DNA from: Alphaproteobacteria bacterium
Lineage (GTDB): Bacteria; Pseudomonadota; Alphaproteobacteria; Micropepsales; Micropepsaceae
Direction of reading: 5' to 3'
DNA length: 64,000 nucleotides
NCBI GenBank assembly: GCA_021325375.1
Contig: JAJPHG010000033.1
Coordinates: forward strand, 230 to 64,229
A model generated the notes under the pieces. That model did not search any database, was not told where the DNA came from, and saw only the letters and a program-made list of their open reading frames with translations. Position numbers and translations under genes: made by a program. This document shows, piece by piece, positions 1-64,000 of the stretch. Within the stretch, counting starts at the first letter, position 1. Each line of letters begins with the position of its first letter.

Positions 1-369
1 CAGTTCGCCGCGTTCATGCCGTTCTATCCCGCCTGCTGGACCTACAACACGCTGCCCGGCCAGGAATTCTCACACCTCGTCGCGGCGCCCCTGCTGCTCG
101 TCACCGGTGCGCTCGACGAATACGACGACGATCCCCATGCGGGCGAGAAGCTCGCATCCTCTCTCTCGCCGGAAGACCGCGCGCGTGTGCGCACGCATGT
201 CTTTGCTGACGCGCATCACGGCTTCGACGTGCCCGGCGTGGACGTCGCGGTGCCCGACCCTTTCTGCCATCGCGGCCAAGGCGGCCATGTCGTGATGCGC
301 CACAATCCGGAAGCGACGCGCGCCGCGCATCGTCTCGCGGTCTCGTTCTTCCGCGAGACGCTGGCTTAG
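1..369 (+). CDS. Dienelactone hydrolase-family protein, C-terminal part (5' truncated by window edge)
   Basis: Frame is open from base 1 (QFAAFMPFYPAC); has PLLLVTGALD (Asp) and AHHGFD (His) motifs of DLH-type alpha/beta hydrolases. Confidence 0.75.
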   Translation, partial: QFAAFMPFYPACWTYNTLPGQEFSHLVAAPLLLVTGALDEYDDDPHAGEKLASSLSPEDRARVRTHVFADAHHGFDVPGVDVAVPDPFCHRGQGGHVVMRHNPEATRAAHRLAVSFFRETLA

Positions 370-1124
370 CGCCTGAACGGCGCGAACATCCGGGCGTGGA
401 TTTCCGCGATGCCGGGATAGTCCTCGATCGCGCGGCGGTCGTCGGCGTCGAGCGCGGCCGGCCGCGGCGCGGAGGAGCGGTCGGCCGACAGCTTCTCGAT
501 GCGCTGAACGACGCGCTCGGGCATGTCGAGGCCCAAAGGCTCGAACAGCTTCTCGCGATAGAACGCGGCCGGGTCGCCCCGCGCGATCAATTCGTCGAGG
601 TTGAGGACGCCGACGCGGCCGGGCGCGCGCGCGATGATCTCGTCGAGCCGCTCGAAGGATTTCACGTAATGGGCGAGGAAGCCGCGCACCTCCTCATAGC
701 GGTTCCAGTCCATCGCCTTGTAGGAGCGCCAGCAATCGAATGGGTTGCGCGCGCAATAGAAGTAGCGCGGCTTCAGCCCCGCCGAGGCGAAATGCGTCTC
801 GTACTCGTCGAACAGCGATTCGAGCCGGGGCGTCTTGTGGCCCATATAGCGCGCGTCGGCGCGGCGGTGCAGCTTGCCGCGCCCGCCCTTCGACAAGAAG
901 CCGAAGGATTCGAACATGTAGTCGGCCTTGCGCTCCAGCCACGCCTCGCGCGTGTCGCCTTGGGCGCGGTCGGCGGCGTCGAGCAAGGTCAGGAACTGCT
1001 TGAGCACCGAGAGCGATATCTCGCCGTTCATCGCCACAAGCGGATGCGCATTGACCGCGCGCTGCGCGTTGGTCGTACCCGAGCGGCCCATGCCGAAGAT
1101 GAAGAGCGGCGTTACGGCGTCCAT
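366..1124 (-). CDS. Sulfotransferase family protein
   Basis: Start MDAVTPLFIFGMGRSGTT at 1124 (5'-PSB loop); RNPFD 3'-PB-like motif; the longer upstream ORF extension overlaps the thioredoxin gene and is not credible. Confidence 0.8.
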   Translation of the reverse strand: MDAVTPLFIFGMGRSGTTNAQRAVNAHPLVAMNGEISLSVLKQFLTLLDAADRAQGDTREAWLERKADYMFESFGFLSKGGRGKLHRRADARYMGHKTPRLESLFDEYETHFASAGLKPRYFYCARNPFDCWRSYKAMDWNRYEEVRGFLAHYVKSFERLDEIIARAPGRVGVLNLDELIARGDPAAFYREKLFEPLGLDMPERVVQRIEKLSADRSSAPRPAALDADDRRAIEDYPGIAEIHARMFAPFRR

Positions 1125-1612
1125 TGCGCCAGCCAGTCGGCGAGCGCCTGCGGCGACATGTGGCGCGCGTCCTCGATGGCCGAGACGCGTCCGGGATTGA
1201 CGATCCGGCCGTCGGGCGTCGCCACGATGATCGCGGGCACCCCTTCCAGGCGCGTGGTGATGCCGAAGCGCGCGGGGATGTCGAGATTCTTGTTGAAGCG
1301 CCCGACATCGACGGTGACGAGCTCGTAGCGGCTCGCGAGGAAGGCGTGCAGCTCGGGCCGCTCCATCAGGCCCGACAGGATCCGGCAATCCGCGCACCAA
1401 TTGCCGCCCAGGTCGATCATGACGCGCTTGCCGTCCCTGCGGGCGCGGGCGAAAGCGGCGTCGACATCGACTTCGGCATTCGCGTCGGCCGCGAACGGCG
1501 CGTCGGGCACGTCGAACTCGGACAGCGAGGAGATGCCGATCCGGGGCGCGGTCGCGGCCGGGGCAGCGGAGGAAAGGAGCAGGGCGGCCAGAAGGGCCGG
1601 AACGAAACGCAT
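1112..1612 (-). CDS. Exported thioredoxin-family protein
   Basis: Signal peptide MRFVPALLAALLL; WCADC CxxC motif. Confidence 0.85.
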   Translation of the reverse strand: MRFVPALLAALLLSSAAPAATAPRIGISSLSEFDVPDAPFAADANAEVDVDAAFARARRDGKRVMIDLGGNWCADCRILSGLMERPELHAFLASRYELVTVDVGRFNKNLDIPARFGITTRLEGVPAIIVATPDGRIVNPGRVSAIEDARHMSPQALADWLAQWTP

Positions 1613-1731
1613 GTGAGGCCTCACGTTTGGCGCGATTCTGCGGGGCGGCGACCATATCGGCAAGTCCCGCTTTCGCCAAAGTGTCATTCCGGTAAGGTAG
1701 AAACTGAAAAATACCTTCGGAGGGGGCTCCC

Positions 1732-3312
1732 ATGGCCGGTTTACTCGCGCGCGAAAGCATCGTCGCAGGTCCTCGTTTCAGCCGCTGGCTGGTGCCGCCC
1801 GCGGCGCTCGCCATCCATCTGTGCATCGGCATGGCCTACGGCTTCAGCGTGTTCTGGCTGCCGATGAGCAAGCTGGTCGCAGGCGCGCCGGCCTGCACGC
1901 ATTTCATCGACGAGCTCACGGCCACGGGCTGCAACTGGACCGTCGCCGACGTCACCCACATCTTCGAGACCTTCATCGCCGTGCTCGGGCTTTCGGCCGC
2001 GATCTTCGGAAGCTGGGTCGAGCGCGCGGGTCCGCGCAAATCCGGCTTCACGGCGGCTTTGTGCTGGGGCGCGGGCCTCGTCATCGGCGGCTATGGCGTG
2101 ATGATCCACCAGCTCTGGCTCGTCTTCCTGGGATCGGGATTTTTGGGCGGCGTCGGGCTCGGCATCGGCTACATCACGCCGGTCTCCACGCTCATCAAAT
2201 GGTTCCCGGACCGGCGCGGCATGGCGACGGGCTTCGCGATCATGGGCTTCGGCGGCGGCGCGATGATCGGCTCGCCGCTCGCGGTGTGGCTGATGGCGCG
2301 TTACGGCGTGGCCGAGACGCTGATGATCCTTGGCGCGATCTACTTCGTCGCGATGACGCTTGGCGCGTTCGGTTTCCGCGTCGCGCCCGCGGGATGGAAG
2401 CCTGCGGGCTGGTCGCCCAACATCAAGGCGGGCGCGATGATCACCGACCGCCACGTGCATGTGAACCGCGTGATGCGCACTCCGCAATTCTGGCTGATCT
2501 GGATGGTGCTGGGCCTGAACGTCACGGCCGGCATCGCGGTCTTGGCGATGGCGAGCCCGATGCTGCAGGAAGTGTTCGGCGGCAAGCTGCTCGGCCTCGA
2601 CGCGCACGCGGTCTTGAGCGACCCGCAGAAGAAGGCGATCGTCGCGGCAGCGGCGGGGCTGGTGGGCCTGCTCAGTCTTTTCAACAGCCTGGGCCGCATC
2701 TTCTGGGCGTCGATGTCGGACTATCTCGGCCGCAAGAACACATACTTCGTGTTCTTCATCCTTGGCATCGCGCTCTACGCGACGCTGCCGACGCTCGGGC
2801 ATCTGGGTCTCGCCTTGGCGTTCGTCGCTTCTGCCTGCGTGATCCTGACGATGTATGGCGGCGGCTTCGCCACCATCCCCGCCTATCTCGCCGACATCTT
2901 CGGCACGCAGATGGTAGGCGCGATTCACGGACGGCTCATCACGTCGTGGTCGGTCGCGGGCGTCGTGGGACCGATGATCATCGCCAGCCTGCGCCAGACC
3001 CAGCTCGCCGCGGGCGTCGCCAAGAGCCTCGTCTACGACAACACGCTCTACATCATGGCGGGGCTGCTGTTCGTGGGGCTGATCTGCAACGCGCTCGTCC
3101 GCCCGGTGAAGGACAAGCACTATATGAGCGAGGAGGAGCTGGCGCGCGAGCGGGCGCTGCAGCACGAGGCGGCGTCGGCGGAAGCGGTCGCGAACGCGGC
3201 GCGCGGCGGCGCGGGCGCGATGTTCATAGGGCTCATTGCCTGGCTCGCGGTCGGCATCCCCTTCGCCATCGGCCTCTATATCGCGCTGCAAAAGGCGGCG
3301 GCGCTGTTCTGA
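1732..3312 (+). CDS. OFA-family MFS transporter (oxalate/formate antiporter-like)
   Basis: About 12 hydrophobic segments; WFPDRRGMATG, GRIFWASMSDYLGRK and YGGGFATIPAYLADIFG motifs; GGAGG RBS. Confidence 0.9.
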   Translation: MAGLLARESIVAGPRFSRWLVPPAALAIHLCIGMAYGFSVFWLPMSKLVAGAPACTHFIDELTATGCNWTVADVTHIFETFIAVLGLSAAIFGSWVERAGPRKSGFTAALCWGAGLVIGGYGVMIHQLWLVFLGSGFLGGVGLGIGYITPVSTLIKWFPDRRGMATGFAIMGFGGGAMIGSPLAVWLMARYGVAETLMILGAIYFVAMTLGAFGFRVAPAGWKPAGWSPNIKAGAMITDRHVHVNRVMRTPQFWLIWMVLGLNVTAGIAVLAMASPMLQEVFGGKLLGLDAHAVLSDPQKKAIVAAAAGLVGLLSLFNSLGRIFWASMSDYLGRKNTYFVFFILGIALYATLPTLGHLGLALAFVASACVILTMYGGGFATIPAYLADIFGTQMVGAIHGRLITSWSVAGVVGPMIIASLRQTQLAAGVAKSLVYDNTLYIMAGLLFVGLICNALVRPVKDKHYMSEEELARERALQHEAASAEAVANAARGGAGAMFIGLIAWLAVGIPFAIGLYIALQKAAALF

Positions 3313-3388
3313 TCACAAGCCCGTAAGCGGCTGGCCCGAACGTCCCCGAACCGCTAAACATGCTCTCGAGGGAAGACGAGGGACCGCC

Positions 3389-5281
3389 ATGAAATCCGTC
3401 TTGTTCGGAGCGCTCGCAGCGCTCCTGGTTGCCAGCATGCCCGCTTGCGCCGCCGCTCCGGCCGCCGACGCCGGCGATGCCGCCAACCCGGCCTATATGT
3501 GGGATTTGAGCGATCTCTATCCCTCGCCCGAGGCCTGGACTGCGGCGCAGGCCAAGGTGAAAGCGCAGGTCGACGGGCTCGACAAGTACAAGGGCAGCTT
3601 GGCCGAGAGCGCGAAGGCGATGCTGACCGCGCTCGACGCGATCTCGATGGCCGGCAAAGAGGTCGCGCGCCTCAACGTCTATGCCTCGCTCAAGGGCGAC
3701 GAGGACGTGCGCGTCGCCGTCAATCAGGAGCGCGTGCAGCTCGGCCAGGCGCTGCAGGCGGAGTTCGGCGAGAAGACCGCCTGGGTCGCGCCCGAGGTGC
3801 TCGGCGTTGGCGCGAAGAAGGTCCACGCATTCGAGACGCAGTCACCGGAGCTCGCGCACCGCTTCGACTTCTATCTCGACAACATCCTGCGCGGCGCGCC
3901 GCACACGCTCTCGCCCGAGGCCGAGGGCGTGATGGCCTCGGCGCAGACCGTGCTCGTGCAGCCCAACAACATCTACAGCCAGCTCTCCAACGGCGAGCTG
4001 CCGTTCCCCGGCGTGACCCTGTCCGACGGCACCAAGGTCGAGCGCCTCGACCAGGCCGCATATTCGAAATACCGCCAGGCGCCGAACCGCGCCGACCGCA
4101 AGCTCGTCTTCGACACGTTCTGGGGCACGTGGAAGAAATACGAAGGCACGTTCGGCGCCTCGCTGAACACGCAGGTGCAGGCCGAGGAGTTCGACGCCAA
4201 GGTGCGCCACTATCCCAACGCCCTGTCCGATGCGCTCTTCGCCGACAACATGCCCGAGGCCGTCTATCGCCAGCTCGTGGCGCAGGCCAATTCCGGCCTG
4301 CCGGTGTTCCATCGTTACTTGAAGCTGCGCAAGAAGCTGCTCGGCATCAACGACGATCTCGCCTATTACGACATCTATCCGTCGATGTTCAAACTCGACA
4401 AGCCCGAGCACATCACCGTCGCCGACGCCGAGCGCATCGCCTTCGACGTGACCGCGCCTTACGGGCCGGAATACGCCGCCAAGCTCCATCAGGCGTTCTC
4501 GGGACGCTGGATGGACGTGCTTCCGCGCACCGGCAAGGCATCGGGCGCCTACATGAACGGCTCGGCCTATGACGTGCATCCCTATCTGCACCTCAACCAC
4601 AATTACGATTACGAGTCGCTGTCGACCTTCGTGCACGAATGGGGGCACGGCATCCACACGCTGCTGGACGACGAGACGCAGCCCTGGGAGAAGTCGAACT
4701 ACTCGACCTTCATCGCCGAGACCGCGTCGATCTCCAACGAGATGCTGCTCAACGACTACATGGTCGCGCACGCCAAGACCAAGGACGAGAAGCTCTTCTA
4801 CCTCGGCCACGGGCTCGAGCTGATCCGCGGCACGTTCTTCCGCCAGACCATGTTCGGCGAGTTCCAGCTCGCCATCCACGAGGAGGTCGAGAAGGGCAAC
4901 GCGCTGTCGGGCAAGCGCATGAGCGAGATCTATTGCGATCTTCTCAAGCGCTATCACGGCGACGCGCAGGGCGTGATGAAGATCGATCCCGCCTATTGCG
5001 TCGAGTGGGCGTTCATCCCGCACTTCTATTACGGCTTCTATGTCTGGCAATACGCGACCTCGATGGCGGGCGCGGCCGAGTTCACCGACGCGATCGAGCA
5101 TGAGGGCGCGCCCGCGCGCGACCGCTACATCGCCATGCTCAAGGCCGGCGGCTCGGACTATGCGTATTCGCTCTACAAGAAGGCCGGCATCGACATGGCC
5201 GCGCCGGCGCCCTACCAGGCGCTCGTCGCGCGGATGAGCCGCATCCTCGATCAGATCGACGCGCTGGAGGCGCAGAAATAG
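3389..5281 (+). CDS. pepF: Oligoendopeptidase F (M3B) with N-terminal signal peptide
   Basis: Start MKSVLFGALAALLVAS; HEWGH zinc motif; GAYM..HPY, FIAETAS, HFYYGFYVWQYAT and LKAGGSDY motifs. Confidence 0.9.
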   Translation: MKSVLFGALAALLVASMPACAAAPAADAGDAANPAYMWDLSDLYPSPEAWTAAQAKVKAQVDGLDKYKGSLAESAKAMLTALDAISMAGKEVARLNVYASLKGDEDVRVAVNQERVQLGQALQAEFGEKTAWVAPEVLGVGAKKVHAFETQSPELAHRFDFYLDNILRGAPHTLSPEAEGVMASAQTVLVQPNNIYSQLSNGELPFPGVTLSDGTKVERLDQAAYSKYRQAPNRADRKLVFDTFWGTWKKYEGTFGASLNTQVQAEEFDAKVRHYPNALSDALFADNMPEAVYRQLVAQANSGLPVFHRYLKLRKKLLGINDDLAYYDIYPSMFKLDKPEHITVADAERIAFDVTAPYGPEYAAKLHQAFSGRWMDVLPRTGKASGAYMNGSAYDVHPYLHLNHNYDYESLSTFVHEWGHGIHTLLDDETQPWEKSNYSTFIAETASISNEMLLNDYMVAHAKTKDEKLFYLGHGLELIRGTFFRQTMFGEFQLAIHEEVEKGNALSGKRMSEIYCDLLKRYHGDAQGVMKIDPAYCVEWAFIPHFYYGFYVWQYATSMAGAAEFTDAIEHEGAPARDRYIAMLKAGGSDYAYSLYKKAGIDMAAPAPYQALVARMSRILDQIDALEAQK

Positions 5282-5291
5282 CTCGCCGCGG

Positions 5292-5840
5292 CTAAGCCGC
5301 TTTCAGCGTCTGCACCTTCGCCCTCAGGCGGAACGCCGCGATCAGCATCGCGACGCCGAAGACGAGCGCATAGGCGCCGATCCACCAGGTCAGCACCAGC
5401 GCGCCGATCATCGGGGCCGCGACGAGCATCAGGCCGTAGACCGTCGACGCCAGCCCGCCGAGCACGAGCCACCAGCGCCCGTGATCGGTGTCGATCTTGA
5501 AAGCGACCGCCAGCATGCAGATGCCGGTGACGATCGCCCATACGGCCAGCAGCCAGACGAAGAAGACGACGGTGATGCCGGGCATCGCCACCGCCACGGC
5601 GCCCGCGGCGATATCCACCACGCCTTCGAGCGCGAGCCAGCCCCAGCGTTCATGGGCTTTGGCGGCGCGCACAGCGCTCACGATGGCAAAGACGCCGTCC
5701 GCGACCGCATAGGCCGCGAAGACCAGCACCAGCGACAGCATCGTGACGCCGGGCTCAAAGAGTGCGATCAATCCGAACACGACCGCGAGAACGCCGCGTA
5801 TGACGAACGCCCACCAGTTCTGAATGAGAACGGAAATCAT
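5292..5840 (-). CDS. hdeD: HdeD/DUF308 family acid-resistance membrane protein
   Basis: Start MISVLIQNWWAFVIRG; repeated hydrophobic DUF308-type hairpins. Confidence 0.85.
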   Translation of the reverse strand: MISVLIQNWWAFVIRGVLAVVFGLIALFEPGVTMLSLVLVFAAYAVADGVFAIVSAVRAAKAHERWGWLALEGVVDIAAGAVAVAMPGITVVFFVWLLAVWAIVTGICMLAVAFKIDTDHGRWWLVLGGLASTVYGLMLVAAPMIGALVLTWWIGAYALVFGVAMLIAAFRLRAKVQTLKAA

Positions 5841-5853
5841 TGCCGGCCTCCCA

Positions 5854-5879
5854 TGCGATTGGCGGGAGAGCATAGTTCC
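5854..5879 (-). promoter_or_regulatory. Possible EcfG (sigmaT)-type promoter for hdeD
   Basis: Minus strand GGAAC(5879-5875)-N17-CGCA; the -10 element is imperfect relative to CGTT. Confidence 0.4.
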
Positions 5880-5991
5880 CCGCCCGGGCGCTGAAAAGCT
5901 GGAGAGGATGCTTCCTTGGTATCGTCCCGAAAGGCGTTCCCGTTCAGTGGCTGTCGCGTTATGCTCCGGGTACGGCAAGGAGCGCCCGTAA

Positions 5992-6288
5992 GTGAAACGC
6001 TTGGCCTATCTGGCGGTGGTTGCGTCGTCGACACTCACCGGCTGCGTCGGCGCGGGGTCCTCGCAGCCGGTGGCGGGCGAGGCGCAGGCGATCCGCATCG
6101 CCAAGGACCGCTGCACCTGGACGCGGCCGTTCGAGGCGAACGAACAGTGGCATGCGCGGCTGCACGAAGGCCAGTGGCATGTGTGGCTGGTGCGCGACCG
6201 CGATCCGCGCGAACCGGTGGTCGGCACGCTCGACATCTGGATCCGCGCCAGGGACGGCGACGCGGGAAGCTGCAACCGGGCGCCGTGA
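5992..6288 (+). CDS. Small lipoprotein of unknown function
   Basis: GTG start after AAGGAG; lipobox LTGC. Confidence 0.6.
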   Translation: MKRLAYLAVVASSTLTGCVGAGSSQPVAGEAQAIRIAKDRCTWTRPFEANEQWHARLHEGQWHVWLVRDRDPREPVVGTLDIWIRARDGDAGSCNRAP

Positions 6289-6290
6289 CG

Positions 6291-6599
6291 ATGTTCAAAG
6301 TCTACCTGCCGCTCTCGGACGCGGCTCGCAAGCGGCTCTACACGGCATCCGCTTGCCTGGTGGGCGTGTTTCTTCTCTCGTCGATTTTTTTGAGCCTCTA
6401 TTGCCGGCAAACCGGCACGCTCGCGCCCGATCCCTCGACCGGACGGGTCTACCGGATGAGTGTGCATGGTGCGATCTACGTCCTGCACTGGCAGAGCGAG
6501 GCGATGCTGCTGTTGTTCTAGGGCATGGTTATGTCGTTCGCGCTGATGGCGGTGGTCAATCCGTATCGCGGGCGCGCGTTTCCGCTGCGCGACGAATGA
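6291..6599 (+). pseudogene. Small 2-TM membrane protein interrupted by an in-frame TAG at 6519-6521 (or a 76-aa protein ending there)
   Basis: MFKVYLPLSDAARKR...; the hydrophobic helix EAMLLLF*GMVMSFALMAVV continues in frame for 25 codons to TGA at 6597-6599. Confidence 0.45.
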
Positions 6600-6644
6600 C
6601 CGGCACCGCGCTTCGCAAGGTCGAGTCCGGCGTGATGAAGCCGG

Positions 6645-7352
6645 TCAGCGGATCTCCCAGGTGATCGACACGTTCGCGGTGACGCTCTGCTCGCCGGCGG
6701 CGACGGGCGTCTGCGCGTTGGCCTTGAGCATGCTCATGGGACGGCCGACGGGCTCGATCGTCGTCTCGCCGCCGCCTTCGCTGATCGCGGTGATGGGACC
6801 CAGCGTGACGCCGGCGGCGCGCGCATAAGCCTCAGCGCGGTCGAAAGCGTCCTTCACCGCCTCCTCGCGCGCCTTGGCGAGCAGGGGCTTGGGATCGGCG
6901 ATGGAGAAGGTCGGGCCTTCGATCTGGTTGCTGCCCGCCGCGACCAGGGCGTCGATCGTGGCGCCGAGCTTGTCGAGCCCGTCGACGATGACGGTCACGG
7001 TGTTGGAGACCTCATAGCCCACGATGCGCTGCGTCACGCCCGGCTTCTCGGCCGAATATTGCGGGCTGACCTGGAAGTTCGAGGTCTGGATGTTCTTCTC
7101 CGCGACGCCGGCGCGTTTGAGCGCGTCGAAGACGGCGTTCATGGCGCGCGCGTTCGCGGCGAGCGCGGCCGCGGCGGAGGGCGCGCGCGTGACGACGCCG
7201 GTGGAGAGCTGCGCGCGGTCCGGCGCATCCCTGACCTCGCCCAGGCCGTTGACGCTGATGAGGCGCGGGGCGGCTGCGTTGTCGGCCCAGGCCGCGGGCG
7301 CCGCTGCCGCCAGACACAGCGACAGAGCCAGTGCGATGCGCGATATCGTCAC
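6645..7352 (-). CDS. SIMPL (DUF541) domain periplasmic protein
   Basis: GTG start with AGAAGGA RBS; signal peptide; ISVNGLGEVRDAPDRA, GSNQIEG and AREEAVKDA motifs. Confidence 0.9.
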   Translation of the reverse strand: MTISRIALALSLCLAAAAPAAWADNAAAPRLISVNGLGEVRDAPDRAQLSTGVVTRAPSAAAALAANARAMNAVFDALKRAGVAEKNIQTSNFQVSPQYSAEKPGVTQRIVGYEVSNTVTVIVDGLDKLGATIDALVAAGSNQIEGPTFSIADPKPLLAKAREEAVKDAFDRAEAYARAAGVTLGPITAISEGGGETTIEPVGRPMSMLKANAQTPVAAGEQSVTANVSITWEIR

Positions 7353-7466
7353 AATGCGGTCCTTCTTTACGGAAATCGCGCTATCCTTCGCCCGCGACAA
7401 GGCAAAACTGGGGCGGCGAGGGCAGCTATATTCAGACCCGCGCCGAATACTGCTAAGGAGGGCCTG

Positions 7467-7543
7467 GGGCCTGTAGCTCAGTTGGTTAGAGCTGACCGCT
7501 CATAACGGTCTGGTCGCAGGTTCGAGTCCTGCCGGGCCCACCA
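7467..7543 (+). tRNA. tRNA with CAT anticodon, most likely tRNA-Ile2 (lysidine type)
   Basis: 77-nt cloverleaf GGGCCTGTAGCTCAGTTGGTTAGAGC...CTCATAA...GGTTCGAGTCC...GGGCCCACCA; the G1-C72 pair excludes initiator Met; the GGGCCTG acceptor stem resembles alphaproteobacterial Ile2. Confidence 0.92.
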
Positions 7544-7711
7544 GTGTTTCGGTATGTTGGCGCAAACGCCGGAAGCAATTTCGGGGAGGCGGTCTTGAGT
7601 GATCGCCATACGCGAAAATAGCCTAACAGAATCAGCGGATTCGCAACCCTGCCGGGACGCACGGTAGGAATGCGCCATGTACGATATTGGAACGCTGTCC
7701 CTCTGCACGGC

Positions 7712-7753
7712 AAAGGCGCGCGCTGCAGCCTCCTGATGGTGCGCGCCTTTTTT
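7712..7753 (+). terminator. Rho-independent terminator-like hairpin downstream of the tRNA
   Basis: AAAGGCGCGC...GCGCGCCTTT perfect 10-bp stem followed by a T run; long loop. Confidence 0.5.
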
Positions 7754-7802
7754 CAATTCGCGGGTTGTTCCCGGGGCCGGAGCGACCTCAGAGCATCGGA
7801 AC

Positions 7803-8048
7803 CTACCGTCGCTCCGCAGCGTAACCCGTCATCTGCGCGCGCCACCGGCCGAGCGCCACGACTGCCCAGATCCCTTCGACAATTCCGAACGGCCACGCGC
7901 CCTGGAGGAAGCCGTACACCGATCCAAGCGCGCACGCGGCGGCGAAGCCGAGCACGAACCACGGGCTTCTTCGTTCGAACGCGTAGCACAGCAACATCGC
8001 GGTGACCGCGAAGAGGCCAAAGAGAGACAATGCATCCACGTCAGGCAT
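7803..8048 (-). CDS. Small hydrophobic membrane protein (about 80 aa, 3 TM)
   Basis: DALSLFGLFAVTAMLLCYAFERRSPWF...GFLQGAWPFG is a fully hydrophobic, protein-like sequence; start at 8048 (ATG) or 8039 (GTG). Confidence 0.75.
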   Translation of the reverse strand: MPDVDALSLFGLFAVTAMLLCYAFERRSPWFVLGFAAACALGSVYGFLQGAWPFGIVEGIWAVVALGRWRAQMTGYAAERR

Positions 8049-8144
8049 CCGACAGCTTCTGCGGATAACAAAATCATTCCCGAACGCCGTCAACAAGACG
8101 CGCGCAACCATGGGCTCGCGCTCTTCCTTGCGGCTTTTCCGGCC

Positions 8145-8191
8145 ATGGGAGCTTTATGCCCAAGCCATGCATTCCGCATGGATTTTTTACG
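8145..8191 (+). promoter_or_regulatory. Tandem 14-bp motif pair (33-nt period), site 1
   Basis: ATGGGAGCTTTATG (8145) and ATGGATTTTTTACG (8178); the second copy starts 85 nt upstream of ATG 8263. Confidence 0.65.
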
Positions 8192-8262
8192 CCTGTCGAC
8201 CCTATCACTCGTCACCTCGATAGCCGCGGTTCGTCGGCGCCAGCGGGTAGGGACGCAGTGCA

Positions 8263-8517
8263 ATGGCTGAGGTTTTCAGGTTCCAAGACCTATTTGACGA
8301 CCGTCAAGTTAATTCGCGTCGGCCAACACGGGAGCGGGTGACGCATGATGACGAGATGGACGACTACTGGCCTGATGTATCGAGCCGCTACACACTTGAG
8401 TGTCCGCAAACCCTGAAGCGGGTCTCGCTGCGAAGCGTCTTGTTCGAAACGTTTCTGGTATTCGCGGGCTCGGGCGCTCTTGTTCTGGCGGTATGGTTGT
8501 TTGTCCCACAGCCCTAG
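8263..8517 (+). CDS. Small C-terminally anchored membrane protein, paralogue A
   Basis: MAEVFRFQD...YWPDVS...VLFETFLVFAGSGALVL aligns with the ORF at 10108. Confidence 0.75.
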   Translation: MAEVFRFQDLFDDRQVNSRRPTRERVTHDDEMDDYWPDVSSRYTLECPQTLKRVSLRSVLFETFLVFAGSGALVLAVWLFVPQP

Positions 8518-8577
8518 CTTTGCACGGTCCTGCGTTTTTGAATTCAGAGCAGCCAGCGCGTCCACAAGCCGGCACCG

Positions 8578-8624
8578 CATAAGAATTCCATTGGGATGTA
8601 CGATCGAGAAAATAAGGTTTCCTG
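8578..8624 (-). promoter_or_regulatory. Tandem 14-bp motif pair (33-nt period), site 2 (no obvious downstream ORF)
   Basis: Minus strand CAGGAAACCTTATT (8624-8611) and ATGGAATTCTTATG (8591-8578). Confidence 0.6.
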
Positions 8625-8670
8625 CAGGGTCCGCTCTCGTGACCGAAGCAACTTCGTCCGGCGCGCCGCT

Positions 8671-9153
8671 TCAACCTGTCCGCTTGAAGGCGCTGTCGCC
8701 GAACGCCGCGAACAGGGATCGCGGATCGCCGCCCGCACGGAGCTGATCGCGCACGTTGTGATCGCGCAGCGCGCGGGAAGCGGACACGAGGATCTCCAAA
8801 TAGGTTTCGCTCGCCGGCTCAGGACCTAGAAACAGGAGCACGAGGTCGACCTGCCTGCCGTCCAAAGCGTGGTAGTCGATCGGCCGCTGGAGGCGCGAGA
8901 ACAATGCAAACGGCCTGCGAAGCGCCTTGAACCGTATGCACGGCATCGCTACGCCCATTCCCAAACCCGTCGACGCGACGGCCTCTCTGTCGAGAAGCGC
9001 GCGAAGTATTTTCATGTGATCGATATCGACGAACGGCATTGCAAAGGCGGCCAGCTCGACAAGCAGTTGCGGCTTGCTCGTAGCGCACGAATTCACCACG
9101 GCCATGTACGGCGACGTCAAACAGCCGGCCCTTGCTGGCGCCCGAATTCTCAT
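8671..9153 (-). CDS. ptsN: PTS EIIA-Ntr (PtsN) paralogue with Cys at the phospho-His position; start uncertain (9153 ATG or 9120 TTG)
   Basis: ATSKPQLLVELA, LDREAVASTGLGMGVAMPC, RPIDYHALDGRQVDLVLLFLGP and RALRD match PTS_EIIA_2/PtsN. Confidence 0.85.
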   Translation of the reverse strand: MRIRAPARAGCLTSPYMAVVNSCATSKPQLLVELAAFAMPFVDIDHMKILRALLDREAVASTGLGMGVAMPCIRFKALRRPFALFSRLQRPIDYHALDGRQVDLVLLFLGPEPASETYLEILVSASRALRDHNVRDQLRAGGDPRSLFAAFGDSAFKRTG

Positions 9154-9204
9154 GATCGGCTCGCGCGCGGAATCCTCATCCCAAAGTCTGAATAGGCTTT
9201 GCCG

Positions 9205-9251
9205 CATAAAAATTCGATAGGAATCCGAATCGAAAAAAATAAGCGCCCGGG
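9205..9251 (-). promoter_or_regulatory. Tandem 14-bp motif pair (33-nt period), site 3, upstream of ptsN
   Basis: Minus strand CCCGGGCGCTTATT (9251-9238) and ATCGAATTTTTATG (9218-9205). Confidence 0.6.
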
Positions 9252-9275
9252 ATGGTCATGGAGCGCCGCAGATTT

Positions 9276-9322
9276 GCGGCGTCTTTATTTTTGACACGAT
9301 GAACCCGCATGGAATTTTTACG
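9276..9322 (+). promoter_or_regulatory. Tandem 14-bp motif pair (33-nt period), site 4
   Basis: GCGGCGTCTTTATT (9276) and ATGGAATTTTTACG (9309); the second copy starts 76 nt upstream of ATG 9385. Confidence 0.65.
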
Positions 9323-9384
9323 GCCCGTTTGTGTATGCCCCACATCCACGCGGCAATCAGTGTCGCATCACAGGAGAAATCAAA

Positions 9385-9885
9385 ATGTGGAAAAATGCTG
9401 GGGCTGCACTGGTGCTGGCAGCGGGGGTTGCATGCTTGGCGAGTCCGGCGCTCGCGCTGAACGCCTGGGTGAGCAAGATCGACAAGAACGCCGACGGCAG
9501 CGCGACCTATCACTTCACCATTCAGACCGATCCGGGCGAGAGCCTGGCGCCGGGCACCGACTTCGTGACCGTCTACAATCTGGCAGGCCTTGCCGCCGGC
9601 TCGGTGAAGTCGCCGGCCGGATGGAGCGCCTCGTCCGAGGAGTTCGGCAAGACGCCGACGATGAACGGATATCCGATGGTCAATCCGGTGGATATCCCGG
9701 CGCTGAACAACGTCACATGGTCGCCGACCAAGGCGGTCGGCGGCGGCGTGAAGCTGGAAGGTTTCTCGATCACCACCAGCGTGGGCGGGACGACGCAGGG
9801 CGAATACACGGCCTCCGTCACGCGCGGCAAGTCCAAGCAGGCAGTGATCGGCACCATTGAGACACCGGCTTTCTGGCCTCACTGA
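9385..9885 (+). CDS. Secreted beta-rich protein of unknown function
   Basis: AGGAG RBS; signal peptide MWKNAGAALVLAAGVACLASPALA; Gly/Thr/Ser-rich mature part. Confidence 0.8.
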   Translation: MWKNAGAALVLAAGVACLASPALALNAWVSKIDKNADGSATYHFTIQTDPGESLAPGTDFVTVYNLAGLAAGSVKSPAGWSASSEEFGKTPTMNGYPMVNPVDIPALNNVTWSPTKAVGGGVKLEGFSITTSVGGTTQGEYTASVTRGKSKQAVIGTIETPAFWPH

Positions 9886-9915
9886 GGCGGACACGGCCGT
9901 TCACGAATAGGAGAG

Positions 9916-9949
9916 CGCGCGCGACCCAAAGGCGGGTTGCGCGCGTTTT
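9916..9949 (+). terminator. Rho-independent terminator after the secreted-protein gene
   Basis: CGCGCGCGACCC/GGGTTGCGCGCG 12-bp stem (one G:U) followed by TTTT. Confidence 0.65.
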
Positions 9950-9988
9950 CACGTTGCGCGCGGCGACGGGATATTTCCCGCTTTTCCT

Positions 9989-10035
9989 ATGGAATTCTTA
10001 TGCGCGATATCGAAATTCCATATGGAATTCTTATG
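9989..10035 (+). promoter_or_regulatory. Tandem 14-bp motif pair (33-nt period), site 5, two perfect copies; probable promoter of the small ORF-barrel-kdp operon
   Basis: ATGGAATTCTTATG at 9989 and at 10022; a perfect 16-bp palindrome AATTCCATATGGAATT at 10014-10029; 86 nt upstream of ATG 10108. Confidence 0.75.
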
Positions 10036-10107
10036 GCCGTTTTCTCTAGAACCGCCGCGTGGCGAGGGCCGGATCGCAATCCCGGCGGACGCCATTCAGG
10101 TGACGTC

Positions 10108-10374
10108 ATGGCGGAAATTTTCAAGTTCGAAGACGTGGTTGGCGGCCGCAGCGGAGCTCGGCGAAACGGGGCGGCGAGGCGCATCCAGCAGGATGGGAAC
10201 GATTCCTACAGCTTCTGGCCGGAAGTTTCGTGCGGCGCCTGGTCGATAAATCCCGCGCAAGCGGATCCGAGGAATTCTCCGCAGCGCGTCCTGTCGGAAA
10301 TGATGCTGATCGTCGCAGGCGCGGGGTTCTTGGTCCTGCTGGCCACGATATTCCTCGCGGCGCCGTCTTCCTGA
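10108..10374 (+). CDS. Small C-terminally anchored membrane protein, paralogue B
   Basis: MAEIFKFED...FWPEVS...VLSEMMLIVAGAGFLVL aligns with the ORF at 8263. Confidence 0.75.
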   Translation: MAEIFKFEDVVGGRSGARRNGAARRIQQDGNDSYSFWPEVSCGAWSINPAQADPRNSPQRVLSEMMLIVAGAGFLVLLATIFLAAPSS

Positions 10375-10479
10375 ATGCGCGGCGGCTTGCGCGCCGATCG
10401 TTCCAATTCAAGCAGGAAATCACAAGACCCGGATGAAATGTCTCCGGTCAATTGAGCAGTTCGAAAAGAGGGATCCCGA

Positions 10480-12165
10480 ATGAGCATCGTTGGAATCGAG
10501 CGGCAACGCCGTGCCATCAGGTCGGGGCTGAGCGCGGCAGGCATCGGCCTGTGCGTCTCGCTCGCCGCGACAAGCGCGCTCGCGCAGACGCCGGACGCCA
10601 AGCCTGCGCAACCCGGCTGCGATACGTCCGCCGGCGTTCCCGATCCCTACAAGAATTACGCCTGCTACGAACAATATCTGGGCAAGGACGTGTTCGGGCG
10701 CTTCCTCAAATACTACAGCCTCGAGATGGGGCAGGCCTCGGCGCCCAGCGACCCGAACGCGCCGTCCACCCACCGCGACGGCTGGCCGGCGACGCCGCAG
10801 AGCACGCCACCGATGCCGTTCACCGAATGGCCCTATGGCGCGGCGACGTCGCTCGGCGTGAGCACGCCCAACGCCGTCGACAGTCCCCTGATGGTTTCCA
10901 TCGCCGATACCTCGCTCGGCCAGGCGCTGCAGGACGACCATGTGCAGGTCTATGGCTGGGTCAATGGCGGCTTCAATGTGAGCTCGAATTCGCGCCAGCC
11001 CGGCGGCAACGCGCCGATGGCGTATTTCTACACGCCCAACACGGCGGAGCTCGACCAGGTCGTGCTCTATGCGGAGCGCGTGCCGGACACGGTGCAGACC
11101 GATCACATCGATTGGGGCTTCCGCGTCTCGGCATTGTACGGCGAGAACTACCGCTACACGACGGCCTACGGAATCGACAGCTACCAGTTGCTCAAGCACA
11201 ATCTGGTCAACGGCTACGATTTCCCGATGATGTACGCCGAGGTCTATATCCCGCAGGTCGCTGAAGGCCTGCTGATCCGGGTCGGACGCTATATCTCGAT
11301 CCCCGACATCGAGGCCCAGCTCGCGCCGAACAACTACATGTACTCGCACTCGATGATGTACAGCTTCGACAACTACACCAATGAAGGCGTCGTCGCTTCG
11401 CTCGCGATCCGCAAGAACCTCATCCTGCAGCTCGGCATCGTCGACGGCACCGAGACCGCGATCTGGAATTCGGGCGAGAAGCTGAAGAACCTGGATCCCA
11501 ACCCGCTGTTCCCGAACGCGACCTTCGCCAAGGATCCGGGGAACCAGCCTTCGCTCGTCGCCTGCCTGCGCTACACCTGGAACAACGGCGACGACACGAT
11601 CTATCCCTGCGCCGACGGCATCAACAGCGGCACATGGGGCTACAACAATCTGCAATGGTACGGCTTCACCTATTATCACAAGTTCAACGACCAATGGCAC
11701 CTGTCGTTCGAGACCTACGATCTCTTCCAGAAGAACGTCGCGAACGAGAACAATCCGATCGCCGCGGCGGCGGTCGCCAATGGCGGCACGCCGTTCTCGC
11801 CGCAATACATCCCGTTCAACGCGCCGGACGAGGCGCAGTGCGCTCCGCAGCGCTTGACCTGCACGGCGATGGCGACGGGCGCCGTCGCGTATCTGAACTA
11901 CAAGTTCTCGCCGCTGGACAACATCTCGTTCCGTCCCGAGTTCTATGACGACATGCAGGGACAGCGCACCGGTGTCGCGACGAGCTACGCCAATTTCGGC
12001 ATCGGCTGGCAGCATTGGCTTTCGCCGCAGATCGAGTTCCGTCCCGAAGTCGATTTCGACTATTCGCTCGACAGGGACGCCTTCAACGGCGACTCGCTCA
12101 AGGGCATAGCGCCCGACAAGAGATACACGCTGGTCGGAGCCATGGACGTCATCGTCCACTTCTGA
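10480..12165 (+). CDS. Outer-membrane beta-barrel protein (BBP2/DUF1597 porin-like) upstream of kdp
   Basis: Signal peptide; VYGWVNGG, DWGFRVSALYG, VGRYISIPDIE and FRPEFYDD motifs; alternating beta-strand C-terminus ending in Phe (DVIVHF). Confidence 0.8.
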   Translation: MSIVGIERQRRAIRSGLSAAGIGLCVSLAATSALAQTPDAKPAQPGCDTSAGVPDPYKNYACYEQYLGKDVFGRFLKYYSLEMGQASAPSDPNAPSTHRDGWPATPQSTPPMPFTEWPYGAATSLGVSTPNAVDSPLMVSIADTSLGQALQDDHVQVYGWVNGGFNVSSNSRQPGGNAPMAYFYTPNTAELDQVVLYAERVPDTVQTDHIDWGFRVSALYGENYRYTTAYGIDSYQLLKHNLVNGYDFPMMYAEVYIPQVAEGLLIRVGRYISIPDIEAQLAPNNYMYSHSMMYSFDNYTNEGVVASLAIRKNLILQLGIVDGTETAIWNSGEKLKNLDPNPLFPNATFAKDPGNQPSLVACLRYTWNNGDDTIYPCADGINSGTWGYNNLQWYGFTYYHKFNDQWHLSFETYDLFQKNVANENNPIAAAAVANGGTPFSPQYIPFNAPDEAQCAPQRLTCTAMATGAVAYLNYKFSPLDNISFRPEFYDDMQGQRTGVATSYANFGIGWQHWLSPQIEFRPEVDFDYSLDRDAFNGDSLKGIAPDKRYTLVGAMDVIVHF

Positions 12166-12181
12166 CCGAGGAGAACGGCCG

Positions 12182-12265
12182 ATGCTCGACTTCATCCTGA
12201 TCGCCGCGGGGTTCGGCTTCTTCGTCGTCGCGATCGCCTACCAATACGTCTGCGACAGACTTTAG
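12182..12265 (+). CDS. 27-aa hydrophobic peptide preceding kdpF
   Basis: GAGGAG RBS; MLDFILIAAGFGFFVVAIAYQYVCDRL; a single TM helix ending in C-x-R-L. Confidence 0.75.
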   Translation: MLDFILIAAGFGFFVVAIAYQYVCDRL

Positions 12266-12276
12266 AGGAACGACCG

Positions 12277-12366
12277 ATGGTCATCGACTACGTACTTGGA
12301 GCGCTCGTCACCGTGGGCATCCTCTTCTATCTCGTGTTCGCCCTGATCCGCCCCGAGCGGTTTTGA
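12277..12366 (+). CDS. kdpF: K+-transporting ATPase subunit F
   Basis: AGAGGA RBS; MVIDYVLGALVTVGILFYLVFALIRPERF with the diagnostic YL..AL..PERF. Confidence 0.92.
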   Translation: MVIDYVLGALVTVGILFYLVFALIRPERF

Positions 12367-12378
12367 GGAAGGCTGGTC

Positions 12379-14106
12379 ATGACATTCAACGGCTGGATTC
12401 AGATCGCGCTGTATTTCGGGCTGCTGCTCCTGACCGTGAAGCCGCTCGGCCGCTACATGACCGACGTGTTCGAGGGCAAACGCACGTTCTTTTCCTTCCT
12501 CTTGCGCCCGATCGAGCGCGTCATCTACGCGGTCTGCGGCGTGAACGAGACGGAGGAGCAGCACTGGATCGTCTACGGCGTGGCGATGCTGCTCTTCAGC
12601 CTTGCGGGCTTCGTGTCGCTCTATGCGCTGATGCGCCTTCAGGCGACGCTGCCCTACAATCCGCAGCATTTCCCCGCCGTGAGCGAGCATCTTTCGTTCA
12701 ACACGGCGATGAGCTTCATCTCGAACACCAACTGGCAATCCTACGTCCCCGAAACGACGATGAGCTATCTGGTCCAGATGGCCGGGCTCACGGTTCACAA
12801 TTTCCTCTCGGCGGCGACCGGCATCGCGCTCGCCGTCGCGCTCATCCGCGGCTTCGCGCGGCGCTCCGCCCAGACGGTCGGCAATTTCTGGGTCGATCTG
12901 ACGCGCTGCGCGCTCTACATCCTGCTGCCGCTCTCGATCGTGGTCGGCCTGTTCTTCGTCTGGCAGGGGATGCCGCAGAACCTGAGCGCCTATGTGGACG
13001 CCACGACGCTGGAAGGCGGCAAGCAGACCATCGCCTTGGGCCCCGTCGCCTCGCAGGAGGTGATCAAGATGCTGGGCACGAATGGCGGCGGTTTCTTCAA
13101 CGCGAATTCGGCGCATCCGTTCGAGAATCCCAACGCGATCACCAATCTGGTGCAGATCCTGCTGATCTTCTCGCTCGGCGCGGCGCTGACGAACGTCTTC
13201 GGCCGCATGGTCGGCGACCAGCGCCAGGGCTGGGCGATCTTCGCGGTGATGTCGGTGCTGTTCCTGGCCGGAACGACCGTCGTCTACTGGGCGGAGGCGC
13301 CCGGCAATCCGGCCTTCGCCTCCATGCATGTCGACCAGTCGGTCACCGCCTGGCAGCCGGGCGGCAACATGGAAGGCAAGGAGGTGCGCTTCGGCATCGC
13401 CAACTCGGCGCTGTTCTCGACGATCACCACCGATGCGTCCTGCGGCGCCGTCAACACCATGCATGACAGCCTGACGCCCCTCGGCGGCATGATCCCGATG
13501 ATCAACATCCAGCTGGGCGAGATCATCTTCGGCGGCGTCGGCTCCGGCATGTACGGCATGCTGCTCTTCGCGATCGTCGCCGTGTTCGTCGCCGGGCTCA
13601 TGGTCGGGCGGACGCCGGAATATCTGGGCAAGAAGATCGAAGCGCGCGAGGTCAAGATGGCGATGCTGGCCATCCTCATCCTGCCGCTCTCGATCCTGGG
13701 CTTCAGCGCGATTGCGACGGTGCTGCCGGCAGGCCTTGCCGGGCCGGCGAATGCGGGACCGCACGGCTACAGCGAAATCCTCTACGCCTACACCTCGGCC
13801 ACCGGCAACAACGGCAGCGCGTTCGCGGGCATCAGCGCCAACACGATGTTCTACAACGTGACGATCGGTTTTGCGATGCTGATCGGCCGCTTCCTGATGA
13901 TCGTGCCGATGCTGGCGGTCGCGGGCTCCCTCGCCGAGAAGAAGATCCTGGCGCCGTCGGCGGGCACCTTTCCCACCGACGGCGCGCTGTTCGTCGGTCT
14001 CGTCATCGGCGTGATCCTGATCGTCGGCGGTCTCACCTATTTCCCCGCGCTCGCGCTCGGTCCCATCGTCGAGCATTTCGCGATGCTGGCCCACAATCTC
14101 TATTGA
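12379..14106 (+). CDS. kdpA: K+-transporting ATPase subunit A
   Basis: [28 protein letters not shown] and GNNGSAFAG selectivity-filter motifs. Confidence 0.98.
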
Positions 14107-14118
14107 GGTTCGAACATC

Positions 14119-16206
14119 GTGGACACAACCATCCAGAAGCCCGCAGGCGCCGAGAAAGCCCGCAAGCGCACGCAAGCCGCCACGATGACCGATCCGGCCA
14201 TCGTTTTTCCGGCCATCGGCGACGCCTTCAGGAAGCTCGATCCGCGTCACATGGCGGGCAATCCCGTGATGTTCGTGGTGGAGATCGTGGCGACGCTGAC
14301 CACGGTTCTATTCGTTCGCGATCTCGTCATGGGCGGTGTGGGGTTGGGCTTTTCGCTCCAGATCAACATCTGGCTCTGGTTCACGGTGCTCTTTGCCAAC
14401 TTCGCCGAGGCCGTCGCCGAGGGACGCGGCAAGGCGCAGGCGGACTCACTGCGCCAGACCAGAACCGACACGATGGCGAGGCTCCTCGATGACGCGGCCG
14501 GGACGAGCTGGCACTTCGTCGAGGCAACCGCGCTCAAGCAAGGCGACATCGTGCTGGTGGAGGCGGGCGACATCATCCCCAGCGACGGCGAGGTGATCGA
14601 GGGCGTGGCCTCCGTCAACGAGGCCGCGATCACCGGCGAATCCGCGCCGGTCATCCGCGAATCCGGCGGCGACCGCTCGGCGGTGACCGGCGGCACGCAG
14701 GTCATCTCCGATTGGATCAAGGTCAGGATCACCGCGGCGCAAGGCCATACCTTCCTGGACCGCATGATCGCGCTGGTCGAGGGCGCCGAGCGCCAGAAGA
14801 CGCCCAACGAGATCGCGCTCAACATCCTGCTCGCGGGCATGACGATCATCTTCGTCTTTGCCGTGGCTTCGATCCCGAGCTTTGCGGCCTATGCGGGCGG
14901 CCATATCAGCGTGCTGGTGCTGGTCGCGCTGTTCGTGACGCTGATCCCGACCACAATCGGCGCGCTTTTGAGCGCCATCGGCATTGCCGGCATGGACCGG
15001 CTTGTGCGGTTCAACGTGCTTGCGATGTCCGGCCGCGCGGTGGAAGCGGCGGGCGACGTCGACACGCTGCTGCTCGACAAGACCGGCACCATCACGCTGG
15101 GCAACCGCCAGGCGACGGAGTTCGTTGCGCTGCCCGGCGTCGGGGAGCACGACCTCGCCGACGCCGCGCAACTTGCCTCGCTCTCCGACGAGACGCCGGA
15201 AGGCCGCTCCATCGTCGTCCTTGCCAAGGAGAAATACGGCATCCGCGGCCGCGACATGGCGCCGCTCAATGCGCAGTTCATCCCCTTCTCCGCCCAGACC
15301 CGCATCAGCGGCGTCGATATCGAAGGCTCCTCGATCCGCAAAGGCGCGGTGGACGCCGTGCTCGGCTGGTGCGGAGCGGCAGGTACGGACGAGGCGGCGC
15401 GCCTCACGACGCTCTCCGACCGCATCGCAAAGACCGGCGGCACGCCGCTCGCCGTGGCGAAGGACCGCAAGCTGCTCGGCGTCATCCACCTGAAGGACAT
15501 CGTCAAGGGCGGCATCCGCGAGCGGTTCGCGGAATTGCGCAAAATGGGCATCCGCACGGTGATGATCACCGGCGACAACCCGCTGACCGCGGCAGCCATC
15601 GCGGCGGAATCCGGCGTCGACGACTTCCTGGCGCAGGCGACGCCAGAGACCAAGCTCAAGCTCATCCGCGACGAGCAGGCGCTCGGCAAGCTGGTGGCGA
15701 TGTGCGGCGACGGCACCAACGATGCCCCCGCGCTCGCCCAGGCCGACGTCGGCGTCGCGATGAACACCGGGACCATGGCGGCGCGCGAGGCCGGCAACAT
15801 GGTGGACCTCGACAGCGACCCCACCAAGCTCATCGAGATCGTGGAGATCGGCAAGCAGCTCCTGATGACGCGAGGTGCGCTGACGACGTTCTCCATCGCC
15901 AACGATGTCGCAAAATACTTCGCCATCATCCCGGCGATGTTTGTCGCCTTCTACCCCCAGCTCCAGGCCCTGAACGTCATGGGGCTGCGTTCGCCGCAAA
16001 GCGCGATCCTCTCGGCGATCATCTTCAACGCGCTCATCATCATCGCGCTGATCCCGCTCGCCTTGCGGGGCGTGACCTATAAGCCGGTCGGCGCCGCGAG
16101 CATTCTGCGCCGCAATCTTTTGATCTATGGCCTGGGCGGCATCGCGGTCCCGTTCGTCGGCATCAAGCTGGTGGACATGATCGTCAACGCCGTCGGGCTC
16201 GTGTGA
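14119..16206 (+). CDS. kdpB: K+-transporting P-type ATPase subunit B
   Basis: DKTGT phosphorylation site, TGES, TGDN and [10 protein letters not shown] motifs. Confidence 0.98.
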
Positions 16207-16216
16207 GGAAGCGACG

Positions 16217-16792
16217 ATGCTCAAGCAAATCAGGCCCGCCATTTTCATGATCGTCGTCATGACGATCCTCACCGGCCTTGCCTATCCGCTGGGGATGACG
16301 GGCATCGCGCAGTTGCTGTTTCCCCATCAGGCGAACGGCAGCCTGATCGAGAAGAACGGCAAGGTGATCGGCTCCGAGCTCATCGGCCAGTCCTTCGCGA
16401 GCGCCAAGTATTTCCACGGCCGCCCCTCGGCGGCAGGCAACGGCTACGACGCGGCCAACTCTTCCGGCTCCAATCTCGGGCCGACCTCGAAGGCGCTGAT
16501 CAAGCGCGTGAGCGGTGATGCGGCCAAGCTGCACGCGGAGAATCCGAGCCAGCCGGTTCCCGTCGATCTGGTGACCACCTCTGCCAGCGGCCTCGATCCC
16601 GACATCACGCCGGCCGCCGCCTATTTCCAGGTGCCGCGCGTGGCGAAGGCGCGCGGGCTCCCGGAAGGCGCCGTGCGCGGATTGGTGGATGCGCATGTGG
16701 AGGGCCGGGTCCTCGGTGTCATCGGCGAGGCGCATGTGAATGTCCTGAAGCTCAATCTCGCGCTCGACGCCATGCAAGCCGGTCATGGCTGA
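16217..16792 (+). CDS. kdpC: K+-transporting ATPase subunit C
   Basis: [25 protein letters not shown] and [14 protein letters not shown] motifs. Confidence 0.98.
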
Positions 16793-16806
16793 GGCAGTTC
16801 AGCCGA

Positions 16807-19512
16807 ATGGCGATGACCGTTGCTGACGATCGCCCCTCGCCCGAGGCGCTTCTTGCCCAGGCGAAAAAAGAAGGTCGCGGCAAGCTCAAGATATTTCTCG
16901 GCGCCGCGCCCGGCGTCGGCAAGACGTTCGAGATGCTGTCCCAGGCGCGCCAGCGCCGGCTCGAAGGCGTCGATGTCGTCATCGGCGTCGTCGAGACCCA
17001 CGGACGCATCGAAACCGATGCTCTGACGAAGGGCTTCGAGTCCATCCCGAAAAAGCGCTCGCTTTACAAGGGGCGCGTGGTCTCCGAGATGGACCTTGAC
17101 GCCGTTCTTCAGCGCCGGCCGGGACTCGCATTGATCGACGAACTGGCGCACACCAACGCGCAAGGCGCCCGCCATCCCAAGCGTTATCTCGATGTCCAGG
17201 AGATGCTCGCGGCGGGAATCGACGTCTACACGACCGTCAACATCCAGCACATCGAGAGCCTGAACGACGTCGTGGCCCAGATCACGCGCATCCGCGTGCG
17301 CGAAACCGTGCCCGACGAAATCCTGGACGAAGCGGACGAGATCGAGTTGGTCGATACGACCGCCGACGATCTCCTGCAGCGCCTGCGCGAGGGCAAAGTC
17401 TATGTGAAGGCGCAGGCCGAACGCGCTCTGAAGCATTTCTTCTCGCCCGGCAACCTCACCGCCTTGCGCGAGCTCGCGCTGCGCCGGACGGCTCAGCGCG
17501 TCGACCGCGATATGACGGGCTATCTGCGGGCGCATGCGATCGGCGGTCCCTGGCCGGCCGGCGAACGCATCCTGGTGTGCCTAAACGAGCACCCGTCCTG
17601 CGCGGAATTGGTACGCCGGGCTCGAAGGCTGGCCGACAGCTTCAAAGCCACCTGGACCGCGGTCTATGTCGAAGGCTCCAGGCATCTGGCGCTGAGCGAA
17701 ATCGAAAAGGACCGCATTTCCGATACGATGCGCCTGGCGAAACGTCTTGGAGCCGAAGCCGTCACGATCCCGGGACGCGACATCGCGCCGGCCATCCTGG
17801 AATTCGCCCGCAAGAACAACGTCACGCAGATCCTCATCGGAAAGTCCGCGCGCTCGCGCTGGTTCGAGATGCTCCACGGCTCGGTCGTTCGGGACCTCAT
17901 GCGCGAAAGCGGAGCCATAAGCATCATCGCCGTGATGGCGGAGGGCGATGCCGTCGGCCCGAAATCCGTCGCGACCGCGCGCAGGCCCGAAGGCGTGGCA
18001 TGGCGGAACTACGCCTGGAGCGCATTGGCGGTCGCCGTCACGGTGGGCGTGGCCTGGCTGGTCAATGCCGTCATGGCGCACGCGCTTGGCAGCGTGGGGA
18101 TGCTGTTTCTCGTGCCTGTTCTGCTGAGCGCGATCTGGTTCGGCCTCAGACCGGCGCTGCTGACGTCGTTCGTCAGCGTGATGGCTTACAATTTCTTTTT
18201 CCTGCCGCCGCTCTACACGTTCACGATCGCGGACCCCAACAATTGGCTGTCCTTCGCGGTGCTTCTTCTTGTGGCGATCACCGCCGCGAATCTGGCGTCG
18301 CGCGTCCGAGACCAGGCCAATCTGGCGGCCCTGCGCGCCTCGATCGCGGGGCAGCTCTACCAATTCACCGGCAAGCTCGCGGCCATCGCGCGCCTCGACG
18401 ACATTCTTTGGGCTGCGGCCTTCCAGATCGCTTCGATGCTGAAATCCAACGTCGTGATCCTCCTGCCCGACCCCGGTACCAAGCGGCTTGAGATCCGCAG
18501 CGGCTATCCGCCGGAGGACGAGCTCGACGCTCAAGACTTGGCTGCGGCGGCGTGGTGCTGGGAGAAGGGCACCGCAACCGGCCGCAACGCGGAAACGCTC
18601 CCGGGTGCCAAGCGTCTCTTTCTTCCGATGCGGACGGGGCAGGGGCTGGTGGGCGTGATCGGCCTTTTGAGCCAGGACGGGCGGGGGCTGCTTTCGCCCG
18701 ACGAAAGGCGCCTGCTCGATTCGCTTCTCGACCAGACCGCGCTCGCGATCGAGCGCTCGCAACTCGTCGAACGCGTGGACGAGGCCCAGGTCCGTGCGGA
18801 AGCCGACAAGCTGCGCGTCGCGATGCTGAGCTCCCTCTCGCACGACCTGCGCACGCCGCTCGCGACGATCCTCGGCGCATCCACGTCGCTGCTGTCCGGC
18901 GCCGGATTGTATGACGCGCAGCAAACCGCCGACCTGCTTTCGACCGTCCGGGAAGAAGCCGAGCGGATGGACCGTTTCATCGGCAACCTGCTCGACATGT
19001 CGCGCCTCGAAGCGGGCGTGCTCGGCGTCAAGCCGGAGGTCGTCCAGGTGCAGGAATTGGTGGCGTCCGCGATCAAGCGCCTGTTGCGCCGGCTCTCGGA
19101 GCATCGGGTCGACGTGGCGCTGCCCGAGAATCTGCCTTTGGTGTCGGTCGACCCGCTGCTCCTGGAACAGGCGTTGGTCAACCTGCTCGACAACGCCGCG
19201 AAATACGCGCCGTCCTCCTCCGTCATCCGCGTTCGCGGGGCCGCGGAGAAGTCGCGCGTGATCCTCATGATCGAGGACGAGGGATCCGGCATCCCGGCGG
19301 ACGACCTGCCGCACATCTTCGACAAGTTCTATCGCGCCAAGGCCGCCGATCGGAGAATCGCCGGAACGGGTCTTGGCTTGGTCGTGGCCCGCGGCTTCGT
19401 GGAAGCCTTCGGCGGCACGCTCGACGCGGCGAACAGGCCGGGCGGCGCAGGGGCTGTGCTGACGGTTTCCCTGCCAAGGGCGACGGCATTGGGGGGCGGC
19501 GATGGCGACTAG
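16807..19512 (+). CDS. kdpD: Sensor histidine kinase KdpD
   Basis: GKLKIFLGAAPGVGKT, USP domain, 4 TM, GAF, SHDLRTPL H-box, GTGLGL. Confidence 0.98.
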   Translation: MAMTVADDRPSPEALLAQAKKEGRGKLKIFLGAAPGVGKTFEMLSQARQRRLEGVDVVIGVVETHGRIETDALTKGFESIPKKRSLYKGRVVSEMDLDAVLQRRPGLALIDELAHTNAQGARHPKRYLDVQEMLAAGIDVYTTVNIQHIESLNDVVAQITRIRVRETVPDEILDEADEIELVDTTADDLLQRLREGKVYVKAQAERALKHFFSPGNLTALRELALRRTAQRVDRDMTGYLRAHAIGGPWPAGERILVCLNEHPSCAELVRRARRLADSFKATWTAVYVEGSRHLALSEIEKDRISDTMRLAKRLGAEAVTIPGRDIAPAILEFARKNNVTQILIGKSARSRWFEMLHGSVVRDLMRESGAISIIAVMAEGDAVGPKSVATARRPEGVAWRNYAWSALAVAVTVGVAWLVNAVMAHALGSVGMLFLVPVLLSAIWFGLRPALLTSFVSVMAYNFFFLPPLYTFTIADPNNWLSFAVLLLVAITAANLASRVRDQANLAALRASIAGQLYQFTGKLAAIARLDDILWAAAFQIASMLKSNVVILLPDPGTKRLEIRSGYPPEDELDAQDLAAAAWCWEKGTATGRNAETLPGAKRLFLPMRTGQGLVGVIGLLSQDGRGLLSPDERRLLDSLLDQTALAIERSQLVERVDEAQVRAEADKLRVAMLSSLSHDLRTPLATILGASTSLLSGAGLYDAQQTADLLSTVREEAERMDRFIGNLLDMSRLEAGVLGVKPEVVQVQELVASAIKRLLRRLSEHRVDVALPENLPLVSVDPLLLEQALVNLLDNAAKYAPSSSVIRVRGAAEKSRVILMIEDEGSGIPADDLPHIFDKFYRAKAADRRIAGTGLGLVVARGFVEAFGGTLDAANRPGGAGAVLTVSLPRATALGGGDGD

Positions 19513-20194
19513 CCTGCCCAAGATTCTTTTGGTCGATGACGAGCCGCAGATCCGCCGGTTCCTCCATCTCGGCTTGCGCCCCCACGGCTATGACTGCGTA
19601 GAAGCGGGAACCGCGACCGACGCGCTCAGGGTGTTCACGAAGGAACGGCCGGACGTGGTGATCCTCGACCTGGGCCTGCCCGACCGGGACGGTTTCACCG
19701 TGATCCAGCAGATCAGAAGCGCGGGGCTAACCCCGATCGTCGTGTTGTCGGCGCGCAGCGATATCGAAGGCAAGGTCAGGGCGTTGGAACTCGGCGCGGA
19801 TGACTATCTCACCAAGCCCTTCGACATGTCGGAACTCCTCGCCCGCCTGAAGGCGGCGCTGCGCCATGGCTTGCAGACGATCGGTGAAGCTCCGGTATTT
19901 CACACCGGCCGACTGACGGTCGACCTCGTCAAACGGCAAGTCTACCTCGGCGACGCCGAAGTGCGTCTGACGCCGAAGGAGTACAGTCTCCTGCGCTTCC
20001 TGGTCGGCAACGCGGGCAAGGTAGTCACGCATCAGCAATTGCTGAAGGAAGTGTGGGGGCCGGCCCATCTCGAAGACCTGCAGTATCTGCGCGTGCTGAT
20101 GCGGCAATTGCGCCATAAGCTGGAGCCGCAAGGTTCCCCCAATATTCTGGTGACCGAGCCCAGCATAGGTTATCGGCTGTTGCAGCTGCAGTAA
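19502..20194 (+). CDS. kdpE: Response regulator KdpE (OmpR family)
   Basis: Receiver domain (LVDDE, LDLGLPD, KPF) plus winged helix; overlaps the kdpD stop. Confidence 0.95.
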   Translation: MATSLPKILLVDDEPQIRRFLHLGLRPHGYDCVEAGTATDALRVFTKERPDVVILDLGLPDRDGFTVIQQIRSAGLTPIVVLSARSDIEGKVRALELGADDYLTKPFDMSELLARLKAALRHGLQTIGEAPVFHTGRLTVDLVKRQVYLGDAEVRLTPKEYSLLRFLVGNAGKVVTHQQLLKEVWGPAHLEDLQYLRVLMRQLRHKLEPQGSPNILVTEPSIGYRLLQLQ

Positions 20195-20207
20195 GTTCAC
20201 GCATCGA

Positions 20208-20254
20208 TATGGCGGTTTATTTTTCACAACTGAAATTTGAATGGGATTCTTATG
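20208..20254 (+). promoter_or_regulatory. Tandem 14-bp motif pair (33-nt period), site 6
   Basis: TATGGCGGTTTATT (20208) and ATGGGATTCTTATG (20241); the second copy starts 81 nt upstream of ATG 20322. Confidence 0.6.
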
Positions 20255-20321
20255 TGCTCTATCGTTACCTTTACCGGGAGCAGATTCAATCGCGGAAAGG
20301 TTCGCGCGATAGAGGACGATC

Positions 20322-20705
20322 ATGAAGAGCTTCAGAAAACTGCCGGCGATGGTCGTCATCGCGCTGGCGATTGCCGGTTGCGAGACATCGAACGATGCAT
20401 CGGGCGACTACAAGTTCGTGCTTGAGGGCAATCCTGTTTTTGCGAATGGCGGCACGACCATATCGGTCCGCCTCGCCCATGCGGACGGGAGCGCGGTCGC
20501 CGGCGCGGAACTCTACGCCACGCGCTGGGTCAACACCGGTCGGAAGAACACTCCGCGCCGCCTGCAACGCACGGCGATGCACGCAGATGGGCAAGGATCG
20601 TTCACCTACAGCGATGATGATTTGCACGAGGGCGATACGGTTCATCTCGAGGCGAAGCTCATGCCGGAGGGCTCGACGGTCCGCGGATATGTCGAGGTCC
20701 CGTGA
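20322..20705 (+). CDS. Lipoprotein, YtkA/FixH-like Ig fold
   Basis: GAGG RBS; lipobox IAGC; DYKFVL...ISVRL...G.AVAGA.LYATR pattern. Confidence 0.65.
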   Translation: MKSFRKLPAMVVIALAIAGCETSNDASGDYKFVLEGNPVFANGGTTISVRLAHADGSAVAGAELYATRWVNTGRKNTPRRLQRTAMHADGQGSFTYSDDDLHEGDTVHLEAKLMPEGSTVRGYVEVP

Positions 20706-20724
20706 TCGTGGGAGAGGGGCGGTG

Positions 20725-20832
20725 TCAGCGCTCCTCGGATTCGTTCCGATCCCGCTGTTCGAACCACATCGCGTTCAGCACGGCGAAGGTCACCGCGAAG
20801 CCCAGTCCCAGAACCCAGGAGAAATACCACAT
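20725..20832 (-). CDS. cydX: Cytochrome bd small subunit CydX
   Basis: MWYFSWVLGLGFAVTFAVLNAMWFE; directly after cydB. Confidence 0.92.
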   Translation of the reverse strand: MWYFSWVLGLGFAVTFAVLNAMWFEQRDRNESEER

Positions 20833-20844
20833 GACGGTCGTTCC

Positions 20845-21981
20845 TCAGTAAGCGGATTTCGTGTTTTCGGCGATATCGCGTTCGCGCACGGGACCGCGCA
20901 TCACGCGATATGCCCAGGCGGTGTAGGCGAGGACCGGCGGCAGGAAGATCGCGACCGCGCCCAGCATGACCGCCAGCGTCAATTTGCTCGACGATGCGTC
21001 CCACACCGTAAGGCTTGCGCCGGGATGGCTCGACGAGGGAAGCAGGAACGGGAACAGCGCCGTGCCGGCGGTGGTGATCGTGCCTGCGGGCACCAACGCC
21101 GATGCCAGAAACGCGAAGCCGGGCCGGTTGCGCAACGCGGCCGCCAGGATCGCGCCCATATAGGCGACGGTCGCGGCCAGCCATAGCCAGGGATCCGCCG
21201 CGGCGTTGGCGAACCATGCGCCGCTTTCGGTCGCGACCGTCTTGGTCATGGGATTCGACGGTGCATTCGCCACGAGCGTTCCGATGATGCGATAGCCGTC
21301 CATGCGGGAGACCCAAACACCGGCGGCGGTGAACAGGACGACGAAGGCGAGCGCGGCGAAAGGCATGACGCCCCTTGCGCGCATGCGCACATCGCCCTCC
21401 GTCTTCAAATTGAGCCACGCCGCGCCATGCAGGACGATCATGGCGAGGCTGACGGCGCCCACGAGCAGCGCGAAGGGGTTGAGCAGCGACAGCAGGCTTA
21501 TGTCCGGATGGAAGCGCAGGTCGCCGTCGAAACCGAACGGCACGCCGCGGAAGAGGTTGCCGAACGCCACGCCGAACACCAAGGGCGGCACCACGCCGCC
21601 GGAGAACAGACACCAGTCCCACAGGCTGCGCCAGGCCGGCGCGTCGAGCTTGCTGCGGAACTTGAAGCCGACGGGACGCAGGATCAGCGTCGCCAGCACC
21701 AGGAACATGGCGAGATAGAAGCCGGAAAAGCTCGCCGCGTAGAGCGCCGGCCATGCCGCGAAGATCGCGCCGCCGCCCAGGATGAACCAGACCTGGTTGC
21801 CCTCCCAAACCGGCCCCACCGTGTTGATCGCGATCCTGCGCTCCACATCGTTGTGGGCGACGAAGGGCAGCAGCGCCGCCGTGCCGAGATCGAAACCGTC
21901 CATGACCGCAAAGCCGATGAGCAGAACGCCTAAGAGCGCCCACCAGATCAGCCGAAGCGTGTCGTAGCTCATCGCATTCAC
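20845..21981 (-). CDS. cydB: Cytochrome bd ubiquinol oxidase subunit II
   Basis: MDGFDLG, GPVWEGNQVWFILGGGAIFAAWP and LTVWDASSS motifs; GTGA overlap with the cydA stop. Confidence 0.97.
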   Translation of the reverse strand: MNAMSYDTLRLIWWALLGVLLIGFAVMDGFDLGTAALLPFVAHNDVERRIAINTVGPVWEGNQVWFILGGGAIFAAWPALYAASFSGFYLAMFLVLATLILRPVGFKFRSKLDAPAWRSLWDWCLFSGGVVPPLVFGVAFGNLFRGVPFGFDGDLRFHPDISLLSLLNPFALLVGAVSLAMIVLHGAAWLNLKTEGDVRMRARGVMPFAALAFVVLFTAAGVWVSRMDGYRIIGTLVANAPSNPMTKTVATESGAWFANAAADPWLWLAATVAYMGAILAAALRNRPGFAFLASALVPAGTITTAGTALFPFLLPSSSHPGASLTVWDASSSKLTLAVMLGAVAIFLPPVLAYTAWAYRVMRGPVRERDIAENTKSAY

Positions 21982-23528
21982 TCCGTCACAGCTTCAGCGG
22001 GGCGCGAGGCGGGAACGACGGCCGTCTGCGGTCCCAGGCGGATATATTTCGTCAAGAGATAGACGTCCGCCACCAGCAGCGCGGAATAGAAGACCACGAA
22101 GCCGATCAGGCTGAACAGCACGTTGCCCGGATCGGTGTTGGACACGCCGAGCGCGGTGGGCAGCACGCCCTCGATCACCCAGGGCTGGCGGCCGTACTCG
22201 GCGACGATCCAGCCGAGCTCCGCCGCGAACCAGGGCAAGGGCAGGGTGAACAGCGCGGCTTTGAGGAACCAGCGGTAGCGGTCGAGCTGACGCTTGGCCG
22301 AGAGCCAGAACGCGAGCGCGAAAAGCGCGATGAACCAGAAGCCGATCCCCACCATGACGCGGAACGACCAGAACAGCACCGGCACGTTCGGGATGGTGCT
22401 CGCCGCGGCGGTGCGGATGTCGCCCTCCGTCGCATTCTCGATGTCGGGGCGTATGCGCTTGAGCAGCAGCGCATAGCCGAGATTGCCGACATGGGCATCG
22501 AGCGTGGCGCGCAAGGCGGCGTCGCGCGGTCGGGTCTTGACGGCCTCTAGCGCGCGATAGGCGATCAATCCATCGCGGATCCGGTCATGGGCCAGCCCGA
22601 CCAGCTGCGCGATGCCGGGCACGGGCTTGTCGACCGAGCGGGTCGCGATCAGGCCGAGCATCCATGGGACTTTGATCTCGTAGCGGGTCGTATGGGTCGC
22701 GAGATCCGGCAGGCCGAACACGGTGAAGGAGGCCGGCGCCGGCTCGGTGTTCCACATCGCCTCGATCGCGGCGATCTTCATTTTCTGATTGACGCCCGCC
22801 GTATACCCCGATTCATCGCCGAGGACGACGACGGAGAGCGCGGAAGCCAGGCCGAAGCTCGCCGCCACCGTCATCGAGCGCTTTGCGATCTCGGCGTGCC
22901 GGCCGCGCAGCAGATACCACGCGCTGATCGCCATCACGAAGACCGAGCCCGTGACGTATCCCGCGCTCACGGTATGCACGAATTTCGCCTGCGCCACCGG
23001 GTTGAACAGCACGGCCATGAAGTCGGAGACTTCCATGCGCATGGTGTCGGCGTTGAAGCGCGCGCCGACCGGATACTGCATCCAGCCATTGGCGATCAGG
23101 ATCCACAGCGCCGAGAGATTGGTGCCGATCGCCAGCGCCCATGTCGCGATCAGATGCTGCACCTTGGTAAGCCGTTCCCAGGCGAAGAAGAACAGGCCCA
23201 CGAAGGTCGCTTCCAGGAAGAACGCCATCAGGCCTTCCATGGCGAGCGGCACGCCGAACACGTCGCCCACATATTGGGAGTAGTAGGCCCAGTTGGTGCC
23301 GAACTGGAACTCCATGGTGATGCCGGTCGCAACTCCCATGGCGAAATTGATGCCGAACAGCGCGCCCCAGAACTTCACCATCTCGCGCCAGATCGGCCGG
23401 CCGGTCATCACATAGACCGTTTCCATGATTCCGAGCAGGACCGAAAGCCCCAGCGTCAGCGGCACGAAGATGAAGTGGTAAAGTGCCGTTGCCGCGAATT
23501 GCAGGCGCGAAAGCTCAACGATGTCCAT
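21978..23528 (-). CDS. cydA: Cytochrome bd ubiquinol oxidase subunit I
   Basis: LSRLQFA..ALYHFIFVP, EFQFGTNW, Q-loop QKMKIAAIE, GWIVAEYGRQPW. Confidence 0.98.
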   Translation of the reverse strand: MDIVELSRLQFAATALYHFIFVPLTLGLSVLLGIMETVYVMTGRPIWREMVKFWGALFGINFAMGVATGITMEFQFGTNWAYYSQYVGDVFGVPLAMEGLMAFFLEATFVGLFFFAWERLTKVQHLIATWALAIGTNLSALWILIANGWMQYPVGARFNADTMRMEVSDFMAVLFNPVAQAKFVHTVSAGYVTGSVFVMAISAWYLLRGRHAEIAKRSMTVAASFGLASALSVVVLGDESGYTAGVNQKMKIAAIEAMWNTEPAPASFTVFGLPDLATHTTRYEIKVPWMLGLIATRSVDKPVPGIAQLVGLAHDRIRDGLIAYRALEAVKTRPRDAALRATLDAHVGNLGYALLLKRIRPDIENATEGDIRTAAASTIPNVPVLFWSFRVMVGIGFWFIALFALAFWLSAKRQLDRYRWFLKAALFTLPLPWFAAELGWIVAEYGRQPWVIEGVLPTALGVSNTDPGNVLFSLIGFVVFYSALLVADVYLLTKYIRLGPQTAVVPASRPAEAVTE

Positions 23529-23688
23529 GACCGTTTTCCGCTGTCGGTTGGGGGAAGAGGCGGGTTTCGAGCGAAGGCGGCGCCAAACGGCTCTGCGGCG
23601 CGAAGAACAGGTAGAAGATCAGCGAGAGCCCCGCGGCCTTGAGCGCCAGCAGGATCAGGATTTCGCGGCGAAGAACGCGCGGGAACAT
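23515..23688 (-). CDS. cydP: Putative cytochrome bd small accessory protein (CydP-like), 57 aa
   Basis: MFPRVLRREILILLALKAAGLSLIFYLFFAP; a single TM with the LRREI..L..K pattern; overlaps the cydA start. Confidence 0.75.
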   Translation of the reverse strand: MFPRVLRREILILLALKAAGLSLIFYLFFAPQSRLAPPSLETRLFPQPTAENGHGHR

Positions 23689-23873
23689 GTTCGGTGGACA
23701 CCTTTGCCGTCATGCGCAAGATGGACCGGCGACAAACGCTCGCTTTAAAAATACCATACTGCAGCCCGCCGTGGATGGCGACCACGTCACGATAGCTATG
23801 CGGTGCGCGAGACTGGACTCGGTGTGAGCCGTGCTGGGCCGAGCGGCAAAGAGTTTGCGCCTGAGACTTCAGC

Positions 23874-24551
23874 TTAGTCCAAAGTCGACCGGAGCGCGAT
23901 GCGTTCCATCGCCGGTCCGCCGCGCGGGCGATAGAACATGTGATTTCCGATCTGCGCGGTGGGAATCAGCCTTTTGCTCCAAACCGGGCTCACCTGCACC
24001 GCGTGATAGTTGATCGCCTCGCCGGTCGCGTTGGTGAGCATCTCCTCGCCCGTCAAGATCCGGGCGGCGAGCCGCTCGGCACTGCGCCAGTCCGCCGGCG
24101 ATCTGGATTTGTAGCGCGAACCGTCGCAAGCAAAGGAGAACTGGCACCCGAGCCTCGGCGCGCCTTCATAGACGACTTGGCAGATGGAATGGCCGTACGC
24201 GCCGCTATGCAGCCTGTTCAGAACCACCTCCGCCACGGCCTTCTCCCCGGCGGCACCTTCCCCGCGTGCCTCGTAATATATCGCCTCCGCGAGGCAGCGA
24301 TGCTGAGCGAGCAGGTTCGCGGTCGTGTCGCGGCTTGCATTCGTCTGCGCGGGCGCAACGGCGGGAGGCAGCCGAATGTATTCGACCACCTTGTCCATCA
24401 TATGCACGATGTGCGTCGTGGTCGATGCGCGCGCCAGACCGAACATCGCACCCCCCAGCGCAGCCATGCCGATGAATACCAGGACCAGAACGCGGTCCGC
24501 CCTGCCATTGGCCGAGCGCCAGTAGAGTTCCGACAGGCTTCGTGACGTCAC
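23874..24551 (-). CDS. Cell wall hydrolase (SleB/Hydrolase_2 family); start uncertain
   Basis: CLAEAIYYEARGE, AVAEVVLNR, CQFSFACDG and IGNHMFY motifs; N-terminal TM; GTG start assumed at 24551. Confidence 0.88.
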   Translation of the reverse strand: MTSRSLSELYWRSANGRADRVLVLVFIGMAALGGAMFGLARASTTTHIVHMMDKVVEYIRLPPAVAPAQTNASRDTTANLLAQHRCLAEAIYYEARGEGAAGEKAVAEVVLNRLHSGAYGHSICQVVYEGAPRLGCQFSFACDGSRYKSRSPADWRSAERLAARILTGEEMLTNATGEAINYHAVQVSPVWSKRLIPTAQIGNHMFYRPRGGPAMERIALRSTLD

Positions 24552-25065
24552 GCGACTTCTCCGCGGGCTTGGGCCTTCATATTGCCGCGCACGCGATAAG
24601 GGCGATGCCAATCGGTATCCCCCGTACGATTGGCGCGAGGGGCTTGGCGGCGTGAACCTTTCCTCCAGATGCCCACGCAGGAGATCCGGTTCGTTCCCGG
24701 TTCGCAGCGACGCCAGGCCGAAGGTATGAACGAGAACTCGCCGCGGCGATGTCTGGGGGTGAAGGCGTCTTTCGACCGTGCAATGGGCTTGGCGTTGCGG
24801 CTCGGAACCTTGGCGCATACGGCCCGCGCGGATGATGTGGTCATCGCATTCTCCGATGTAGAGCGCGCTTCTCGCGCCATGGCGCGGTGTATGGCTAATG
24901 CGCCGTAAGCTTGCATTGCGATTTGTCATCGCTAACGCCCGGCGAGCGCGACGATAGGTGAAACTGCCCATGGAAAACGGTCGGGACCACTGCGCCCACT
25001 TCTCCGTATGAGGACAAATCCCCATTCGCGACTACGCGAATCACCCTAGGTGGAAATCCGCTCTA

Positions 25066-25079
25066 TCGATTTGGATCAA
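25066..25079 (+). promoter_or_regulatory. FNR/FixK box
   Basis: TCGAT-TTGG-ATCAA has 1 mismatch to TTGAT-N4-ATCAA; about 60 nt upstream of the Crp/Fnr gene. Confidence 0.6.
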
Positions 25080-25138
25080 CCTTAATAATGTCTTTCCCAC
25101 GAGACGTTTCTCGTCGTCCAAATGGGAAGAACCAAGAC

Positions 25139-25867
25139 ATGCCGGTTTCACTCAGCGCAGCACGTCACGAACCCGCAGCGCGCGCGCGGTTCGCCGCCCT
25201 CGGCTCATTTTCGCGCACCGACTCCGAAGCGCCCGTGACGCTCAACGACTATCTGCGGGCCATTCATGGCTGCAGCAGCCGGCAGCATTATCGGCGCGGC
25301 GAAACGATTTTCTCGGAAGGCGAGCCGGCGGACCGCGTCTGCAAGGTCATCAGCGGCACGATCAGGCTTTGCCGCTATTCCCCCGACGGCCGGCGCCACG
25401 TCGTCGATTTCGTCAACGCCGGCGATCTGATCGGCTTTCTCGAATGCGCCGATCAGCCCTGGACGGCGGAAGCGGTGACGGACGTCACGCTTGTTTCCTA
25501 TCCGCGCGCCAGCGTCGACCGCCTTGCCGCATCGAATGCGGCGATCCGGACGCGTATCGCGTGCCATCTCTCGGCGGGGCTGCTGGAGGCTCAGCACCGG
25601 CTCTTCGTCCTTGGATGCCAGTGCGCCAAGGAACGCGTCGCCTCATTCCTGGTGCGACAGGGCGACCGCGTCGACCTCATGGCGGGCGAAGCGCTCGACC
25701 TGCCGATGAGCCGTCAGGACATCGCCGACCATCTCGGTCTGACGATCGAAACGGTGTGCCGCGCGCTCTCGGCGCTCAGAAGCGGCGGCCTGATCGCGAT
25801 ACCCAATTCCCATGAGCTGATCCTCAAGGACATGGGCGCCCTGCGCGCCATGGCGATCGAGTCCTGA
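25139..25867 (+). CDS. Crp/Fnr family transcriptional regulator (FixK-like, no N-terminal Fe-S Cys cluster)
   Basis: cNMP-binding fold (GETIFSEGE, DGRRHVVDF); HTH LPMSRQDIADHLGLTIETVCR. Confidence 0.9.
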   Translation: MPVSLSAARHEPAARARFAALGSFSRTDSEAPVTLNDYLRAIHGCSSRQHYRRGETIFSEGEPADRVCKVISGTIRLCRYSPDGRRHVVDFVNAGDLIGFLECADQPWTAEAVTDVTLVSYPRASVDRLAASNAAIRTRIACHLSAGLLEAQHRLFVLGCQCAKERVASFLVRQGDRVDLMAGEALDLPMSRQDIADHLGLTIETVCRALSALRSGGLIAIPNSHELILKDMGALRAMAIES

Positions 25868-25879
25868 AGGCGCGCACCC

Positions 25880-27472
25880 ATGGAATTCACGGTCCCTGCA
25901 ATGCACCCGGCCACGGACGGGGCATCCATGATCTTCGTGATCGCCGGCCTGGCCATCCTCGCTGGAGTCTTTCTCAGCGCGATAGCCGTTTACCTCTACG
26001 CGCGTCTGGCCGATGCGCGCCGAACCGCCCAACGCGATCGCGAGCGGGCAAAGCACCAGATCGATTTCCGTGACGCTCTTCTATGCGCCGACGGCGAGGC
26101 GGTCGTCGTCCTGGGCCAGGATTTCCAGACGAACCTCGCCGGCGAGAGCCCGAACGGCCTGCTCAAGATCGCCATAGACGGTCCCGATGGCCGCCGGGTC
26201 GCGACGGCGTTCGCCGCCCTCCTGCAGGAGGGCCGGGAATTCCGTCTCGTGGCCCGTTCCCAGGATCTTCAGGAGGCCATCGCGATCCGGGGCAAGACCG
26301 TTCGCGGCCGCCCCGTCGTCTTTGCCCGGAGCCAGGGGGCGGCAATCCCCGCGATCGACTTTCATACCGTGCTTGACGGCATTGCGGTGCCCGTCTGGGT
26401 TCGCGGTCCCGACACGGCGTTGCGTTGGAGCAATCGGGCCTTCTCCGACACCGCAAGCGCCACCGGCCTGCAGAGGGCGTTGATCTCGAACTCGGCGCTG
26501 CAGCGATCCGAGCTCGATATGGCGTCCGCCGCCATCGAGGGGGCGAATATCGACGCCGTGCGCTTCGCGCTGGTCGACGGCGAGCGCCGCGCATTCTCGA
26601 TGAAATACACGAGGCTTCCCGACGGAGCGGTCGCCGGGACGGCTGTCGACATCACCGAGAAGGCTCAGGCGGAAGGCAAGCTGCGTCTCCATCTGGAGGC
26701 GACCGCGGACATGCTCGATGGCTTGCCGATCGCCATCGCCGTCTTCGACGGGGAACAGCGGCTTCAAAGCTTCAATGCCGCCTATGCCAAAACGTGGTCG
26801 TTTGCGGAGGATTGGCTCGAGACGCATCCGACGCATGGCGATGTCCTGGACCGTTTGCGCGAGACACGGCAACTGCCCGAGCAGCACGACTACGCGCTCT
26901 GGAAGGCCGGACAGCTTGGGCTCTTCGAGGGTTGCGCGCGCAGGTGCGAGGATTACTGGCACCTTGCGGGCGGCCGCAGCTTCAGGGTCGTCACCAGCCC
27001 TCACCTCCAGGGCGGATTGGTCGTCACCGTCGAGGATGTGAGCGAAAGCCTGCGTCTCAAGGCCTCGCTCCAGCTGCTGACGCAGGTTCAGCGCGCGACC
27101 ATCGACGCGGTGGAGGACGGGTTGGCGATCTTCGGACCGGACGGACGCCTGATGTCGTTCAACCGCAGTTTCTCGAGCCTTTGGCACTTCGATCAGAACG
27201 AGCTGGCGGATCAGCCGCATTTCACGAAGGTCGCGCGCCTGGCCGAGTCGCGGATCGGGCATGACGGCATCTGGAGCATGGTTGCGGCCGGTATCGCATC
27301 GAACGAACCTCAGCGCTGCAACGAATGGGGCAAGACGACACGCGCGGACGGACGGGTAATGTCGCTTTCCATGACGCGCCTGCCCAATGGCGCGACGATG
27401 GCGATGTTCCACGATCTGACGGATATCGTCCGCTTTCAGGAACTGACGGGGACATCGCATGCGGCCGCTTGA
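25880..27472 (+). CDS. Membrane-anchored multi-PAS protein (DivL-like sensor region) without a kinase domain; start 25880 or 25928
   Basis: N-terminal TM; repeated PAS signatures (PVWVRG...WSN.AF; LPIAIAVFD...FNAAY; GLAIFGPDGRL..FN); stops right after the last PAS; no H-box or ATP lid. Confidence 0.8.
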   Translation: MEFTVPAMHPATDGASMIFVIAGLAILAGVFLSAIAVYLYARLADARRTAQRDRERAKHQIDFRDALLCADGEAVVVLGQDFQTNLAGESPNGLLKIAIDGPDGRRVATAFAALLQEGREFRLVARSQDLQEAIAIRGKTVRGRPVVFARSQGAAIPAIDFHTVLDGIAVPVWVRGPDTALRWSNRAFSDTASATGLQRALISNSALQRSELDMASAAIEGANIDAVRFALVDGERRAFSMKYTRLPDGAVAGTAVDITEKAQAEGKLRLHLEATADMLDGLPIAIAVFDGEQRLQSFNAAYAKTWSFAEDWLETHPTHGDVLDRLRETRQLPEQHDYALWKAGQLGLFEGCARRCEDYWHLAGGRSFRVVTSPHLQGGLVVTVEDVSESLRLKASLQLLTQVQRATIDAVEDGLAIFGPDGRLMSFNRSFSSLWHFDQNELADQPHFTKVARLAESRIGHDGIWSMVAAGIASNEPQRCNEWGKTTRADGRVMSLSMTRLPNGATMAMFHDLTDIVRFQELTGTSHAAA

Positions 27473-28010
27473 AAGACGCCGCGCCGATCCCAGGATATTG
27501 GTCGTCAACGGCCATCCCGATCCGCGGCCCGAGCGGTTCTGCGCGGCGTTGTGCGACGCCTATCTGCAGGGCGCCAGGGCAGCCGGCCGCAGCGTCGACG
27601 CGATCGCTTTGGGCCTGCTGCCGATCGACGACGAGCCGGGGCTGGAATCTCCCGAAAGGCTCGATGCGCTGAGAATGCTGCGCGCGTGCGACGCGCTTGT
27701 CGCCATCTACCCTCTATGGCTCGACAAACCCCCGCCGTTTCTCACCTGGTTCCTTGAGCTCGGCGCCTGCGAGGCGCGCGCAGCCGCGCAGCGCCCGGCG
27801 CATCTCGTCGTGACGATGGCCATGCCCGCGTTCATCCACCGCTCGCTCTGCCGCGCGCAGGACGCCGCCGATCCCCTCGCCGAGGGCGTCTCGCTTCCGG
27901 GCTGGCAGACAAGCGCGCTCGATTTCGTCGGCTGCGTGAACACGCTGTCGCAGGATCAGCGCGCAGAGTGGCTCAACCGGCTTCGGCAAGAAGGATGCAA
28001 AGGATTCTAA
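27459..28010 (+). CDS. Flavodoxin-fold NAD(P)H-dependent oxidoreductase, divergent
   Basis: ILVVNGHPDP..FCAAL...Y..GA, IYPLWL and VVTMAMPA motifs; overlaps the PAS gene stop. Confidence 0.7.
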   Translation: MRPLERRRADPRILVVNGHPDPRPERFCAALCDAYLQGARAAGRSVDAIALGLLPIDDEPGLESPERLDALRMLRACDALVAIYPLWLDKPPPFLTWFLELGACEARAAAQRPAHLVVTMAMPAFIHRSLCRAQDAADPLAEGVSLPGWQTSALDFVGCVNTLSQDQRAEWLNRLRQEGCKGF

Positions 28011-28687
28011 GCGAGGCTCGCCAGGTCGATCAGCCAGCAGGGGCCGAGCTGCGTGCCGCCGGCCGGCGGGTCCCGCGACAGGACTTGGCTGCGCCGGACG
28101 ATGTCTTGCGCGGCGTCGTCGAGCCGGCCGGTGAGGCGGTAGTCGACGATCCTGGCCGCGCCGCCGATCTTGCCGGGCTTCTCGTCCCGCGCCTTGACCG
28201 CGACCAGCAGCGTGGCCGCGTTCGCGATGTAGAGACCGGCCTGCTCGTAATGCGCCGCGCGGGCCGGATTGATCCTGTCCGGGATGCGCGCGACGTCAGC
28301 CAACTCGTAGGCGCGCCCCGTCCCGGGATTGATCAGCATGGGAAGCACGTCCACGCGCGCCGCGCCCGAGGCGAGATAGGAGCGAAGCCAGGCGGCGCCC
28401 GCGGCGTCGAAATCCTGCGCATAGATCTGTGGCTCCAGGGGCAGCACGGCGACGGTCTGCCATTGCGCGCGGCCTGTCGCCTCTTCCGCGGCGATCCTGT
28501 CGGCGCCGTCGGCGAGCGAGGTCAGGAGGGTCTTGGGCGCGGCCGCAAAGTCGCGGTCCAGCCGGTCGAAGATCTCCGCGAGCGCCGCGCGCACGGCCGC
28601 GTCCTTGCCCAAAAGGTCGCGCTTTCCCGTTATGCCGATCGTCGTCGGCGCGAGAACCGCTCCGGTTTCGGTATTTGTCGTGGGCAT
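28007..28687 (-). CDS. SLOG (Smf/DprA-LOG) superfamily protein
   Basis: IGITGKRDL, TSLADGADRIAA, YEQAGLYIANAATLLVAV and GGAARIVDY resemble SLOG motifs (GxTGHR, LAxGAD, GGT). Confidence 0.7.
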   Translation of the reverse strand: MPTTNTETGAVLAPTTIGITGKRDLLGKDAAVRAALAEIFDRLDRDFAAAPKTLLTSLADGADRIAAEEATGRAQWQTVAVLPLEPQIYAQDFDAAGAAWLRSYLASGAARVDVLPMLINPGTGRAYELADVARIPDRINPARAAHYEQAGLYIANAATLLVAVKARDEKPGKIGGAARIVDYRLTGRLDDAAQDIVRRSQVLSRDPPAGGTQLGPCWLIDLASLA

Positions 28688-28721
28688 GGAAATCCGCGAC
28701 CTCGGCTCGGCGCGCGCGCCG

Positions 28722-29807
28722 CTACATCACGAAATGCGCTTCATAGTTCGATTTCAGGAAATTCACCATTTCGTTGTAGCTCAGCGTCTCCAGCGACGCC
28801 ATCGCCTTGAACTTGTCGGATTGCGCGGCGCCTTCGTTGTAGCGGCGCTCGATCGACTTCAGCGCCGAACGGTAGGCGCGATAGCGCTCGATCTCGGGGC
28901 CGGGACGCAGTCCTTCCTCCAGCGTGCGCGCGGCCAGCGCGAGAATGGCCGCTGCGACGGCGGCGACGGACAGGTATTTCTCCGGCGCCGGCCAGTATCG
29001 GACGCTCACGAAAATGAGCACGTGAAGCAGCACCAGGCCGAACACGCAGGCCATCGCGATGCCGGTCAGCCAGGCGGCCTGAACGCGCGGAAACCGCGAA
29101 AAGGACCGGCGTCTTTTCATGAGCTTGTATTCGGCGAAACGGATCTGCCGTTCGATGCGCAGCATCTGATAGGCGTCGAAGAGCTGGGTCGCGGCCTCGC
29201 CGGGCGCAAGCGTGGGTTCGGAATAGGGAAACAGCCAGGCGTCGTGATTGTAGTCGGTCAGCAGCGTGTCGATGATCGGCAAGCGGCGTTCGACGACCCG
29301 TTTCTTGAACAAGGCGAGTTGGTTGGCGCGCTTGGCGTTGAACGCGTCCCATTGGCCGCTTTCCGCGGCTTCGACGATGTCGGGTGCGAACGCGATCAGG
29401 AACTGGAAATGGAATTGCCGCAGGCGTTCGGTCAGGAAGCGGTTGACCAGCCACTTTTCCTTCCGGTTCGCGAACAGCACGCCGAACGCGCCCAAGAGGA
29501 TGCCGCCGACGCTGAAGACGACCGATACGCCGCATATCACCCAAAGAACGAACCGGTCGTCGCCCCAAAAAGCCTCGCCCGCCGTCGCGACGAGGAAGGC
29601 GGCCGTCACACATCCCACCGCGGAGAAGCCGAACCACCTGCTCGCGGTCTTGGCGTCGTTCGCGTCCTTGTCGAACGGCGCGAACAGCGTGCGCAGCTCG
29701 TCGTGATCGAGCGCGGGATAGATCTTTCCGAAGCGCTCCCGCGCCGTCTTGCGGTCCTCTTCGGTGAAAAGGAATTCATCGTTGAATGGGTAGTCCGCGT
29801 CGTCCAA
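28722..29807 (-). CDS. Membrane protein with two SLATT/DUF4231-like 2-TM modules
   Basis: TTG start with GGAGG RBS; module 1 DKDANDAKTASRWF-TM-TM-KWLVNRFLTERLRQ; module 2 TM-TM-IERYRAYRSALKSIERRY...LE..S..EM..F. Confidence 0.7.
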   Translation of the reverse strand: MDDADYPFNDEFLFTEEDRKTARERFGKIYPALDHDELRTLFAPFDKDANDAKTASRWFGFSAVGCVTAAFLVATAGEAFWGDDRFVLWVICGVSVVFSVGGILLGAFGVLFANRKEKWLVNRFLTERLRQFHFQFLIAFAPDIVEAAESGQWDAFNAKRANQLALFKKRVVERRLPIIDTLLTDYNHDAWLFPYSEPTLAPGEAATQLFDAYQMLRIERQIRFAEYKLMKRRRSFSRFPRVQAAWLTGIAMACVFGLVLLHVLIFVSVRYWPAPEKYLSVAAVAAAILALAARTLEEGLRPGPEIERYRAYRSALKSIERRYNEGAAQSDKFKAMASLETLSYNEMVNFLKSNYEAHFVM

Positions 29808-29966
29808 TGCTTCCTCCGCCGATGGCCGGCTTGACCGCGCAGGTTGTGATGGCCGGGGATGGAACACAAGGCCGGGCCGCTTCCTTCTTGCGCGCGATGC
29901 AGCCGTTTTGCCGCTCCCCCAAACCATGCATTATCGCCCCGGCGAAACGGCGTTGGCAGGACGGTC

Positions 29967-31886
29967 ATGAAGGCAATCGCATGGACGGCGGGATTGATGT
30001 TCGTTGCGGGGGCGGCGGCTTCGCTGCCCATGCCCCTGGGCATGCCGGGCGCGACCCCGCTCCCTAAGGACGTGCGCTTCCCAGGCATGATCGCGCTCAA
30101 TGTGGATGTGCGCGACACGGCGCGCGGCATCTTCAACGTGACCGAGACGATCCCCGTGCCCCAGGCCGGGCCGATGGTGCTGCTCTATCCCGAATGGCTG
30201 CCCGGCAATCACGGGCCGACGGGTCCGATCGACAAGCTCGCGGGCCTCAAGATCACGGCGGGCGGAAAGCCGCTCGCCTGGCAGCGCGATCCGGTCGACG
30301 TCTACGCCTTCCATGTCGACGTGCCGAAAGGTGCCGTCGCGCTCTCCGTCGCGTTCAGCTTCCTGTCGCCGGTCGAGGCGAAGGAGGGGCGCATCGTGGC
30401 GACGCCCGAGATGCTGAACCTGGAATGGAACGCGGTGGCGCTCTATCCGGCCGGCTATTTCTCGCGTGACATCACCTTTGTGCCCGCGATGACGCTGCCG
30501 CAGGGGTGGAAGTTCGCCTGCGCGCTCGACGGCGCGCAAGTGGGCGCGCAGAACATTGTGCGTTTCGCGCCCGTGACGTTCAACACGCTGGTGGATTCGC
30601 CGGTGTTCGCGGGCAAGTACTACGCGCAGGCCGATCTCGCGCCGGGCTCGAAAGCGCCGGTGCGGCTCGACATCTTCGCCGACCAGCCCGACGAGCTCGC
30701 GATGACGCCCGAGCAGCTCGCGCTGCACCGCAACCTGGCGGCGCAGGCGGCCAAGCTCTTCGGCTCGCATCACTACGACCATTACGATTTCCTCTTCGCG
30801 CTGTCCGACCGCATGAGCGGTATCGGGCTCGAGCATCACCGCTCGAGCGAGGACGGCACGCATGGCGACTATTTCCGCGACTGGACGAACACCGCGCCGC
30901 TGCGCGGATTGCTGCCGCACGAATACACCCATTCCTGGAACGGCAAGTTCCGCAGGCCCGCCGATCTGTGGACGGCGAACTTCAACGTGCCGATGCGCGA
31001 CAGCCTTTTGTGGGTCTATGAGGGGCAGACGCAGTATTGGGGCAACGTGCTCGCTTCGCGCTCGGGGCTGTGGAGCAAGGCCCAGGCGCTCGACGCGCTG
31101 GCGATGGACGCCGCCACCTATTCGGAAAGCCGCGCCGGGCGTTCGTGGCGGCCGCTCGCCGACACGACGAACGATCCGATCACGACCATGCGCCGCCCGA
31201 TCCCGTGGCGCAGCTGGCAGCGCAGCGAGGACTATTACAGCGAAGGCGCGCTCATCTGGCTCGATGCCGACACGCTGATCCGCCAGATGTCGGGCGGCAA
31301 GAAGTCGCTCGACGATTTCGCGCGAACGTTCTTCGGCGTCGACGACGGCAGCTATGTGACCGAGACCTATACGTTCGACGATCTGGTGCGGGCGCTGAAC
31401 GCGGTGGTGCCCTATGACTGGGCCAATTTCCTGCGCACGCGCATCGACGCGGTGGCGCCGAACGCGCCGCTCGACGGGCTGGGCCGCGCCGGCTGGCGGC
31501 TCGCCTTCAGCGACAAGGAATCCGACTTCTACAAATCCAACGAGAAGAGCCGCAAGATCACCGATCTGACCTATTCGCTTGGGGTTTCGATCGACAAGGA
31601 CGGCGCGGTCGGCGATGTGCGCTGGGGCGGCCCCGCCTGGAAAGGCAACGTGACCGTCGGCGCCCATATCGAGGCGGTGAACGACGTCGCCTACGATCCC
31701 GACGTGCTGAAGGACGCGATCCGCGACGCCAAGACGAGCCGCAAGCCGATCGTCCTCCTGCTCAAGACGCAGAACCTGTTCCATGCGAACCGCATCGACT
31801 ACTTCGACGGGCTGCGCTATCCGCACCTCGAACGCGTCGCGGGAAAGGCGGATCTGCTCGATGGAATCCTGAGCGCGAGGAAGTAG
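29967..31886 (+). CDS. M61 family (glycyl) aminopeptidase with C-terminal PDZ-like domain, secreted
   Basis: Signal peptide; GLEHHRSS, LLPHEYTHSWNGK (HExxH), LWVYEGQTQY and DYYSEG motifs. Confidence 0.92.
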   Translation: MKAIAWTAGLMFVAGAAASLPMPLGMPGATPLPKDVRFPGMIALNVDVRDTARGIFNVTETIPVPQAGPMVLLYPEWLPGNHGPTGPIDKLAGLKITAGGKPLAWQRDPVDVYAFHVDVPKGAVALSVAFSFLSPVEAKEGRIVATPEMLNLEWNAVALYPAGYFSRDITFVPAMTLPQGWKFACALDGAQVGAQNIVRFAPVTFNTLVDSPVFAGKYYAQADLAPGSKAPVRLDIFADQPDELAMTPEQLALHRNLAAQAAKLFGSHHYDHYDFLFALSDRMSGIGLEHHRSSEDGTHGDYFRDWTNTAPLRGLLPHEYTHSWNGKFRRPADLWTANFNVPMRDSLLWVYEGQTQYWGNVLASRSGLWSKAQALDALAMDAATYSESRAGRSWRPLADTTNDPITTMRRPIPWRSWQRSEDYYSEGALIWLDADTLIRQMSGGKKSLDDFARTFFGVDDGSYVTETYTFDDLVRALNAVVPYDWANFLRTRIDAVAPNAPLDGLGRAGWRLAFSDKESDFYKSNEKSRKITDLTYSLGVSIDKDGAVGDVRWGGPAWKGNVTVGAHIEAVNDVAYDPDVLKDAIRDAKTSRKPIVLLLKTQNLFHANRIDYFDGLRYPHLERVAGKADLLDGILSARK

Positions 31887-31912
31887 GGCGAAGGCCGAAC
31901 GCTCTCCCAAAA

Positions 31913-32091
31913 TGTCATGGCCCGCGAATGCGGGCCACCCAGGTGACATCTGCTCGATCTCAAAAAGAATTGCACGCGGAGACGCGGAATCGCGGAGAAG
32001 AAAAGGACCTCCGCGACTCCGCGTCTCCGCGTGAATCATTTCAATGGTGTGCAGAACCCAACTGGGTGGCCCGCATTCGCGGGCCATGACA
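31913..32091. repeat. Composite nested inverted-repeat element (REP/MITE-like)
   Basis: Perfect 30-bp terminal IR TGTCATGGCCCGCGAATGCGGGCCACCCAG (31913-31942 / 32062-32091) enclosing a 25-bp IR with one mismatch (31973-31997 / 32009-32033). Confidence 0.85.
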
Positions 32092-32308
32092 GATGTGTGA
32101 TTGAACAAATGATCCGCGCCGAACATACGTTCCGTATACGGAAAATAATTTACTTCGCACCCCTTGAACTCTCGGTTGCAATCCCCATCTTCCGCCGGAA
32201 GTCTCTTCGGAACGCGTGAGTGCCGCGCGTCGATTTCGTCATCTCTTCTGTACAGAAGCGCGGCGGTGAAGAGCGAACGTTCAAGCAGTGGAGGGGGGTA
32301 TCCCCTCG

Positions 32309-32584
32309 ATGGTCGAGGTTCAATTGGGCAAGCGTACGGGAGGCAAGGTTGGTGCGCCGTTCGGCAACCGCAACCGGTTGCGGCACGGACGCTATACGCG
32401 CGCGCGAATTGCACGTCACGCAAGGGTGCGGGCGCGGCTGCGCGAGACGCGCAATCTCGTCTGCCGCCTGGATCTTGGGACCAATGCGCCGCGCCTTGGC
32501 GACGAAACGCGCTGCGAACGCGAATTCAATGATCAAGATATTGCGGTTTTGGCGCTATCAGACCATCCCCTTGTGGGGAGGTGA
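32309..32584 (+). CDS. Possible small basic protein with a GAPxGNxN..xHG motif
   Basis: GAPFGNRNRLRHGRYT resembles the GAPKGNxNAxKHG motif of HGGxSTG/terminase-small-type proteins; weak RBS. Confidence 0.4.
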   Translation: MVEVQLGKRTGGKVGAPFGNRNRLRHGRYTRARIARHARVRARLRETRNLVCRLDLGTNAPRLGDETRCEREFNDQDIAVLALSDHPLVGR

Positions 32585-32586
32585 AT

Positions 32587-33567
32587 TCACCCATACACCC
32601 GCGACTTTTGTTCCAGCGCCGCGCGGGCCGCCGCGTACTCTCGCGCGAGGCGGTCTACCAGTTCGCCGGCCGACACCACGGCATCCACCGCGCCAATGCC
32701 CTGGCCGCAGCCCCAGATGTCGCGCCAGGCCTTCGCCTTCTGGTTTCCGCCGGAGTTGAAGTTCATCGCCGACGGATCGGCGACGGGAAGGTTGTCGGGG
32801 TCGAGGCCCGCGAGCTTGACCGACGGGCGTAGATAGTTGCCGTGCACGCCGGTGAAGAGATTGGTGTAGACGATGTCCTCGCCGCCGCTGGCGACGATCA
32901 TGTCCTTGTAGGCCTCGGTCGCGTTCGCCTCCTGCGTGGCGATGAAGGCCGAGCCGATATAGGCAAGGTCCGCGCCCATCGCCTGCGCGCCCAGGATCGC
33001 GGCCCCCGACGCGATCGCGCCCGACAGCGCGATCGGCCCGTCGAACCAGCCGCGCAGCTCCTGGATCAGCGCGAAGGGCGAGAGCTGGCCGGCATGGCCG
33101 CCGGCGCCGGCCGCGACCGGGATCAGCCCGTCGGCGCCTTTCTCGATCGCCTTGCGCGCGAAGCGGTTGTTGATGACGTCGTGCAGCACGATGCCGCCAT
33201 AGGAATGCGCGGCCGCGTTCACGTCCTCGCGCGCGCCGAGCGAGGTGATGACGATGGGAGCCTTGTATTTCGTCGCGAGCTCGACGTCGCGCTCCAGCCG
33301 GTCGTTGGTCTTGTGCACGATCTGGTTGACGGCGAACGGCGCGGACGGCCGGTCGGGGTTCGCGCGGTCATGGGCGGCGAGCGTCTCAGTGACCTCGGCC
33401 AGCCACTCGTCGAGCAGCGAGACCGGGCGCGCGTTCAGCGCCGGGAACGAGCCGACCACGCCGGCCTTGCACTGCGCGATGACGAGCTTCGGGCACGAGA
33501 TGATGAAGAGCGGCGAGGCGATCACGGGCAGGCGCAGCCGCTCGCGCAGGATGGGAGGCAGGGACAC
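32587..33567 (-). CDS. Nitronate monooxygenase family (FMN) oxidoreductase
   Basis: PVIASPLFIIS, VAAGAGGHAG, LSGAIASG, GADLAYIGSAFIAT and DIWGCGQG motifs. Confidence 0.9.
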   Translation of the reverse strand: MSLPPILRERLRLPVIASPLFIISCPKLVIAQCKAGVVGSFPALNARPVSLLDEWLAEVTETLAAHDRANPDRPSAPFAVNQIVHKTNDRLERDVELATKYKAPIVITSLGAREDVNAAAHSYGGIVLHDVINNRFARKAIEKGADGLIPVAAGAGGHAGQLSPFALIQELRGWFDGPIALSGAIASGAAILGAQAMGADLAYIGSAFIATQEANATEAYKDMIVASGGEDIVYTNLFTGVHGNYLRPSVKLAGLDPDNLPVADPSAMNFNSGGNQKAKAWRDIWGCGQGIGAVDAVVSAGELVDRLAREYAAARAALEQKSRVYG

Positions 33568-33578
33568 GGAAGGAACTC

Positions 33579-34955
33579 CTATTGGGACGGCAGCGCGCGC
33601 TCGAGCGCGGCACCATCTTCATCTTTAAGCGCGGCTTCGCGCAACCGGCGCAAGGTTGACGCCGCGTCGGGTGTGCCTCGGACGCGGCGATACGCCTCCA
33701 TCACGGTCTCGAACTTGGCGAGACCGCGCGCATGCGTGTCGCCATAGCCTTTGATCAGGTTCTGCGCGCGTGCCAGTTCGATCGCCGCAGCCGGATCGGC
33801 TTCGCCTGCCACGGCCGCGAGCCAGACCTCGATGCGCGTGTTCTCGGTCCTGTAGCGCAACGTCTTGCGCCGCTTGCGGCGGCGTCGCGCCAGCATGCTG
33901 AGCATCAGGAACCAGCCGACATTCGTCGTGCGCACGCGCCGGCCCTTCGCGAAGAACGGCGCGAAGAGGCGTTTCAAGCTCCTGTTGCCGAGCAGCCAAG
34001 CGCCGAGCCCCGCGGGGAGCGTGTCGCAGACTTCCTCCCAGCGCGGATGCATGTACTCGCTGACATGGACGATCTGTCCGGGCAACGCCTTCACCTCTTC
34101 GCGCACCTCGTCCATGCGCGCGCGGCGGATCTTGAGCTGCGACACGCGCATAACGTCCTCGTAGGACATCCACAGCGCCAACGCGCGCGCCATCTCGGTT
34201 CTCACCTGCGGATCGGCGAAGGCCTTGAGCCGCTCCAGATAGAGCGCGGCGTAGTCGGCGTCCTGATACTCGGTGAGGCGGCGCACGCCTTCCTGCACCA
34301 CATCGATCGGCGCGGCCGGCGCCTTGTCCGCGTCGCGCCCCTCGAAGCCGGCCGCGAAGCCCGCGAGATTGGCATCGACGGCGATCCTACTGTCGCGGAT
34401 CGCCGTCTCGAAGGCGTCGCGCGGGAAGGGCAGCGTGCCGCTCGCGGCAAGCGCGCCCAGCATCACCGCGCTGATCGCGGCGCCGTTGCGTTCGCTCGCC
34501 GCGTCCATGTCGAACATGACGACGGCTTTCGCATTCTTCGCCGCCGCTTCCATCACTTTCGAGCCGTCGCCCGCGCCGCCGGACACGGCCGACTTCTCCG
34601 CGATGGCGTAGATGCGGTGCGTGGACGCGATGAGCGTCGTGCGATCGGGCGTGACGAAGCCGCGCAGGATCGCGCGGCCCGCTTCCATCAGCTCGGAGGC
34701 GATGACCACGTCGACGTCGCCCGGCGCGGGCATGAGCGCCAGCACCGGCTCGCCCTTGCGCAGCTCGCCTTCCGGGAAGAGCTCCAGATAGTAGACCGTC
34801 GAGCCGGTGCGCTGCGCCACGCCCTGGACAGAGGTCGCCTGGGCGTACCAGCCGTTCTGCTCCGCGACCGCGATCAGCCAGTCCGACAGCACGCCGCCGC
34901 CCTGGCCGCCCAGCGCCAGCACGGCGATGGTGATGCGCTTGCGCGTCTCAGCCAT
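33579..34955 (-). CDS. iorB: Indolepyruvate oxidoreductase beta-subunit family protein
   Basis: [41 protein letters not shown] and LWMSYED motifs; overlaps the iorA stop. Confidence 0.88.
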   Translation of the reverse strand: MAETRKRITIAVLALGGQGGGVLSDWLIAVAEQNGWYAQATSVQGVAQRTGSTVYYLELFPEGELRKGEPVLALMPAPGDVDVVIASELMEAGRAILRGFVTPDRTTLIASTHRIYAIAEKSAVSGGAGDGSKVMEAAAKNAKAVVMFDMDAASERNGAAISAVMLGALAASGTLPFPRDAFETAIRDSRIAVDANLAGFAAGFEGRDADKAPAAPIDVVQEGVRRLTEYQDADYAALYLERLKAFADPQVRTEMARALALWMSYEDVMRVSQLKIRRARMDEVREEVKALPGQIVHVSEYMHPRWEEVCDTLPAGLGAWLLGNRSLKRLFAPFFAKGRRVRTTNVGWFLMLSMLARRRRKRRKTLRYRTENTRIEVWLAAVAGEADPAAAIELARAQNLIKGYGDTHARGLAKFETVMEAYRRVRGTPDAASTLRRLREAALKDEDGAALERALPSQ

Positions 34956-37041
34956 GCGCGAAGAGGGCGATGAGATGGCTGCGCAGCCACGCGGCCGCGC
35001 GGTCACGCCATGTCGGATTGAACACGATCTCGGCCTTGTAGAACGACGGACAGAGCACGTCGGCATGACTGATCTCGCCGCACAGCCCGCAGCCGACGCA
35101 GGAATTGTCGACATGGGCGACCGGATCGGTCTTCAAAGGATCGGGATTGGGCTTGATGGTGAGAGAAGGGCATCCCGAAAGCCGGATGCAGGCGTGATCG
35201 CCGGTGCAGGTCGCGGGGTCCACGCCGAAGCGTTCGCGCACCATGCGCTTGCCGTCCTTGACCGCCTTGGCGAAGAGCGGACGGGTGCGGCGCTGCTTGT
35301 TGAGCATGCATTCGGACTGCGCGATGACGAGTTTGGGGCCTTTCTCCTTCGTGGTGAGCGCCTCCCTCAGCACGTCCTGCATACGCTTGACGTCATAGGT
35401 GTCGTCGACCGAACGCACCCAGCTCACGCCTATGCCGCGCGCCGCCGTCTCGATGGCATGCTTGGTGCTGCGGTTCTTGTTGTCGGCGGCGGAGGAGAGC
35501 AGGTCCTGTCCGCCCGTCGCCGCGGAGTAGCCGTTGTCGACGACGATGGTCAAATTGTCGTCGCGGTTGAACACCGCGTTGCCGATACCGCTTGTCAGCC
35601 CGTTGTGCCAGAAACCGCCGTCGCCCATCACCGCGATCGCCCGCTTGCCGTCGCTGCGCTTGAACGCCGAGGCGCCCGCCGTGCCGAGCCCATAGCCCAT
35701 CGTTGTGTTGCCGATGTTGAAGGGGGGCAGGATCGAGAACAGGTGGCAGCCGATGTCGGCGCTGACGTGATGCTGGCCGAGTTCCCGCTGGACGAGCTTC
35801 ATCGCCGTGAACAGCGGCCGCTCCGGACAGCCGGTGCAGAACCCCGCCGGCCGCTGCGGCACTTCCCTGGCGAGCGCGGCGAGGTCGTTCGGCGCTGTCG
35901 CGGCGGCCGGCATGCCGCCCCACTGCGCCAGGAACTTCGTCACGCCGTCGCCCACCGCTTGCGCCGTGTACTCGCCCGCGCGTGGCAGAACCTCTTTGCC
36001 CACGATGCGCGTGTTGAGGTCGGCGCGGCGCAGGATCGTGTTGAGCTCGTGCTCGATGAACTCGGGCTGGCCTTCCTCGACAATGAGCACGGCGCGTTTG
36101 CCGGCGCAGAAGTCGCGCACCTCGTCGGGGATCAGGGGATAGGTGACGTTGAGCACATAGACCGGAAGCTTGGTGTTGCCGAAGCTGTCCGACAGGTCCT
36201 TCAGCTCCAGCGCGCGGTTGAGCGTGTTGAACAGGCCGCCCTGGACGATGATGCCGATGTCGCCACCGTCAGGCCCGAAGCGCTCGTTGAGCTTGTTCTC
36301 GGCGACGAACTTGATCGCGGCGGGCCAGCGCTGCTCGATCTTCTCGCGCTCGTGCAGGAAGTTCGCGGGCGGCAGCACGATGCGCTCGGTGTCGCGCACG
36401 GGATTGTCGGCCGCGTCGCGCACGGTGAAGCGCGGGCGGACGTTGTCCTTGGCCTGGAATCGCCCGTGCAGGTGGCAGGCGCGCACGCGCAGCTCCAGCA
36501 TCACCGGCGTGTGCGAGGCTTCCGAGAGCTGAAAACCTTTCTCGACCATGTTCACGATGGAGGGCAGGTTGGGGCGGGGATCGAGCAGCCACATCTGCGA
36601 TTTCATCGCGAAGGCGTGGCCGCGCTCCTGCATGATCGAGGAGCCCTCGCCGTAGTCCTCGCCCACGATCACCAGCACCCCGCCGGTCACGCCGCCCGAC
36701 GCGACGTTGGACAGCGCGTCGGAAGCGACGTTCGTGCCCACGACCGACTTCCACGCGACCGCGCCGCGCAGGGGATAGTTGACCGACGCCGCGAGCATCG
36801 CGGCGGCGGCGGCTTCGCTCGCGCTCTGCTCGAAATGCACGTCGAGCTCGGCGAGCAGGTCGTTGGCGTCGGAGAAGACGTCGATCAGATGTGAGATCGG
36901 CGAGCCCTGATAGCCGCCGACATAGGCTACGCCCGATTGGAGCAGCGCCTTGGTGACGGCGAGGATGCCTTCGCCGCGGAATTCCTCACCCGCGCCGATG
37001 CGCAGCTGTTCGACTTCGGCCTTGAAGGACCGTTCGGCCAT
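34948..37041 (-). CDS. iorA: Indolepyruvate:ferredoxin oxidoreductase alpha-subunit family protein
   Basis: [33 protein letters not shown] motif; C-terminal CTGDHAC / CVGCGLC ferredoxin motifs. Confidence 0.92.
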
Positions 37042-37042
37042 G

Positions 37043-37819
37043 TCAGCCTTCGATGAGCGCCAGCACGCGCAACGGGCTGCCGGAGCCGTTCTTGATCTTG
37101 AGGGGGGCTGCGAACACTACCGCGCCCGTCGGCGGAAGCTGGTCGAGATTGGCGAGGCATTGCAACCCATAGCGTCCCGCGCCGTGGAACAGCGTGTGCG
37201 CTGGGTATTGCGGATCGAGCAGATGCGCCTGGCCCGCGTCGGTGCCGATGGTCTCGGTGCCGAAGCCGTGCGCGTCGCGCTCCTCGACCAGGAAGCGCAC
37301 GGCCTCCGGCGACGGTCCCGGCGTATGCGCGCCGTCGTTGCCGCGATTGGTATAGGCATCGCCCGTGCGCTTAGACCAGTCGGTGCGCATCAAGATCCAC
37401 GAGCGCGGCGGTATCTTGCCGTGCTGCTTCTCCCAATCGTCGAGGTCCATGTTGGAGAGCAGGAAGTCGGGGTTGTCGGCGCTCTGCTTCGAGCAGTCGA
37501 TCACCACCGCCGGCGCGATGAAGTCTTTCGGCACCATCATGTCGAGCGTGTTGTTCTTGAGGTCCTTGCCCGTCACCCAATGCACCGGCGCGTCGAAATG
37601 CGTGCCGGTGTGCTCGCCGACCGAGAAATTGTTCCAGTACCAGGCGACGCCGCGCTCGTCATAATGCGAGATCTCCTCCATCTTGAAGGGTGCGCATTGG
37701 CCGAAAGGCGGCGGCAGGACCAGGGTCGGCGTCTCGGAGCTCAGCGTCTGGGTGAGGTCGACCGCCCGAATGGAGCCGGAGGAAACCGCGGCCGCCAAGG
37801 CCTTGAGTGTGCCCGTCAT
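37043..37819 (-). CDS. Cyclase-family metallohydrolase (isatin hydrolase/kynurenine formamidase-like)
   Basis: [22 protein letters not shown] (HxGTHxDxPxH); [11 protein letters not shown]; GSGSPLR. Confidence 0.9.
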
Positions 37820-37887
37820 TTCGTCCTCGAAAGGTGCTCTTGCGGAAGCGAGTTTGGCGCGGTGGGGCCGGGAATGCAACGAGGTAT

Positions 37888-37914
37888 TTCAGGCTTGAAT
37901 ATTTCATGCATAAA
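37888..37914. promoter_or_regulatory. Tandem palindromic operator candidates between the divergent cyclase and monooxygenase operons
   Basis: TTCA-GGCT-TGAA (37888) and TTCA-TGCA-TAAA (37903), 15-nt period, in an AT-rich patch. Confidence 0.55.
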
Positions 37915-37948
37915 GTATATCGTGCATCGTCGTTTCGAGGCCGTTTCC

Positions 37949-40219
37949 ATGAAGATCGCCTGCATCGGCGCGAGTCCGGGAGGGCTCTATTTCGCGATCT
38001 CGATGAAGCTGCGCGCCCCCGATTGCGAGGTCGTGGTGTTCGAGCGCAACCGGCCGGGCGACACGTTCGGCTGGGGCGTCGTCTTCTCCGACCAGACGAT
38101 GGAGAACCTCAAATCCAACGATCCCATAAGCGCGCGCAGCATGATCGACGAGCTCGCCCATTGGGACGACATCGACGTGCATGTGAACGGCGCTAAGATC
38201 ACCTCGAGCGGTCACGGCTTCATCGGCATCGGCCGCAAGCGGTTGCTCCAGATTCTCCTGGCGCGCGCCCGCGAGCTCGGCGTGGTGATGAAATTCGAGA
38301 CGGAGGTCGAGCCGGACTCCGCGATCTTGAAGGACTTCGACCTCGTCATCGCCTCCGACGGCATCAACAGCAAGTTCCGCGCGGCGCATGCGCCCGCCTA
38401 CAAGGCCGAGATCGAGACCCGCGCCAACCACTTCATCTGGTACGGCACGCATCAGCGCTTCGACGCGTTCAACTTCATCTTCAAGAAGACGGAAGCCGGT
38501 TGGATCTGGGCACACGCCTATCAGTTCGACAAGGACACCGCGACCTTCATCGTCGAATGCGGGCCGGAGACCTTCGCCAAGTTCGGCTTCGGCGAGATGA
38601 GCCAGGCCGAATCCAGCCGCGTCTGCGAGGAAATCTTCAAGGATCATCTGGGCGGCCACGAATTGATGACCAACGCGGCGCATGTGCGCGGCTCGGCTTG
38701 GCTCCAGTTCCGCCGCGTGCTTTGCAGCAATTGGCGGCGCGGCAACGTCATCTTGCTCGGCGACGCCGCGCACACGGCGCATTTCTCCATCGGCTCGGGC
38801 ACCAAGCTGGCACTCGAGGACGCGATCGAGCTTGCGAAGGTGCTGAGCGATCCCGCGCTCGATTTCGAAGCGGCGCTCGCACGCTACTATGACACGCGCC
38901 AGCTTGAGGCGCTCAAGCTGCAGAGTGCCGCGCGCAACTCGACGGAATGGTTCGAGCAGGTCGAGCGCTATCTGGGCTTCGAGCCACTGCAATTCGCCTA
39001 TTCGCTGCTCACCCGCAGCCAGCGCGTCAGCCACGAGAACCTGCGCCTGCGCGACCCGGCATGGCTCGAGGGCGTGGAAACCTGGTTCTCCGGCCGCGCC
39101 ATCGCGCCGATGTTCGCGCCGTTCAGACTGCGCGCCATGGAGCTCGCCAACCGCATCGTCGTCTCGCCGATGGCGATGTATTCCGCCGTCGACGGCGTAC
39201 CGACGGATTTCCATCTCGTGCATTACGGCGCGCGCGCGCTCGGCGGCGCGGGGCTCGTCTATACCGAGATGACCTGCGTCTCGCCGCAGGGGCGGATCAC
39301 GCCCGCCTGTCCCGGCCTGTGGAACGACGCGCAGGAGGCGATGTGGACGCGCATCGCGGCGTTCGTGCACGAATACTCGAAAGCGAAGATATGCCTGCAG
39401 CTCGGCCATAGCGGGGCGAAGGGCTCGACGCGCGTGCCGTGGGAGGGCATGGACCGTCCGCTGGAGAGCGGCAACTGGCCTCTCATCGCGCCGTCCGATG
39501 TCGCATGGACCGAGGAGAACGCCGTGCCCGCGCCGATGACGCGCGCCGACATGGACAAGATCCTCGACGATTTCGTTGAGGCCACGCGCCGCGCCGAGCA
39601 CGCGGGTTTCGACATGATCGAGCTGCATTGCGCGCATGGTTATCTGCTCTCCGCCTTCATCAGCCCGACGCAGAACAGGCGTCGCGACGAGTACGGCGGA
39701 GCGCTTCAGAACCGTCTGCGCTTCCCGCTGGAGGTCTTCCGCGCGATGCGCGCGGTTTGGCCGAAAGAGAAGCCCATGTCGGTGCGTATCTCCGCGCATG
39801 ACTGGGCGGGCGAGGAGAACGTGACGCCGAAGGAGGCGGTCGAGATCGCGCGCGCGTTCGTCGCGGCCGGCGTCGATATCGTCGACGTGTCGTCGGGGCA
39901 GGTGACCAAGGCCGAGAAGCCGGTCTACGGCCGCATGTTCCAGACGCCGTTCTCCGACCGCATCAGGAACGAGCTCGGCGTGCCGACCATGGCGGTCGGC
40001 AATATCTACGAGATCGACCACGTGAACTCGATTTTGGCCGCGGGCCGCGCCGATCTCTGCGCGCTGGCGCGGCCGCATCAGATGGATCCGAACTGGACGC
40101 TGCGCGCCGCCGCCGAGCAGAAGCATGCGGAACCACCCGTACCGGTGCAGTATCAAAGCGGCTATCGACAGCTTTCGATCAACCTGGAAAGGGCCGGTCA
40201 GATGGCGATGCTGGCGTGA
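37949..40219 (+). CDS. Bifunctional anthraniloyl-CoA/salicylyl-CoA monooxygenase-reductase (AbmA-like)
   Basis: [15 protein letters not shown] motif, [27 protein letters not shown]; C-terminal OYE domain ([17 protein letters not shown]). Confidence 0.92.
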
Positions 40220-40938
40220 CGCGCGCGATCGTCACCGGAGGCGGAAGCGGCATCGGGCTGGCCGTCGCGCAGCGCCTGAAGGGGCTCGGCCACGAGGTCA
40301 CGATCCTCGGCCGCAGCCAGGCGAAGCTGGACGCAGCCGGCTTTCGCGCCTTCGTCTGCGACGTCGCGGACCGCGCCGGCGTGCGCCGCGCGATGGCGCA
40401 GGCGGGCGCGGCCGACATCGTCGTCAACGCCGCGGGCATCGTGCGCAGCGCCCCGTTCCTGAAGCTCTCCGACGCGGACTGGTCGGATATGTGGGGCACC
40501 AACCTGATGGGCGCGGTGCATGTCATCCATGAAGCGCTGCCCGGCATGCGTGAACGCAACGCAGGTCGCATCGTCAACATCGCAAGTACCGCATCGCTCA
40601 AGGGTTATGCCTATGTGTCCGCCTATGTCGCGAGCAAACATGCGCTTCTGGGACTCACGCGATCGCTGGCCCTCGAATTCGCCAAGACCGGCATCACGAT
40701 CAATGCGGTGTGCCCCGGCTACACCGACACCGACATCGTGCGCGATGCCGTCGCCAATATCGCGGCCAAGACCAAGCGCAGCGAAGCCGAGGCACGTGCC
40801 GAGCTCGCGAGCGCCAATCCGCAGGGCCGCCTGATCGACCCGGAGGAGGTCGCGGACGTCGTCGCCTGGCTCGTATCGGACGAGGCGCATTCCATCACCG
40901 GCCAGGCGATCGCGGTCGCGGGCGGCGAGGTGATGTGA
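40216..40938 (+). CDS. Short-chain dehydrogenase/reductase
   Basis: [18 protein letters not shown] (YxxxK), NAVCPG. Confidence 0.92.
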
Positions 40939-41389
40939 TGAACGACGCGCCGCACGCGAAACAGTCGCTGAGGCTGTGGTTGCGCCTTCTGACCTGCACG
41001 ACGTCCATCGAAAAGAAGGCGCGCGCGATGCTGAATGCGCGCTTCGGCACCACGCTTCCGCGCTTCGACGTGCTCGCGGCGCTGGAGCGTGAGCCCGACG
41101 GCCTCACCATGAGCGCGCTGTCAGAGCTCCTGCTCGTCTCCAACGGCAACGTCACGCCCATCGTCTCGCGCCTGGTCGAGGACGGGCTCGTCACGCGCAC
41201 CCAGGACAAGGCCGACCGCCGCGTGCTGCGCGTCAAGCTCACCGCGAAGGGCCGGCGCGATTTCCGCGCCATGGCGGGCGAGCACGAGCGCTGGATCGAC
41301 CGCCTTCTCGCCGACCTCGCCGAACCTGAAATCTCCCAGCTGCTCGCGGGCCTCGCCCGCCTGCGCACCTCCATCGAAAGGAGCGGATT

Positions 41390-41393
<4 letters not shown>
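40938..41393 (+). CDS. MarR family transcriptional regulator
   Basis: [33 protein letters not shown]....DRR. Confidence 0.92.
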
Positions 41394-42208
<815 letters not shown>

Positions 42209-42210
42209 CC

Positions 42211-42603
42211 ATGCGCACGCTGCAACCGGCGGATTGGGCGCGCCCGCGCGGCTATGCCAACGGCGTCGAGGCGCGCGGACGGACGGTCTTCGTCGCGGGT
42301 CAGATCGGCTGGGACAAGGATCAGCGCTTCCAGGCCAAGGACTTCGCCGGCCAGTTCGAGCAGGCCTTGCTCAATATCGTCGCCGTCTTGCGCGAGGCCG
42401 GCGCGGGCCCCGAGCACGTCGTGCGACTCACCTGGTTCATTACCGACAAACGTGCCTATCTCGCGGATGCCAAGCGCATCGGCGAAATCTACCGCCGCGT
42501 GATGGGCCGCAACTTTCCCACGATGTCGGTGGTGCAGGTCGTCGCGCTGGTCGAGGACGAGGCCCTTGTCGAGATCGAAGCGACGGCCGTGGTGGAGGGC
42601 TAG
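42211..42603 (+). CDS. RidA family protein
   Basis: PRGYANGV, FVAGQIG and LVEIEATA motifs. Confidence 0.92.
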   Translation: MRTLQPADWARPRGYANGVEARGRTVFVAGQIGWDKDQRFQAKDFAGQFEQALLNIVAVLREAGAGPEHVVRLTWFITDKRAYLADAKRIGEIYRRVMGRNFPTMSVVQVVALVEDEALVEIEATAVVEG

Positions 42604-43196
42604 CCGATCTCCCCCTTCGCAAGCCCGTCCAGGAAAAGCGTCGCCGCGAGCGTCGCGATGCGCTCCGGCGCGGTGGGACCGCGCGGGTCGAGCCAGGTAT
42701 GCGTCCAGTTGATCATGCCGAAATAGAGCATGACGGCGGGGCGGCTCATGCGCTTTGCCAGCGTGGGGCGAATTTCGACGAGCAGCTCCTCGACGATCGC
42801 GATCAGGCGGCGCTGGACCTGCACCACCGCCTCGCGCCGTTTGGGCGGCAGGCGGGCGAGCTCGTTGAGCAGGACCTTATGGCGGGCGGCGGCGCCGACA
42901 TAGAGCCGCATGAATTCCTGCGTCAGCGCGTGAAGCTTGGTGGTGGGCGCGAGCGCTTCGGCGGTCACGCGCTCGGCTGCGTCCAGCAGCGCACGCACGT
43001 GGCTGTGCATCACGTCGAAGAGGATGTCCTCCTTCGAGGGATAATAGTGATAGATGAGCGATTTCGACGTCTTGCAGGCGCGCGCGAGATCGGCGATCGA
43101 TGCGCCCAGAAAGCCCTGCGCGGCATAGAGCCGCGCGGCCTGTTCGAGGATGGCGTCGCGCCGCTGCTCGAAATCGGCCGCCTGTTTTCGTGCCAT
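42600..43196 (-). CDS. TetR family regulator, likely PaaR-type
   Basis: HTH ASIADLARAC..SKSLIYHYYPSKEDIL; PaaR-like palindrome in its upstream region. Confidence 0.85.
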   Translation of the reverse strand: MARKQAADFEQRRDAILEQAARLYAAQGFLGASIADLARACKTSKSLIYHYYPSKEDILFDVMHSHVRALLDAAERVTAEALAPTTKLHALTQEFMRLYVGAAARHKVLLNELARLPPKRREAVVQVQRRLIAIVEELLVEIRPTLAKRMSRPAVMLYFGMINWTHTWLDPRGPTAPERIATLAATLFLDGLAKGEIG

Positions 43197-43220
43197 CTGA
43201 CGCGCTTCGCTTGATTGCCG

Positions 43221-43234
43221 ACCGTCCGTTCGGT
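43221..43234. promoter_or_regulatory. PaaR-like operator (ACCGA-N4-TCGGT type)
   Basis: ACCGT-CCGT-TCGGT between the divergent TetR and E1 genes. Confidence 0.6.
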
Positions 43235-43273
43235 TAATTTAACACAGGTCCGCGCGCAAGAAAGAGAGAAGCG

Positions 43274-45331
43274 GTGTCTGCGACAGCCTTATCCACCGGC
43301 CGCGCGGCCGATCCCGGTTTCGACTGGAAGCGGGTCGCCTCGTTCGTGCTGCTCTCGCGCGCGCTCGACGCGATCGAGGAGACGCGCCTCGTTCCCGAAA
43401 AGAAGGTCTTCTACCAGTTCTCCGCGCGCGGCCACGATCTCGCGCAGATCGTCCTGGGAATGCAGCTGACGCACAGGCACGACGCGATCTGCGGCTACTA
43501 CCGTTCGCGGCCCGTGCTGCTGACGCTCGGCGTCGATCCGGCGGATGCGCTCGGCTCCAGCATGGCGCGCGCCGGCGGCTATTCGGACGGGCGCGACATC
43601 GGCGCGGTGTTCAACTATCCCAACGCCCACGGACCGTCGGCGCTGCCGATGTGCGGCGGCGTGGGCGCGCAATACACGCCGACGGCGGGCTGGGCGCAAG
43701 CGCTCGAATACCGGCGCACGGTGCTGGGCGAGAAGGAGTATGACGGCGCCATCGGCGTCGTGCTCGGCGGCGACGCGTCGGTCGCGACCAACGGTTTCTG
43801 GTCCGCTCTCACCATGGCGACGACGCTGAAGCTGCCGATGCTCTTCTATATCGAGGACAACGGCTACGGCATCTCTGTCCCGTCCGACTTCCAGACGCCG
43901 GGCGCCGACATCGCGGCCAACCTCGCGAGCTTCAGGGACCTGCATGTGCTCTCCGGCGACGGCACCGAGCCGCAAGAGGCGGCCGCGCTGATCAGGGACG
44001 CGGTGACGCATGTGCGCGGACGCAAGGGTCCCTGCCTGCTGCGCCTCACGGTGCCGCGTCTCGAAGGTCATTCTTTCCAGGACACGCAAGCCTACAAGTC
44101 CAAGGCGACCGTCGATTCCGAATGGGCGCGCGATCCTGTGCCGAAGCTGCGAAAGCTTCTGGACGAGCGCGATTGGAACCAACTCGCCGCCGAAGCCGAG
44201 GCCACGGCCGACGATGCCCGTGCCCGCGCCGAAGCGCGCGAGATCGCCGATCCTTCCGGAATCACGCGCCATGTCTTTTTCGACGGCGAGGCGCTGCAGA
44301 AAAAAGGTGGTCAGTGGAGCCAAGGCTATGCGCCGCCGCCTTCGACCGACGCGCCGGTGACCAGCGGCCAGCGCATCAACATGGTCACCGCGATCCGCCG
44401 CACGCTCGAGCATGAGCTCGCGGTCAATCCCAAGCTGCTCGTCTTCGGAGAGGATGTAGGGCCGAAGGGCGGCGTACACGCGGTGACGTTGGGGCTGCAG
44501 GAGAAGTTCGGCGCCGAGCGCGTCTTCGACACGTCGCTGTCGGAAGAAGGCATCATCGGCCGCGCGGTCGGCATGGCGCTCGCGGGTCTCGTGCCGGTCC
44601 CGGAGATCCAGTTCCGCAAATACGCCGATCCGGCCTGCGAGCAGCTCAACGATTGCGGCACGATGCGCTGGCGCACCAACAACCGCTTCGCCGCGCCCAT
44701 CGTGGTGCGCATTCCCGGCGGCTTCTTCAAATGCGGCGATCCCTGGCACAGCCAGACCAACGAGGTGCAGTTCGTCCATTCGCCGGGGTGGAAGGTCGCG
44801 GTGCCGTCGAACGCGGAGGACGCGGCCGGCCTGTTGCGCGCAGCGCTGCGCGGCAACGATCCGGTGATCTTCTTCGAGCATCGCGCGATGCTGGACGCGC
44901 CGTCGGCGCGGCGCCCCTGGCCGGGCGACGACTTCGTGCTGCCGTTCGGAAGCGCGCGTACGGTGCGCGAAGGGCATGACATCACTCTGGTCACGTGGGG
45001 CGCGATGGTCGAGCGCTGCGAGGAAGCGGCGGAGGGCCTCTCGGCCGAGATCCTGGACCTGCGCACGCTCATGCCATGGGACCGCGAGGGCGTGCTCGCC
45101 TCGGTCCGGCGCACGCGGCGCTGCCTGATCGTGCACGAGGATTCGATCAGCGCTGGCTTCGGCGCCGAGGTCGCAGCGACGGTGGCGCAGGAGGCATTCT
45201 TCGATCTCGACGCGCCGGTGTCACGGCTTGCGATGCCCGACATCCCAAGTCCGCACAATCCCGTTCTGATGGAAGCGGCGCTGCCGTCGGTGGAAGGCAT
45301 CCGCGCCCGCATCGAAGAGTTGATCGGCTGA
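43274..45331 (+). CDS. 2-oxoacid dehydrogenase E1, fused alpha+beta subunits
   Basis: TPP motif GDAS...IEDN; FGEDVG, LSEEGI, PEIQF and IFFEHR motifs. Confidence 0.9.
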   Translation: MSATALSTGRAADPGFDWKRVASFVLLSRALDAIEETRLVPEKKVFYQFSARGHDLAQIVLGMQLTHRHDAICGYYRSRPVLLTLGVDPADALGSSMARAGGYSDGRDIGAVFNYPNAHGPSALPMCGGVGAQYTPTAGWAQALEYRRTVLGEKEYDGAIGVVLGGDASVATNGFWSALTMATTLKLPMLFYIEDNGYGISVPSDFQTPGADIAANLASFRDLHVLSGDGTEPQEAAALIRDAVTHVRGRKGPCLLRLTVPRLEGHSFQDTQAYKSKATVDSEWARDPVPKLRKLLDERDWNQLAAEAEATADDARARAEAREIADPSGITRHVFFDGEALQKKGGQWSQGYAPPPSTDAPVTSGQRINMVTAIRRTLEHELAVNPKLLVFGEDVGPKGGVHAVTLGLQEKFGAERVFDTSLSEEGIIGRAVGMALAGLVPVPEIQFRKYADPACEQLNDCGTMRWRTNNRFAAPIVVRIPGGFFKCGDPWHSQTNEVQFVHSPGWKVAVPSNAEDAAGLLRAALRGNDPVIFFEHRAMLDAPSARRPWPGDDFVLPFGSARTVREGHDITLVTWGAMVERCEEAAEGLSAEILDLRTLMPWDREGVLASVRRTRRCLIVHEDSISAGFGAEVAATVAQEAFFDLDAPVSRLAMPDIPSPHNPVLMEAALPSVEGIRARIEELIG

Positions 45332-46455
45332 TGGATATCGTCGCGCCCACCGAGCAGGAAGGCACCAAGTCTGTCCTCAAGACCTGGCTCAAGAAGATCG
45401 GCGATCCCGTGCGCACCGATGAGCCGATCGTCGAGCTCGAGACCGACAAGGTCGCCGTCGAGATCGCGGCGCCCGGCGACGGCGTGCTCGCCGAGATCCT
45501 GATAGAGCCTGACAGCGACGTGGAACCCGGCACGGTGCTCGGCCGCATCGCCCAAGGCGCGGCCGCATCCGTCGACAAGGCGATGGATCAGGCGGCCGCG
45601 CTGCCCACCGCGCCGCGCGCGAAACCGGCCGCGGCCGTGAGCCAGCTTCCGCCCGGCATCCGCAAGATGCTTGCCGATGCGGGTCTCTCCGAAAGCGACG
45701 TGCCGGTGAGCGGCGCACGCCTGACGCGTGAGGACGTCGAGGCCGAGATCGCACGACGCGCGACCGCGCCTGCCGACGGCGTGACGCGCGTGCCACATGA
45801 CTCCTTGCGCCGTCGCATCGCCGAGCACATGACGCAGTCGGTCACCGTCGCGCCGCACGTCACCGCCGTCTTCGAGGCCGATTTCACGCGGCTTGCCGCG
45901 CACCGTGCCGCCCACAAGGCGGAGTTCGAGGCCAAGGGCGTGAACCTGACCTATACGGCCTATTTCGCGCATGCCGGCGCGGCCGCGATGGAGGCCGCGC
46001 CGGCGGTCAATGGCCGCTGGTTCGACGACCGCGTCGAGATCTATCACGACGTCAACATCGGCATCGGCACCGCGCTCGGCGACAAGGGGCTCGTCGTTCC
46101 CGTCATCCATCGCGTGCAGACGCTGTCGCTGTTCGAGATCGCGCAAGCCCTGCAGACGCTCACCGCGAACGCGCGCGCGGGAAAGCTCGCGCCGGCCAAC
46201 GTGCGCGGCGGCACGTTCTCGATCTCCAACCACGGCACGTCGGGCTCGCTGCTCGCCTCGCCGATCATCATCAACCAGCCGCAATCGGCGATCCTGGGGG
46301 TAGGAAAGCTCGAGAATCGCGCGGTGGTGCGCGACGGCAGGGTCGAGATTCGCCCGATGGCTTACGTCACGCTTACCATCGACCACCGCATCCTCGACGG
46401 CCACCAGACCAACGCGTGGCTCACCCGCTTCGTATCGCTATTGGAAGCGTGGTGA
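45331..46455 (+). CDS. Dihydrolipoamide acyltransferase E2
   Basis: Lipoyl motif ELETDKV; GGTFSISNHG; catalytic TIDHRILDG; TGATG coupling. Confidence 0.92.
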   Translation: MDIVAPTEQEGTKSVLKTWLKKIGDPVRTDEPIVELETDKVAVEIAAPGDGVLAEILIEPDSDVEPGTVLGRIAQGAAASVDKAMDQAAALPTAPRAKPAAAVSQLPPGIRKMLADAGLSESDVPVSGARLTREDVEAEIARRATAPADGVTRVPHDSLRRRIAEHMTQSVTVAPHVTAVFEADFTRLAAHRAAHKAEFEAKGVNLTYTAYFAHAGAAAMEAAPAVNGRWFDDRVEIYHDVNIGIGTALGDKGLVVPVIHRVQTLSLFEIAQALQTLTANARAGKLAPANVRGGTFSISNHGTSGSLLASPIIINQPQSAILGVGKLENRAVVRDGRVEIRPMAYVTLTIDHRILDGHQTNAWLTRFVSLLEAW

Positions 46456-47620
46456 AGCCGCGGAAGCGCGCGCGCCGGGCGCGCAACGGCGGCCCCACGA
46501 GCGCGTAATCGGGGAAGCGCTTCAAGAAGCCTTCCAGCGCGATCGTCGCTTCCATGCGCGCCAGATTCATCCCGGCGCATTGATGCGGGCCCGCGGCGAA
46601 GGCGAGGTGCGGATTTGGCCTGCGCGCGGCGTCGAAGCGGTCGGGACCTTCGAAGACGGCCGCGTCGCGGTTGGCGGCACCGATGCCCAAGGTGACGAAG
46701 GTGCCTTCGGCGATCTCGACGCCGCCGACCTCGCAATCACGGACGGCGAGCCGGTTGCCGAGCTGGTTGGAGCTTTCATAGCGCAGCACCTCCTCGATCG
46801 CGCTGCGCAACAGCGCGGGATCGTCGAGCACGCGGCGGCGTTCGTCCGGGAAGCGCGCGAACAACTCGAGCGCGTTGCCGATCAAGTTCGTCGTCGTCTC
46901 ATGACCGGCGTTGAGCAGGAAAACGCAGTTCTCGACGAGCTCGTCGTCCGACAGCGGCTCCTCGCTTGCGATGAGACGCGTGAGCACGTCGCGCGCGGAA
47001 TCGCCCGGTCTCATGCGGCGCTCGGCGATCAGGCCGCGAAGATAGGCATGGAATTCGGCCAGCGCCCGTTCTCCCTGCGCGAAGGCTTCGCTGGACAATA
47101 CGGGTTCGAGCGCGCCCAGGATCGCGAGCGACCAGTTGCGCAGCGGCGCGCGGTCCGCGTCCGGCACGAGCAGCAGGTCACCGATGACCTCGACGGGGAT
47201 GGCGGCGGCGAAGTCGGCGATGCCGTCGATCGTCTGCCTTTCGGAGGCGTCGTCGAGCAGGCGATCGACGAGCGCCGCGAGCTTCGGCCCCAACGGCGCC
47301 AGTGCGCGCGGGATCAGGGCACCCAGGATCGTGCGGCGCACGCGCGCGTGGTATGGCGCATCGTTGAACACCAGGCTCGTCGTGTGATGGCGGAAGAGGC
47401 GCGAGGTGGCGCCGTATTTCGTGCCGAACTCCCGTCTCTTGTCGGAGCTGAACGTCGCGGTATCGTGGTAGACGCGCGCCAGATCGGCGTGGTGGCTCAG
47501 GAAAACGCCACCGCCGGGAAGACGCTTCACCGGCTCATGCTCGCGCAAGAGCCGGTAGGTCGGATAGGGATCGTCATAGAACGAATCCGGCAGGCACGCG
47601 AGGTCGAACGCGACGCTCAT
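46421..47620 (-). CDS. Cytochrome P450
   Basis: I-helix AGHETT, EEVLR (ExxR), heme motif FAAGPHQCAG; start MSVAFDL at 47620. Confidence 0.93.
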   Translation of the reverse strand: MSVAFDLACLPDSFYDDPYPTYRLLREHEPVKRLPGGGVFLSHHADLARVYHDTATFSSDKRREFGTKYGATSRLFRHHTTSLVFNDAPYHARVRRTILGALIPRALAPLGPKLAALVDRLLDDASERQTIDGIADFAAAIPVEVIGDLLLVPDADRAPLRNWSLAILGALEPVLSSEAFAQGERALAEFHAYLRGLIAERRMRPGDSARDVLTRLIASEEPLSDDELVENCVFLLNAGHETTTNLIGNALELFARFPDERRRVLDDPALLRSAIEEVLRYESSNQLGNRLAVRDCEVGGVEIAEGTFVTLGIGAANRDAAVFEGPDRFDAARRPNPHLAFAAGPHQCAGMNLARMEATIALEGFLKRFPDYALVGPPLRARRARFRGFTTLPIAIRSG

Positions 47621-48339
47621 GCGCCGAGCAGCCAATCCCAGACGGCTGCCGGCGCGTCGATCATCGCGTTGTGGCCTGCGCCCGCGATGTCGATCGCGGC
47701 GGGATCGAATTCGGCGAGTTGCGCGCGGCTCACCATCGCGTCGCTTTCGCCGCGTGCCAGACGGATCCGGCAGATCGACGACGCGAGCAGCGCCTGCATC
47801 GGTGGCGGCCCGACGCGCGCGGTCGCCGGATCGGCCGCGAGGCGCCAGCCCCCGCCGGCTTCGGCGACGCCTCGCTCGGTCGCATGCGCGCCGAGGCCGG
47901 AAACTTTCGCGAAGCGCGCCATCGCTTCGTCCTTGGCTGCGAACAGGCGTGGCGGCGCGGCGGCCATCTTTTCCAGTCCTGCAAGCTCGTCCGCGTTCCA
48001 GACGACCTTGATGGCGAGGCCGAAGACGCGTGACGGCGCCACGCCGAACCAGCCGCTCGCGAGCGCGAGGGCGACCGCGCCACCCATGGAATGGCCGAGC
48101 ACGACGATCTCGCGCCATGGGCCTGCGATAAGCTCCGCGACATCGGCGGCGTGAAAGCCCAGCGCATAGTTGTCGGCATGCGCCGAGGCGCCGTGACCGC
48201 GAAGATCGGGCGCGATCCAGCTCCCTTGCCAGCGGTTCGCCGCCAGCATCGGCCGCCACACGTCGCGGGTCGCACCCAGCCCGTGCAGCAGCACGAGCAG
48301 CCGGTCGCCATCGCCGCCGCGGTCGTGCTCGAGCTTCAT
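47617..48339 (-). CDS. Alpha/beta hydrolase
   Basis: LLHGLG, PDLRGHG, GHSMGG nucleophile elbow, GAGHN. Confidence 0.9.
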   Translation of the reverse strand: MKLEHDRGGDGDRLLVLLHGLGATRDVWRPMLAANRWQGSWIAPDLRGHGASAHADNYALGFHAADVAELIAGPWREIVVLGHSMGGAVALALASGWFGVAPSRVFGLAIKVVWNADELAGLEKMAAAPPRLFAAKDEAMARFAKVSGLGAHATERGVAEAGGGWRLAADPATARVGPPPMQALLASSICRIRLARGESDAMVSRAQLAEFDPAAIDIAGAGHNAMIDAPAAVWDWLLGA

Positions 48340-49550
48340 GCGGGCTTGTCCTTGCGATGATCGAAGACGCGCCTGGCCTTGCCTTCCGAACGCGGCAGGG
48401 TGCCCGCTTCCACCACGGTCACGGTCGCTGACAGACCGTAGCGCGACTTCATCCGTTCCGCGAGGGCGTTCACGCCTGTCCCTTCGACGGTGATGATAAG
48501 CTCGTCGCGCGCATTCTCGCGGCGCACGTCGATGCGGTAGTGGGAGCTAAGCGCGGCTTCTTCCAGGATCAGCTCCTCGATCTGGCGCGGGAAGATGTTC
48601 ACGCCGCGCACGATCAGCATGTCGTCGCTGCGGCCGAGGATGCGGTCCATCCGCCGGAATGGGACGCCGCCCACAGGTGGATGCAGCCGCGTGAGGTCGC
48701 CGGTGCGATAGCGGATGATCGGAACGGCCTCTTTGGAAAGCGAGGTGAAGACAAGCTCGCCCTCCTTGCCGTCGGCAAGCACGGCGCCGGTCGCGGGGTC
48801 GACGATCTCCGGATGGAATTCGTCTTCCCAGATCGTGAGCGTGCCGCGGGCATCGGCACGTTCCTGCGCGACGCCGGGGCCGAGCACTTCCGACAAGCCA
48901 TAGAGATCGAGCGCGGCGATACCAAGCCGCGCTTCGATCTCGCGCTGCATCTGCATGCTCCAGGGTTCGGCGCCGAAGATGCCGATCTCGAGCGAGGTGC
49001 CGCGCGGATCGACGCCCGCGCGCTCCAGCGCCTCCGCCAGCACCAGCATGTAGGACGGCGTGCAGCAGATGATGCGCGGCTCGAGGTCGAGGATGAGTTG
49101 CACCTGCCGCTCGGTCTGTCCGCCGGACGCCGGCACCACGGCGCAGCCCAGCCTCTGCGCGCCGCCATGCAGCCCGAGCCCGCCGGTGAAAAGCCCATAG
49201 CCATAGGCGTTGTGGATCAGGTCTCCCGGCCGTCCGCCGGCCGCCTCGATGCAGCGCGCGACGAGACCGTCCCAGAGGTCGAGGTCGTTCTTCGTATAAC
49301 CCACGATGGTGGGCTTGCCCGTCGTGCCCGACGACGCATGCACGCGCGCAAGCTTCTCGCGCGGCACGGCGCACATGCCCCAGGGATAGTTGGCGCGGAA
49401 ATCGCTCTTCAGCGTGAAGGGAAAACGTGCGAGGTCGCCCAGCGTGCGCAGGTCGGTGGGTGCCACGCCGGCCGCGTCGCATTTGGCGCGGTAATAGGCT
49501 GTGTTGTCATAAGCATGCGCGATCGAGCGGCGAAGCGCGTCGAGCATCAC
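48336..49550 (-). CDS. paaK: Phenylacetate-CoA ligase
   Basis: SSGTTGKP, AYGYGLFTGGLG, YGLSEVLGPG and YRTGDL motifs. Confidence 0.93.
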   Translation of the reverse strand: MMLDALRRSIAHAYDNTAYYRAKCDAAGVAPTDLRTLGDLARFPFTLKSDFRANYPWGMCAVPREKLARVHASSGTTGKPTIVGYTKNDLDLWDGLVARCIEAAGGRPGDLIHNAYGYGLFTGGLGLHGGAQRLGCAVVPASGGQTERQVQLILDLEPRIICCTPSYMLVLAEALERAGVDPRGTSLEIGIFGAEPWSMQMQREIEARLGIAALDLYGLSEVLGPGVAQERADARGTLTIWEDEFHPEIVDPATGAVLADGKEGELVFTSLSKEAVPIIRYRTGDLTRLHPPVGGVPFRRMDRILGRSDDMLIVRGVNIFPRQIEELILEEAALSSHYRIDVRRENARDELIITVEGTGVNALAERMKSRYGLSATVTVVEAGTLPRSEGKARRVFDHRKDKPA

Positions 49551-51415
49551 ACGGCGTTCATCGTGAGCAGCTCATAGGCCGCGACCGGCTCGCCGTTCTG
49601 GTTGACGACGTTCACCGCCCAGCGCACCTCGCCGTATTGCTCGTTGCGCAGCGATTTGGATTTCGCGGTCAGGCTCACCTTGATCGCGTCGCCGGGCTTC
49701 ACGGGCTTGAGGAATCTGAGATTGTCGAGGCCGTAATTCGCCAGCACCGGCCCCGGCGGCGGATCGACGAACAGTCCTGCAGCGAAGGCCAGGATCAGAT
49801 AGCCATGCGCCACGCGTCCGCCGAACAGCGGATTGGCCTTCGCGGCCTCCTCGTCCATATGGGCATAGAAGGTGTCGCCGGTGAAATGCGCGAAATGCTC
49901 GACGTCGTCGAGCGTGATCGTGCGCGGCGCCGTGACAAGCGTCTTGCCGAGCTCGAGCTCGCCGAAGCGCAGGCGGAAGGGATGCGGTCCGTCCGTGAAC
50001 TCCGGCGCGCCGCTCATCCAGTTGCGCGTGACCGCGGCCAGCATGCGCGGGCTGCCCTGCAGGGCCGTGCGCTGCATGTAGTGGAGCACGCCGCGGATGC
50101 CGCCCATCTCCTCGCCGCCGCCCGCGCGCCCCGGTCCGCCATGGACGAGGCCGGGAAGCGGCGAGCCGTGGCCGGTGGATTCCTTCGCGCAGTCGCGGTC
50201 GATGATCGCGACGCGGCCGTGGAACGCGCCCGCGCCCATCACGACCTGCTCGGCGACGGCCGGATCGTGGGTGAAGAGCGACATCACCAGCGACCCCTTG
50301 CCGCGATTGACCAGCGCGATCGCCTCGCCGATGTCGCGATAGGGCATCAAGGTGGCGACCGGGCCGAACGCTTCCACTTCGTGTACGCGTTCGGATTTCT
50401 CCGGCTGGTCGCAGCGCAGCAGGACCGGCGACATGTACGCGCCCTCCCGCGCGCCGCTGTCCACCTCGGCGACGACGATATCGGCGTCGCGGGCGAGCTC
50501 CTTGACTTTCGCGCGCACGTCGTCGCGTTGCGCCGTGCTCACCAATGCGCCCATCGAAGCCGCTTCCTTGGCGAGGCCCTCCCTCAGCGCAGCCTCCGCA
50601 TCGTCGATCAACACGGACGGCACGAAGGCGCGACGGATGGCGGTGCATTTCTGTCCCGCCTTCACCGTCATCTCGCGCACGACTTCCTTGATGAAAAGCT
50701 CGAACTCCGGGCTCTCTCGCGTCGCATCCGGCCCCAGAACCGATGCGTTGAGCGAGTCCTGCTCGGCGATGAAGCGCACGCCTTCGCGGATGACCGTGGG
50801 GTGGCTTTTGAGCTTGGCCGCGGTCTCGGCCGAACCGGTGAAGGAGACGACGTCCTGTCCCGTCAGATGATCGAACAGATCGCCGACGCCGCCCATGACA
50901 AGCTGCACCGCGCCCTCGGGCAACACCTTGGCGTCCGTCATGATATCGAACGCGGCCCTGGCGAGCTTTGCCGTCGCGGTCGCGGGCTTGACGATGGCCG
51001 GCACGCCCGCGAGCAGCGTGGGCGAAAGCTTCTCCAGCATCCCCCAGACGGCGAAGTTGAACGCGTTGATGTGCACGGCCGTGCCTTGCAGTGAGGTATA
51101 GACGTGCAGGCCGACGAACGTGCCGCGCTTCGACAAGACCTCGGGAGCGCCGTCGATGAGGATACGGTCGTTGGGAAGCTCGCGCCGGCCCTTGGAGGCA
51201 TAGGAGAACAGCGTGCCCGCGCCGCCCTCGATGTCGATCCAGGAGTCGGAACGCGTCGCGCCGGTCTCGGCCGACAGCGCATAGAGCTCTTCCTTGCGCG
51301 CCATGATCGCGTCGCCGAGGCTTTTGAGCATCTTGGCGCGCTGGTGGAACGTCATCGCGCGCAGCGCGGGGCCGCCTGTCTCGCGCGCATGGGCGGCCAG
51401 TTTGCGGAAGTCCAT
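49547..51415 (-). CDS. paaZ: Bifunctional oxepin-CoA hydrolase/aldehyde dehydrogenase PaaZ (compact form)
   Basis: [51 protein letters not shown]; C-terminal MaoC domain. Confidence 0.93.
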
Positions 51416-51418
51416 GAT

Positions 51419-52210
51419 CTATCGTCCTGTGAATTTCGGCGGGCGCTTTTCGGCGAAGGCGCTGACGCCCTCGCGATAATCCGCCGAGCGGCCGAGTTCG
51501 CGCTGCATGTCGCGCTCGAGGTCCAGATGGGTGTCGAAATCGTTGCCCCAGGCGGCGCGGATCGCGTGCTTGATCGCGGCAAGGCCTTTGGTCGGTCCTT
51601 GCGCCAACCTTTCGACGAGCTTGTTCGTCTCGGACACCAGTTCCGCGTCGTCAATGGCGCGCCAGATCAGGCCCCAGGCTTCCGCCTGCTCGGCGGTGAG
51701 CGGCTGGCCGGTCAGCGCCAGGGCCATCGCACGCGCGTGACCCGCGAGCCTGGGCAGGATCCACGTGCCGCCGGAATCCGGCACCAAGCCGATATTGGCG
51801 AAGGACTGGATGAACTTGGCACTCTTCGCCGCGAGCACGATGTCGGCGGCGAGGGCGATGTTCGCACCCGCGCCCGCGGCGACGCCGTTCACCGCGCAGA
51901 CGACGGGCTTGGGCAGAGCGACGAGCCTGCGCACCAGCGGGTTGTAGCTTTCGTCGAGCGAGCGGCCGAGATCCACGCCTTCGCCGCCGGGCGCGACCGC
52001 GCGGTCGGAGAGGTCCTGTCCCGCGCAGAAGCCGCGCCCCGCGCCGGTGACGAGCAGAACGCGCGCATCGTCGTCGGCTTCGACTTGGCTGAGCGCTTGC
52101 GCGACCTCCTGGTGCATCTGAAGCGTGAAGCTGTTGAGACGGTCGGGACGGTTCAGGGTAAGACGCGCGACGCCGCCCGCGACCTCGAACAGAATCGTTT
52201 CGAAGGCCAT
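51419..52210 (-). CDS. paaG: Ring-1,2-epoxyphenylacetyl-CoA isomerase PaaG
   Basis: FCAGQDL, VAAGAGA and PDSGGTW motifs in paa context. Confidence 0.92.
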   Translation of the reverse strand: MAFETILFEVAGGVARLTLNRPDRLNSFTLQMHQEVAQALSQVEADDDARVLLVTGAGRGFCAGQDLSDRAVAPGGEGVDLGRSLDESYNPLVRRLVALPKPVVCAVNGVAAGAGANIALAADIVLAAKSAKFIQSFANIGLVPDSGGTWILPRLAGHARAMALALTGQPLTAEQAEAWGLIWRAIDDAELVSETNKLVERLAQGPTKGLAAIKHAIRAAWGNDFDTHLDLERDMQRELGRSADYREGVSAFAEKRPPKFTGR

Positions 52211-52250
52211 TGCCGCATCTCCCTTGGGAACGAGAACAGGTTTAAGATAG

Positions 52251-52264
52251 ATCGTCCGGACGGT
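52251..52264. promoter_or_regulatory. PaaR-like operator between divergent paaG and paaI
   Basis: ATCGT-CCGG-ACGGT imperfect palindrome. Confidence 0.55.
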
Positions 52265-52287
52265 CAACGAAACACGAGGAGAACGCG

Positions 52288-52710
52288 ATGGACGCCGATG
52301 CGCTCGCACGCGCGGTTGCCGACCACCTGCACGCGCGGGAAGGCACGAGCAAGGCGCTCGGCATCGTCATCGAGGAGGTGCGCGAAGGTTATGCCCGCAT
52401 CCGCATGACGGTGCAGGGCTCCATGCTCAACGGCCACGGTGTGGCGCAGGGCGGGATGATCTTCACGCTCGCCGACACGGCGTTCGCCTATGCCTGCAAT
52501 TCGCGCAATGCGAGCACGATGGCAAACCAGGCCTCCATCGTCTTCCTGTCGCCGGGCCGGGACGGCGAGCGGCTGACGGCGGAGGCGCGGGAGGAAGCCG
52601 TTTCGGGCCGCTCGGGCGTTTATCGCATACGGGTGACTGGCGAAGACGGCCGCGATGTCGCGGTTTTCCAGGGTCTTTCGCGCAGCGTCGGTGGGGCGGT
52701 CATTAATTGA
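52288..52710 (+). CDS. paaI: Hydroxyphenylacetyl-CoA thioesterase PaaI
   Basis: MLNGHG.AQGGMIFTLADTAFAYACNS. Confidence 0.92.
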   Translation: MDADALARAVADHLHAREGTSKALGIVIEEVREGYARIRMTVQGSMLNGHGVAQGGMIFTLADTAFAYACNSRNASTMANQASIVFLSPGRDGERLTAEAREEAVSGRSGVYRIRVTGEDGRDVAVFQGLSRSVGGAVIN

Positions 52711-52723
52711 CCGACCGGTCGAG
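52710..52723. promoter_or_regulatory. PaaR-like operator upstream of paaA
   Basis: ACCGA-CCGG-TCGAG, flanked by TTG and TTATTAT promoter-like bases. Confidence 0.55.
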
Positions 52724-52741
52724 TTATTATAGGATGCGGCC

Positions 52742-53740
52742 ATGTATACGACCGAGCTGAAAGACAAGAGCCAGAAGCAGGCGGCCACGCCGCTTTCGGC
52801 CGAAGACCCCGAGCGTCTCGCCGCCTTCGAGGCGCGCGTCGCGGCCGACGATTTCATCGAGCCGAAGGACTGGATGCCGGACGCCTATCGCAAGACGCTG
52901 GTGCGCCAGATCTCGCAACATGCGCATTCCGAGATCGTGGGCATGCTGCCCGAGGGCAACTGGATCACGCGCGCGCCGTCGCTGCGCCGCAAGGCGGTGC
53001 TCCTCGCCAAGGTTCAGGACGAGGGCGGGCACGGGCTCTATCTCTACGCCGCCGCCGAGACGCTGGGCACGAGCCGCGACGAGATGGTCGAGGCGCTGCA
53101 TTCCGGCCGCGCGAAATATTCGACGATCTTCAACTATCCCACGCTCACCTGGGCCGATATCGGCGCCATCGGCTGGCTGGTCGACGGGGCTGCGATCATG
53201 AACCAGGTGCCGCTGCAGCGAACCTCCTACGGCCCTTACGCGCGCGCCATGGTGCGCATCTGCAAGGAAGAGAGCTTCCACCAGCGCCAGGGCTACGAGA
53301 TCATGACCACGCTGGCGAAGGGCTCGGCCGAGCAGAAGCGCATGGCGCAGGATGCGCTGGACCGCTGGTGGTGGCCGTCGCTGATGATGTTCGGACCGCC
53401 CGACGACAATTCTCCTAATTCCGCGCAATCGATGCGCTGGCGCATCAAGCGCGAATCCAACGACGAGATCCGCCAGCGCTTCGTCGACGCCACCGTGCCG
53501 CAGGCCGAAGCCATCGGTCTCTCGATCCCCGATGCAGACCTCAAATGGAACGAGGCGCGAGACGCTTACGATTTCGGCGCGATCGACTGGGAAGAGTTCT
53601 ATGCCGTGGTGCGCGGCGAAGGCCCGGTCGCGAAGGAGCGCATGGCCGCGCGCGTGAGCGCCCGGGAGGACGGGCGCTGGGTGCGCGAGGCCGCGCTCGC
53701 CCATGCCGAAAAGCGGGCTGTCCGGCTCGCGGCGGAGTAG
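52742..53740 (+). CDS. paaA: Phenylacetyl-CoA epoxidase subunit A
   Basis: [30 protein letters not shown] and [10 protein letters not shown] motifs. Confidence 0.97.
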
Positions 53741-53743
53741 CGC

Positions 53744-54028
53744 ATGAGCAAGGAATGGCCGCTCTGGGAAGTCTTCATCCGTGCGAAGAATGGGCTCGCG
53801 CATAAGCATGCCGGCAGCGTGCATGCCGCCGATGCGCGCATGGCGCTGGAAGCGGCGCGCGACACCTATACGCGGCGCATGGAAGGCGTGAGCCTGTGGG
53901 TCGTGCCGTCCGTCTCCATCACGGCGTCCGATCCGGGCGAGGCGGAAGCCCTGTTCGCGCCGGCGCAGGACAAGGTCTATCGCCATCCGACGTTCTACAC
54001 CGTGCCGGACGGCGTGAAGAACATCTGA
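53744..54028 (+). CDS. paaB: Phenylacetyl-CoA epoxidase subunit B
   Basis: WPLWEVFIR, ARDTYTRR.EGVSLWVV and YRHPTFY motifs. Confidence 0.97.
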   Translation: MSKEWPLWEVFIRAKNGLAHKHAGSVHAADARMALEAARDTYTRRMEGVSLWVVPSVSITASDPGEAEALFAPAQDKVYRHPTFYTVPDGVKNI

Positions 54029-54741
54029 TGGCTTCGCTCTTCGATCACGCGATCCGCCTCGGCGACGACGCGCTCATCCTGGGGCAGCGCCTGTCGGAAT
54101 GGGCGGGCCACGCGCCGATGCTCGAGATCGACCTCGCGCTTTCCAACATCGGCCTCGACCTCATCGGCCAGGCGACGCATTTCCTCAAGCTCGCGGGCGA
54201 GGAAGAGGGCAAGGGCCGCGACGCCGACGCGCTCGCCTTCCGCCGCGACGTCCTGGATTTCCGCAACTGCCTTCTCGTCGAGCAGCCGAACGGCGATTTC
54301 GCGCAGACCATCGCGCGCCAGTTCCTGTTCTCCAACTGGCAGGAGCTCCTGATGACGGAGATCGCCGCCGCCCCCGCGCCGGCCCTGTCCGCCATCGGCG
54401 CGAAAGCCGTGAAGGAAGTCGCCTATCACGCGCGCTATGCGTCGGAATGGGTCGTGCGCCTTGGCGACGGCACGGAGGAAAGCAGAGCGCGCATGGTCGC
54501 GGGTCTCGATTCCATGTGGCGCTTCGTCGACGAGCTGTTCGATCCGGCGGACGGCGCGGCGTCGTTGCGTCCGGCCTGGGATGCGCGCATCGCCGACACT
54601 CTGCATGCCGCCTCGCTGGACGTGCCGAAGCCCCGGCGCGCGGTGACGGGCGGCCGCCGCGGCCATCACTCCGAGCATCTGGGCCATCTTCTGACCGAGA
54701 TGCAGTTCCTCCAGCGCGCCTATCCGGGTGTGACATGGTAG
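54028..54741 (+). CDS. paaC: Phenylacetyl-CoA epoxidase subunit C
   Basis: LGDDALILGQRLSEW, EQPNGDFA and WVVRLGDGTEES motifs. Confidence 0.95.
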   Translation: MASLFDHAIRLGDDALILGQRLSEWAGHAPMLEIDLALSNIGLDLIGQATHFLKLAGEEEGKGRDADALAFRRDVLDFRNCLLVEQPNGDFAQTIARQFLFSNWQELLMTEIAAAPAPALSAIGAKAVKEVAYHARYASEWVVRLGDGTEESRARMVAGLDSMWRFVDELFDPADGAASLRPAWDARIADTLHAASLDVPKPRRAVTGGRRGHHSEHLGHLLTEMQFLQRAYPGVTW

Positions 54742-55166
54742 AGAGCGTCCTCGACGTCCTTTCGCGCGTGCCCGATCCGGAGATTCCGGTGGTCTCGGTC
54801 GTCGATCTCGGCATCGTGCGCGAGGTGCGCGACGACGCGGTGGTGATCACGCCGACCTATTCCGGCTGTCCCGCGACACTTGCCATCGAGGCCGGCATCC
54901 GCGCCGCGCTCGACGCCTCGGGTCATGGCGACATGAAGATCGAGACCGTGCTCTCGCCGCCCTGGACGACGGACTGGATCAGCGAAGAGGGCAGGGCGAA
55001 GCTTCACGCCTACGGTATCGCGCCGCCGTCGCGCTCCCAGGTGGTCTGTCCGCGTTGCGCCTCCACGGATACCGAAGAGATCAGCCGTTTCGGCTCCACG
55101 CCGTGCAAGGCGCTGCACCGCTGCCGCGCCTGCGGCGAACCGTTCGACCTCTTCAAATGTCACTGA
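54735..55166 (+). CDS. paaD: Phenylacetyl-CoA epoxidase subunit D (PaaJ in some nomenclatures)
   Basis: VPDPEIP, TPTYSGCPA, CPRC, FGSTPCKA...C.EPFDLFKCH. Confidence 0.95.
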   Translation: MVESVLDVLSRVPDPEIPVVSVVDLGIVREVRDDAVVITPTYSGCPATLAIEAGIRAALDASGHGDMKIETVLSPPWTTDWISEEGRAKLHAYGIAPPSRSQVVCPRCASTDTEEISRFGSTPCKALHRCRACGEPFDLFKCH

Positions 55167-56236
55167 ACAAGGGATTCCATCGCCTGAGGATCGCGGAAGT
55201 CCGGCGCGAGACGCCGGATGCGGTGTCGATTCTCTTCGACATGCCGCCCGGATTGCGCGAGGCCTTCCGCTTCAAGGCCGGCCAGCACCTCACGCTGCGC
55301 GCCGACATCGCGGGCGCCGACGTGCGGCGCACCTATTCGCTCTGCACCGCGCCCGGCGAGGGCGACTTCCGCATCGCCGTCAAGCAGATGCCGGGCGGCG
55401 TGTTCTCCGGCTGGGCGAACAGCGCGCTCCAGGCAGGACACGAGATCGAGGTCCTGCCGCCGATGGGCCGCTTCGTGCTGCCGGAGAAGGCCACGGCGCC
55501 TCGTTACGTGGGCATCGCGGGCGGTTCGGGCATCACGCCCGTGCTGTCGCTTCTGAAACATACGCTGGCGAGCGATCCGAAAGCGCGCTTCACGCTCGTC
55601 TATGGCAACCGCAACACGCCCTCGATCATGTTCCTGGAGGAGATCGCCGGGCTCAAGGACCGCTATCTCGACCGCCTCGAAATCTATCACGTGCTGGAGG
55701 ACGAGGCGGAGGAGATCGAGCTCTTCAACGGCCGCCTCGACCGCGCGAAGTGCGCCGAGATATTCTCGCATCTCGTCGATGTCGAAGGCGTCGATGCATT
55801 CTTCATCTGCGGCCCGGGCCCGATGATGGACACGGTCGAGGCGGCACTGAAGGAGCGCGGCGTGGCGCCTGAGCGCGTGCTCATCGAGCGCTTCTCGACC
55901 AGCGCGCCGACGGCGGAACAGCTCGCGCGGAGCGAGGTGATCAACGCCAAAGCGGCGGGCGTGGAGATGCAGGTCGTGCTCGACGGCCGCCGCTCGCGCG
56001 TGCGCTTCGATCCCGCCAAGGGCAACATCCTCGATAGCGTGCAGGCCGCGGGGCTGCCGGCGCCCTATGCGTGCCGCGGCGGCGTCTGCTCGACCTGCCG
56101 CGCCAAGCTTCTCAGCGGCAAGGCGACGATGCTCAAGAATTACGGCCTCACCGATGAGGAGGTGGCGCAGGGCTATGTCCTCACCTGCCAGGCGACGCCG
56201 GACAGCGGCGACATCGTTCTCAGCTACGACGAATAG
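55157..56236 (+). CDS. paaE: Phenylacetyl-CoA epoxidase reductase subunit E
   Basis: RTYSLC FAD motif, GGSGITP, CGPGPMM; 2Fe-2S CRGGVCSTC...C. Confidence 0.95.
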   Translation: MSLNKGFHRLRIAEVRRETPDAVSILFDMPPGLREAFRFKAGQHLTLRADIAGADVRRTYSLCTAPGEGDFRIAVKQMPGGVFSGWANSALQAGHEIEVLPPMGRFVLPEKATAPRYVGIAGGSGITPVLSLLKHTLASDPKARFTLVYGNRNTPSIMFLEEIAGLKDRYLDRLEIYHVLEDEAEEIELFNGRLDRAKCAEIFSHLVDVEGVDAFFICGPGPMMDTVEAALKERGVAPERVLIERFSTSAPTAEQLARSEVINAKAAGVEMQVVLDGRRSRVRFDPAKGNILDSVQAAGLPAPYACRGGVCSTCRAKLLSGKATMLKNYGLTDEEVAQGYVLTCQATPDSGDIVLSYDE

Positions 56237-56237
56237 C

Positions 56238-56262
56238 GGAACCAAGAGGGTGGGCGAACGTT
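56238..56262 (+). promoter_or_regulatory. EcfG/sigmaT general-stress promoter
   Basis: Perfect GGAAC-N16-CGTT upstream of the DUF4142-ligD genes. Confidence 0.8.
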
Positions 56263-56293
56263 TACCGTTCGTCCACTTTGACGAGGTTCCGCC

Positions 56294-56911
56294 ATGACCG
56301 CCAGGTTCGCCCTTTCGCTCGCCGCCCTTCTTGCGTCGACGTCGCTGAGCTTTGCCGCGCCGCCCGACCAGCCGGGCCATATCAGCCCGCAGCCGAACAC
56401 CGAGAACAACACCGTCAGCGCGGTGAAGGACACCGCCGGTCACGCGGTCGGCACCGTGTCGGCCGAGTTGACGACCAAGCTCCAGGACTTCGTCACCGCC
56501 GCCGCGACCAGCGACATGTACGAGGTCGAGGCCGCGAAGATCGCGCTGCAGCGCTCGCACGACTCGAAGGTCAAGGCCTTCGCGCGCAGGATGGAGAGCG
56601 CGCATACCCAGACCACCGATGAGCTCAAAGCGACGCTCACCAAGATCAACGCCACCGTGACGCCGCCGAGCGCGCTCGACGATCGCCGCCAGGGCATGAT
56701 CGACGAGCTGCGCGGCGCCAAGGATGCCGATTTCGACAACCGCTACATGTCGCAGCAGGTCGACGCCCACAACGAGGCGCTGACCCTGATGGACCGCTAC
56801 GCCAAGGACGGCGACACGCCGGCGGTCAAAAGCTTCGCGGCGAAGACCAGGACAGCGGTGCAGTCGCATCTCGACATGGCCAAGAAGCTGCTCGACAAGC
56901 ACAACAGCTGA
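56294..56911 (+). CDS. DUF4142 domain exported protein
   Basis: Signal peptide; FVTAAATSDMYEVEAAKIA, FDNRYMSQQVDAH and HLDMA motifs. Confidence 0.9.
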   Translation: MTARFALSLAALLASTSLSFAAPPDQPGHISPQPNTENNTVSAVKDTAGHAVGTVSAELTTKLQDFVTAAATSDMYEVEAAKIALQRSHDSKVKAFARRMESAHTQTTDELKATLTKINATVTPPSALDDRRQGMIDELRGAKDADFDNRYMSQQVDAHNEALTLMDRYAKDGDTPAVKSFAAKTRTAVQSHLDMAKKLLDKHNS

Positions 56912-56949
56912 TCTATTGTTAAGACGCGTTTCGGCCCGGAGATGGGTTC

Positions 56950-57594
56950 ATGGCTTCCAGGAAGCTTTCCGTCTACCGGGCCAAACGCGATTTCCACAAG
57001 ACCAAGGAGCCCAGCGGCGCGCGCAAAGTCGCAAAGGCCGAGCGCCTGCGCTTCGTCGTGCAGAAGCACGACGCGACGCGGCTGCACTACGATTTCCGCC
57101 TCGAGCTCGACGGCGTCTTCAAATCCTGGGCGGTGACGCGCGGGCCGTCGCGCGATCCGGCGGACAAGCGGCTTGCGGTCGAGGTCGAGGACCATCCGCT
57201 CGACTATGGCGATTTCGAAGGCACGATCCCGCAAGGCGAATATGGCGGCGGCACGGTGATGCTGTGGGACCGCGGCTATTGGGAGCCCGAGGGCGATCCG
57301 CGCGCGATGCTCAAGAAGGGCGATCTCAAATTCGTCCTCGCCGGCGAAAAGCTCGAAGGCGGCTGGGTGCTGGTGCGCATGAAGAACGACAAGTTCAAGA
57401 GCAAGCGCAACAACTGGCTCCTCATCAAGCATCACGACGCGTTCGAGAAGGAGGGCGACGCGGAGACGCTGCTCAAGAAGGACAAGTCGGTCGCCTCCGG
57501 CCGCTCGATGGCTGAGATCGAGGCCGGCAAGGGCAAGAAGCCGAAGCCCTTCATGCGCAAGAAAGCCTTCGCGCGCGACGCGGTGTGGGAATGA
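56950..57594 (+). CDS. ligD: LigD 3'-phosphoesterase module (stand-alone)
   Basis: [39 protein letters not shown] and [11 protein letters not shown] motifs. Confidence 0.92.
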
Positions 57595-58487
57595 GCGCAG
57601 CGAAGAAGACGGCAGGCGGCGCGACGGTGATGGGCGTCGCGATCTCGCACCCGGACAAGGAATTCTGGCCCGGTATCTCCAAGCTCGATCTCGCGCGCTA
57701 CTTCGAAGCAGTGGGCGATTGGATCATGCCGCATATCGAAGGGCGGCCGTGCTCCATCGTGCGCGCGCCGGACGGCGTCGCGGGCGAGCGCTTTTTCCAG
57801 CGCCACGCGATGGCGGGGTCGTCGAAGCTGCTCTCCGTCGTCAAGGTCTCCGGCGACCGCAAGCCCTATCTCCAGATCGACCATGTCGAAGGCCTGGCAG
57901 CGGTCGCGCAGAGCGGCGGGATCGAGCTGCATCCCTGGAACTGCGCGCCCGGCAAGCCCGACATGCCGGGACGTTTCGTCTTCGACCTCGATCCTGCGCC
58001 GGACGTCGCGTTCGATCTCGTGGTCCGCGGCGCGCTCGAGGTCCGCGACCGGCTGAAGACGCTGGGCCTGGTGAGCTTCTGCAAGACCACGGGCGGCAAG
58101 GGACTGCACGTCGTCGCGCCTTTCTCCGCGGGCAGGATAGGCTGGAAGGATGCCAAGGCCTTCGCCAGGATCGTCTGCGAGCAGATGGCCGCCGACAGCC
58201 CGAAGCTCTATCTCACGACGATGGCGAAGAAGGACCGCGGCGGGCGTATCTTCCTCGATTATCTGCGCAACGACCGCATGGCGACGGCGGTCGCCCCGCT
58301 TTCTCCGCGCGTCCGCGACGGCGCGCCCGTGTCGATGCCGCTCACCTGGGCGCAGGTGAAGAAGGGCCTCGACCCGAAGAAGTTCAGCGTCCGCACCGTG
58401 CCCGCGCTGCTCAGGAAGAGCGCCGCTTGGAAGGGCTATGACGACGCCGGGCGCCCGCTCGCGGCGGCAATCAAGCGGCTGTCCTAG
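57591..58487 (+). CDS. ligD: LigD polymerase (primase-like) module (stand-alone)
   Basis: ISHPDK, FFQRH, FDLDP (DxD), KTTGGKGLH and FLDYLRN..MATAVAP motifs; ATGA overlap with the previous gene. Confidence 0.92.
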
Positions 58488-58803
58488 CGCAGGCTTGCGC
58501 GCAAGCACGGCAGGCGGCGACGCATTCCTCCATCCCTTCCATGTCCGCGCAATCGTCGGCGTATTCGCCGCAGACCGTGGCGCAGAGCCCGCACAGCTCG
58601 CGGTGGAACTGGCTCTTGTGGAGCATGAAATCCGCCGTCGTGGCGCAGATCGCGGCGCAATCGATCATCATCCGGAAATGCGGCGGTGCCACGTGATCGC
58701 CGCCCGTCTCCAGGCAATGCGTCATCGCCAGCCCTAGGCACACCTTGTGGCAATCGAGGCAGGCATCGATGCAGGCGGAAACGCTCCGGTCGAAGGCATG
58801 CAT
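58471..58803 (-). CDS. Four-helix-bundle copper storage protein (Csp/DUF326)
   Basis: Repeated CxxxC/CxxC spacing over about 110 aa, no signal peptide. Confidence 0.88.
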
Positions 58804-58832
58804 GAGCGGCACTCCCCGTGAGTTCGAATAAC

Positions 58833-58857
58833 TACGCGCGGCCCGCGCATTCGTTCC
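58833..58857 (-). promoter_or_regulatory. EcfG-type promoter for the Csp gene
   Basis: Minus strand GGAAC-N16-CGTA. Confidence 0.6.
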
Positions 58858-61095
58858 TCAGATCACCACCACGATCATCGCGCCCTTCCATTTCTCCATC
58901 ACGCGCGCGGCGGTCTGGCCGACGGCCAAGTGGTCGCCGACGCGGCGGTTGGTGCCGAGCACGATCAGGTCGCTCTGCGACTCCTTCGCTTCGGCAAGGA
59001 TCGCCTCATGCGGCTCGCCCTGGGTGTGCATCGCGTTCACGATGTTTTCGTGACCGTAGCGCTTGGCGAGCGCCTTGACGTCGTCCTCCAGCGCGCGCTC
59101 GGTCTTGCGGCGGCGCAGGCGGCTGCGCGCGGGTGCGGCCCGGCGGTCGGCGACATGCAGCGCGATGGTCTTGCCGTCCTGGGCTGCCGCGATCGCGAAC
59201 GCGATCTCGGCACCGCGCCGGGCGGTGTCGGTGCCGTTCACGGGAACGAGCACGTTGAAGCCGCCCTCTTTCTTGAGATGCTCGCCGCCGATGACGAGCG
59301 CGATCGGGCCCTGGAAATCCGCCGCCGTGCGGTCGACCTCGGGCGCGAAATTGCCCTGGCTTACCATCTTCTCGATGCCGAGGAAGAGGATGTCGTAGCC
59401 TTTCGGCGCCTCCCTCGCGATCGCGGCCTTCGCGGTCTCCTGCGGCCGCGCGGAGACCTCGACGCGCTCGGGCTTGGCGTCGCCGTCGCCGTTGCCGCTT
59501 GCCTGATGGCCCTCTTTCGCGCCTTCGGTCGCGACGGAAGTGAGTGCGGCCGTCTCGACGGCGGTGGAGCTCTTCGCGCGCTTGATCGGCAGGACGGTGA
59601 CCGGGATGCCGCGCCGTCCCGCGATCACGCCGGCGAGCCGCGAGGCGAGCTTGCCGTTGGCGCTTTCGTCGGCCGCGATCAGGAGCCGCTCGAACTTGCT
59701 CACGAAGCCCTTGGCGTCGAGCTCTTCCTTCTCGAGACGCGTCTTCTCTTCTTTGCCCATGGGCAGGCGGCGCAGCGCCCAGCGCAGCATCGGCGGCATC
59801 GCCATGGTCGTGATCACCGCCATGGTCACGATCATGGTGTAGAGGTTCTGCGTCAGCGCGCCCATGGTCAGTCCGATGGAGGCGACGATGACTTCCGTCG
59901 AGCCGCGCGCGTTCATCGCGCAGCCGAGCGCCAGCGACTCGCGCAGCGAAAGCCTGCTCACCATGCCGCCTGCGAACGCGCCCGCGAACTTGCCGACGCT
60001 GGCCACCGCGACGAGGCCGAAGGTGAGAAGGGCGAGATGCGAGTCCTTCAGGATCGTCAGATCCGCCGACAGGCCGGACAGGCCGAAGAAGATCGGCATC
60101 ATGAAGGCGGTGATGAAGCCGCGCAGCTGGTCCTCGATATGTTTCGACAGGATCGGCGACTCTCCCACCAGCACGCCCGCGACGAAGGCGCCGAGCACGG
60201 TGTTGACCCCCATCTCCTGGGTCACCAGCGCGAGCAGGCACATGACGATCAGGATCGCGGTCACCACCGCATAGTCGCTGACGAAAGTGTCGTTGACCCA
60301 GCGGATCAGCCAGAAGACGAGCTTGCGTCCGACGGTGTAGCTGAGCACCAGGAACACCGCCGTGCCGATCACCGTCTTGGCGAGCGAGCCGAGCGCGAAG
60401 CCGCCGGCGCCCGCGATGCCCAGCGTGATGGAGACGATGATCCACCCCGTCGTATCCTCCATGATCGCCGACGCGACGATGATCTGGCCCAGGTTGCGGC
60501 GCGTGAAGTTCATCTCGCGCACGACCATGGCGACGATCTTGATCGAGGAGATCGAGAGCGCGGTGCCGAGAAAGAGCGAGGTGATCAGCCTGTGCTGCGC
60601 CACGGGCAGGATGGAGTCCGGGATGACCTGGCCGAGCGCGAAGCCGCAGATGAAAGGCACGGCCACGCCGGTCAGCGAGATCGCGATCGCGGGCAGCCCC
60701 ACCTTGCGCACCAGCTTCAGGTCCGTCTCCATGCCGGTGAGCAGCAGCAGCATCATCACGCCCATGTTGGCGACGCCTGAGATGAGATTTTTCTGCTCCG
60801 GCGTCTTTGGGAAGACGAGGTCGTGCAGGTGCGGCATCACCCAGCCGAAGAGCGACGGTCCCAGGATCAGGCCCGCGAGAAGCTGGCCGATCACCGCGGG
60901 CTGGCCGAAGCGCTGCATCACTTCGCCGAGCCCGCGCCCGATCAGCAGCAGCAGCACGATCTGCGCGACCAGTATGGCCTCGCCCGTGCCGCCCAGGCCG
61001 GTGCCGCCGGACGTCTTGGCCTGCGCGGCCATCGCCGCGCTCGCGACGCAGGCGAGCACGAGGCCCAGCAAGCCGGATGAAACCCTTCGCACCAC
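58858..61095 (-). CDS. CPA2-family cation:proton antiporter fused to USP domains
   Basis: GLILGPS, LSISS, GAFVAG and MNARGSTE motifs; C-terminal USP folds (LVPVNGT, LIVLGT). Confidence 0.9.
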   Translation of the reverse strand: MVRRVSSGLLGLVLACVASAAMAAQAKTSGGTGLGGTGEAILVAQIVLLLLIGRGLGEVMQRFGQPAVIGQLLAGLILGPSLFGWVMPHLHDLVFPKTPEQKNLISGVANMGVMMLLLLTGMETDLKLVRKVGLPAIAISLTGVAVPFICGFALGQVIPDSILPVAQHRLITSLFLGTALSISSIKIVAMVVREMNFTRRNLGQIIVASAIMEDTTGWIIVSITLGIAGAGGFALGSLAKTVIGTAVFLVLSYTVGRKLVFWLIRWVNDTFVSDYAVVTAILIVMCLLALVTQEMGVNTVLGAFVAGVLVGESPILSKHIEDQLRGFITAFMMPIFFGLSGLSADLTILKDSHLALLTFGLVAVASVGKFAGAFAGGMVSRLSLRESLALGCAMNARGSTEVIVASIGLTMGALTQNLYTMIVTMAVITTMAMPPMLRWALRRLPMGKEEKTRLEKEELDAKGFVSKFERLLIAADESANGKLASRLAGVIAGRRGIPVTVLPIKRAKSSTAVETAALTSVATEGAKEGHQASGNGDGDAKPERVEVSARPQETAKAAIAREAPKGYDILFLGIEKMVSQGNFAPEVDRTAADFQGPIALVIGGEHLKKEGGFNVLVPVNGTDTARRGAEIAFAIAAAQDGKTIALHVADRRAAPARSRLRRRKTERALEDDVKALAKRYGHENIVNAMHTQGEPHEAILAEAKESQSDLIVLGTNRRVGDHLAVGQTAARVMEKWKGAMIVVVI

Positions 61096-61132
61096 GCCCG
61101 CGTCCCGAATTGAGAAAGACTATCCGGATAAA

Positions 61133-61158
61133 AACGCGCGCCGGTTTGCGAAGGTTCC
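61133..61158 (-). promoter_or_regulatory. EcfG/sigmaT general-stress promoter for the antiporter
   Basis: Minus strand perfect GGAAC-N17-CGTT. Confidence 0.78.
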
Positions 61159-61178
61159 GCCCACAAGGGGAGGGGAAT

Positions 61179-63034
61179 TCACGCCACCGCTTTCGAGCGC
61201 GCGGGCGCGTTCTTCAGGATCGCTTTCAGCGCTTCGGGCGCGACGGGCTTCTGCAGCATGGGACAGGACGCGAAACGCTTGTCGATCGTGTGCTGGCCAT
61301 AGCCGGTCAGGAACACGAAGGGAATGCCGCGCGATTGCAGCAGCTCGGCCAAAGGATAGACCGACTTGCCGTTCAGGTTCATGTCCAGGATCGCGCCCTC
61401 GAACTGGCCTTCGGACGCGGCCGCCATCGCCTCGTCGAGGCCGGCATAGGGCTCGCTCGGCTCGAAGCCCCAATCGACCAGCATGTCGTGGAGCAGGATT
61501 CCGATCAGCGCCTCGTCCTCGACGAGCAGCAGCTTCCTGCCGAACGGTTGTCCGTCCGCGACGGGTGCGCCGCCGCGCGCGCTCTCGAGCCTGGCCGGGC
61601 CCGCGACCTGTCCGCAGGCGATGTCGATGCGGCAATGCAAACCTTCCGGCCGCCAGTCGAAGCGCGCCTCGCCTTTGCCGGACGTGCCGAGATTGGCGTT
61701 GATGATCTTCATGCCGAAGCCGGTGGCGGTGGGCGGCGTGACGTCCGGGCCGCCCTTCTCGGTCCAATCGAGGACGAGACGCCCGTCCTTCAATGTCCAA
61801 TGCACCGAAAGCTCGCCGTCCTTGGCCGACAGCGCGCCGTATTTCGCCGCGTTCGTCGCAAGCTCGTGCAAGGTGAGCGCGATCGATTGCGCGGTCTCGG
61901 GGGCGACGAGCAGGGAGGGCCCGTCGACGGCGATCGTCCGGTTGCCCGCGGTGCGATAGGGCGCGACCTCTTCCATCACGAGCCTGTGCACGTCGGCGCC
62001 CTGCCAGCGCGCTTGGCTGAGCAGCTCATGCGTCTGCGCCAGAGCGCGGATGCGGCCCTCGATGGTCTGCACGTAGCCCTCGAGCGTGTCGGCGCGGGCG
62101 AGGCGGATGATCGCCTGCACGATGGCGAGCGCGTTGCGCGCGCGGTGATCGACCTCGCGCGCGAGCAGCGCCTGGCGCATCTCCGCATCCTTGCGCTCGG
62201 TGATGTCGCTGGTGACGCCGCTGACACGCACCATGCGGCCGCCCGCATCGAAGCTCGCGACCGCCGAAACCGCGCACCAGCGCAGCTCGCCGCTCGGGCG
62301 CACGACGCGCGCCTCGAGCTTGTAGGAGCTGTTGGATTGCGAAAGCTCCGCGAAGGCGTGGTGAAGGCTCTCCATGTCCTCGGGGTGCACGGCGCGGCGG
62401 ATCGCCTCCAGCGTCGGCGCGAAATCGGTGTCGACGCCGAAGATGCGCCGGTGGCCTTCGTCCCATGTCCACATGTCGGAAGCGAAATCGTAGGCCCAGG
62501 AGCCCATGTCGCCCGCGGCGAGCGCCAGGCTGCGCCCCTGCTCGCTTTGCAACAGCCGCGCGGCCGCGGATTCGAGCGCCGCGGTGCGCTCCGACACGCG
62601 GCTTTCCAGCTCGCGGTTCAGCTCCTCGAGCTGGCGCGTCTTGCGATAGAGCTCGGCGAAGACCTTGACCTTCGCGCGCAGCACCTCGGGCACCACCGGC
62701 ACCGGCACGTAGTCGACGGCGCCCGCATTGTAGCCGCGCAGATAATCGGTCTCGGTCACGTGGATCGCCGAGATGAAGATGATGGCGATGCGCTGGAAGC
62801 GCGGATGCTCGCGGATCATCTTGGCGAGGTCGAAGCCGTCGAGCTCCGGCATGCAGACGTCGATCAGGATCACGGCGATGTCGGTCTTGAGAAGCTGTTC
62901 CAGAGCCTCGCGTGCCGAGCTGACCTTGATCAGGTTCTCGCCCAACCCGCCCAGCATCACCTCATAGCTGAGCAGCTTGGCCGGCTGGTCGTCGACCAGC
63001 AGGATGTTGACCTTGTCGGACGCGCTTTTCTTCA

Positions 63035-63035
<1 letters not shown>
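61179..63035 (-). CDS. Receiver-PAS-HWE histidine kinase-receiver protein
   Basis: N-terminal REC (LVDD, IDVCMP), PAS, EVDHRARN H-box, LHELATNAAKYGAL, WTEKGGP; C-terminal REC. Confidence 0.92.

Positions 63036-64000
<965 letters not shown>

What the first reader, a model, noticed from the sequence alone, without database searches (positions are those of the whole stretch)
8145..20254. Six-site regulon motif: ATGGAATTYTTAYG preceded by a weaker copy exactly 33 nt upstream
Seen: strong copies at +8178, -8591, -9218, +9309, +10022 and +20241. Each has a second YTTAY-ending 14-mer exactly 33 nt upstream (+8145, -8624, -9251, +9276, +9989, +20208). Four lie 76-86 nt before a start codon (8263, 9385, 10108, 20322) and one precedes ptsN. 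Several are preceded by ATTCC-like bases, giving a palindrome at 10014-10029. Established: OmpR-family regulators bind direct repeats phased in about 11-bp units, and the E. coli KdpE site has TTTATA/TTTACA half-sites. Inference: this is an extended KdpE regulon (33 = 3 x 11) covering five uncharacterised accessory genes; alternatively a dimeric palindrome-binding regulator encoded elsewhere.
Basis: partly seen in the sequence, partly recalled or inferred. Interest (0 to 1): 0.78.

Follow-up and report, generated by a model that had tools for sequence, protein, structure and literature searches.

The report
KdpE double-box promoters around kdp
A two-part DNA signal repeated six times around the potassium-pump (kdp) genes of this Rhizomicrobium genome is very likely the docking site of the potassium-starvation regulator KdpE; the same layout sits at kdp promoters across many Alphaproteobacteria, and here it also controls several unstudied neighbouring genes.

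Summary
ATGGAATTYTTAYG occurs 7 times in the window (0.35 expected). Seven of the nine genome-wide hits with at most one mismatch lie in this 12-kb stretch. All six promoters carry YTTAY exactly 33 nt upstream, and no other offset is shared by two promoters.

The KdpE reading is supported.
- Each box is an 11-bp-phased direct repeat, for example TTCCTATGgaaTTCTTATG. This resembles the E. coli KdpE operator TTTATA-N5-TTTACA.
- The same pair (ATGGAATTYWTATR, 19 nt, CTCGAAYYYWTAYG) lies upstream of the kdp operon in 52 of 94 loci searched (54 of 60 pairs at 33 nt). These include S. fredii NGR234, R. etli CFN42 and Azospirillum.
- Box B ends 10 nt before a -10-like hexamer and takes the place of a -35 element, as pho boxes do.
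- One box position changes with the KdpE recognition-helix type.
- The window's KdpE keeps R193, R200 and T215.

A seventh site on another contig precedes a second kdpDE pair.

The inferred regulon comprises the kdp operon (small membrane protein, porin, 27-aa peptide, kdpFABCDE), a second small membrane protein, a PtsN paralogue lacking the phospho-histidine, a secreted protein, a lipoprotein, kdpD2E2 and one orphan antisense promoter.

I rate this a new variant of a known kind. KdpE binding and K+ response remain untested.

The parts
9989..10002 (+). Box A (distal) of the kdp operon promoter, ATGGAATTCTTATG. With the preceding TTCCT it forms the tandem TTCCTATGgaaTTCTTATG.
10022..10035 (+). 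Box B (proximal) of the kdp operon promoter. It is identical to box A, lies 33 nt downstream of it, and is followed after 10 nt by the -10-like CTAGAA.
8145..8158 (+). Box A of the promoter of small protein sm84 (ATGGGAGCTTTATG).
8178..8191 (+). Box B of the sm84 promoter (ATGGATTTTTTACG), followed after 10 nt by CTATCA.
8611..8624 (-). Box A of the orphan leftward promoter (CAGGAAACCTTATT).
8578..8591 (-). Box B of the orphan leftward promoter (ATGGAATTCTTATG). It points antisense into sm84 and towards orf 7803-8111(-). No ATG-started ORF of 20 aa or more follows it.
9238..9251 (-). Box A of the ptsN-like promoter (CCCGGGCGCTTATT).
9205..9218 (-). Box B of the ptsN-like promoter (ATCGAATTTTTATG), followed after 10 nt by TATTCA.
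9276..9289 (+). Box A of the promoter of the 166-aa secreted protein (GCGGCGTCTTTATT).
9309..9322 (+). Box B of the promoter of the 166-aa secreted protein (ATGGAATTTTTACG).
20208..20221 (+). Box A of the promoter of the YtkA-like lipoprotein (TATGGCGGTTTATT).
20241..20254 (+). Box B of the promoter of the YtkA-like lipoprotein (ATGGGATTCTTATG).
8263..8517 (+). sm84, an 84-aa protein with a C-terminal membrane helix. It is a paralogue of sm88 and matches no Pfam or NCBIfam family.
8671..9153 (-). PtsN-like EIIA(Ntr) paralogue (PTS_EIIA_2). The phospho-histidine position reads Cys (AMPC instead of xxPH).
9385..9885 (+). 166-aa protein with a signal-peptide-like N-terminus and no family match. 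A 60%-identical homologue precedes a porin and a second kdpA in relative L011.
10108..10374 (+). sm88, an 88-aa tail-anchored small membrane protein and the first gene after the kdp promoter.
10480..12165 (+). Outer-membrane beta-barrel porin (Pfam BBP2). It ends 16 nt before the next gene, so it is probably co-transcribed with kdp.
12182..12265 (+). Conserved 27-aa hydrophobic peptide (MLDFILIAAGFGFFVVAIAYQYVCDRL). It is the first gene of the kdp operon in most relatives and matches no NCBIfam family.
12277..12366 (+). kdpF
12379..16792 (+). kdpA (12379-14106), kdpB (14119-16206) and kdpC (16217-16792).
16807..19512 (+). kdpD sensor kinase (KdpD, Usp, DUF4118, GAF, HisKA and HATPase domains).
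19502..20194 (+). kdpE, an OmpR-family response regulator and the proposed binder of the boxes. It aligns over its full length with E. coli KdpE (4KNY, E 5e-57) and keeps the equivalents of R193, R200 and T215.
20322..20705 (+). 127-aa lipoprotein-like protein with a weak YtkA-like match, below the Pfam cut-off.

Best explanation
The motif is the operator of the potassium-starvation regulator KdpE, arranged as a double box.

Each 14-mer, together with about 5 bases before it, holds two half-sites 11 bp apart (consensus TTCYTATG, 3 nt, TTCTTATG). This is the head-to-tail layout bound by a dimer of an OmpR/PhoB-type regulator. A promoter has a distal box A and a proximal box B 33 bp apart, which is three helical turns, so both lie on the same face of the DNA.

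Box B ends 10 nt before a weak -10-like hexamer, and there is no -35 consensus. If the -10-like hexamer is taken as -12..-7 (inferred), box B lies at about -41 to -23 and box A at about -74 to -56, close to the position of the E. coli KdpE footprint at -72 to -50.

Inferred mechanism: when K+ is scarce, KdpD phosphorylates KdpE. KdpE~P dimers then occupy A and B, and the proximal dimer recruits RNA polymerase as PhoB does at pho boxes.

In this genome the module drives:
1. the kdp operon, extended upstream by a small tail-anchored membrane protein and an outer-membrane porin;
2. a second small membrane protein;
3. a PtsN paralogue that cannot be phosphorylated on histidine, which may feed back on KdpD;
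4. a secreted protein;
5. a lipoprotein;
6. a second kdpDE pair on another contig;
7. one leftward promoter with no evident gene.

Shown here: the sites, their spacing, their restriction to this locus, their conservation at kdp promoters, and the conserved contact residues. Inferred: that KdpE binds both boxes, the position of the transcription start, and induction by low K+.
For: - **Specificity.** There are 7 window matches against 0.35 expected. Seven of 9 genome matches lie in this 12-kb stretch. A matrix built from relatives alone puts the locus sites at the top of the genome ranking. Its only other two-box hit, on contig C40, precedes a second kdpD/kdpE pair that is 79% and 77% identical.
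- **Spacing.** YTTAY lies at exactly -33 in 6 of 6 window promoters. In 93 kdp loci, same-strand distances between box hits are 33 nt in 38 of 57 pairs, and the rest are 11, 34, 44, 66 or 76 nt. Shuffled loci give no pairs. Of 60 unique pairs found in 52 of 94 loci searched, 54 are at 33 nt, 5 at 34 and 1 at 32.
- **Location.** The pair sits upstream of the 27-aa-peptide/kdpF/kdpA operon in Rhizomicrobium, Stellaceae, Reyranella, Methylocella and others. It is also present in S. fredii NGR234, R. etli CFN42 (box A = TTTATAagattTTTATA), A. lipoferum and A. brasilense. In the window, no gap or box exists between the porin gene and kdpA. The 10022 promoter is therefore the only evident promoter of kdpFABCDE.
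- **Link to KdpE.** The E. coli half-sites are TTTATA and TTTACA with a 5-bp spacer and invariant TT, and R193, R200 and T215 are essential (PMC3264566). The window's KdpE keeps all three residues. Box column 9 follows the recognition-helix class: YLR-VLM gives T in 14 of 16, YLR-IY[IV] gives A in 24 of 40, and YLR-VYV gives C in 12 of 16 (chi-square p = 2e-8, not corrected for phylogeny). KdpE binds the kdpFABC promoter of S. fredii in a gel shift (PMC9239096). The Caulobacter KdpE ChIP-seq peak at Pkdp gave a motif starting TCGA[AC] (bioRxiv 10.1101/2023.07.05.547876).
- **Promoter geometry.** An AT-rich -10-like hexamer starts 10 nt after box B. No sigma-70 consensus promoter is found in 7700-10500.
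- **Not a repeat element.** Outside the boxes the six promoters share no homology.
Against:
- E. coli KdpE has a single 23-bp site and a single target (PMC5934670), so a second, proximal KdpE dimer is an inference.
- The upstream half-sites (A1, B1) are weak at the accessory promoters. The first six bases of box B (CTCGAA in most relatives) are conserved regardless of KdpE class, so they might be read by sigma factor rather than by KdpE.
- The helix-to-box covariation could partly reflect shared ancestry.
- The published Caulobacter motif (TCGAMRACGCSMKC) resembles only the start of box B.
- The genome has two KdpE paralogues, and the data cannot say which one acts at which site.
- The 8591(-) site has no evident gene.
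Confidence: 0.78

Rival explanations
1. Only the distal box A is a KdpE site, as in E. coli. Box B is a conserved core-promoter element: CTCGAA or TGGAAT acts as a poor -35 hexamer 18 nt before the -10, and the spacer is AT-rich. RNA polymerase reads it, not KdpE.
For: CTCGAA resembles the alphaproteobacterial -35 consensus CTTGAC (from my own knowledge). It is conserved across KdpE classes. E. coli has one KdpE site. The B1 half-site is poor in many relatives.
Against: In the window's kdp promoter boxes A and B are the same 14-mer. The B2 half-site (TTCTTATG, TTTATATG or TTCCTACG) changes together with A2 in each lineage. At the window's accessory promoters B is the better-conserved box and A is reduced to one half-site, the opposite of what this model predicts.
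Confidence: 0.15
2. The boxes are bound by another direct-repeat-binding regulator, for example a different OmpR-family protein or the KdpE2 paralogue alone. That regulator would co-regulate kdp and its neighbours, and KdpE1 would act elsewhere or not at all.
For: The genome encodes a second KdpE (77% identical) behind its own box pair, and several other OmpR-family regulators at 32-38% identity. No binding data exist.
Against: kdpE is the only regulator gene consistently linked to the boxes across about 90 loci. The half-sites match the KdpE type rather than the PhoB or OmpR type. KdpE1 and KdpE2 have nearly the same recognition helix (YLRVLMRQLR[HQ]KLEP), so both would be expected to read the same box.
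Confidence: 0.05
3. The sites are chance AT-rich matches, or copies of a small mobile repeat or recent promoter duplication, and have no shared regulatory role.
For: Intergenic DNA here is more AT-rich than the genome. One box A overlaps a hairpin followed by a T run (9263-9292).
Against: None of 100 shuffles reaches 7 matches. Seven of 9 genome hits lie in one locus. The six promoters share no homology outside the boxes. The same layout and spacing occur at kdp promoters of distant genera. There is no Rfam family match.
Confidence: 0.02

Closest known systems
E. coli KdpE operator at the kdpFABC promoter (kdpFABCBS; PMC3264566; PDB 4KNY/4KFC)
   Same: - AT-rich 6-bp half-sites TTTA(T/C)A as head-to-tail repeats with an 11-bp period.
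- Location upstream of kdpF.
- Box A lies at about the same distance from the promoter as the E. coli footprint at -72 to -50.
- The regulator is a full-length orthologue with R193, R200 and T215 kept.
   Different: - E. coli has one dimer site and one target (PMC5934670).
- Here there are two dimer-type boxes 33 bp apart, and the proximal one replaces the -35.
- Seven promoters in the genome carry the boxes.
- The half-site consensus here is TTCTTATG rather than TTTTTAYA.
PhoB pho boxes (class II activation by an OmpR/PhoB-family regulator)
   Same: The box is a direct repeat with an 11-bp period. It ends 10 bp upstream of the -10 and substitutes for a -35 element. Several boxes can lie in phase on one promoter (geometry from my own knowledge of pho promoters; box-to--10 distance measured).
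   Different: The half-site sequence differs (TGTCA for PhoB, PMC3264566). pho boxes are usually contiguous at a 22-bp period, whereas here an 11-bp gap separates the two boxes (33-bp period).
Caulobacter crescentus KdpE ChIP-seq regulon (bioRxiv 10.1101/2023.07.05.547876) and the S. fredii KdpE gel shift on PkdpFABC (PMC9239096)
   Same: These are alphaproteobacterial KdpE proteins shown to occupy the kdp promoter. The Caulobacter motif starts TCGA[AC], like CTCGAA of box B. The S. fredii NGR234 kdp promoter carries the full two-box layout.
   Different: Neither study describes a two-box, four-half-site operator or the 33-bp spacing. The Caulobacter motif does not contain the TTAT cores. I could not fetch the Caulobacter sequence.

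Membership tests
KdpE operator (OmpR/PhoB-family direct-repeat site of the Kdp system) | AT-rich 6-bp half-sites of type TTTA(T/C)A with invariant leading TT | tested here: met
   The strong half-sites read YTTAYG or YTTATT in all 12 boxes. R. etli has TTTATA twice. The definition comes from PMC3264566.
KdpE operator (OmpR/PhoB-family direct-repeat site of the Kdp system) | Two half-sites in head-to-tail orientation with an 11-bp period (6 + 5) | tested here: met
   Examples are TTCCTATGgaaTTCTTATG at 9984-10002 and the tandem A boxes of relatives. Column information outside the searched 14-mer peaks 11 nt apart, at -34..-31 and -24..-21. The upstream half-site is weak at the accessory promoters.
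KdpE operator (OmpR/PhoB-family direct-repeat site of the Kdp system) | [quoted passage not shown] | tested here: met
   In the window the 10022 promoter heads sm88-porin-peptide-kdpFABCDE. Box pairs were found in 52 of 94 loci searched, and where checked they lie upstream of the kdp operon.
KdpE operator (OmpR/PhoB-family direct-repeat site of the Kdp system) | Cognate KdpE carries the DNA-contact residues R193, R200 and T215 | tested here: met
   The alignment to 4KNY pairs YLRVLMRQLRHKLE with YLRIYMGHLRQKLE and VTEPS with ITETG. Residue roles are from PMC3264566.
KdpE operator (OmpR/PhoB-family direct-repeat site of the Kdp system) | Phosphorylated KdpE binds the site | not testable with these tools
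   This needs a gel shift, footprint or ChIP. The only indirect support is the helix-to-box covariation and published binding to Pkdp in S. fredii and Caulobacter.
KdpE operator (OmpR/PhoB-family direct-repeat site of the Kdp system) | Downstream genes are induced by K+ limitation in a kdpDE-dependent way | not testable with these tools
Class II (pho-box-like) activator-dependent promoter | Activator box abuts the -10 at about 10 bp and replaces the -35 consensus | tested here: met
   An AT-rich hexamer lies at columns 24-29, which is 10 nt after box B, in 60 box pairs. No sigma-70 consensus promoter is found in 7700-10500. The transcription start is not mapped.
Sigma-54 promoter (GG-N10-GC) | GG and GC dinucleotides separated by exactly 10 nt | tested here: not met
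   In ATGGAATTYTTAYGS the GG and the G(C/G) are 9 nt apart, and the last base is C in only some copies (direct reading).

The most novel reading that the evidence does not exclude
In many Alphaproteobacteria KdpE would work not as the single-site, single-target regulator known from E. coli but as two phased dimers, 33 bp apart, with the proximal one replacing the -35. This plug-in promoter module would have been copied in front of a set of unstudied envelope proteins:
- an outer-membrane porin;
- tail-anchored small membrane proteins;
- a secreted protein and a lipoprotein.

Together with KdpFABC these would form an envelope-spanning K+ scavenging system.

In this Rhizomicrobium the circuit would also be self-reinforcing, through a KdpE-induced PtsN paralogue locked in the non-phosphorylated, KdpD-stimulating state and through a second, autoregulated KdpDE pair.
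Probability: 0.35. Interest if true: 0.65.

Novelty: new variant of a known kind. Interest (0 to 1): 0.52.

Why it matters
[quoted passage not shown] This locus and about 50 related ones suggest a different, conserved operator design in Alphaproteobacteria: four half-sites and two dimers three helical turns apart.

The work also gives a concrete, testable list of genes that share the operator. Several have no known family: the small tail-anchored membrane proteins, the 166-aa secreted protein and the 27-aa peptide ahead of kdpF. The list also includes an outer-membrane porin, which hints at how K+ crosses the outer membrane during starvation.

The same layout is present in tractable strains (R. 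etli CFN42, S. fredii NGR234, Azospirillum brasilense), so the model can be tested directly.

Finally, the apparent co-change of one operator base with three recognition-helix residues offers a simple system for studying how OmpR-family specificity evolves.

Tried and rejected
- **Sigma-54 promoter.** The GG-to-GC spacing is 9 nt, not 10 (direct reading), so I rejected this.
- **Palindrome operator.** Only 10014-10029 is palindromic. Relatives carry CTCG in place of ATGG, which destroys the symmetry.
- **Mobile repeat or recent duplication.** The alignment of the six promoters shows identity only in the boxes.
- **RNA element in the 5' leaders.** Rfam gives one sub-threshold hit to a microRNA-precursor family inside a coding region.
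- **Internal promoter or terminator between sm88 and the porin gene.** There is no box, no T run, and the fold is no better than shuffles (z = 0.61).
- **Further regulon members elsewhere in the genome.** Only the C40 site has a box pair. The next best single boxes (C34:157614, C7:189722) lack a box A and lie in or before unrelated genes.
- **Class-neutral regular expression for boxes.** It was too strict to be useful. I replaced it with a matrix in which columns 8-9 were zeroed.
- **Caulobacter kdp promoter.** The control genomes of the genome search give no loci, so I could not compare the ChIP-seq motif with the sequence.
- **Literature on kdp-linked porins.** I found nothing relevant.
- **E. 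coli promoter.** GCGAAATCTTTGC, 31 nt after S2, resembles box B. However, the offset differs by 2 nt and the published footprint does not cover it, so I kept it only as a lead.

Full report
**What is there**

The window comes from a Rhizomicrobium-like alphaproteobacterium. The genome is 4.77 Mb, 65% GC, in 45 contigs, and the nearest KdpA relatives are named Rhizomicrobium sp..

The region 8.1-20.7 kb holds these genes:
- sm84, a small membrane protein (8263-8517);
- a PtsN-like EIIA gene on the minus strand (8671-9153);
- a 166-aa secreted protein (9385-9885);
- a run without usable gaps: small membrane protein sm88 (10108-10374), a BBP2-type porin (10480-12165), a 27-aa peptide (12182), then kdpF, kdpA, kdpB, kdpC, kdpD and kdpE (ending 20194);
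- a YtkA-like lipoprotein (20322-20705).

**Check of the observation**

ATGGAATTYTTAYG with up to 2 mismatches occurs 7 times in the window, against 0.35 expected, and no shuffle reaches 7. The sites are at the stated coordinates, and 9989 is a seventh, perfect copy.

In the whole genome there are 9 hits at up to 1 mismatch, and 7 are these sites. A matrix built only from boxes of other genomes ranks the locus sites as the top 5 hits and 7 of the top 10 genome-wide.

All six promoters have YTTAY exactly 33 nt upstream of the YTTAY of the strong copy. No other offset from 5 to 69 nt is shared by two promoters, and the local YTTAY density is 0.0022 per position.

An alignment of the six promoters shows identity only in the two boxes, so they are not recent duplicates or a mobile repeat.

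**Anatomy**

Read with its 5' flank, each 14-mer is a head-to-tail repeat with an 11-bp period. The clearest case is 9984-10002, TTCCTATGgaaTTCTTATG. A promoter therefore has four half-site positions, at 0, 11, 33 and 44.

The downstream half-site of each box is strong. The upstream one is weak at the accessory promoters.

Box B is followed after 10 nt by an AT-rich -10-like hexamer: CTAGAA, CTATCA, GTATGC, TATTCA. A sigma-70 consensus scan finds no promoter in 7700-10500.

Taking that hexamer as -12..-7 (inferred), box B spans about -41..-23 and box A about -74..-56.

**Relatives**

I fetched kdpA loci from 12 genus relatives, from 80 species representatives with 73-88% KdpA identity, and from 4 cultured strains.

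Upstream of the conserved 27-aa-peptide/kdpF/kdpA operon, most carry the same pair: ATGGAATTYWTATR, 19 nt, CTCGAAYYYWTAYG.

Among matrix hits in 93 loci, same-strand distances are 33 nt in 38 of 57 pairs. The others are 11, 34, 44, 66 or 76 nt, and shuffled loci give no pair at all.

Sixty unique pairs occur in 52 of 94 loci searched: 54 at 33 nt, 5 at 34 and 1 at 32. Column information outside the searched 14-mer recovers the two distal half-sites 11 nt apart.

The layout is present in S. fredii NGR234 (TTCCTATAgaaATCCTATT, 19 nt, CTCGAACCTTTATG, 10 nt, CCATAT), in R. etli CFN42 (TTTATAagattTTTATA, then CTCGAACCTTTATG) and in two Azospirillum species.

Many relatives also have extra copies in front of neighbouring genes. 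The recurrent ones are small tail-anchored membrane proteins (12 loci in one cluster) and porins.

**Link to KdpE**

The E. coli operator is TTTATA-N5-TTTACA with a footprint at -72 to -50, and R193, R200 and T215 are required (PMC3264566; sequence read). The window's KdpE aligns over its full length with E. coli KdpE (E 5e-57) and keeps all three residues.

Across loci, the three residues after YLR in the recognition helix go with the base at box column 9. VLM goes with T (14 of 16), IY[IV] with A (24 of 40) and VYV with C (12 of 16). The chi-square p value is 2e-8. The detector ignored columns 8-9, and the test is not corrected for phylogeny. Boxes A and B change together within each lineage.

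Published work shows KdpE on the kdp promoter in S. fredii by gel shift (PMC9239096) and in Caulobacter by ChIP-seq, with a motif beginning TCGA[AC]. Neither study describes the two-box layout.

In the genus, genomes without kdpA have 3 motif hits in 10 genomes, and genomes with kdpA have 25 in 14. Genome size confounds this comparison.

**Seventh site**

Contig C40 carries a box pair (A at 32 nt) followed by four elements:
- an ORF whose first ten residues (MADILKFQSL) resemble sm84 and sm88;
- a DUF433/DUF5615 gene pair;
- kdpD2, 79% identical to kdpD;
- kdpE2, 77% identical to kdpE.

**Mechanism proposed**

KdpE~P dimers bind A and B on one face of the helix. The proximal dimer stands in for the -35, as at pho boxes. 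I put 0.78 on KdpE being the binder and the boxes being K+-starvation promoters. I am somewhat less sure that both boxes are KdpE-bound, and the main rival is that box B is a core-promoter element (0.15).

**Comparison and novelty**

The E. coli paradigm is one site and one target (PMC5934670). Here the operator is doubled, overlaps the -35, is conserved across many alphaproteobacterial families, and serves seven promoters in one genome.

This is a new variant of a known kind. The literature searched does not describe it. Earlier notes of this scan report similar multi-half-site KdpE operators in other phyla. I did not test those notes and do not count them as evidence.

**Limits**

- The Caulobacter sequence could not be fetched.
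- The target of the 8591(-) promoter is unknown.

Noticed in passing
own genome contig C40:126492-130700 (minus strand), outside the window: A second kdpD/kdpE pair (79% and 77% identical) with no kdpABC next to it lies behind the same box pair. Between the boxes and kdpD2 sit an ORF starting MADILKFQSL, which resembles the N-terminus of sm84/sm88, and a DUF433 + DUF5615 (PIN-like) gene pair. The pair looks like a toxin-antitoxin module inserted into a former small-protein gene.
   Followed up: partly
window 12182-12265: A 27-aa hydrophobic peptide (MLDxxFxxxGxxFFxxAxxYxxxCDRL) precedes kdpF. In at least 19 loci, and in S. fredii, R. etli and Azospirillum, it is the first gene after the KdpE boxes. 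It matches no NCBIfam family, and A. lipoferum annotates an ORF (AZOLI_RS33665) at the corresponding position as 'hypothetical protein'. It may be an unrecognised Kdp subunit or a leader peptide.
   Followed up: partly
window 8671-9153 (-): The kdp-linked PtsN paralogue reads AMPC where PtsN has the phospho-histidine (xxPH). Fifteen kdp-linked PtsN paralogues in other genera, and this genome's own second ptsN on contig C3, keep the His. One Rhizomicrobium relative (L037) has Tyr. Unphosphorylated PtsN is the form that binds KdpD in S. fredii (PMC9239096), so this could be a KdpE-induced, permanently 'on' stimulator of KdpD.
   Followed up: partly
window 8554-8111 (-): The box pair at 8624/8591(-) has no ATG-started ORF of 20 aa or more downstream. 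Transcripts would run antisense through sm84 and its promoter, towards a 102-aa membrane protein gene (7803-8111, -) that has homologues near kdp in L011 and L084. It could produce an antisense RNA or a long leader.
   Followed up: partly
L001, L003, L011, L022 and others, between boxes A and B: A subgroup of relatives has a conserved palindrome-like TGCGSCGCA directly after box A (for example TTATATTGATGCGGCGCA). This might be a second factor's site inside the 19-nt gap. The window has no clear counterpart in its A-B gaps; a partial TGCGGCG lies just upstream of box A at 9276.
   Followed up: no
L093 (E. coli MG1655 kdpF upstream), about 25-37 nt after half-site S2: GCGAAATCTTTGC resembles box B (CTCGAATTCTTATG) at 9 of 12 positions but lies 31 rather than 33 nt after S2. 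The published footprint does not include it.
   Followed up: no
relatives L017, L032, L033, L040, L048, L050, L062, L065, L075, L084, L087, L007, L011: Small proteins (52-88 aa) with a shared C-terminal membrane helix motif ((V/L)LxEIGxxLAxHLA) are the first gene after a KdpE box pair in many genera. One of them (L017) shares the WPD and VLFE motifs with sm84 and sm88 of the window, but blastp did not cluster the window's proteins with this group.
   Followed up: partly
window 9263-9292 (+): A GC-rich hairpin followed by a T run (GCGCCGCAGATTTGCGGCGT CTTTATTTTT) overlaps box A of the 9309 promoter. The count of terminator-like sites in the region is not above the shuffled controls.
   Followed up: no

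Follow-up and report, generated by a model that had tools for sequence, protein, structure and literature searches.

The window analysed here is a stretch of 64,000 nt from assembly GCA_021325375.1 (contig JAJPHG010000033.1, positions 230-64,229 of the forward strand), and all coordinates given below refer to it. Its kdpFABCDE genes form the greater part of an operon (10108-20194) that opens with the genes for a small membrane protein (B) and a porin. On the opposite strand, divergent both from this operon and from the gene for a secreted 166-aa protein, lies a gene encoding a paralogue of EIIA-Ntr (PtsN) in which cysteine replaces the phosphorylated histidine (Table 1). Membrane protein B shares 34% identity (E 3e-14) with the small membrane protein encoded at 8263-8517 and has homologues upstream of kdpF in G127 and G255, and the porin gene stops 17 nt before a small 27-aa KdpF-like ORF. 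The secreted protein has no Pfam match; a 79%-identical homologue adjoins the paralogue on contig L118. When positions 7000-13000 were searched against Rfam for known RNAs, tRNA-Met was the sole match and no riboswitch was found.

Table 1. Genes and sequence elements at the kdp locus of the window.
Feature	Position	Strand	Basis or remark
Box before small membrane protein A	8178-8191	+	Motif scan, site alignment
Small membrane protein A	8263-8517	+	
Orphan perfect box downstream of the paralogue	8578-8591	-	Motif scan; homology to L117 stops here
EIIA-Ntr (PtsN)-like paralogue, 160 aa, Cys72 replaces phospho-His	8671-9153	-	Translation, Pfam, HMMER alignment, AF2 model
TGC codon of Cys72, column of PtsN's phosphorylated His	8938-8940	-	Sequence and alignment
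-10-like CCTATT by the paralogue's box	9196-9191	-	Site alignment
Promoter box ATCGAATTTTTATG upstream of the paralogue	9205-9218	-	Conserved in place in L117, L118
Box upstream of the secreted protein	9309-9322	+	Motif scan, site alignment
Secreted 166-aa protein, signal peptide MWKNAGAALVLAAGVACLASPALA, divergent from the paralogue	9385-9885	+	
Two perfect boxes 33 bp apart, kdp operon promoter region	9989-10002, 10022-10035	+	Motif scan, site alignment
Small C-terminally anchored membrane protein B, first gene of the kdp operon	10108-10374	+	
BBP2 (OmpL-like) beta-barrel porin	10480-12165	+	PF07642, 110 bits
kdpF	12277-12366	+	
kdpA	12379-14106	+	
kdpB	14119-16206	+	
kdpC	16217-16792	+	
kdpD	16807-19512	+	KdpD-N, Usp, DUF4118, GAF, HisKA, HATPase domains
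kdpE	19502-20194	+	OmpR-type; 196 bits to E. coli KdpE 4kny
Box after kdpE, upstream of YtkA-like lipoprotein (20322-20705)	20241-20254	+	Motif scan

An additional PtsN-like protein with cysteine at the phospho-site

An earlier note, made from the sequence, had described the gene as a PtsN paralogue beside kdpFABCDE whose phospho-His had been replaced by Cys, and this description was borne out in each of its parts. The 160-aa translation, which includes REAVASTGLGMGVAMPCIRF, carries Cys as residue 72 with its TGC codon at 8940-8938, exactly as claimed, and scores 62.2 bits against Pfam PF00359 (PTS_EIIA_2; cut-off 27). In HMMER alignments to the solved PtsN structures 3urr and 4gqx (Burkholderia) and 2a0j (Neisseria), GVAMP-C faces GVAIP-H, placing Cys72 in the active-His column and not elsewhere; the phosphorylatable active-site His (His73 in E. 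coli, His66 in S. fredii) is not present. An AlphaFold2 model of the paralogue, built from an input of 22 homologues (pLDDT 79), superposes on PtsN 3urr with a TM-score of 0.84 and an rmsd of 1.8 Å, and over 3urr, 2a0j and 1a6j the values span 0.79-0.84 and 1.7-2.4 Å. Along with this fold, the RE..STGxGxGxAxP motif is shared with canonical EIIA-Ntr/PtsN (E. coli; 1a6j, 3urr, 2a0j). The paralogue differs from canonical PtsN in having Cys for His, in lying away from rpoN, in being preceded by a kdp-type box, and in its score on the best-matching NCBIfam model, PtsN TIGR01419, which at 78.7 bits falls under the equivalog cut-off of 138.7 (other members of its subfamily reach 85-96 bits). The protein has the PtsN fold but departs from PtsN in equivalog score, catalytic residue and gene context, and is therefore PtsN-like, and not PtsN.

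P0002 and P0003, two homologues of 89% identity, have N-termini in agreement with the start at ATG 9153. A longer ORF from ATG 9207 was considered and rejected: it is not conserved, the homologues begin at the equivalent of 9153, and in L117 the ATG in the box is followed by TGA. Tyr118, invariant in the subfamily, is matched by a His in the solved PtsN structures; its presence at this second active-site His, entertained as proof of lost catalysis, was downgraded since Tyr also occurs there in some PtsN-like representatives that bear the phospho-site His.

The assembly (4.77 Mb, 45 contigs) contains two EIIA_2 genes. The other one (C3:57093-57560) reads GIAVPH, scores 151.9 bits on TIGR01419, above the cut-off, and is located directly downstream of rpoN and lptB; genes of the EI-Ntr and HPr/NPr types were also found in the genome. 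The window gene lies outside the usual rpoN/hpf/ptsN context, as the earlier note had remarked, sitting between small ORFs and the kdp cluster where a canonical gene would be found in an lptB-rpoN-(hpf)-ptsN arrangement. Since a canonical, His-bearing ptsN is present by rpoN elsewhere in the genome, the window gene is an additional paralogue and not a mutated ptsN. Across 301 genomes of the same GTDB family, nearly all have the canonical copy alone; extra copies occur in G000, G235, G244 and G038, and the subfamily paralogue is rare (~4/300 genomes).

A small subfamily with a labile phospho-site

A search of 5.8 billion proteins recovered ~30 relatives of the paralogue at 46-89% identity, nearly all from soil metagenomes; upon clustering at 50% identity this group shrank to two or three representatives, beyond which lay a plateau made up of canonical PtsN. 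Most relatives are encoded on short metagenome contigs, and frameshifts affect some of the MAGs assembled from long reads (e.g. G244). In a maximum-likelihood tree the subfamily forms a clade (support 96/93) apart from canonical PtsN and from the paralogue lineage of G038, and the window protein belongs to it by its placement in the clade, by the residues invariant in the subfamily (e.g. Y118) and by its MP-x-ARF/IRF site motif. The subfamily is a small, separate clade from uncultured soil alphaproteobacteria.

Within this clade (n = 30) the phospho-site column holds H in 13 members, Q in 6, C in 5, N in 5 and S in 1, as against an absence of His in 2/~150 cluster representatives outside the subfamily, where ~99% retain it. 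Basal members carry His, and the tree requires at least seven changes at the site, with N (twice), C (twice), Q and S among the replacements. Cys has two independent origins, one in the window clade and the other in P0008/P0009, and the sister residues of the window clade run from N (AAT) to S and then to C (TGC) in single-base steps. Asp or Glu was found in 0/17 non-His members, though GAC is one step from CAC, and the lack of an acidic residue at so variable a site fits selection for an unphosphorylated-like state. Because 13/30 members keep His, some of the subfamily may still be phosphorylated.

We estimated dN/dS at 0.20 between the window gene and the two 89%-identical contigs and at 0.12-0.27 in other pairs, with dS up to 1.7, and by these ratios the paralogue is under purifying selection. 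The same TGC codon occurs in L117, L118 and the distant member L116, and it is kept across three contigs at dS 0.15-0.32. An outcome that the earlier note had allowed for, that the gene is a decaying duplicate or pseudogene in which Cys is neutral damage, might account for its rarity in the family and for its score under the TIGR01419 cut-off, but is hardly credible given an intact frame, the low dN/dS over such distances, 25 columns invariant across the subfamily, a PtsN fold predicted with confidence and the retention of TGC.

Phosphorylated cysteine is established chemistry in PTS EIIB domains, and Cys72 could in principle be a working phospho-acceptor of the same kind, taking thiophosphate from NPr~P and remaining in the relay. 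The two origins of Cys, each separated from a His codon by two or more nucleotide substitutions, and the presence of EI-Ntr and NPr in the genome speak for this reading, which we nevertheless hold to be improbable: sister members have N, Q or S at the site, of which N and Q cannot accept phosphate, and the AAT-to-TGC series looks like a walk among neutral residues. Less probable again is a redox or thiol-modification sensor that gates partner binding. It would suit a surface-exposed active-site Cys that recurs in two clades of a regulatory protein, but the protein has no other conserved Cys (P0002 and P0003 lack both C11 and C23 of the window protein), and relatives with the same contexts and boxes have N, Q, S or H in the same column. 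Even in its broader form, that Cys72 is non-neutral and acts as a new switch, by S-phosphorylation with NPr~P as donor or by reversible oxidation of the thiol, the idea strikes us as quite unlikely; if true, such a switch would add a redox or thiophosphate input to KdpD control, and the paralogue would be the first EIIA-type protein with a catalytic Cys. The lability of the site (H, N, Q, S or C) in a subfamily whose members mostly lie behind a methyltransferase gene, several of them without kdp within 10 kb, favours plain loss of phosphorylation over both a phospho-Cys and a redox switch.

A promoter box shared with the kdp operon

The earlier note had also proposed that the gene carries the same upstream motif as the kdp operon, a claim that gained considerably in substance. 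Allowing at most one mismatch, ATGGAATTNTTAYG occurs seven times in the window, within a 12-kb stretch, against 0.02 expected; throughout the 4.77 Mb genome there are 12 such matches, seven of which, including all four perfect ones, lie at the kdp locus. The copy belonging to the paralogue is situated 52 nt upstream of its ATG. In other species of the genus, scanned at up to two mismatches (background 0.009 per kb), a box was found <1.5 kb upstream of kdpA at 18/29 kdpA loci, and at 14 of these 18 it lies on the coding strand at -340 to -230 of kdpA, just upstream of kdpF, making the box a genus-wide kdp element. When box counts were compared between genomes with and without kdp, matches at up to one mismatch were mostly background variants. 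The box is present at 8/8 subfamily loci of an initial set as compared with 1/~100 canonical ptsN loci, the latter serving as a negative-control set obtained from a pattern-based scan of genome contigs that gave mostly canonical ptsN; it was also found in L159 and L160, and not in L161.

Alignment of the sites revealed a half-site ending in ATG (TTTATG when proximal to kdpF), a fixed GAATT spacer and a second half-site, yTTAyG. Sites that are not close to kdpF have, in addition, a TTTAT element 33 nt upstream of the second half-site, as is seen at the paralogue's own box, and a -10-like CCTAT 9 nt downstream; in class-2 sites the box overlaps a -35-like TGGAAT, followed 17 nt downstream by a -10-like CTAT element. 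At the paralogue's box the upstream half-site reads CCTATC, a weaker version than the TTTATG of kdpF-proximal sites.

Experiments have shown the KdpE site of E. coli to consist of two 6-bp repeats separated by 5 bp (PMC3264566). As read from MG1655 it is TTTATA-CTTTT-TTTACA, to be compared with TTTATG-GAATT-CTTATG for the box; like the E. coli PkdpFABC site, the box consists of T-rich 6-bp direct repeats around a 5-bp spacer upstream of kdpF, and the paralogue is preceded by the same KdpE-type layout. The half-sites differ in their final base, which is A in E. coli (TTTA(T/C)A) and G here ((T/C)TTA(T/C)G), and the box is further unlike the E. coli site in its fixed GAATT spacer and, at many sites, in a third in-phase TTTAT and the overlap with a -35-like element. 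Judged by its sequence, the window KdpE is a clear orthologue of E. coli KdpE, retaining equivalents of Y191, R193, R200 and T215. Since the layout matches that of the E. coli site and the orthologue keeps its DNA-contact residues, the box is probably a KdpE box.

The element might instead be the promoter or operator of another regulator, be it an alternative sigma factor or an unlinked factor, with kdp co-regulated independently of KdpE. Such a reading would accommodate the -35-like and -10-like elements of the class-2 sites, the occurrence of the box at loci far from kdp and the lack of resemblance between the box and the reported Caulobacter KdpE ChIP motif (TCGAMRACGCSMKC). Two specific candidates were discarded. 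Sigma-54 promoters have the form TGGCAC-N5-TTGC, and the TGG-N8-TGC of the box is one base short of this spacing, with the TGC not conserved; the EcfG promoter pattern, GGAAC-N16-17-CGTT, does not fit. The 6+5+6 direct repeat, by contrast, matches the experimentally defined E. coli site, the box lies upstream of kdpF/kdpA genus-wide, and KdpE, with its conserved DNA-contact residues, is the only DNA-binding regulator encoded in the locus, all of which makes control by another regulator unlikely. Were it true, the regulatory step alone of the mechanism proposed below would be altered.

Gene neighbourhoods and a possible role in K+ homeostasis

On L117, whose paralogue is 89% identical and likewise has Cys, a box, a 188-aa methyltransferase gene, kdpF and kdpA lie downstream of the gene and share its orientation. 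Homology between L117 and the window ends exactly at the 8578(-) box, which together with the 9989(+) box forms a 19-nt inverted pair of 95% complementarity, and the window arrangement therefore looks like an inversion, with respect to L117, of the block comprising the paralogue and the secreted-protein gene. On L160, where the phospho-site is His, an operon encoding a DPBB protein, a methyltransferase, the EIIA-like protein and a small protein is transcribed away from kdpF/kdpA, and the region that separates the two holds back-to-back boxes. G038, a genome of the same genus, has the other, His-bearing paralogue lineage in the same divergent position beside kdp, and shares the architecture and the box of the window, including the copy after kdpE. 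Extra His-bearing EIIA genes also adjoin kdpABCDE in betaproteobacterial MAGs. All such paralogues (G038; the betaproteobacterial MAGs L024 and L051; Accumulibacter L020, L025 and L034) resemble the window gene as extra EIIA_2 genes by kdpABCDE or kdpDE-like genes, and differ from it in belonging to other lineages and in retaining the phospho-His. Because the window, L117, L160, G038 and the betaproteobacterial MAGs differ in arrangement or lineage, linkage of an EIIA paralogue to kdp evolved more than once.

Adjacency to kdp is recurrent (window, L117, L160 and the G038 lineage) but not universal, being absent within 10 kb for four members: G235 (N), L113 and L114 (both Q) and G244 (N), with kdp on another contig in G235 and G244. 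The suggestion in the earlier note that His-to-Cys variants might be enriched beside kdp did not hold up: one Cys clade (window, L117) lies beside kdp, N and Q variants lie away from it, and the His-bearing L160 is adjacent. For the second Cys clade (L116), the contig is too short to show the kdp neighbourhood. The commonest neighbour in the subfamily is a 290-350-aa SAM methyltransferase gene immediately upstream, often with overlapping stop and start codons; small 2-TM proteins are encoded downstream, and often a DPBB protein too. Kdp operons in ~70% of the genus work without the paralogue.

With the methyltransferase as commonest partner and kdp missing from the 10-kb surroundings of four members, the direct target of the subfamily may not be KdpD. 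The paralogue could be a box-regulated partner of other proteins, such as the methyltransferase, the DPBB protein, the small membrane proteins, a Trk-type uptake system or a K+/H+ antiporter, a possibility that we take seriously while thinking it doubtful. In L003, L113, L114, L116, L159, L160 and L161 an MT1 methyltransferase gene directly precedes the EIIA-like gene, its stop codon overlapping or nearly overlapping the next start; in G176 an MT1 gene is divergent from kdp in a locus without an EIIA-like gene; and in L160 a Na_H_Exchanger gene is found ~1.2 kb downstream. In addition, in E. coli unphosphorylated PtsN inhibits the K+/H+ antiporter YcgO (PMC11808508). Weighing against such partners, neither MT1 nor MT2 is present in the genome of the window, yet the paralogue persists there next to kdp, under purifying selection, and hence must be able to function in the absence of these methyltransferases, and KdpD is the sole PtsN target documented in alphaproteobacteria.

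KdpD is indeed an established partner of canonical PtsN: in E. coli, R. leguminosarum and S. fredii the unphosphorylated protein binds it and raises expression of kdp (PMC9239096, PMC3665714). A ptsN1/N2 double mutant of R. leguminosarum 3841, unable to grow at K+ concentrations of 10 µM or less, phenocopies a kdpA mutant (PMC3665714); PtsN1 and PtsN2 both bind KdpD, in S. fredii at its GAF domain, and both help the cells to grow when K+ is scarce (PMC9239096, PMC3665714). Replacing His66 of S. fredii PtsN1 by Ala (H66A) leaves the interaction with KdpD in place and increases kdp transcription whether K+ is low or replete, while H66E abolishes binding (PMC9239096). The window KdpD has the GAF and HisKA domains used for PtsN binding in other species (PMC9239096). 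The engineered H66A protein resembles the natural C, N, Q and S variants in having a neutral residue at the phospho-site; it is a laboratory mutant of a canonical protein, whereas natural loss here is recurrent and paired with a kdp box. Like the paralogue, PtsN2 and PtsN3 of Rhizobiaceae (S. fredii CCBAU45436, R. leguminosarum 3841) are supernumerary EIIA-Ntr proteins of alphaproteobacteria, but all three S. fredii homologues retain His66 (PMC9239096), while the window paralogue is without the phospho-His and falls in a separate clade. Neither KdpE-type control nor natural loss of the phospho-site is described for the Rhizobiaceae proteins in these studies (PMC9239096, PMC3665714), and phrase searches of the open-access literature found no description of a natural His-less EIIA-Ntr or of a ptsN-type gene under a kdp-type box. 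PtsN paralogues are already known; what appears to be new here is the natural, recurrent loss of His in a PtsN-like protein together with a kdp-type box.

By analogy with these systems, we infer that KdpE binds the box, that the paralogue binds KdpD and that the resulting feedback is positive. We posit, with a probability of about 0.5, that the paralogue is a PtsN mimic induced by K+ limitation, acting without need of phosphorylation and probably feeding back on KdpD. In this model K+ limitation would activate KdpD and KdpE, and KdpE~P would drive both the kdp operon and the paralogue through the shared candidate box; since the two share this probable KdpE~P site, K+ limitation would induce the paralogue along with the Kdp pump. 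The protein would be a functional EIIA-Ntr-like regulator, no longer phosphorylatable on His, that is probably made on K+ shortage and has no off-switch by phosphorylation, the regulated quantity being its amount and not its phosphorylation state. [quoted passage not shown] It may act, too, on other targets of unphosphorylated PtsN in K+ homeostasis.

To our knowledge, all known outputs of PTS-Ntr are ascribed to the phosphorylation state of one His of PtsN. Here, a natural lineage without that His, still under selection, is placed under the box of KdpDE/KdpFABC, the very system that unphosphorylated PtsN activates. If the model holds, the paralogue would be the natural counterpart of laboratory H-to-A mutants and the EIIA analogue of a pseudo-receiver, controlled by the amount made and not by phosphotransfer. 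The locus offers a testable case of positive feedback and signal uncoupling in K+ homeostasis, and the box outlines a compact candidate KdpE regulon in a large genus of uncultured soil bacteria, comprising a porin, small membrane proteins, a secreted protein, methyltransferases and a PtsN-like protein.

Lower-G+C stretch and genes around the kdp boxes

Between positions 7600 and 12600, G+C content falls to 0.56-0.62, as compared to 0.65-0.69 in the flanks, and this stretch, bordered by a tRNA-Met gene, contains the PtsN-like paralogue, small ORFs and a porin gene. It also carries an inverted pair of the box common to the paralogue and the kdp operon, at 8578 (-) and 9989 (+). Homology with L117, a contig encoding an 89%-identical paralogue, breaks exactly at the box; combined with the inverted pair, this suggests that an inversion took place between box copies.

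Features in the window, the rest of its genome (C10) and a relative's locus (L160)
Feature	Position	Strand	Remarks
tRNA-Met	7467-7543	+	at border of lower-G+C stretch
Small protein, 84 aa	8263-8517	+	C-terminal TM helix; box upstream
Small protein, 88 aa	10108-10374	+	C-terminal TM helix; box upstream; gene 1 of kdp operon
BBP2/OmpL-like outer-membrane porin	10480-12165	+	between kdp promoter boxes and kdpF
Hydrophobic ORF, 27 aa, MLDFILIAAGFGFFVVAIAYQYVCDRL	12182-12265	+	directly upstream of kdpF
Box and YtkA-like lipoprotein (127 aa)	20241-20705	+	box directly after kdpE, then lipoprotein gene
Fused HPr-EI type protein, 891-aa open frame	C10:19605-20276	-	HPr and PEP-utiliser N-terminal domains
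Na_H_Exchanger (CPA-type)	L160 4715-5923		~1.2 kb downstream of EIIA-like operon

Sequence comparison within the window revealed that the two small proteins, for which no Pfam family was found, are paralogues sharing the pattern MAE[VI]F[RK]F...WP[DE]VS. Homologues are encoded upstream of kdpF in genomes G127 and G255, as well as beside the PtsN-like paralogue on contig L118. The porin gene separates kdpF from the kdp promoter boxes, a location which suggests that it is induced by K+ limitation; it ends 17 nt before the 27-aa ORF, which may encode a second KdpF-like peptide. In genome G244, a 62%-identical porin is encoded divergently from an EIIA-like gene, with kdp not nearby. The box position after kdpE is common to the window and the same-genus genome G038.

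A box-bearing methyltransferase module in relatives

A recurrent box-bearing module was observed at relatives' loci L113, L114, L116, L159, L160, L161 and L003, as well as L158 (genome G176), comprising genes for a DPBB_1 (RlpA-like) protein, a 290-350-aa SAM methyltransferase, an EIIA-like protein and small 2-TM proteins. In some cases a further methyltransferase, of 188 aa, is also encoded. In G176 the methyltransferase gene is divergent from kdp, without the EIIA-like gene. These methyltransferases would belong to a putative K+ regulon. The Na_H_Exchanger gene of L160 is of interest because, in E. coli, YcgO, a K+/H+ antiporter, is reportedly inhibited by PtsN in its unphosphorylated form.

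Other PTS proteins and EIIA-kdp linkage

Besides EI-Ntr (C22) and NPr (C5), the window's own genome encodes the fused HPr-EI type protein (contig C10). Extra EIIA_2 genes, all His-bearing, adjoin kdpABCDE or kdpD-like/kdpE genes in betaproteobacterial MAGs (L024, L051) and Accumulibacter (L020, L025, L034); each of these genomes contains 2-4 genes of the EIIA_2 type. The association between kdp and EIIA paralogues extends beyond the window's genus.

Follow-up and report, generated by a model that had tools for sequence, protein, structure and literature searches.

The window analysed here, a stretch of 64,000 nucleotides from a soil Rhizomicrobium, holds two neighbouring minus-strand genes, the first of which (gene A) encodes a four-TM protein and the second (gene B) a SLOG protein. 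Gene A is an open reading frame with a TTG start (28722-29807, minus strand), whose 361-aa four-TM product is a predicted membrane effector. Gene B (28007-28687, minus strand) encodes a SLOG-fold protein of 226 aa that stands alone and falls in the YpsA-like clade, as judged from the ORF, an AF2 model, Foldseek and conserved columns. We confirmed both ORFs as the co-oriented pair, 34 nt apart, that an earlier note on this DNA had described. The spacer (34 nt, 28688-28721, minus strand), as read from the sequence, contains a GC-repeat palindrome, GGCGCGCGCGCC, and no T-run, and a scan of its coding (minus) strand for terminator-like sites found none. In related strains the spacer is 2 nt shorter; runs X2 and X4 lack 2 nt at 28710. 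A Shine-Dalgarno-like GGAGGA (29812-29817, minus strand), also read from the sequence, lies 4 nt upstream of the TTG start of gene A. Farther upstream, in the divergent intergenic region between gene A and the M61 peptidase gene, a consensus scan picked out a candidate promoter-like site, CTGCCA-18-GATAAT (29930-29959, minus strand), with one site found against 0.1 expected. A longer gene A ORF reaching 29927 was rejected as the gene, since the homologues start at the start of the shorter ORF.

The assembly is sound at this locus: a second contig, assembled independently from the source sample, has the same sequence throughout. Each gene is single-copy in the 4.77-Mb genome, yet the two lie side by side on the same strand. 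Their GC3 values (0.83-0.89) are like those of the neighbours, with no sign of recent transfer seen in this measure of composition, and therefore neither gene is a recent arrival. The window neighbours encode cytochrome bd oxidase, SleB-like, FNR/Crp, PAS, flavodoxin-like, M61 peptidase and NMO proteins; these are metabolic and regulatory genes and form no defence island. As had been observed before, no cyclase, TIR or SIR2 gene lies near the pair. The window's contig (C6) has no TIR_2 match, and the three TIR_2 genes of the genome are found on contigs C35, C17 and C37, each in its own context. The search for a known defence system likewise came back empty for either gene: PADLOC-DB v2 matched neither of the two, nor any of their relatives, nor the SLOG-4TM fusions described below.

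Gene A and its relatives

The AF2 model of gene A is all-helical (pLDDT 90.8). Hydropathy and the model place four hydrophobic helices at residues ~55-78, 85-110, 241-271 and 276-300, laid out as two 2TM hairpins with an ER(L/Y)R-type helix after each. Against DUF4231, which we take to be a member of the SLATT clan in Pfam, the N-terminal module scores 23.0 bits, just below the 24.7 cut-off. Across the family, DUF4231 is matched in 31 of 44 members (best E 1.9e-8) and SLATT_1 in 12 of the 44 (best E 5e-7), and NCBIfam SLATT_1 gives a match at E 9e-4. By these family-level sequence matches, we assign the N-terminal module to the DUF4231/SLATT clan. The C-terminal module is weakly SLATT-like (SLATT_5 at E 0.028, with SLATT_5 matches in 3/44 members), and an in-register hhalign comparison of the N-half with the C-half gave E 0.003 at a probability of only 9.6%; TM3 and TM4 are clear in this module in both the model and the hydropathy profile. 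The domain assignments proposed earlier, SLATT-like for gene A and SLOG for gene B, both stood up, the SLOG by fold, with weak support from sequence for the second SLATT module. All family-invariant residues are retained in gene A. A Foldseek search of solved structures (PDB + BFVD) produced no significant match, the best being ABC-transporter TM domains, none better than E 0.1; a viral protein annotated as SLATT came up only at E 2.5. We also checked the window-specific substitutions of gene A for an interface-like cluster and found them evenly spread, at 8-13% per region.

The neighbourhoods of gene A homologues were examined at 62 GTDB loci. At ~37 of them (~60%) a TIR protein directly adjoins the homologue, and at 3 more an nSTAND1 protein is found; the TIR partners are mostly divergently transcribed TIR + FGE-sulfatase proteins, and partners of the TIR type bear FGS, TPR or STAND domains. 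A SLOG gene was present at 0/62 of these loci and in 0/6 further contexts of gene A's nearest clade. The co-occurrence that the earlier note had put forward as a check was thus not borne out, about 40 loci having a TIR or STAND protein next door instead.

The nearest orthologues of gene A share the same housekeeping IOR-NMO-M61 synteny without the SLOG gene, so that gene A is evidently able to stand alone. Synteny breaks exactly at the 3' end of gene A, with different downstream genes in all three relatives, which agrees with the earlier placement of the pair at the edge of an accessory block. Vertical conservation in a housekeeping context had been named beforehand as evidence against a conflict system, and it was found for half of the pair: gene A is vertically syntenic there, and its relatives lack the SLOG gene. 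Gene A evolves much faster than its surroundings, with 64-76% identity against 88-94% for the flanks. We found it absent from the 36 other species of the genus that were searched, and in an 'empty site' comparison with congeners no clean site was definable because M61 is inverted relative to NMO in other species.

The A/B pair itself was not found elsewhere among the 62 GTDB gene A loci, 19 metagenome gene B loci and 11 exact-protein contexts. Its junction recurs only in one ~96%-identical soil strain, and one metatranscriptome contig also bridges it. The strain is represented by a 494-nt contig from another study, which carries the 5' part of gene B, the spacer and the 3' end of gene A, and the junction is kept in this second population. 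Its gene B differs by 7 synonymous and 10 non-synonymous changes (rough dN/dS ~0.5, fairly relaxed), and the 10 amino-acid changes miss all 25 conserved columns. The soil metatranscriptome contig is 151 nt long with one mismatch, and coverage by the metatranscriptome is sparse and uniform, which leaves room for DNA carry-over. The pair is a rare lineage-specific variant and not a conserved recurrent system.

Gene B and its fused relatives

The AF2 model of gene B (pLDDT 88, pTM 0.86) alternates strands and helices in a Rossmannoid three-layer alpha/beta arrangement. Its top Foldseek match is YpsA (2nx2, E 1e-7, TM 0.55/0.68), and further matches include ShosA (8zva, E 7e-4), the TRPM5 N-terminus, the ThsA SLOG domain and LOG-like TM1055. 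On the strength of the model, we are confident that gene B has a predicted SLOG fold, closest to YpsA. Structural searching, which had been suggested for both proteins, was informative for gene B, whose top matches all belong to the SLOG superfamily, and returned nothing significant for gene A. Gene B itself matched nothing in Pfam and no SLOG profile in NCBIfam, and its homologues reached sub-threshold matches only, to YAcAr in 6/11 (best E 0.016) and to DprA in 2/11 (best E 3.7e-4); since no curated SLOG profile came above threshold, the assignment rests on the fold. A sequence-profile search of the PDB with the gene B family returned chance coiled-coil matches only.

The SLOG motifs of gene B are GITGKRD at residues 18-24, GxD as G61-A-D63, and GGA at 175-177, and the Gly-rich loop after strand 1, invariant in the family, is intact (G18-x-x-G21-K-R-D). 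The GxD/E signature characterizes the YpsA-like clade and is predicted to bind substrate (PMC6459960). In 147 related SLOG domains the GxD motif is near-universal (G in 146/147, D in 147/147), and it is intact in gene B. Remarks had been made earlier on a K for H in the first motif and an A for T in the last, with a possible effect on ligand or activity, and both are literally true. K is the family majority (101 of the 147 domains, against 42 with H) and implies no pocket change; the A state of A177 is a minority (8 domains, with T in 132) and is also present in five full-length fusions. Invariant polar residues in gene B are R23, D24, D63, E68, D92, R143 and Y147.

A profile search of 1.84 billion representatives with the gene B family yielded 6758 matches. 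Gene B matches the N-terminal domains of ~680-aa SLOG-4TM fusions at E 1e-60 to 1e-90, and a C-terminal four-TM region of at least 300 aa is present in 94 of the 147 closest SLOG domains (~64%). The fusion 4TM module is distantly related to the gene A family and shares its layout (hhalign probability 77%, E 2e-5), with HMM matches in two colinear segments, one spanning TM1-2 and the other TM3-4 plus the following helix (E 1e-5 to 1e-6). Because such a large share of the SLOG domains closest to gene B continue into a four-TM module with distant kinship to gene A, the adjacency of the two genes is unlikely to be due to chance. The fusions have SLOG first and the window locus has the membrane gene first. 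Some SLOG-4TM fusions lie near TIR genes (G033 from the same genus, L074, L105, L118 and L119), and the stand-alone relatives P0004 and P0007 occur in unrelated contexts.

Gene B stops 5 residues past the SLOG domain, where its relatives run on into the 4TM module. We looked for a remnant of a fused 4TM module downstream of gene B and genome-wide, and found none. Gene B could conceivably be a leftover of a deleted fusion, but nothing points positively to this: the genome holds no remnant, and the conserved residues are intact throughout. Divergence of gene A by recombination with a fusion-type 4TM module was also rejected, as the fusion-module HMM matches the sister sequences and not the window copy.

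Comparison with known systems

SLATT takes its name from an association with SMODS and SLOG (Burroughs et al. 2015, NAR 43:10633, via PMC6459960 and PMC9503650), and that purely computational work predicted that SLOG senses or processes nucleotides and that SLATT serves as a nucleotide-gated, pore-forming effector. Our locus is likened to these SLOG-SLATT systems by description, and the combination of a stand-alone YpsA-like SLOG with a double-SLATT protein was not found elsewhere in our searches.

'SLOG and 4TM' appears among the putative Thoeris effectors tabulated by Yirmiya et al. (2025, bioRxiv 10.64898/2025.12.03.692087, Tables S1/S2), and in E. coli its candidates did not confer defence (Yirmiya et al., Table S2). 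The window locus resembles it in joining a nucleotide-binding SLOG domain to a membrane module of four helices, a type in which some fusions adjoin TIR genes. However, the window has two genes in the reverse order and no adjacent TIR, and gene A falls in a different, distantly related membrane subfamily, although the SLOG part is homologous. The earlier claim that the locus is unlike the named defence systems has to be given up, since at other loci the two families are each linked with TIR, and 'SLOG and 4TM' had already been listed. In type VII Thoeris, a TIR protein (ThsB) and the SLATT effector ThsH have been validated, with canonical cADPR as the signal (bioRxiv 10.64898/2025.12.03.692087). 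The likeness lies in the SLATT-clan membrane effector and in the TIR proteins that adjoin ~60% of gene A's wider family; in contrast to that system, the window lacks a TIR partner and gene A is made of two 2TM modules.

In structure, gene B comes closest to Bacillus subtilis YpsA (PDB 2NX2), which bears the GxD/E signature and is also a stand-alone SLOG, but the sequence identity is only 16%. The coupling of YpsA in Firmicutes is with gpsB and cell division, and it has no membrane-effector partner (PMC6459960). The SLOG domain of ThsA (type I Thoeris, SIR2-SLOG) senses a TIR-made signal and activates the attached effector, a comparable arrangement; its structural match to gene B is weak (TM ~0.3, E ~0.05-0.1), and the ThsA effector is a SIR2 NADase in the same chain rather than a membrane protein.

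Possible roles of the pair

As the likeliest reading we tentatively propose, at a probability of roughly 0.45, that the pair is a lineage-specific split SLOG sensor and pore module answering an NAD-derived signal made in trans. Two genes would here share between them what the widespread SLOG + four-TM proteins carry in a single chain. Gene B would act as a cytoplasmic YpsA-type SLOG that binds a nucleotide signal; the most plausible ligand would be an NAD/ADP-ribose derivative supplied by a TIR-type enzyme in trans or arising during infection. Once bound to its ligand, gene B may contact gene A and would switch this double-SLATT-type protein to an oligomeric, membrane-permeabilising state, and the permeabilisation would arrest or kill the cell (abortive infection). 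The sensor plus membrane-effector idea of the earlier note is backed by the many SLOG-4TM fusions, but the pair does not recur.

Several observations run against a sensor-effector reading. The pairing is unique to one lineage, gene B's relatives pair with another 4TM family in the opposite order, and gene A has orthologues without gene B. No signal-making enzyme is nearby, the neighbours are not a defence island, the PADLOC result was null and the fused candidates were non-defensive in E. coli. A177 replaces a 90%-conserved T, the metatranscriptome coverage is thin and even, and the substitutions unique to gene A mark no interface.

The two genes may instead be functionally independent, gene A being a vertically inherited orphan of SLATT type and gene B a stand-alone or truncated SLOG that landed downstream and acts alone or not at all. 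We regard this as unlikely. It fits the orthologues that hold the same site without gene B, the synteny break at the 3' end of gene A with downstream genes that differ in all three relatives, the end of gene B where its relatives enter the 4TM module, the unrelated contexts of P0004 and P0007, and the fairly relaxed dN/dS of ~0.5 in the related strain. However, the genes are both single-copy and sit on one strand with 34 nt between them, most relatives have the two families fused, the conserved residues of gene B are all kept and strain differences avoid them, no fused 4TM remnant lies downstream, and the neighbour-like GC3 of both genes speaks against a recent arrival.

Gene B could also be an enzyme rather than a sensor, either taking the place of a TIR protein and making the ADP-ribose-type signal for the opening of gene A, or degrading such a signal and so setting the firing threshold of gene A. 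The neighbour in gene A's wider family is a TIR enzyme, TIR, DrHyd and SLOG belong to one clade of Rossmannoid domains, and the invariant polar set of gene B would suit catalysis. This role is nevertheless rather improbable: gene B has no phage-sensing domain, whereas TIR partners carry FGS, TPR or STAND; the family SLOG is attached to a membrane module and sometimes beside TIR, which is the sensor position as in ThsA; and the GGT threonine is replaced by alanine. We consider it very improbable that SLOG displaced the TIR partner to give a TIR-less Thoeris-like system, in which gene B makes or edits an NAD-derived messenger opening the double-SLATT pore. If gene B were a signal enzyme, it would be the first SLOG of the YpsA clade with evidence for a catalytic part in signalling.

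A physiological role as a metabolite-gated (e.g. NAD-related) membrane channel or stress module, comparable to that of YpsA in cell division and oxidative stress, is highly doubtful: the housekeeping context, the vertical retention of gene A in several related genomes and the non-immune function of YpsA, the closest solved structure, in Firmicutes (PMC6459960) would suit it, but gene A changes far more rapidly than the genes around it, is missing from the 36 other species searched, and belongs to a family associated with conflict proteins of the TIR and STAND types.

The locus adds a further variant to a theme that computational work had described before. The SLOG + membrane-module family has thousands of members, predicted to be effectors of TIR signalling, none with a demonstrated function or ligand. 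For this family, the split version would be a convenient handle: the soluble 226-aa putative sensor would lend itself to purification and, free of a membrane domain, to ligand screening, and the 361-aa candidate membrane effector could be examined alone and with its partner. The double-SLATT family appears as a fast-evolving gene that swaps partners, namely TIR-FGS, TIR-TPR, STAND, SLOG or none, and this swapping is useful for understanding how such modules get rewired.

The A-B locus and its conservation

Two minus-strand open reading frames occupy the interval 28007-29807, in which a SLATT-SLATT plus SLOG operon had been proposed. Gene A (28722-29807, minus strand), encoding a four-TM membrane protein of 361 aa, starts with TTG 4 nt after GGAGGA, and gene B (28007-28687, minus strand), encoding a 226-aa SLOG protein, starts 34 nt past the gene A stop. 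Given this GGAGGA-TTG spacing, and since all ~360-aa gene A homologues start at an equivalent MxxxxYxFND, the longer ORF reaching 29927 is not gene A. The spacer contains a GC-repeat palindrome without a T-run, and a scan found no terminator-like site on its coding strand; at its stop, gene B shares 4 nt with the end of a convergent flavodoxin-like gene. A contig assembled independently from the source soil sample was identical across the whole locus, which rules out an assembly artefact. Each gene occurs once in the 4.77-Mb genome, with GC3 like that of the neighbours (cytochrome bd oxidase, SleB-type hydrolase, Crp/FNR, PAS protein, flavodoxin-like protein, M61 peptidase, nitronate monooxygenase (NMO) and IOR). 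These metabolic and regulatory-type surroundings are not a defence island, and PADLOC returned zero models for gene A, gene B, their relatives or the single-chain SLOG-4TM fusions described below.

Gene A is vertically placed. Two metagenome contigs carry IOR subunit, NMO and M61 peptidase genes collinear with the window at 88-95% protein identity, with gene A at the equivalent site, and the collinearity ends exactly at the gene A 3' end. Gene B is absent from both, and the vertical conservation in a housekeeping context that the earlier note had weighed against its own proposal thus holds for gene A only. The window gene A shares 64-65% identity with these two orthologues, against 76% between the two; beside such well-conserved flanks, the low values indicate that gene A is fast-evolving and that the window copy is the most diverged, its extra substitutions being evenly spread without clustering.

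Within 29967-33567, the M61 peptidase and NMO genes are oriented differently from those in other species of the genus (L095 and L096): there the two genes are co-directional, with ~150 nt between them, whereas here M61 is inverted with respect to NMO. At the rearranged junction between these genes lies a ~185-bp nested-palindrome repeat (31910-32095), which forms an extended hairpin (120 nt at -62 kcal/mol) and gave 453 blastn HSPs in its own genome. Summed over contigs, its depth in metagenomes from soil and rhizosphere is ~600, and its central ~100 bp occurs there in many variants. Rfam yielded spurious miRNA-hairpin matches and nothing else, and the repeat looks like a MITE or REP-type element.

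The A-B junction is present in a second population, as a 494-nt contig from a rhizosphere metagenome of a different study spans the gene A 3' end, a spacer 2 nt shorter than the window's, and the 5' two-thirds of gene B at ~96% identity. Gene B differs there by 7 synonymous and 10 non-synonymous changes (17 in all), and the ten replacements all lie outside the 25 conserved columns, which suggests, on small numbers, a functional but fast-evolving protein. A 151-nt soil metatranscriptome contig bridges the junction with one mismatch, consistent with co-transcription, although coverage is thin and even across the region and DNA carry-over is a possible source.

Folds of the two proteins

The AlphaFold model of gene A is all-helical (pLDDT 90.8) and, together with hydropathy, places four hydrophobic helices at residues ~55-78, 85-110, 241-271 and 276-300. 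The N-terminal hairpin with its flanking helices just missed DUF4231 (23.0 bits; threshold 24.7) and matched NCBIfam SLATT_1 at E 9e-4; among 44 relatives, 31 matched DUF4231 (best 1.9e-8) and 12 matched SLATT_1. The second hairpin resembled SLATT_5 weakly (E 0.028), and a profile comparison of the two halves set TM1-TM2-'ERLRQF' in register with TM3-TM4-'ERYRAY' without reaching significance. Of the two DUF4231/SLATT-like modules claimed previously, the four TM helices and the first module are therefore solid, while the second is plausible but unproven. No significant structural relative was found in PDB or BFVD, and every residue invariant in the family is retained.

Gene B had no match of its own in Pfam or NCBIfam, and its homologues gave sub-threshold matches to the SLOG families YAcAr and DprA and nothing above. 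Its model (pLDDT 88) is clearly of SLOG fold as predicted, upholding the earlier assignment, since every best PDB match belongs to that superfamily: YpsA (E 1e-7), ShosA, the TRPM N-terminal domain, the ThsA SLOG domain and a LOG-type protein. The glycine-rich loop G18..G21-K-R-D and the GxD signature defined for the YpsA clade (PMC6459960), here G61-A-D63, are intact and essentially invariant among 147 related domains. The two substitutions pointed out before are real and unremarkable: K for H is the majority state (101 K, 42 H), and alanine replaces the GGT threonine, which is 90% conserved, in 8 of the 147 domains, including five full-length fusion proteins.

Pairing of the SLOG and membrane halves

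When 1.84 billion representative proteins were searched with a profile, 6758 gene B relatives were returned. Among the 147 closest, 94 are ~560-790-aa proteins that begin with the SLOG domain and have four TM helices in their C-terminal ~430 residues. BLAST found no similarity between this fusion-type module and gene A; hhalign joined it to the gene A profile at 77% probability (E 2e-5) in a region covering the last TM helix and the C-terminal helices, and the fusion-module HMM recurrently matched gene A relatives as two colinear pieces. Through this link, the two genes represent a combination of domains that is found on a single chain in most relatives, and a same-strand adjacency of 34 nt would very unlikely arise by chance. 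The best-supported explanation, to which we give a probability of about 45%, is a lineage-specific split sensor-effector module.

The pair is not a recurrent system, and the co-occurrence looked for was not seen: gene B relatives lay within 6 kb of gene A homologues at 0 of 62 loci (one genome per species), and gene A-type proteins near gene B relatives at 0 of 19 metagenome loci. Neither gene occurs in 36 other species of the genus, one of which (G033) has a SLOG-4TM fusion with a TIR gene after it, and SLOG and TIR are both missing from six other contexts of gene A's nearest clade (L071/72, L078, L079, L080/81, L120, L121). The split gene B relatives at L074 and L077 have SLOG first, then the fusion-type module. 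A rival account takes the two genes as independent neighbours, or gene B as a relic SLOG; beside the profile link and the spared conserved columns, we regard it as rather unlikely.

At L074 (2636-7877) and L077, a patatin-like phospholipase gene lies divergently upstream of the split pair, with TIR and nSTAND1 genes beyond it at L074; 'SLOG Patatin' is another untested-negative candidate in Table S2 of Yirmiya et al. (bioRxiv 10.64898/2025.12.03.692087).

TIR partners and signalling context

A TIR-domain protein lies directly beside the gene A homologue at ~37 of 62 loci, mostly divergently. In a 34-member Parvularculaceae/Caulobacterales clade, 31 double-SLATT genes have a TIR + FGE-sulfatase (FGS) partner; other gene A-family loci have TIR + TPR or nSTAND1 proteins. 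A TIR gene lies within ~6 kb of SLOG-4TM fusions at 5 of ~20 loci, and more distant stand-alone SLOGs neighbour TPR-S/cyclase and CHAT-TPR proteins. These associations place both families in the world of NAD/nucleotide-signalling conflict. SLOG-SLATT coupling was reportedly predicted in 2015. Type VII Thoeris is a validated TIR + SLATT system whose signal is canonical cADPR, and the same study tabulates 'SLOG and 4TM' as a putative effector associated with TIR, of which two examples gave no defence in E. coli (bioRxiv 10.64898/2025.12.03.692087). The window pair thus varies a known but unvalidated theme; unlike that one-chain candidate, it is split, in reversed order, of a different SLATT subfamily and without TIR.

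In that clade, among loci L009-L067, the ~600-aa TIR-FGS proteins stand head-to-head with double-SLATT genes (e.g. L013:4017-5834, minus strand, with L013:5977-7083, plus strand), which looks like a family-wide divergently transcribed TIR-sensor/SLATT pair resembling type VII Thoeris but differing in its FGS sensor domain; we found no description of it in the literature. The double-SLATT genes at L057 and L060 are nearly identical (terminal branches of 0.07 and 0.01 in the tree), and both have an upstream neighbour encoding an nSTAND1-TPR protein; they come from MAGs labelled Solirubrobacteraceae (Actinomycetota) and Gammaproteobacteria, pointing to very recent transfer or a binning error.

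The genome's own three TIR genes all lie on contigs other than the window's, each with its own partners. One encodes a 529-aa TIR + TPR protein (C37:28767-30356), and 1.7 kb downstream lies the gene for a 535-aa TPR-S ('sensor' TPR) protein (C37:32058-33689) whose SLOG-like 'GALAAGADIVIAEALL' stretch the gene B profile missed; the two may form a separate TIR-signalling system. At C35:270929-273972, the gene for a 487-aa TIR_2 protein overlaps a co-directional 505-aa ORF downstream that has no Pfam match, and a large ORF lies upstream; this may be an uncharacterised TIR system of two genes carried by a mobile element. The third (C17:107145-109289) is a single 689-aa protein with an N-terminal TIR, a multi-TM region and a C-terminal adenylate/guanylate cyclase.

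TIR, DrHyd and SLOG are treated in the literature as a single clade of domains that bind or process nucleotides (PMC9503650, PMC7159879), and gene B might itself be an enzyme making or destroying the signal in place of a TIR partner; with SLOG fusions found near TIR genes, we judge this improbable. A physiological, non-immune channel module would suit the metabolic neighbours, and with both families tied to conflict signalling it seems a long shot.

We favour the split sensor-effector module, in which gene B, a YpsA-type SLOG, would perceive a nucleotide signal that is probably derived from NAD and produced in trans, and by interacting with gene A would control it as a double-SLATT membrane effector with putative pore activity and a presumed defence role. 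The soluble SLOG half may offer a way to find the ligand bound by a family that is very large and uncharacterised.
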